30,342 bases of DNA from Candidatus Sigynarchaeum calidifontis (GCA_030587475.2 JAUQYZ020000071.1:1-30342), one strand, 5' to 3'. Shown: positions 1-30,342, counted from the stretch's first letter. Numbers and translations: made by a program. Notes: generated from the letters alone by a model not told the origin.

Positions 1-2
1 TC

Positions 3-1721
3 AATATTTCATTTTTTGGCGGTGCCGTGATGGGTTTACTCGTTACTGGTATCGGTCTTTTGGGTGTCTGGCTCATCTTTCTCTTGTATGGGGATCCAAT
101 TCTCGTGCTGGGTTTCAGTTTCGGCGCATCATCGATCGCTTTGTTCATGAAAGCCGGTGGTGGCATTTACACGAAAACAGCAGATGTTGGGGCGGATCTT
201 GTTGGAAAACTCGAGTTCAAACTTCCTGAAGATGACTCGCGTAACCCCGCGGCCGTCGCCGATAACGTCGGTGACAACGTAGGAGACATCGCGGGCATGG
301 GTGCCGACTTGCTCGATTCCTACATCGCTTCGCTTGTTGCGGCCATGTTACTCGGTTTTTCGGTCACGACCGGTTTGAGTACCATCTCCCGTGAGGCGTT
401 TGCATCATTTCCACTCATTATTAGTGCGGGCGGATTGCTTTCATCCATCGCCGGAATCCTTCTCGTCGGCAAGCTCGTGAGAAAGGATCCTGGAAATGCG
501 TTGAACACGGGTACGCTTCTCGCTGCGGTGCTTTACGGCGTGATCAGTGCCTTATTCACGATGACGCTTGCGGCGACGTCCCCTCCCGATTTAACAATTC
601 GGATTTGGAAAAACTGGCTCGCCGGTGTCTTCGGGGTCGGTGCCGGACTGATTATTGGTTTCACGACCAATTATTTCACGGACGACAACCAGAAACCCAC
701 CAAGATCACTGCCGAGGCTACACAAAAGGGGCATGCTATCACGGTACTCACCGGATTCTCTTTAGGGCTCTTGAGCATCTTGCCTACCTTGCTTGGTATC
801 ATATTAGCAATGATCGTCGCTTGGATCTGTGATGGAGTGTGGGGCATTGCAAACGCGGCTGTTGGAATGCTTGCAATTGTCGGTACGATCGTATCAAACG
901 ATGCATATGGACCCATCACAGATAATTCACGCAGCCTTGCTGAACAAGGTAAATTAAGCGAAGAGGCAATAGCGATTTGCGATGATCTCGATTCCGCGGG
1001 AAATACTGCCAAGGCTGTCACCAAGGGATTTGCGATCGGCGCCGCGGCACTCACTGTGCTGGCCCTCCTCTATTCTTACAAGAGCGAAGCCGAAGACATC
1101 CTCCCCACTCTCGTGTTGACCTTCGACTTGCTAGATGCGGAGACGATGATCGGGATGCTCATTGGGGCGGTCATCCCACCGGTATATAGCGCGGTTTTGA
1201 TCCGTGCCGTTCAAAAGAACGCGGGGCGCATGGTCGAAGAGGTGCGTCGACAGTTCACGGAACATCCTGGCATCCTGGAAGGCAAGGAAAAGGCGGATTA
1301 TGCCCGTTGCGTTGACATTGCAACGAAAGGTGCCCTCCAAGAACTGATCCTTCCTGCTCTAATGTCCATCGCAGCGCCCTTGATTACCGGTATTCTGTTC
1401 GGGATTAATGCGCTTGGGGCATTTCTTGCCAGTGCTATCGCAACCGGTTTCATTTTTGGCGTGTTATTTGGCAATGCTGGTGGCACGTGGGACAACGCGA
1501 AGAAATATGTCGAGGATGGCCATTTCGGGGGCAAGGGATCAGAAGCACATGCGGCGGCAATCACGGGCGATACGGTTGGTGATCCCTTCAAGGATACTGC
1601 GGGTCCATCGATTAACACCTTGATCTGTGTCATGGGCCTCACGGCATCCATGTTCCTCGTGCTATTCGCATCGATCGGCAATCCTGCTGGCACCGGCTTG
1701 TTTGGTAGCTTGTTGTTATAA
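3..1721 (+). CDS. hppA: Membrane-bound proton-translocating pyrophosphatase, K+-independent type (5'-truncated by window edge)
   Basis: The frame is open from position 3 (NISFFGGAVMG...). It carries the mPPase motifs GGGIYTKTADVGADLVGK, DNVGDNVGDIAGMGADL, DAYGPITDN, GGTWDNAKKYVE and GDTVGDPFKDTAGPS. The GNTAKAVTKG segment has Lys and Thr at the K+-dependence signature positions. Confidence 0.97.
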   Translation, partial: NISFFGGAVMGLLVTGIGLLGVWLIFLLYGDPILVLGFSFGASSIALFMKAGGGIYTKTADVGADLVGKLEFKLPEDDSRNPAAVADNVGDNVGDIAGMGADLLDSYIASLVAAMLLGFSVTTGLSTISREAFASFPLIISAGGLLSSIAGILLVGKLVRKDPGNALNTGTLLAAVLYGVISALFTMTLAATSPPDLTIRIWKNWLAGVFGVGAGLIIGFTTNYFTDDNQKPTKITAEATQKGHAITVLTGFSLGLLSILPTLLGIILAMIVAWICDGVWGIANAAVGMLAIVGTIVSNDAYGPITDNSRSLAEQGKLSEEAIAICDDLDSAGNTAKAVTKGFAIGAAALTVLALLYSYKSEAEDILPTLVLTFDLLDAETMIGMLIGAVIPPVYSAVLIRAVQKNAGRMVEEVRRQFTEHPGILEGKEKADYARCVDIATKGALQELILPALMSIAAPLITGILFGINALGAFLASAIATGFIFGVLFGNAGGTWDNAKKYVEDGHFGGKGSEAHAAAITGDTVGDPFKDTAGPSINTLICVMGLTASMFLVLFASIGNPAGTGLFGSLLL

Positions 1722-1727
1722 CCCCAA

Positions 1728-1758
1728 TTTCATTTTCTTTTGTTATCATCTTTTTTCC
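1728..1758 (+). terminator. Putative archaeal U-rich terminator after hppA
   Basis: T-tracts (ttttcttttg...ttttttcc) start a few nt after the stop codon, in a convergent intergenic region. Confidence 0.4.
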
Positions 1759-1843
1759 AATGGTTTCCTTTTATCACACCAAGCGTGAAAAGATCGGGCG
1801 ATTTGTAGATCGAACCGGCATGTTGACAAGTTGATCTAATGCA

Positions 1844-2305
1844 TCATAAACCGTATCTGGTTTTTAGCCAAACACGTGGCTCATCTTCATCGACCTTCAC
1901 GATCCCCGTGTCAACAACGGGGTCCTTGATCTCGAGGCCTTCGAGGTGATTGACAATCACGTTCCAAATATCGGGAGGTACACGGAGAAATTGGATAATA
2001 GCATCTTCTGAAATCTGCCCGTGAGCATGAAATTTAATGTGTGCTGAAACGATATGCCGCTGTGGGATGATGTCCATCTTATATTCCTTGACCTGGTGAA
2101 GCCCGGCTTCAAAACATAGCGTGTGCAATTTTTTTTTTCGGAACCAGCCTTGTTTTTCCATAAACGCGGCTACTATTATCGCCCGGCGCTGGGTGAGTAA
2201 AAACGTCGCCGGGAACCCGCGCATGAAGAAAAAAGCCTCGCGACCATTCACGTTCGTGCCCCAAGCCACGTTGAGCATCGTGCGAAATTTCACGAGAATC
2301 TTCAT
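1844..2305 (-). CDS. Hypothetical protein (~153 aa), possible PH-like (GRAM/GLUE/bPH-type) fold
   Basis: Start chosen at ATG 2305 (MKILVKF...). The longer 2455 extension runs through the presumed divergent promoter region. GFPATFLLTQRRAIIV is followed by predicted strands and a C-terminal amphipathic helix (PDIWNVIVNHLEGL). Confidence 0.55.
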   Translation of the reverse strand: MKILVKFRTMLNVAWGTNVNGREAFFFMRGFPATFLLTQRRAIIVAAFMEKQGWFRKKKLHTLCFEAGLHQVKEYKMDIIPQRHIVSAHIKFHAHGQISEDAIIQFLRVPPDIWNVIVNHLEGLEIKDPVVDTGIVKVDEDEPRVWLKTRYGL

Positions 2306-2516
2306 AGCATTATGTCGAGCATTCGGGTGCATTTGAGGTTTGTTTTCCGCAACCGTGGTTGCGGTCGTGTTTATTGCGTTCACGACGTAAACCGCCCATG
2401 CGCGATGTTGCGAACAAATCTTTTTGTGTCCTCCCGTCGAGGTTGATAAATGCACGCGTTTTATGGGACGGCTTCCACGCGTCGTTCCCTACCCGCGCGG
2501 CCCGAGGAAAAATAGT

Positions 2517-3359
2517 ATGAAAATAGGTTGCAGCGATTACTCCTTCCGGCACGAGCTAGAATCGAAAAGAATGAATTACATGGATGATTTCCCAGCAAGT
2601 GCAGCAAAACTTGGCATCAAGGGGCTCGAGCTCATCGATACCAGCCTGGAAAGGAATCTCCCGGATATCGACATCGAAACCGTGAAAAAATTCCAACAAT
2701 CCCTCAAGAGCAAGCACGGGCTCGATATCCTGGCCATCACCGGCATCAATGCCGGGCTAGGCTGGGGTTACGGCGCCGTGTGGGATCCTTTTCGCATCGA
2801 TGACATCAAGGGGTACATTGATCTCCACACGGGCATCACGATGGACTGGCTCGAGACTTGCGGGGCGCTCAAGATCCCGAACATGAGGTTCGATGCAGGC
2901 GGTTTCCAGGCAAGCCACAAGGTGCCGATCTACAAGGCCATTGACCTCAACATCGAGATCTACAAGCGCATCTTGACCCCGGTTTGCGCGCGGGCGAAAG
3001 AGCTCGGCGTGAAGGTGGGCGTGGAGAACCACGGGTATTTCACGTCCGACATCAAGGTGCTCAAGAAGCTGCTCGACGCCGTGCCGGGCCTGTGCGTGAC
3101 TTGTGACACGGGCAACTGGCCGTTCGAGACCCGGCTCGCGGACATCAAGGCCATCGCGGGCCAGGTTAACTTCATCCATGCCAAGTCCCACGTGTTCGAC
3201 GCTGATGGAAACGAGAAAAACATCGACTATCTTGCGATCAACGACATCGTGAGGGGTGCGGGTTTCGATGGCTGGTGGTCGATCGAATGGGAAGGACCAG
3301 GCTTGAGTGACGTTGAAGGCGTGCGAAAAACGTGTGAAATTCTCCAGAAACTCGAATGA
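2517..3359 (+). CDS. Sugar phosphate isomerase/epimerase (xylose-isomerase-like/AP endonuclease 2 TIM barrel)
   Basis: Begins MKIGCSDYSF. Metal-binding motifs VENHG, DTGNW, IHAK and SIEWEG. The ATG at 2517 is preceded by gagg. Confidence 0.88.
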   Translation: MKIGCSDYSFRHELESKRMNYMDDFPASAAKLGIKGLELIDTSLERNLPDIDIETVKKFQQSLKSKHGLDILAITGINAGLGWGYGAVWDPFRIDDIKGYIDLHTGITMDWLETCGALKIPNMRFDAGGFQASHKVPIYKAIDLNIEIYKRILTPVCARAKELGVKVGVENHGYFTSDIKVLKKLLDAVPGLCVTCDTGNWPFETRLADIKAIAGQVNFIHAKSHVFDADGNEKNIDYLAINDIVRGAGFDGWWSIEWEGPGLSDVEGVRKTCEILQKLE

Positions 3360-3368
3360 GCGTGGAAC

Positions 3369-5507
3369 ATGATGAACGCGATGGAATCGATAATCGGGAT
3401 CTTCGGCTCACGGTTCGAATTCAATTTCAGGCCGCGAGAGGGAAAGATAGATCATTCCGGACTCGGCAGGTTCTATGACGAGCCGCTGGATTTTGCACTT
3501 GGCATCGACGTCGATGGTGACATCGAGGCGCTGCCGTTCACGAAAAAACACAAGCACTTTCCTTCCACGTCCATGGCGCTGACCATGAACACGGTTTCGT
3601 ATTCGGGCATATCGACCGAGTTCCTCGCCGAAGTGCGGGTAACGTTCAACGCGCACTTCTACCCGAAAGACGAGGTCTTGTCCACGTTGCCCGTTTTCAT
3701 CATCGACATCGATGTCCGAAAGGCTCCTACTCGGGTGTTTGCTGGGGATATCGATGGCCGCCTTTTCTTGCGAATCTCCCGGAAAGACACTGCAATCGTA
3801 GCAAACAAGGATGGAGGCTGCATGTTATCGTACAAGGCAGATGGCTTGCAAGTGCAAGACGAGATCGTCGCATTCGGGAGCGACAAGAAGGTGCTCGCGG
3901 CGAACATAAAAGATAACATGGCAACGATTCTCGACGTCCCATACTCGGTGAACGAGCAATGGGTGCACGTCGCGACCGTGTTCTGGGGTTCCTTCGTCGC
4001 CGGCCCAGTGCTCGAGACCAAGCGGGGCACGGTCGAGTTCGCGTATACCCGCAACTTTGATTCAGCAGCCGAAGCCGTCAAGTATGCGATGACCAACGAG
4101 GAACGGATCCGCAAGAAAGCAGCAGCGTTTGACAAGGTGTTTCTCGACCCGGCCATCGGCAAGACCAGATCCGACTTTCTTGCCTTCGCCCACCAGAGCT
4201 TCGTCCAGAACGCGTGGCTCGGTTATCTTCCGGATGGCCGGCAATGGTATTCATCGTGGGAGGGCTCGTGCCAGTTCCACAGCACGATCGACGTAGAGTA
4301 CAATCAAGCCTGGTGGTATTACTGCTTCTGGCCCGAGCTGGCCGAGCTTCTCCTCGATGAATGGTCAGAATTCACGGAGGTAAACAAGCTTGGCCTCACG
4401 TACATGTGCCACGACATGGGATCGAGGCGTTCCGTGCTCAAGCAGATGTACCCGCACCCGATGGAGGTCGAAGAAAACGCGAACTACTTGCTCCTCCTCT
4501 TGATGCAATGGAAATACACGGGGAAGGAATCGGTCGTGAAGTCGAAAAAGGCCTTGATCGGCAAGATCGTCGACCATTTGATCGGGGTCGCGTTGACCGG
4601 CTCCGGCTTTCCCACCGAGGGCACGGCCAACACGATCGACGACGCGTCGCCCGCGATCCAGTACGCGCGGGAGCAGACCTACCTCGGCGTGAAGACCCTT
4701 TGCGCGCTACAGGCAGCGTGCGCACTCGCAAAGCCCCTGGAGGATCCAGCACTGGAAGAGCGATGCAAAGCGCAAGTCGCGCTCATCAACAAGACGCTCG
4801 AGGAGCGCGCCTGGATCGGCGACCACTATGCCGTTTGCATCGACAAGAACGCGAAGGGACTCAACGACGACGGCCACATCTTCACGCCGGCACCGTCGAA
4901 GGACGGTACCATCGAGGGATGGGATGCCTACACGCTCTACACGAGCAACGGGATGCTCTACCTGCTCGCGTCGGGGCTCAAGCCGGAATTGAACATCTCC
5001 CGCATAAAGATAGACATGGAAAACGCATGGCGCGCGTCGCTCGGTGAATATGGCAACTTTCACAGCTCGACAGATCACTCGAACGCGTGGCTCAGCCAGA
5101 ACATGCACCGGGACTTCGTCGGCATGTATATCGGCGTGCTCATTGACCAGTTCGACAGGTATTGGAACTTCGAGGTTTGGGAGAACACGGGCGGCAGGGG
5201 CGGCTGTTTCGTCGACACGTACGGCCACAACCACCTGCGGTATTATCCACGCGGTGCGACTGGATTCGGATGGTTCTTCGCGATGGCGGGGGTTAGCGTC
5301 GACAAGGTGGATGCCAAGGCGCATGTCGTGTCGACACGGCCGCAGATCGCGCCGATCGTCGTCCCACTGGTACAATTCATTAACTGGGAAGCTGAATCCA
5401 TTGCGATTCCGGTCTTGCGATCGTGGATCGAGGGAGGCGAGGTACGGGTGGCACTGGACCACGCGGCGGCGCTCGGCGATGTCGACCTTCGGCTCGAGAC
5501 GAAATGA
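3369..5507 (+). CDS. Cytoplasmic (alpha/alpha)6-barrel glycoside hydrolase, GH52/GH116-related (DUF4965/GtaA-like)
   Basis: Motifs WEGSC..STIDVEY, CHDMG, MEVEENANY, ANTIDD...AREQTYLGVK and HSSTDHSNAWLS parallel remembered GH52 motifs (EGEY, HDMG, TTYD...ARNNLYLAGK, SSTS.NSWLS). No signal peptide. Starts 9 nt after the isomerase gene. Confidence 0.65.
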   Translation: MMNAMESIIGIFGSRFEFNFRPREGKIDHSGLGRFYDEPLDFALGIDVDGDIEALPFTKKHKHFPSTSMALTMNTVSYSGISTEFLAEVRVTFNAHFYPKDEVLSTLPVFIIDIDVRKAPTRVFAGDIDGRLFLRISRKDTAIVANKDGGCMLSYKADGLQVQDEIVAFGSDKKVLAANIKDNMATILDVPYSVNEQWVHVATVFWGSFVAGPVLETKRGTVEFAYTRNFDSAAEAVKYAMTNEERIRKKAAAFDKVFLDPAIGKTRSDFLAFAHQSFVQNAWLGYLPDGRQWYSSWEGSCQFHSTIDVEYNQAWWYYCFWPELAELLLDEWSEFTEVNKLGLTYMCHDMGSRRSVLKQMYPHPMEVEENANYLLLLLMQWKYTGKESVVKSKKALIGKIVDHLIGVALTGSGFPTEGTANTIDDASPAIQYAREQTYLGVKTLCALQAACALAKPLEDPALEERCKAQVALINKTLEERAWIGDHYAVCIDKNAKGLNDDGHIFTPAPSKDGTIEGWDAYTLYTSNGMLYLLASGLKPELNISRIKIDMENAWRASLGEYGNFHSSTDHSNAWLSQNMHRDFVGMYIGVLIDQFDRYWNFEVWENTGGRGGCFVDTYGHNHLRYYPRGATGFGWFFAMAGVSVDKVDAKAHVVSTRPQIAPIVVPLVQFINWEAESIAIPVLRSWIEGGEVRVALDHAAALGDVDLRLETK

Positions 5508-5604
5508 TCCCCTCGCCCTCGTCCAAGGCGCTGGTGGATGCTTCCACGTGCTGATGTTCCCGTGCATACATTCAAATAGCCTCATCTTCTTGGTATAGTC
5601 ATTG

Positions 5605-5618
5605 CCGTGCATGCACGG
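5605..5618. promoter_or_regulatory. Perfect 14-bp palindrome CCGTGCATGCACGG, possible operator
   Basis: Read directly, 13 nt upstream of ATG 5632. A half-site copy CCCGTGCAT lies at 5559-5567. Confidence 0.3.
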
Positions 5619-5631
5619 GGGTAAATGCGCC

Positions 5632-7026
5632 ATGATCAAGGTCACAATAAAGCCCGTATTCCGGGATCAAGCAAACATCCAATTGCCACCAGAATCCGAT
5701 CTGGCCATCGAACCTGGGTACACTTACATCGCCGTTTCCGGGGTCCAGCAAAAACCTTTTTCTTTCTTGGCCAAGGTGCTCGAGGTAACTCCCGCGGACG
5801 TTCCGCGCCCCGTGCTCGAGGTCGATTCCCGCAAGACAGGGCCGCTAGCCGAGGGAGACGAGGTCGAGATGTTCCCTTACAACATCCCATTCGCCCGCAA
5901 GCTCGTGATTGGCATCCTTGACAAGTACCGGCTCATCACGCAAGGGAATTGGACATCGACGTTCTTGCCTGCGCTGAAGGATAAACTCTACGACGCGGCC
6001 GATGATCTCAACGTGGCGGTGAACATCGGTACTGGCGTTCAAATCGTGCAGGGAACAGCGCTGGAATCCGATCCAAAGTTTCCCGTGGTCGTCGGGGACA
6101 CGACCATCATCGAGATCCGCAAGCTCGACAGGGACAAGCTCGAAAGCGCCCGCAAGGCGGCAACCGAGCACAAGGTGACGCGTGCCAGGGCATGGCGGGA
6201 ATCGCAGCAAGCGAGTTTAAAGGCGCTGATGGGCAAGCTGAAAGCAGGCGCCGTCGCCAAGGCCAAGCGGACCATCGAGTTCAGCGGGTTTTCGAGCGTG
6301 AAGGCGGTATCGAGCCTCATCCGGGGGCTCACTTCGGGCCTGGAGGAGGTCGAGACCAGCGAGGAGGAGAGCGGCGGGATCTACACGGCACACCATGCAT
6401 GCATCGTGCGCGAGGAGCTTGAACCCACGACGGTCATCGAGTTCCAGGTATCGAGCCAGAAAGGCGACGGGGTCATCTCGCTGCTCGTGTTCGCGAGCGA
6501 CGCGGCCAAGGCGGAGAAGCTGGCGGGTGACATTCTGCAAGACCTCGCGCGGCTACAAGCCGGGTTGAAGGGGAAGATCGAGATCGCCACTGTGAAGGTT
6601 TCGGATGCGGACATCCAAGCCTTCATCCTTGAACAAGGTAGCAAGGAACCCATGCGACCGCTCGCCAAGATCGCCGAGATCATGGCCAAGGAACATCCGG
6701 ACTGGCGCGTGGATGCCCGGCGGATCGAGAAGGTAGCCAAGGAGATGGACAAGCGGGGGCTCATCTCGAAACTCGAGAAGATGGATACCGGGTTTTACAT
6801 GGTGCATTTCTTGCCGCCCGATGTCATGGACGACCCGCTCAAGGTCTTGGCGCTAGCCGACACGCGGGGCGTGCTGTCGAGGGCGGATGTCATGGCGGCG
6901 CTCAACTGGCCCGAGCTGCGGGCGACGAGCGCTCTCGATTTCCTGGAGAAGAAGGGCATCGCCAAACGGGACAAGTCGTACCTCGCGGGCGTGAAATACT
7001 ATTTCCCGACGACCAGGGCAAAATAG
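5632..7026 (+). CDS. Multidomain protein: CDC48/NSF/UFD1 N-domain-like + middle alpha/beta domain + C-terminal EAP30 (Vps22/Vps36, ESCRT-II-like) tandem winged helix
   Basis: The C-terminal LPPDVMDDPLKVLALADTRGVLSRADVMAALNWPELRATSALDFLEKKGIAKRD...KYYFP matches the Vps22/Snf8 pattern (P.EL..D...L.LA...G......V...L.W...R...AL..L...G.A..D.....YWFP). The N-terminal EGDEVEM..NIPFARKLVI...ESDPKFPVVVGDTTIIEI matches the CDC48 N-domain pattern. No Walker A motif seen. Confidence 0.72.
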   Translation: MIKVTIKPVFRDQANIQLPPESDLAIEPGYTYIAVSGVQQKPFSFLAKVLEVTPADVPRPVLEVDSRKTGPLAEGDEVEMFPYNIPFARKLVIGILDKYRLITQGNWTSTFLPALKDKLYDAADDLNVAVNIGTGVQIVQGTALESDPKFPVVVGDTTIIEIRKLDRDKLESARKAATEHKVTRARAWRESQQASLKALMGKLKAGAVAKAKRTIEFSGFSSVKAVSSLIRGLTSGLEEVETSEEESGGIYTAHHACIVREELEPTTVIEFQVSSQKGDGVISLLVFASDAAKAEKLAGDILQDLARLQAGLKGKIEIATVKVSDADIQAFILEQGSKEPMRPLAKIAEIMAKEHPDWRVDARRIEKVAKEMDKRGLISKLEKMDTGFYMVHFLPPDVMDDPLKVLALADTRGVLSRADVMAALNWPELRATSALDFLEKKGIAKRDKSYLAGVKYYFPTTRAK

Positions 7027-7074
7027 GACGAGAGATGTTTAGTGATTTCACGAACCTGAGCTGGGTGATCCGTC

Positions 7075-7995
7075 TTGCCTCATCCCTGGACGCGGAACGG
7101 GAAACTGGTCCTGTTCCTCCTGCCGGTATTGCTCGGAATTGTCGTCGTGCCCGTCCTCTTCGTAAAAGATAATTATTCCACGCTCGTAGGTTGGCTTATT
7201 ATCGAGCTCCTTATATGCTTCATTCTATTATTCCAGGGGATCTCAATCGTAATTGGAACCAAGGAACGAGGAGCATCTTTGAAGAATCGTGAGGTTGGCG
7301 TTTTCTTCATCTTGTCAGTGACCGTGATCGCTTGTTCCGCAAGTGGATATGCTGATACCCAGGCGACTCTAGACCGGATGCAATTCACGACGCTCGTCGA
7401 TCATCAACCAGTCGACATTCTGGCGGGGTCTCAAGCCTGGAATTATGCCTTCGCTGCCGACAACTATGATGACCTTCTGATCAAGATCGTCGGCTATGCA
7501 TCCGCCCCGTGCCCGACGAACGTGAAGTTACAATTCACGTGGACGGTATACCAGGACGGGACGTACTTGTATGGAGGCGACGTGCGTAAATTTGGCGGGG
7601 TAGGGTGTGAAGAGGATAACACGTCCGATCGAACCACAAGAATTAGCTTGTACGCGTGGAATTTCAAGGAAACGAATAAATTCAACATTTCCATCACGTT
7701 TTCATGCATTTCCTTTCCAGAAAATAACGAGGAAAGCATCTCCTTCACGATATACGGCACGACGAACTTCTCAAGGATCTGGTTTGGAGCGGGCGAGCTT
7801 AGACTCCTTTTTGGAACACCCCTTGTCATATGCACTGCTTCCGTGATTCTCGCGATACTGGGCATCATCCATATCGAGAGAGATCGATTGAAAAAGCGGC
7901 GACAAGCAAGCACCGAAACCGTGTGGAAGAGTTCCCCCTCAACTCCCGATCGTGATCTCCAAGATGACGGATCGAATCCCCAGGGATCTATTTAA
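7075..7995 (+). CDS. Hypothetical membrane protein (about 3 N-terminal TM helices, beta-rich external domain, C-terminal TM helix)
   Basis: TTG start preceded by GGGTGA. Clear hydrophobic segments. N-x-S/T sequons (NTS, NIS, NFS) in the soluble domain. Confidence 0.7.
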   Translation: MPHPWTRNGKLVLFLLPVLLGIVVVPVLFVKDNYSTLVGWLIIELLICFILLFQGISIVIGTKERGASLKNREVGVFFILSVTVIACSASGYADTQATLDRMQFTTLVDHQPVDILAGSQAWNYAFAADNYDDLLIKIVGYASAPCPTNVKLQFTWTVYQDGTYLYGGDVRKFGGVGCEEDNTSDRTTRISLYAWNFKETNKFNISITFSCISFPENNEESISFTIYGTTNFSRIWFGAGELRLLFGTPLVICTASVILAILGIIHIERDRLKKRRQASTETVWKSSPSTPDRDLQDDGSNPQGSI

Positions 7996-8018
7996 GGAGC
8001 TGTTGCGAGATCACGGGC

Positions 8019-24498: not shown

Positions 24499-25193
24499 TG
24501 CTTAACCGCTCCAATTTCTTCAAAAATAGAATGTAACGACGATTTCCAGGAAAAACAAGAACCAGAACGATGATATGATTCATATATGACGTGAAACGAG
24601 AAAAAGCGGGAAAACACCAATGCCATTCGGGTTAAGATTCCCACGCGAGCATGCTTGGATTCGGATCGGGAGATCGTTCGATTGGTCGCGAAGGCTGGCA
24701 TCGGGCAGACTTGCCCGTCTTTCAAGGCCCGGTCGGCACATTTAGTGCTTTTTCTAGAATGAAATACCAATAAAGGATACGGGCCAATGCACGGCTTGCT
24801 ATAATTGACATCGATCGTGCCTGTGGACTCTTTCTTTTCATTGCGTTTGTCCAGGTGCAGATCAACTATCGAAACCTCTATCTGGCCTTCCTTTACACGT
24901 CGATAATAATCATAGGGAATTTTATTGAGGGTCAACCCGATGTTGATGAAAATGATGATGTCAATGACGTTCCCCCACGTTATAGATACGGGTTGTAGCT
25001 CTGGCGGTAAAAACCAAAGGAGGTCGACGCGAGGGAGATCCGGGACGAACAACGAACGACCTGAATCGATATATACCGCGAACGCAAGCAAAAACGCCTT
25101 GATTTCGTTGATGCATATCACGCAAACGAGATAGAGCATCCCCAAAGACAAGATCCCTAATATCAAGATGGTTTGCTTGTACGCTCGGTTCAC
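24495..25193 (-). CDS. Hypothetical membrane protein; C-terminal half doubtful
   Basis: Two hydrophobic helices in the N-terminal ~95 aa. The stop overlaps the luxE ATG (ATGA). The last ~100 aa look atypical. Confidence 0.4.
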   Translation of the reverse strand: MNRAYKQTILILGILSLGMLYLVCVICINEIKAFLLAFAVYIDSGRSLFVPDLPRVDLLWFLPPELQPVSITWGNVIDIIIFINIGLTLNKIPYDYYRRVKEGQIEVSIVDLHLDKRNEKKESTGTIDVNYSKPCIGPYPLLVFHSRKSTKCADRALKDGQVCPMPAFATNRTISRSESKHARVGILTRMALVFSRFFSFHVIYESYHRSGSCFSWKSSLHSIFEEIGAVKQ

Positions 25194-25336
25194 GCGTTAT
25201 GCAACTCACGAATGTCGAATCGAATCCCGCTTTCGATGCTTCGAGCATTGCTCCGGCGATTTTTAATCTTGCGCCCGTTGAATGTATAACTATAGTTCAG
25301 AATTTTCAAGACGATTTCACACACGGTCGATAGAAA

Positions 25337-27973
25337 ATGGTCACGATACCTTGGAAGATAAAGAAAAAGTGGAATGCGAGATGGATCTGGCCTCCATACT
25401 TCACTCCCCGGTACAAGCAAAGCATGGATCGTGCTGGCGAGTTCCAGGGCATTTTACCGAGCGAACGCAATGTCCACGCGCTGTTCCGGAAGAAATTCAG
25501 CCTGGCAGGGGCACCAAAGAGAGCCACGCTGCAAATCTCGGTTGATAGCCGGTACAAGCTGTACGTGAACGGGACATACATCGGGCGTGGAATAGCTCGC
25601 TGCGAGAACGTGGCATGGTATTACGACGAGCATGACATCACGGGCATCTTGAAGCCCGGGGAAAACGTCATTGCCGTCAAGGCGGTGTATTTCGGCGAGG
25701 ATCTTGCGTGGTACCAGTGCCTGGACTCGGTCAAGGGTCAAACCCTGGCAGGAGCGGGAAAGGGCGGCCTGGTGTTCGAGCTGGATGTTGAGCTGGCTAG
25801 CGGCCATCACGAAATCATTGGTTCCGACCGGAATACCCGGGCGATCAAGCTGGATGCATACAAGCAAGACGCGCCCAAGAAAAACGGCACCCTCGGGCGC
25901 GTCGACATCGTTGACTTGAATTTAATTCCCGATGGATGGACCAGCACGGGATTCGACGATAGTGCATGGGCCACGCCGCTCGAGCTGGCCAACCCGTTCG
26001 AGTTCGTGATGCAGCGGAACATCCCCTTCTTGCGGGAGGTCGAGGTCAATCCGGTTTCGATCAAGGCATACGGGGAAGTGGCGGACGCCGGCGCGGATCT
26101 CGCGAGCGATGAGGACATCGACGAGATCCCCGACTTCTGCATCAAGAACAGCATCGAGATCAACGAGCCGCTCGGGAAGGCCCGGATCACGGGCATGGAC
26201 GCGATCACGGCCCCTGCACCTGGCAAGTATTGCGAGGTCTCGTCGCCTGGCGATGGCCGGGCGGTGTTCATGCTGCTAGACTTCGGCAAGAACGTCACCG
26301 GGTACATGCATCTCGTTGTAGAAGGTGAAAAGGGGGTGATCATTGACATGATCCCGTCGGAGCACGTGGCCGGGAACCAAGTGTATAACGGCGATGCCCT
26401 CGGTGGGAAGCGGGGGATGAGCGTCACCTTGCGTGACGGGATGCAAGAGTTCGAGCAAACCTTGTGGGACGGGTTCAAGGCCGTGATGGTCAAGATCCGG
26501 AACGTCAAGGATCGGGTCAAGATCTACAAGTTAAACACGATCTTCACCAGTTACCCGTACGAGGAGAAGGGATCGTTCGAATGCTCGAACCAGATGCTGA
26601 CCGACTTGTGGAAGGCTTGCGCATACACTCTCGTCCTGTGCACCCATGATGGCTATGAGGATTGCCCCTGGCGAGAGCAGCGCAGCTATCCAGGCGACGT
26701 GTACGTGGAAAACCTGGTTAACTACGCAGCGTTCGGAGATTACCAGATGGGCAAAAAGTTTCTCTACGACGGCGCGTTCGATCAACTCCCGACGGGCATG
26801 ACCTTCAGTTTTTTCTGCGGCGACGCCTATTCTGAACAACATATCATCCCAAACTACCAGCTGTACTGGATCTTCGTCGTCGACGCCCATTACCTCTACT
26901 CGGGCGACGACGGGCCGATCCGGGACCTGTACTCGAGCATGCTCAAGGCGATCGAGTGGTGGGACAAGTACCTAGATACACGCACGGGCTGCGTCAAGGA
27001 CGTGCCATTCTGGAAATTCATCGACTGGAACGAGCGACTCGATGCGGACGCGGAGATCAACGCGATCGTCAACGCGCAATATTTCAAGGCGCTCCAGATC
27101 GTAGCCAAGTTCTCGCGGATGCTCGGCTGGGCAGAAAAGGCATCCGAACTCTCGCGAATCGCGGAGCGGGTCAAGGCCGGGATCAACAAGCATCTCTGGG
27201 ACGAGGACAAGGGTTGCTATCACGATGGTCTCAACGACGGGAAATTGGACGGCGTGATCAGCCAGCAAACCAACGCGCTGCTCATCGATTTCGACATCGC
27301 CCCGCGAGACAGGTGGCAGCGCATGCTCGCGGTCGTGTTCGACGGGCCAACCAGGGGCAAGTACGGCATCCCGTGGCCAAAAAGAGGCAAGGGGATCGCC
27401 CCCCAGCCTGTCGACGAGATACTCCTCCCCCAGCCGTTTTTCATGCATTTCGTGAACAGCGCCCTCGCCAAGATCGGCCGGTTCGATCTCATTTTCAAGA
27501 TGTTCGACGAGGGCTGGGGACGCATGTTACGCCATCCCGACTTCGCTGGCACGATATGGGAGACGTGGGAACAGCACGGATCCCGCACGCATGCATGGTC
27601 GGCCACGCCCGCTTATGACTTGCTCACTCACGTGCTCGGCATCAAGCCAACCAAGCCCGGCTTCGATGAATTCACCATCAAGCCTGAATTGCACGACCTG
27701 CAGTGGGCACGGGGTACATTTCCATCGATCAAGGGGAACATCACGGTAAAGGTGGAACGGAGCGGGACGTGCTTGAAATACACGATCGAGATTCCCCCGG
27801 CCCTGGATAAAAGGGGAATTTTCATCTCGCCAGCCATCGGAGCGGACAAGATCAAGGGCATCGTGATCGACGGGGCGAATGCAGCCGTGGAAAGGCAGGT
27901 CGACGGCACCGGGCGAATCGTGCTGCACGGCCTTCGTGCAGGCAAGACGACCGTCTCGATCGAGCGCACGTGA
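25337..27973 (+). CDS. GH78 alpha-L-rhamnosidase-family glycoside hydrolase
   Basis: ISVDSRYKLYVNG, LDFGKNVTG, FECSNQMLTDLW, EDCPWREQRSYPGD, FIDW, SQQTNAL, TIWETW and HAWSATP. No signal peptide. Confidence 0.93.
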   Translation: MVTIPWKIKKKWNARWIWPPYFTPRYKQSMDRAGEFQGILPSERNVHALFRKKFSLAGAPKRATLQISVDSRYKLYVNGTYIGRGIARCENVAWYYDEHDITGILKPGENVIAVKAVYFGEDLAWYQCLDSVKGQTLAGAGKGGLVFELDVELASGHHEIIGSDRNTRAIKLDAYKQDAPKKNGTLGRVDIVDLNLIPDGWTSTGFDDSAWATPLELANPFEFVMQRNIPFLREVEVNPVSIKAYGEVADAGADLASDEDIDEIPDFCIKNSIEINEPLGKARITGMDAITAPAPGKYCEVSSPGDGRAVFMLLDFGKNVTGYMHLVVEGEKGVIIDMIPSEHVAGNQVYNGDALGGKRGMSVTLRDGMQEFEQTLWDGFKAVMVKIRNVKDRVKIYKLNTIFTSYPYEEKGSFECSNQMLTDLWKACAYTLVLCTHDGYEDCPWREQRSYPGDVYVENLVNYAAFGDYQMGKKFLYDGAFDQLPTGMTFSFFCGDAYSEQHIIPNYQLYWIFVVDAHYLYSGDDGPIRDLYSSMLKAIEWWDKYLDTRTGCVKDVPFWKFIDWNERLDADAEINAIVNAQYFKALQIVAKFSRMLGWAEKASELSRIAERVKAGINKHLWDEDKGCYHDGLNDGKLDGVISQQTNALLIDFDIAPRDRWQRMLAVVFDGPTRGKYGIPWPKRGKGIAPQPVDEILLPQPFFMHFVNSALAKIGRFDLIFKMFDEGWGRMLRHPDFAGTIWETWEQHGSRTHAWSATPAYDLLTHVLGIKPTKPGFDEFTIKPELHDLQWARGTFPSIKGNITVKVERSGTCLKYTIEIPPALDKRGIFISPAIGADKIKGIVIDGANAAVERQVDGTGRIVLHGLRAGKTTVSIERT

Positions 27974-28024
27974 ATCCCCGTCTCTTCCTCTAACCTTATT
28001 TTTCGATGGCGCCTACATTCACTT

Positions 28025-28462
28025 ATGTCGCAAGAACAATCCCGTGGCACTCCCCCGGGCATGTATCGCATCGCCGCCGATGCCATGATCGTGGATAACC
28101 CGCGAAGGCCACGGAAGGTCGTGCTCATCACGCGCAAGAACCCGCCCCACCAGGGTAAATTAGCGCTGCCCGGCGGTTTTCTCGAACCGGACGAGACGAT
28201 GGAACAATGCTGCATCCGCGAGGCCAAAGAGGAGACATCGTTGGACGTGGCTATCGTGCGGATCGTCGGCGTCTACTCGGATCCACGTCGCGACCCGCGC
28301 GGCCGAACGGTCTCCGTCACCTATCTATGCAAGCCAGTGGGTGGCATGGTGAAGGGAAGCGACGATGCAGCGAGTGCCAAATGGTATGATGTAAAATCCT
28401 TGAAAAACATGGATTTCGCGTTCGATCATCGCAAGATGTTCGAGGATGCTCGCTTGATCTAG
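28025..28462 (+). CDS. Nudix hydrolase (ADP-ribose pyrophosphatase-like)
   Basis: Nudix box GGFLEPDETMEQCCIREAKEETSL, plus YSDPRRDPRG, GSDDA and AFDH. Confidence 0.95.
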   Translation: MSQEQSRGTPPGMYRIAADAMIVDNPRRPRKVVLITRKNPPHQGKLALPGGFLEPDETMEQCCIREAKEETSLDVAIVRIVGVYSDPRRDPRGRTVSVTYLCKPVGGMVKGSDDAASAKWYDVKSLKNMDFAFDHRKMFEDARLI

Positions 28463-28477
28463 TGAGTTGTCGATGTC

Positions 28478-30007
28478 ATGAACCCGCGTCGCCTCCGAAT
28501 CGTCGAATGTTGCTGCATCGGGCTTTTCATCTTAGCATGTTGCGCCGGCCAGCGGGCAAGAGATACGATTCCATTGCAGGTATCGAACCCTTCCGCGTTA
28601 TGGGCCGGAACGCTCACGCCGGAATATCTTCTCGGCATCAACGAGACGTTCTGGTCAGCCGGCATCAATGGATCTGGCCAGAGCATCGCGATCGTCGACA
28701 CGGGCATCACGGCGAGCCACGAGGCATTCGCCGGGAAGGCGATCGACTGGAAAGACGTCACGCGCGAGAACTGGTCCACGCCCGTCGACTTGAACGGGAC
28801 CGAGGCTGGCCATGGCACCATGTGCGCGTCGATCGCGGCCGGGAACTCGGCAACATACAAGGGCATCGCACCCGGGGCCAACATCGCGGCGGTCAAGATG
28901 TTCTACATGGACGGGAGCGCCATCACGGCGGAAAATGCCGATGCTCGCGCGGCGATCGATCGCGTGCTGGCCCGCGCCCCGGCGCTGAACATCAAGGTCG
29001 CATCGCTGTCGTGGGGCGACGACAATGCATCGGACGGGAACGACGAGCTGAGCCAGATTGCCGAGGATCTCGTTGACGGCGGCATCGTGACCGTCGTCGC
29101 TGCGGGTAACAAGGCTGCGGGAGGAAAGCCGGCACACGTGGCAGCGCCAGGCGCGTCTGAAAAGGTGCTGACGGTCGGTTCCCTCGACCAGCATCAATTT
29201 TGCGTGGCATCATTCAGCCTGCCAGGACCGACCGCTGACAACCGCGTCAAGCCCGACGTCATCGCACCAGGCGTCGACATCCAAGGGGCCAGGCACGATT
29301 CGATCAACGCGTATAAAACTCTTCAAGGCACGTCTTTCTCCACCCCCATCGTCGCCGGCATCGCGGCCCTCTTGCTCGAGCGGTATCCTTCCCTCGACCA
29401 CTACCAGCTGAAGCACTTGCTCTGCCTCACCGCGTTGGAATGCCAGTACACGAGTGGTAGCCCCGACAACCAGGAGGGATGGGGCATCGTGAACCCGGCA
29501 GGGGTGATCTCGGCGATGGAAAGGTCATGGTCCATGGCCACGCCGCTCGCGGGCTCGCTCTGCATGAACAGGTCATCAACGCGTTCGTTCTTCACCCGCG
29601 TGCACCTCACGACCGGGATCACCCACAGGTTTACCATCACGGCAAGTGGCGGGGGGTCAAGCATGCTGGACAGCCGAGTGGAGGCTTACATCTACCCGGC
29701 GTCGCGTGGCGTCGATGGCATTCCGAACCTGCTTGCCCGTAGCCATGGCGGGAAATTGCTCATAGCACCAGAGATCCAGGGTGAATATATCCTGGCCATA
29801 AAACCGTTGCCCGAAGCATGGTTCGCCGACGGTGGAAACCTCGTGGTGCCATTTTCCATAACCCACGTCGAGGACATCACGATCCAGGCCTCGTGGGGAA
29901 TCGGCATCGCGAGCGCCATCGCCGGGGCAGTATTGGTGCTGGCGATTGCATGGAACCTTCGCGATTCGATGAACTTGAAAAAATGGACACTCTGGAAAAA
30001 GGAATGA
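28478..30007 (+). CDS. Membrane-anchored S8 subtilisin-like serine protease
   Basis: Catalytic motifs IVDTG, GHGTMCAS, AAGN, KPDVIAPG and GTSFSTP. N-terminal signal-like helix and C-terminal TM helix. Confidence 0.93.
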   Translation: MNPRRLRIVECCCIGLFILACCAGQRARDTIPLQVSNPSALWAGTLTPEYLLGINETFWSAGINGSGQSIAIVDTGITASHEAFAGKAIDWKDVTRENWSTPVDLNGTEAGHGTMCASIAAGNSATYKGIAPGANIAAVKMFYMDGSAITAENADARAAIDRVLARAPALNIKVASLSWGDDNASDGNDELSQIAEDLVDGGIVTVVAAGNKAAGGKPAHVAAPGASEKVLTVGSLDQHQFCVASFSLPGPTADNRVKPDVIAPGVDIQGARHDSINAYKTLQGTSFSTPIVAGIAALLLERYPSLDHYQLKHLLCLTALECQYTSGSPDNQEGWGIVNPAGVISAMERSWSMATPLAGSLCMNRSSTRSFFTRVHLTTGITHRFTITASGGGSSMLDSRVEAYIYPASRGVDGIPNLLARSHGGKLLIAPEIQGEYILAIKPLPEAWFADGGNLVVPFSITHVEDITIQASWGIGIASAIAGAVLVLAIAWNLRDSMNLKKWTLWKKE

Positions 30008-30009
30008 AT

Positions 30010-30342
30010 TTAACCGAGGCTTTCGAGTTCGTTATATTGGAACAAGATCGTCGCCTTCTTGCCGTTTATTTCCTTGCCGATCACGTCCCCGAGCTTGTCC
30101 GATAGCTCGGCTGCCTCCTTGTATTTACTCGCCGCGGCGAGAAATTCCTCTTTCTTCATGTGTTCTCGCGCCGCCTTCAGTATCTTTTCGCGGCTCTTCT
30201 CCAGGATCGGTATCTCGGCGGAGCGGGCAGCATTCTTGCTGAACTCGTCAGCAAGCTCGGGCTCTTCCAATTCCAAAGCGCAGTTCTTGGCATCGTTGTA
30301 TGCCCTCGTCGATTCGTCGTATCGCTTTTCGTTGCGGAGGCG
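30010..30342 (-). CDS. C-terminal part of an alpha-helical repeat (TPR/SNAP/MIT-like) protein, truncated by window edge
   Basis: The frame is open to position 30342. It contains two similar helical hairpins: EKRYDESTRAYNDAKNCALELEE and KEEFLAAASKYKEAAELSDKLGD. Confidence 0.7.
   Translation of the reverse strand, partial: RLRNEKRYDESTRAYNDAKNCALELEEPELADEFSKNAARSAEIPILEKSREKILKAAREHMKKEEFLAAASKYKEAAELSDKLGDVIGKEINGKKATILFQYNELESLG

What the first reader, a model, noticed from the sequence alone, without database searches (positions are those of the whole stretch)
5632..7026. Unusual fusion: CDC48/UFD1-type N-domain + platform-like domain + ESCRT-II (EAP30) winged helices, outside an ESCRT operon
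Seen: three modules (about 5632-6120, 6260-6550 and 6610-7023), no ATPase motifs, and no Vps25/Snf7/Vps4 neighbours. Known: EAP30 winged helices bind Vps25 to nucleate ESCRT-III, and CDC48-N/UFD1 folds bind adaptors or ubiquitin. The middle part (RTIEFSGFSSVKAVSSLIRGL...VISLLVFASDAAKAEKLAGDIL) resembles by pattern the appendage platform domain of adaptin/coatomer subunits (tentative). Inference: an adaptor linking Ubl-tagged or coat-type cargo to ESCRT, possibly a reader for the Ubl encoded ~11 kb away.
Basis: partly seen in the sequence, partly recalled or inferred. Interest (0 to 1): 0.72.

Follow-up and report, generated by a model that had tools for sequence, protein, structure and literature searches.

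The report
Cdc48-N plus Vps22 fusion adaptor
An Asgard archaeon joins in one protein two partners that its relatives encode as separate genes beside a UFM1-type protein-tagging operon: a Cdc48-N-like binding module and an ESCRT-II (Vps22)-like module. This makes a possible link between tagging and membrane sorting testable, also in the cultivated Lokiarchaeum ossiferum.

Summary
Window 5632-7026 (+) encodes a 464-aa protein with four parts:
- a Cdc48/p97-N-type two-lobed beta domain
- a basic helix
- a helix-grip (TBP-like) domain
- a tandem winged helix that by sequence and fold is a Vps22/EAP30 relative

It has no ATPase motif and no ESCRT neighbours.

The new point is context. In 8 of 8 other Asgard genomes checked, a ~360-aa Cdc48-N + TBP-like + zinc-ribbon homologue lies directly upstream of an E1-JAB-Ubl-UFC1-like E2 operon. 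In 6 of those 8 a Vps22-like protein lies next to the operon, and in 5 of the 8 an SPFH gene does too. In Ca. Lokiarchaeum ossiferum the full-length fusion (33% identity) follows E1-JAB directly. Here the same cassette lies 9 kb away, and 3.5 kb away in a close relative.

So this protein fuses two accessory subunits of that cassette. The tree suggests the join or module swap happened more than once.

It is most likely a tag-system adaptor. Neither Ubl binding nor a link to ESCRT was tested here.

This scan had already noted the operon linkage on other genomes, but I found no note of the fusion. I found no paper describing either.

The parts
5617..5622 (+). Shine-Dalgarno-like GGGGGT, 9 nt before the ATG
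   Evidence: read directly from the sequence
5632..7026 (+). gene for the 464-aa fusion protein (P0001)
   Evidence: full-length homologues at 83-93% identity; AF2 mean pLDDT 87.1
5632..6129 (+). Cdc48/p97-N-like domain, aa 1-166: first lobe of six strands (about aa 1-84), second lobe (about aa 85-166). Contains the family-wide I-T-x-G-N/D-W-T motif at aa 102-108
   Evidence: Foldseek top hits are all Cdc48/p97/VAT N domains, E 5e-9. VIA: CDC48A-N Z 11.0, p97 10.4, PEX1-N 10.0, NSF-N 9.9, VAT-N 9.6. W107 is nearly invariant
6130..6243 (+). long basic helix, aa 167-204 (pI 11, net charge +7)
   Evidence: AF2 secondary structure; charge calculation
6244..6570 (+). helix-grip / TBP-like domain, aa 205-313 (strand-helix-four strands-helix)
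   Evidence: AF2. VIA: 1vjh Z 10.5, Roco COR 3dpu_B 10.4, Flpp3 9.8, AP-2 beta2 appendage platform 3h1z_A 9.7, BamC-N 9.3
6604..6810 (+). winged helix 1 of the Vps22-like unit, aa 325-393
   Evidence: AF2. VIA 3cuq_A (human Vps22) Z 10.9 with 143 residues aligned across both winged helices
6811..7023 (+). winged helix 2 of the Vps22-like unit, aa 394-464. Carries D447 and ends in a YYFP motif
   Evidence: Pfam EAP30 E 0.0025; SNF8 E 3e-4; own-genome Vps22 33% identity, E 4e-15. D447 aligns with yeast Vps22 Asp214
16012..17352 (-). JAB/MPN metalloprotease of the linked cassette
   Evidence: Pfam Prok-JAB 6.8e-10; adjacent to homologues of the target in other genomes
17264..18025 (-). ThiF-type E1 of the linked cassette
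   Evidence: Pfam ThiF 2.9e-53
18141..18428 (+). 95-aa Ubl gene of the linked cassette, ending ...DQGDVGART
   Evidence: 56% identity to the L. ossiferum operon Ubl; ORF
18266..19018 (+). UFC1-like E2 of the linked cassette. This is the listed ORF; similarity begins near 18425
   Evidence: Pfam UFC1 8.8e-7; all 20 PDB sequence hits listed at E<=0.01 are UFC1

Best explanation
The gene encodes a soluble, non-enzymatic adaptor. It joins in one chain two accessory subunits of an Asgard E1-JAB-Ubl-UFC1-like E2 (UFM1-type) conjugation cassette. One is a Cdc48-N-like + TBP-like module, which relatives encode with a C-terminal zinc ribbon as the first gene of the operon. The other is a Vps22 (ESCRT-II)-like tandem winged helix, which relatives encode as a separate gene next to the operon, often paired with an SPFH scaffold gene.

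Shown here: the domain folds, the Vps22 homology, the conserved gene linkage, and the domain fusion.

Inferred: the Cdc48-N-like lobes bind the Ubl, free, E2-bound or conjugated. This is by analogy with p97-N binding UBX folds and the UFD1 UT3 domain binding ubiquitin. The winged helices then dock the complex onto a winged-helix partner. That partner could be Vps25 or Vps22 of ESCRT-II, which would make the protein a Vps36-like cargo-reading subunit, or another copy of the protein itself. The basic helix may help it sit on the membrane.
For: Folds:
- N domain.
- Middle domain and winged helices.

Vps22 homology:
-.
- The profile of the operon-linked 350-aa family hits human SNF8 at E 3.8e-16.
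- hhalign of the fusion family against that 350-aa family gives probability 99.7%.

Gene linkage:
- In L. ossiferum the 33%-identical full-length homologue starts 46 nt after JAB, on the same strand as E1-JAB, with Ubl and E2 divergent.
- In 8 of 8 other genomes the ~360-aa N+middle+Zn-ribbon homologue directly precedes E1-JAB-Ubl-E2.
- In 6 of 8 a Vps22-like protein is adjacent, and in 5 of 8 an SPFH gene is.
- In an 84%-identical relative only two genes separate the target from JAB.
- No other window gene is shared with those loci.

Fusion replaces the separate genes:
- Neither G000 nor L. ossiferum shows a separate N+middle gene with this query.

The join or swap is recurrent:
- The fusions form two clades in the N+middle tree, and the AU test rejects a single clade at p 0.002.

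Partners and interface:
- D447 aligns with yeast Vps22 Asp214, the salt-bridge partner of Vps25 Arg83 (PMC539351).
- The genome has Vps25, Vps22 and four Snf7 genes elsewhere.
Against:
- In this genome the gene is 9 kb from the cassette and probably not co-transcribed with it.
- No ESCRT gene is near the fusion in any locus examined.
- The Asp at the Vps25-contact position is lost in three distant fusion homologues (P0008, P0013, P0017).
- The N-terminal helical region of Vps22 is absent.
- Each single winged helix matches many DNA-binding wHTH proteins as well as it matches ESCRT-II.
- The N domain has no Pfam hit of its own. Only one homologue reaches CDC48_2, at E 9.6e-4.
- The Ubl has no UFM1 hit by single-sequence search.
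- Both trees are quick ones, and the AU test was run after the tree had been seen.
Confidence: 0.5

Rival explanations
1. It is the cassette's E3-like scaffold or substrate selector rather than a reader. It would hold the charged UFC1-like E2 and a target together, as the winged-helix scaffold UFL1-DDRGK1 does for UFM1 in eukaryotes, and it would have no connection to ESCRT.
For: - No E3-family gene turned up among the operon and flanking genes scanned with Pfam.
- The eukaryotic UFM1 E3 is built of winged helices, and the UFL1-DDRGK1 chimera 8b9x appears among the Foldseek hits (E 1.2e-3).
- The N+middle gene is first in the operon and sits tight against E1.
Against: - ESCRT-II scores far better than UFL1 (5.8e-7 against 1.2e-3).
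- Sequence searches find only Vps22.
- Pfam UFL1 and DDRGK models do not hit this protein.
- The genome has a separate UFL1-like protein on contig C101.
Confidence: 0.22
2. It is part of an optional stress or antiviral module. The E1/E2/Ubl/JAB set has the same parts list as bacterial Bil-type defence operons. The Cdc48-N + TBP-like module would sense or choose a foreign target, and the winged helices would assemble or localise the response.
For: - The same N+middle module occurs after a TIR domain (P0012; ThsB-like E 1e-5). The N domain alone occurs after a NACHT-like NTPase (P0034).
- The distribution is patchy: about 10 of 300 sampled genomes have an N+middle match at E below 4e-14.
- The locus is variable, with a three-gene insert relative to a close relative.
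- Earlier scan notes reached a similar reading.
Against: - PADLOC gives no meaningful hit for this protein or for its operon partners. The E1 and JAB of the cassette get only generic E1-E2 and JAB matches.
- No effector domain is present in this protein.
- The E2's only PDB matches are eukaryotic UFC1.
- This reading does not exclude the adaptor role.
Confidence: 0.15
3. It is a DNA-binding regulator. The winged helices would bind DNA and the N-terminal modules would sense a ligand or the Ubl.
For: - Each winged helix superposes on MarR, IclR, Z-alpha and similar DNA binders at Z 9-10.8.
- WH2 is basic (pI 9.4).
- The ~460-aa neighbours in other genomes hit HTH models.
Against: - All sequence-level matches are to Vps22/SNF8, not to regulators.
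- Among the listed VIA matches, only ESCRT-II and TFIIIC span both winged helices.
- The genome's canonical Vps22 is equally basic.
Confidence: 0.06
4. It is an ordinary ESCRT-II paralogue, a Vps36-like partner of Vps22 unrelated to the Ubl cassette, and the nearby cassette is coincidence.
For: - Vps22 homology, and the retained Asp at the Vps25-contact position.
- Hatano 2022 (PMC9192718) notes that some Asgard Vps22 proteins may need an unknown partner.
Against: The linkage to the cassette recurs in all ten genomes examined across distant lineages, while no ESCRT gene is linked in any of them.
Confidence: 0.05

Closest known systems
Vps22 / EAP30 / SNF8 (ESCRT-II), including the ~240-aa Asgard Vps22 (asCOG cog.002769; Hatano 2022, Makarova 2024)
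   Same: Homologous tandem winged helix: 33% identity to the genome's own Vps22. The acidic residue at the Vps25-contact position and the C-terminal YYFP motif are both kept.
   Different: It lacks the N-terminal helical / steadiness-box part. It carries 320 extra N-terminal residues. It falls in a separate paralogue clade (quick tree, SH-aLRT 90). It is linked to a Ubl cassette, not to Vps25, Vps4 or ESCRT-III.
Vps36 (ESCRT-II subunit with an N-terminal GLUE domain, which in yeast carries inserted NZF fingers)
   Same: The same logic: an N-terminal recognition module followed by a tandem winged helix.
   Different: The recognition module here is Cdc48-N-like plus TBP-like, not a PH/GLUE domain. 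There is no evidence of orthology.
Cdc48/p97/VAT N domain and the UFD1 UT3 domain
   Same: Two-lobed beta fold (Z 9.6-11.0 over 154-160 residues). In those proteins this fold binds ubiquitin-fold domains or adaptors.
   Different: No AAA ATPase follows. Sequence similarity is marginal. UFD1 itself was not among the listed matches.
Split form in other Asgard genomes: a ~360-aa Cdc48-N + TBP-like + zinc-ribbon protein, and a 350-464-aa Vps22-like protein, both beside the E1-JAB-Ubl-E2 operon
   Same: Homologous modules (23-40% identity in the N+middle part; hhalign probability 99.7% for the winged helices) and the same cassette.
   Different: Here the zinc ribbon is replaced by the Vps22-like unit in one chain, and no SPFH gene is nearby.
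UFL1-DDRGK1, the eukaryotic UFM1 E3 scaffold
   Same: A winged-helix protein working with a UFC1-type E2. There is a weak fold match (E 1.2e-3).
   Different: No sequence match. A separate UFL1-like protein exists in this genome.
Adaptin-appendage-like (Ig + TBP) zinc-ribbon proteins of euryarchaeal 'Meth_adaptin' ESCRT loci (Makarova 2024, PMC10936438)
   Same: A TBP-fold domain combined with a zinc ribbon or winged-helix partners, with SPFH genes in a membrane-remodelling context.
   Different: There is no Ig-like subdomain here. The lineage is different. Homology was not tested.

Membership tests
EAP30/Vps22 family (PF04157) | Sequence homology of the winged-helix core | tested here: met
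   The single sequence scores below the Pfam cut-off (18 bits against 26.8). However, SNF8 is the only significant PDB hit with the family profile (E 1.3e-8), BLASTP against the same genome's Vps22 gives E 4e-15, and 12 of 39 relatives hit EAP30.
EAP30/Vps22 family (PF04157) | Two consecutive winged helices arranged as in ESCRT-II | tested here: met
   AF2 pLDDT 91. 3cuq_A Z 10.9 with 143 residues aligned across both domains, though the rmsd is 13.7, so the relative orientation of the two domains is not reproduced. ESCRT-II chains fill Foldseek ranks 1-6.
EAP30/Vps22 family (PF04157) | N-terminal helical region (steadiness box in Asgard Vps22) | tested here: not met
   The Pfam match covers only model positions 129-219 of 219. 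The residues before aa 325 form other domains.
EAP30/Vps22 family (PF04157) | Acidic residue that pairs with Vps25 Arg83 (yeast Vps22 Asp214) | tested here: met
   D447 aligns with position 214 of 1u5t_A in an ungapped 71-residue match. It is invariant in the six close homologues and is lost in three distant fusions. Its role is taken from PMC539351.
EAP30/Vps22 family (PF04157) | Binds Vps25 and assembles ESCRT-II | not testable with these tools
   No complex prediction was available, and no experiment was possible.
Cdc48/p97-N-like domain (CDC48_N + CDC48_2) | Two-lobed beta fold: double-psi barrel plus a second barrel | tested here: met
   Foldseek E 5e-9, TM 0.60-0.64 against isolated p97-N. 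VIA Z 11.0, rmsd 4.0, 154 residues aligned. The psi-loop topology itself was not inspected.
Cdc48/p97-N-like domain (CDC48_N + CDC48_2) | Sequence match to the Pfam models | tested here: inconclusive
   No hit for this protein. One relative hits CDC48_2 at E 9.6e-4. VAT-N scores E 0.49 with the profile, in register.
Cdc48/p97-N-like domain (CDC48_N + CDC48_2) | Followed by AAA+ ATPase domains | tested here: not met
   No Walker A motif. The downstream domains are a helix, a TBP-like fold and winged helices.
Adaptin/coatomer appendage platform | TBP-like platform subdomain | tested here: inconclusive
   AP-2 beta2 residues 836-937: Z 9.7, rmsd 3.2, 98 residues aligned. This is tied within one Z unit with Bet v1, Roco COR, Flpp3 and BamC folds.
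Adaptin/coatomer appendage platform | Preceding Ig-like beta-sandwich subdomain | tested here: not met
   A single long helix (aa 167-204) precedes the domain.
UFL1 / DDRGK1 (UFM1 E3) | Match to PF09743 or PF09756 | tested here: not met
   Neither model hits this protein. The genome-wide search places the matches on contig C101 instead.
Known anti-phage defence families (PADLOC) | Match to a defence-system model | tested here: not met
   The only hit is a stray AbiEi wHTH match at E 3.8e-4 with no stretch passing on its own.

The most novel reading that the evidence does not exclude
This is a prokaryotic, single-chain counterpart of Vps36. Its Cdc48-N/UFD1-like domain reads a UFM1-type tag, and its Vps22-like winged helices recruit Vps25 and ESCRT-III. 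If so, tag-directed ESCRT sorting in the archaeal relatives of eukaryotes would have used, or also used, a UFM1-type modifier. The same gene sits inside the operon of the cultivated Lokiarchaeum ossiferum, where this can be tested.
Probability: 0.18. Interest if true: 0.85.

Novelty: new variant of a known kind. Interest (0 to 1): 0.62.

Why it matters
Asgard archaea are the best window on how eukaryotic tagging and membrane-sorting systems began. UFC1 was reported as eukaryote-only in 2023 (PMC10183829), and Ufm1 homologues were reported in Asgard archaea only in 2026 (PMC12962969). I found no paper linking them to ESCRT-II-like, SPFH or Cdc48-N-like proteins.

A domain fusion is classical evidence that two proteins work together. 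Here it ties a predicted tag-binding module to a Vps22 relative, and the join or module swap appears to have happened more than once.

Because a full-length homologue lies in the E1-JAB operon of a cultivated species, binding, conjugation and localisation experiments are feasible now.

Tried and rejected
- The metagenome scan returned only one near-identical partial locus. The broader alignment A2 gave no usable pattern.
- NCBIfam gave no hit. The ESM Atlas gave no usable hit for the fusion or for the split form. PADLOC gave nothing meaningful.
- A search for the coiled-coil + winged-helix relatives (P0020 type, 44% identical in the C-terminus) found none in 300 sampled genomes, so their context is unknown.
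- The careful winged-helix tree did not finish. Only the quick tree is reported.
- The ~460-aa neighbours are not UFL1-like by BLAST against the genome's UFL1-like protein.
- The Ubl has no Pfam or PDB match by single sequence. I therefore rest the 'UFM1-type' label on the UFC1-like E2 and on published and earlier-scan work.
- I rejected an AAA ATPase fragment, because there is no Walker A motif.
- I rejected a membrane protein, because there is no hydrophobic segment.
- UFD1 was not among the listed fold matches. This does not exclude it.
- Co-occurrence statistics across the phylum were not computed.

Full report
**What is there**

Window 5632-7026 (+) is a 464-aa ORF. A GGGGGT motif lies 9 nt before the ATG, and a second in-frame ATG lies at 5611. 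Homologues at 83-93% identity cover its full length in other assemblies. One of these is named Lokiarchaeota and another Promethearchaeota, that is, Asgard. The protein has no Walker A motif, one cysteine and no hydrophobic segment.

**Domains**

AlphaFold2 with 39 aligned relatives gives mean pLDDT 87.1. The model has these parts:
- an all-beta N domain (aa 1-166)
- one long helix (aa 167-204; pI 11, net charge +7)
- a strand-helix-four strands-helix domain (aa 205-313)
- a short disordered linker
- two winged helices (aa 325-464)

*N domain.* It matches Cdc48/p97/VAT N domains. Foldseek gives E about 5e-9, with TM 0.60-0.64 against isolated p97-N. VIA gives Z 11.0 (rmsd 4.0, 154 residues aligned), with PEX1-N, NSF-N, VAT-N and Sec18-N close behind. 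At sequence level the evidence is thin. One relative hits Pfam CDC48_2 at 9.6e-4, and VAT-N scores E 0.49 against the profile.

*Middle domain.* I refolded it together with the C-terminus (pLDDT 91.2). It is a helix-grip/TBP-like fold. The matches are Bet v1-like 1vjh (Z 10.5), Roco COR (10.4), Flpp3 (9.8), the AP-2 beta2 appendage platform (9.7) and BamC-N (9.3). Makarova et al. 2024 (PMC10936438) treat this TBP fold as the C-terminal half of the adaptin appendage and find it in several archaeal ESCRT-like loci.

*C-terminus.* It is a true Vps22 relative:
- Pfam EAP30 scores E 0.0025, below the cut-off.
- SNF8 scores E 3e-4 with the single sequence and 1.3e-8 with the family profile, where it is the only significant hit.
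- It is 33% identical (E 4e-15) to the genome's own canonical Vps22 on contig C70.
- ESCRT-II chains take Foldseek ranks 1-6.
- Among the listed VIA matches, only ESCRT-II and TFIIIC span both winged helices.

Each winged helix on its own matches many DNA-binding proteins equally well.

**Context: the main result**

The window holds no Vps25, Snf7 or Vps4 gene. Those lie on other contigs. The window does hold a JAB, a ThiF E1, a 95-aa Ubl and a UFC1-like E2 at 16012-19018.

A search of 1.8 billion representative proteins showed that the protein is modular:
- Full-length relatives at 26-32% identity exist (P0008, P0010, P0013, P0017).
- About 50 relatives found across carry only the N domain, or the N+middle part, most with a C-terminal zinc ribbon in place of the winged helices.
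- The C-terminal unit occurs behind other N-termini.

In Ca. Lokiarchaeum ossiferum (CP104013.1) the full-length homologue (33% identity) starts 46 nt after JAB, on the same strand as E1-JAB. The Ubl and the UFC1-like E2 are divergent just upstream.

I fetched the loci of eight other Asgard genomes that have the ~360-aa zinc-ribbon form. Seven are from the same order and one from another family. In all eight the gene lies directly upstream of E1-JAB-Ubl-E2 on the same strand.

In six of the eight, a 350-464-aa protein ending in a Vps22-like tandem winged helix is adjacent. For the 350-aa type:
- Pfam EAP30 scores 8e-6.
- Its family profile hits human SNF8 at 3.8e-16 over nearly the whole protein.
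- hhalign against the fusion family gives probability 99.7%.

SPFH/Band 7 genes accompany the operon in five of the eight.

In an 84%-identical relative of the window, only two genes separate the target from JAB. The window carries a three-gene insert there. No other window gene recurs in the other loci.

Neither G000 (89% complete) nor L. ossiferum shows a separate N+middle gene with this query.

**Reading**

The 464-aa protein is a fusion of two accessory partners of this cassette. In a quick tree of the winged-helix unit, three groups cluster together: the fusions, the coiled-coil relatives, and the operon-linked 350-aa type. They sit apart from the canonical ~240-aa Vps22 proteins (SH-aLRT 90).

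In the N+middle tree the fusions form two clades, each nested among zinc-ribbon forms. The AU test rejects one clade (p 0.002). The caveats are that the tree is a quick one and the test was run after the tree had been seen. So the zinc ribbon and the Vps22-like unit were exchanged at least twice. This strengthens the inference that the two modules work together.

**Mechanism (inferred)**

By analogy with p97-N (which binds UBX folds) and UFD1 UT3 (which binds ubiquitin), the N domain most likely binds the Ubl or its conjugates. This rests on my own knowledge of those families.

The winged helices could dock on Vps25 or Vps22. D447 aligns with yeast Vps22 Asp214, which pairs with Vps25 Arg83. 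That residue is kept in this clade, in the L. ossiferum fusion and in canonical Asgard Vps22 proteins. It is lost in three distant fusions.

Hatano et al. 2022 (PMC9192718) report a single Vps22/36-like gene per Asgard genome and an unidentified partner in Odinarchaeota. A Vps36-like role is therefore conceivable.

The rivals are:
- an E3-like scaffold, since UFL1-DDRGK1 is also built of winged helices (Foldseek E 1.2e-3), although the genome has its own UFL1-like protein on contig C101
- a stress or antiviral module, suggested by TIR and NACHT fusions of the N module, patchy spread and a variable locus
- a DNA-binding regulator

**Novelty**

I found no paper in the held library that describes this architecture or the operon linkage. 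Makarova 2024 lists many Asgard ESCRT-related architectures, but I did not find this one there.

This scan had already noted, on other genomes, that ESCRT-II-like, SPFH and Cdc48-N-like genes accompany the UFM1-type operon. I reached that linkage independently before reading those notes. What is added here is the fusion itself, its recurrence, and its presence in a cultivated species.

**Limits**

- No interaction was tested.
- The trees are quick ones.
- The 'UFM1-type' label rests on the E2 and on published work (PMC12962969), not on my own test of the Ubl.

Noticed in passing
L020:12775-13587, L023:4131-4943 (-), L025:12584-13402, L026:6586-7422; window 18141-19018: In four relatives the Ubl and the UFC1-like E2 are one open reading frame of 270-278 aa. 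The tag would have to be cut free, presumably by the JAB protease. In the window they are separate, overlapping frames.
   Followed up: partly
G000 contig C101:3-1484 (-) (L034): A 494-aa open frame at a contig end carries several zinc ribbons and repeated winged helices. It matches Pfam E3_UFM1_ligase (41 bits summed) and DDRGK (30 bits summed). It is a UFL1-like protein encoded away from the cassette.
   Followed up: partly
proteins P0012 (557 aa) and P0034 (857 aa): The Cdc48-N + TBP-like + zinc-ribbon module also occurs behind a TIR domain, in a protein whose source names it Sigynarchaeota. The N domain alone occurs behind a NACHT-like NTPase. Both are immune-type architectures.
   Followed up: partly
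proteins P0045-P0047 and relatives; loci L007, L009, L011, L014, L016: A family of about 780 aa has a coiled coil, a CarboxypepD_reg Ig-like domain and a C-terminal EAP30 unit (Pfam E 3e-9). It is common in one large family (f10) of the phylum.
   Followed up: no
window 13469-15916 (+) and 12528-13322 (-): An 815-aa protein with no Pfam hit and a 7TM-type membrane protein lie between the target and the cassette. Both are kept in that position in the 84%-identical relative L017.
   Followed up: no
window 7075-12472: Three genes form an insert relative to L017: a 306-aa membrane protein, a 1044-aa glycoside-hydrolase-like protein and a 452-aa protein. The insert is shared with the metagenome contig L036. 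This marks the region as variable.
   Followed up: partly
L026:549-2372 (+): A 607-aa protein in an Asgard genome matches the CD36 family at E 2e-51. CD36 is a family best known from eukaryotic scavenger receptors.
   Followed up: no
window 30010-30342 (-): An open-ended ORF gives a weak SNAP (soluble NSF attachment protein) match at E 0.002, below the Pfam cut-off.
   Followed up: no
proteins P0020, P0021, P0026, P0028, P0030: These proteins of about 433-462 aa have a helical N-terminus, an acidic low-complexity linker, and a C-terminal unit 42-44% identical (P0020, P0021, P0026) to the target's winged helices, which is closer than the canonical Vps22. Their genomic context could not be retrieved.
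   Followed up: partly
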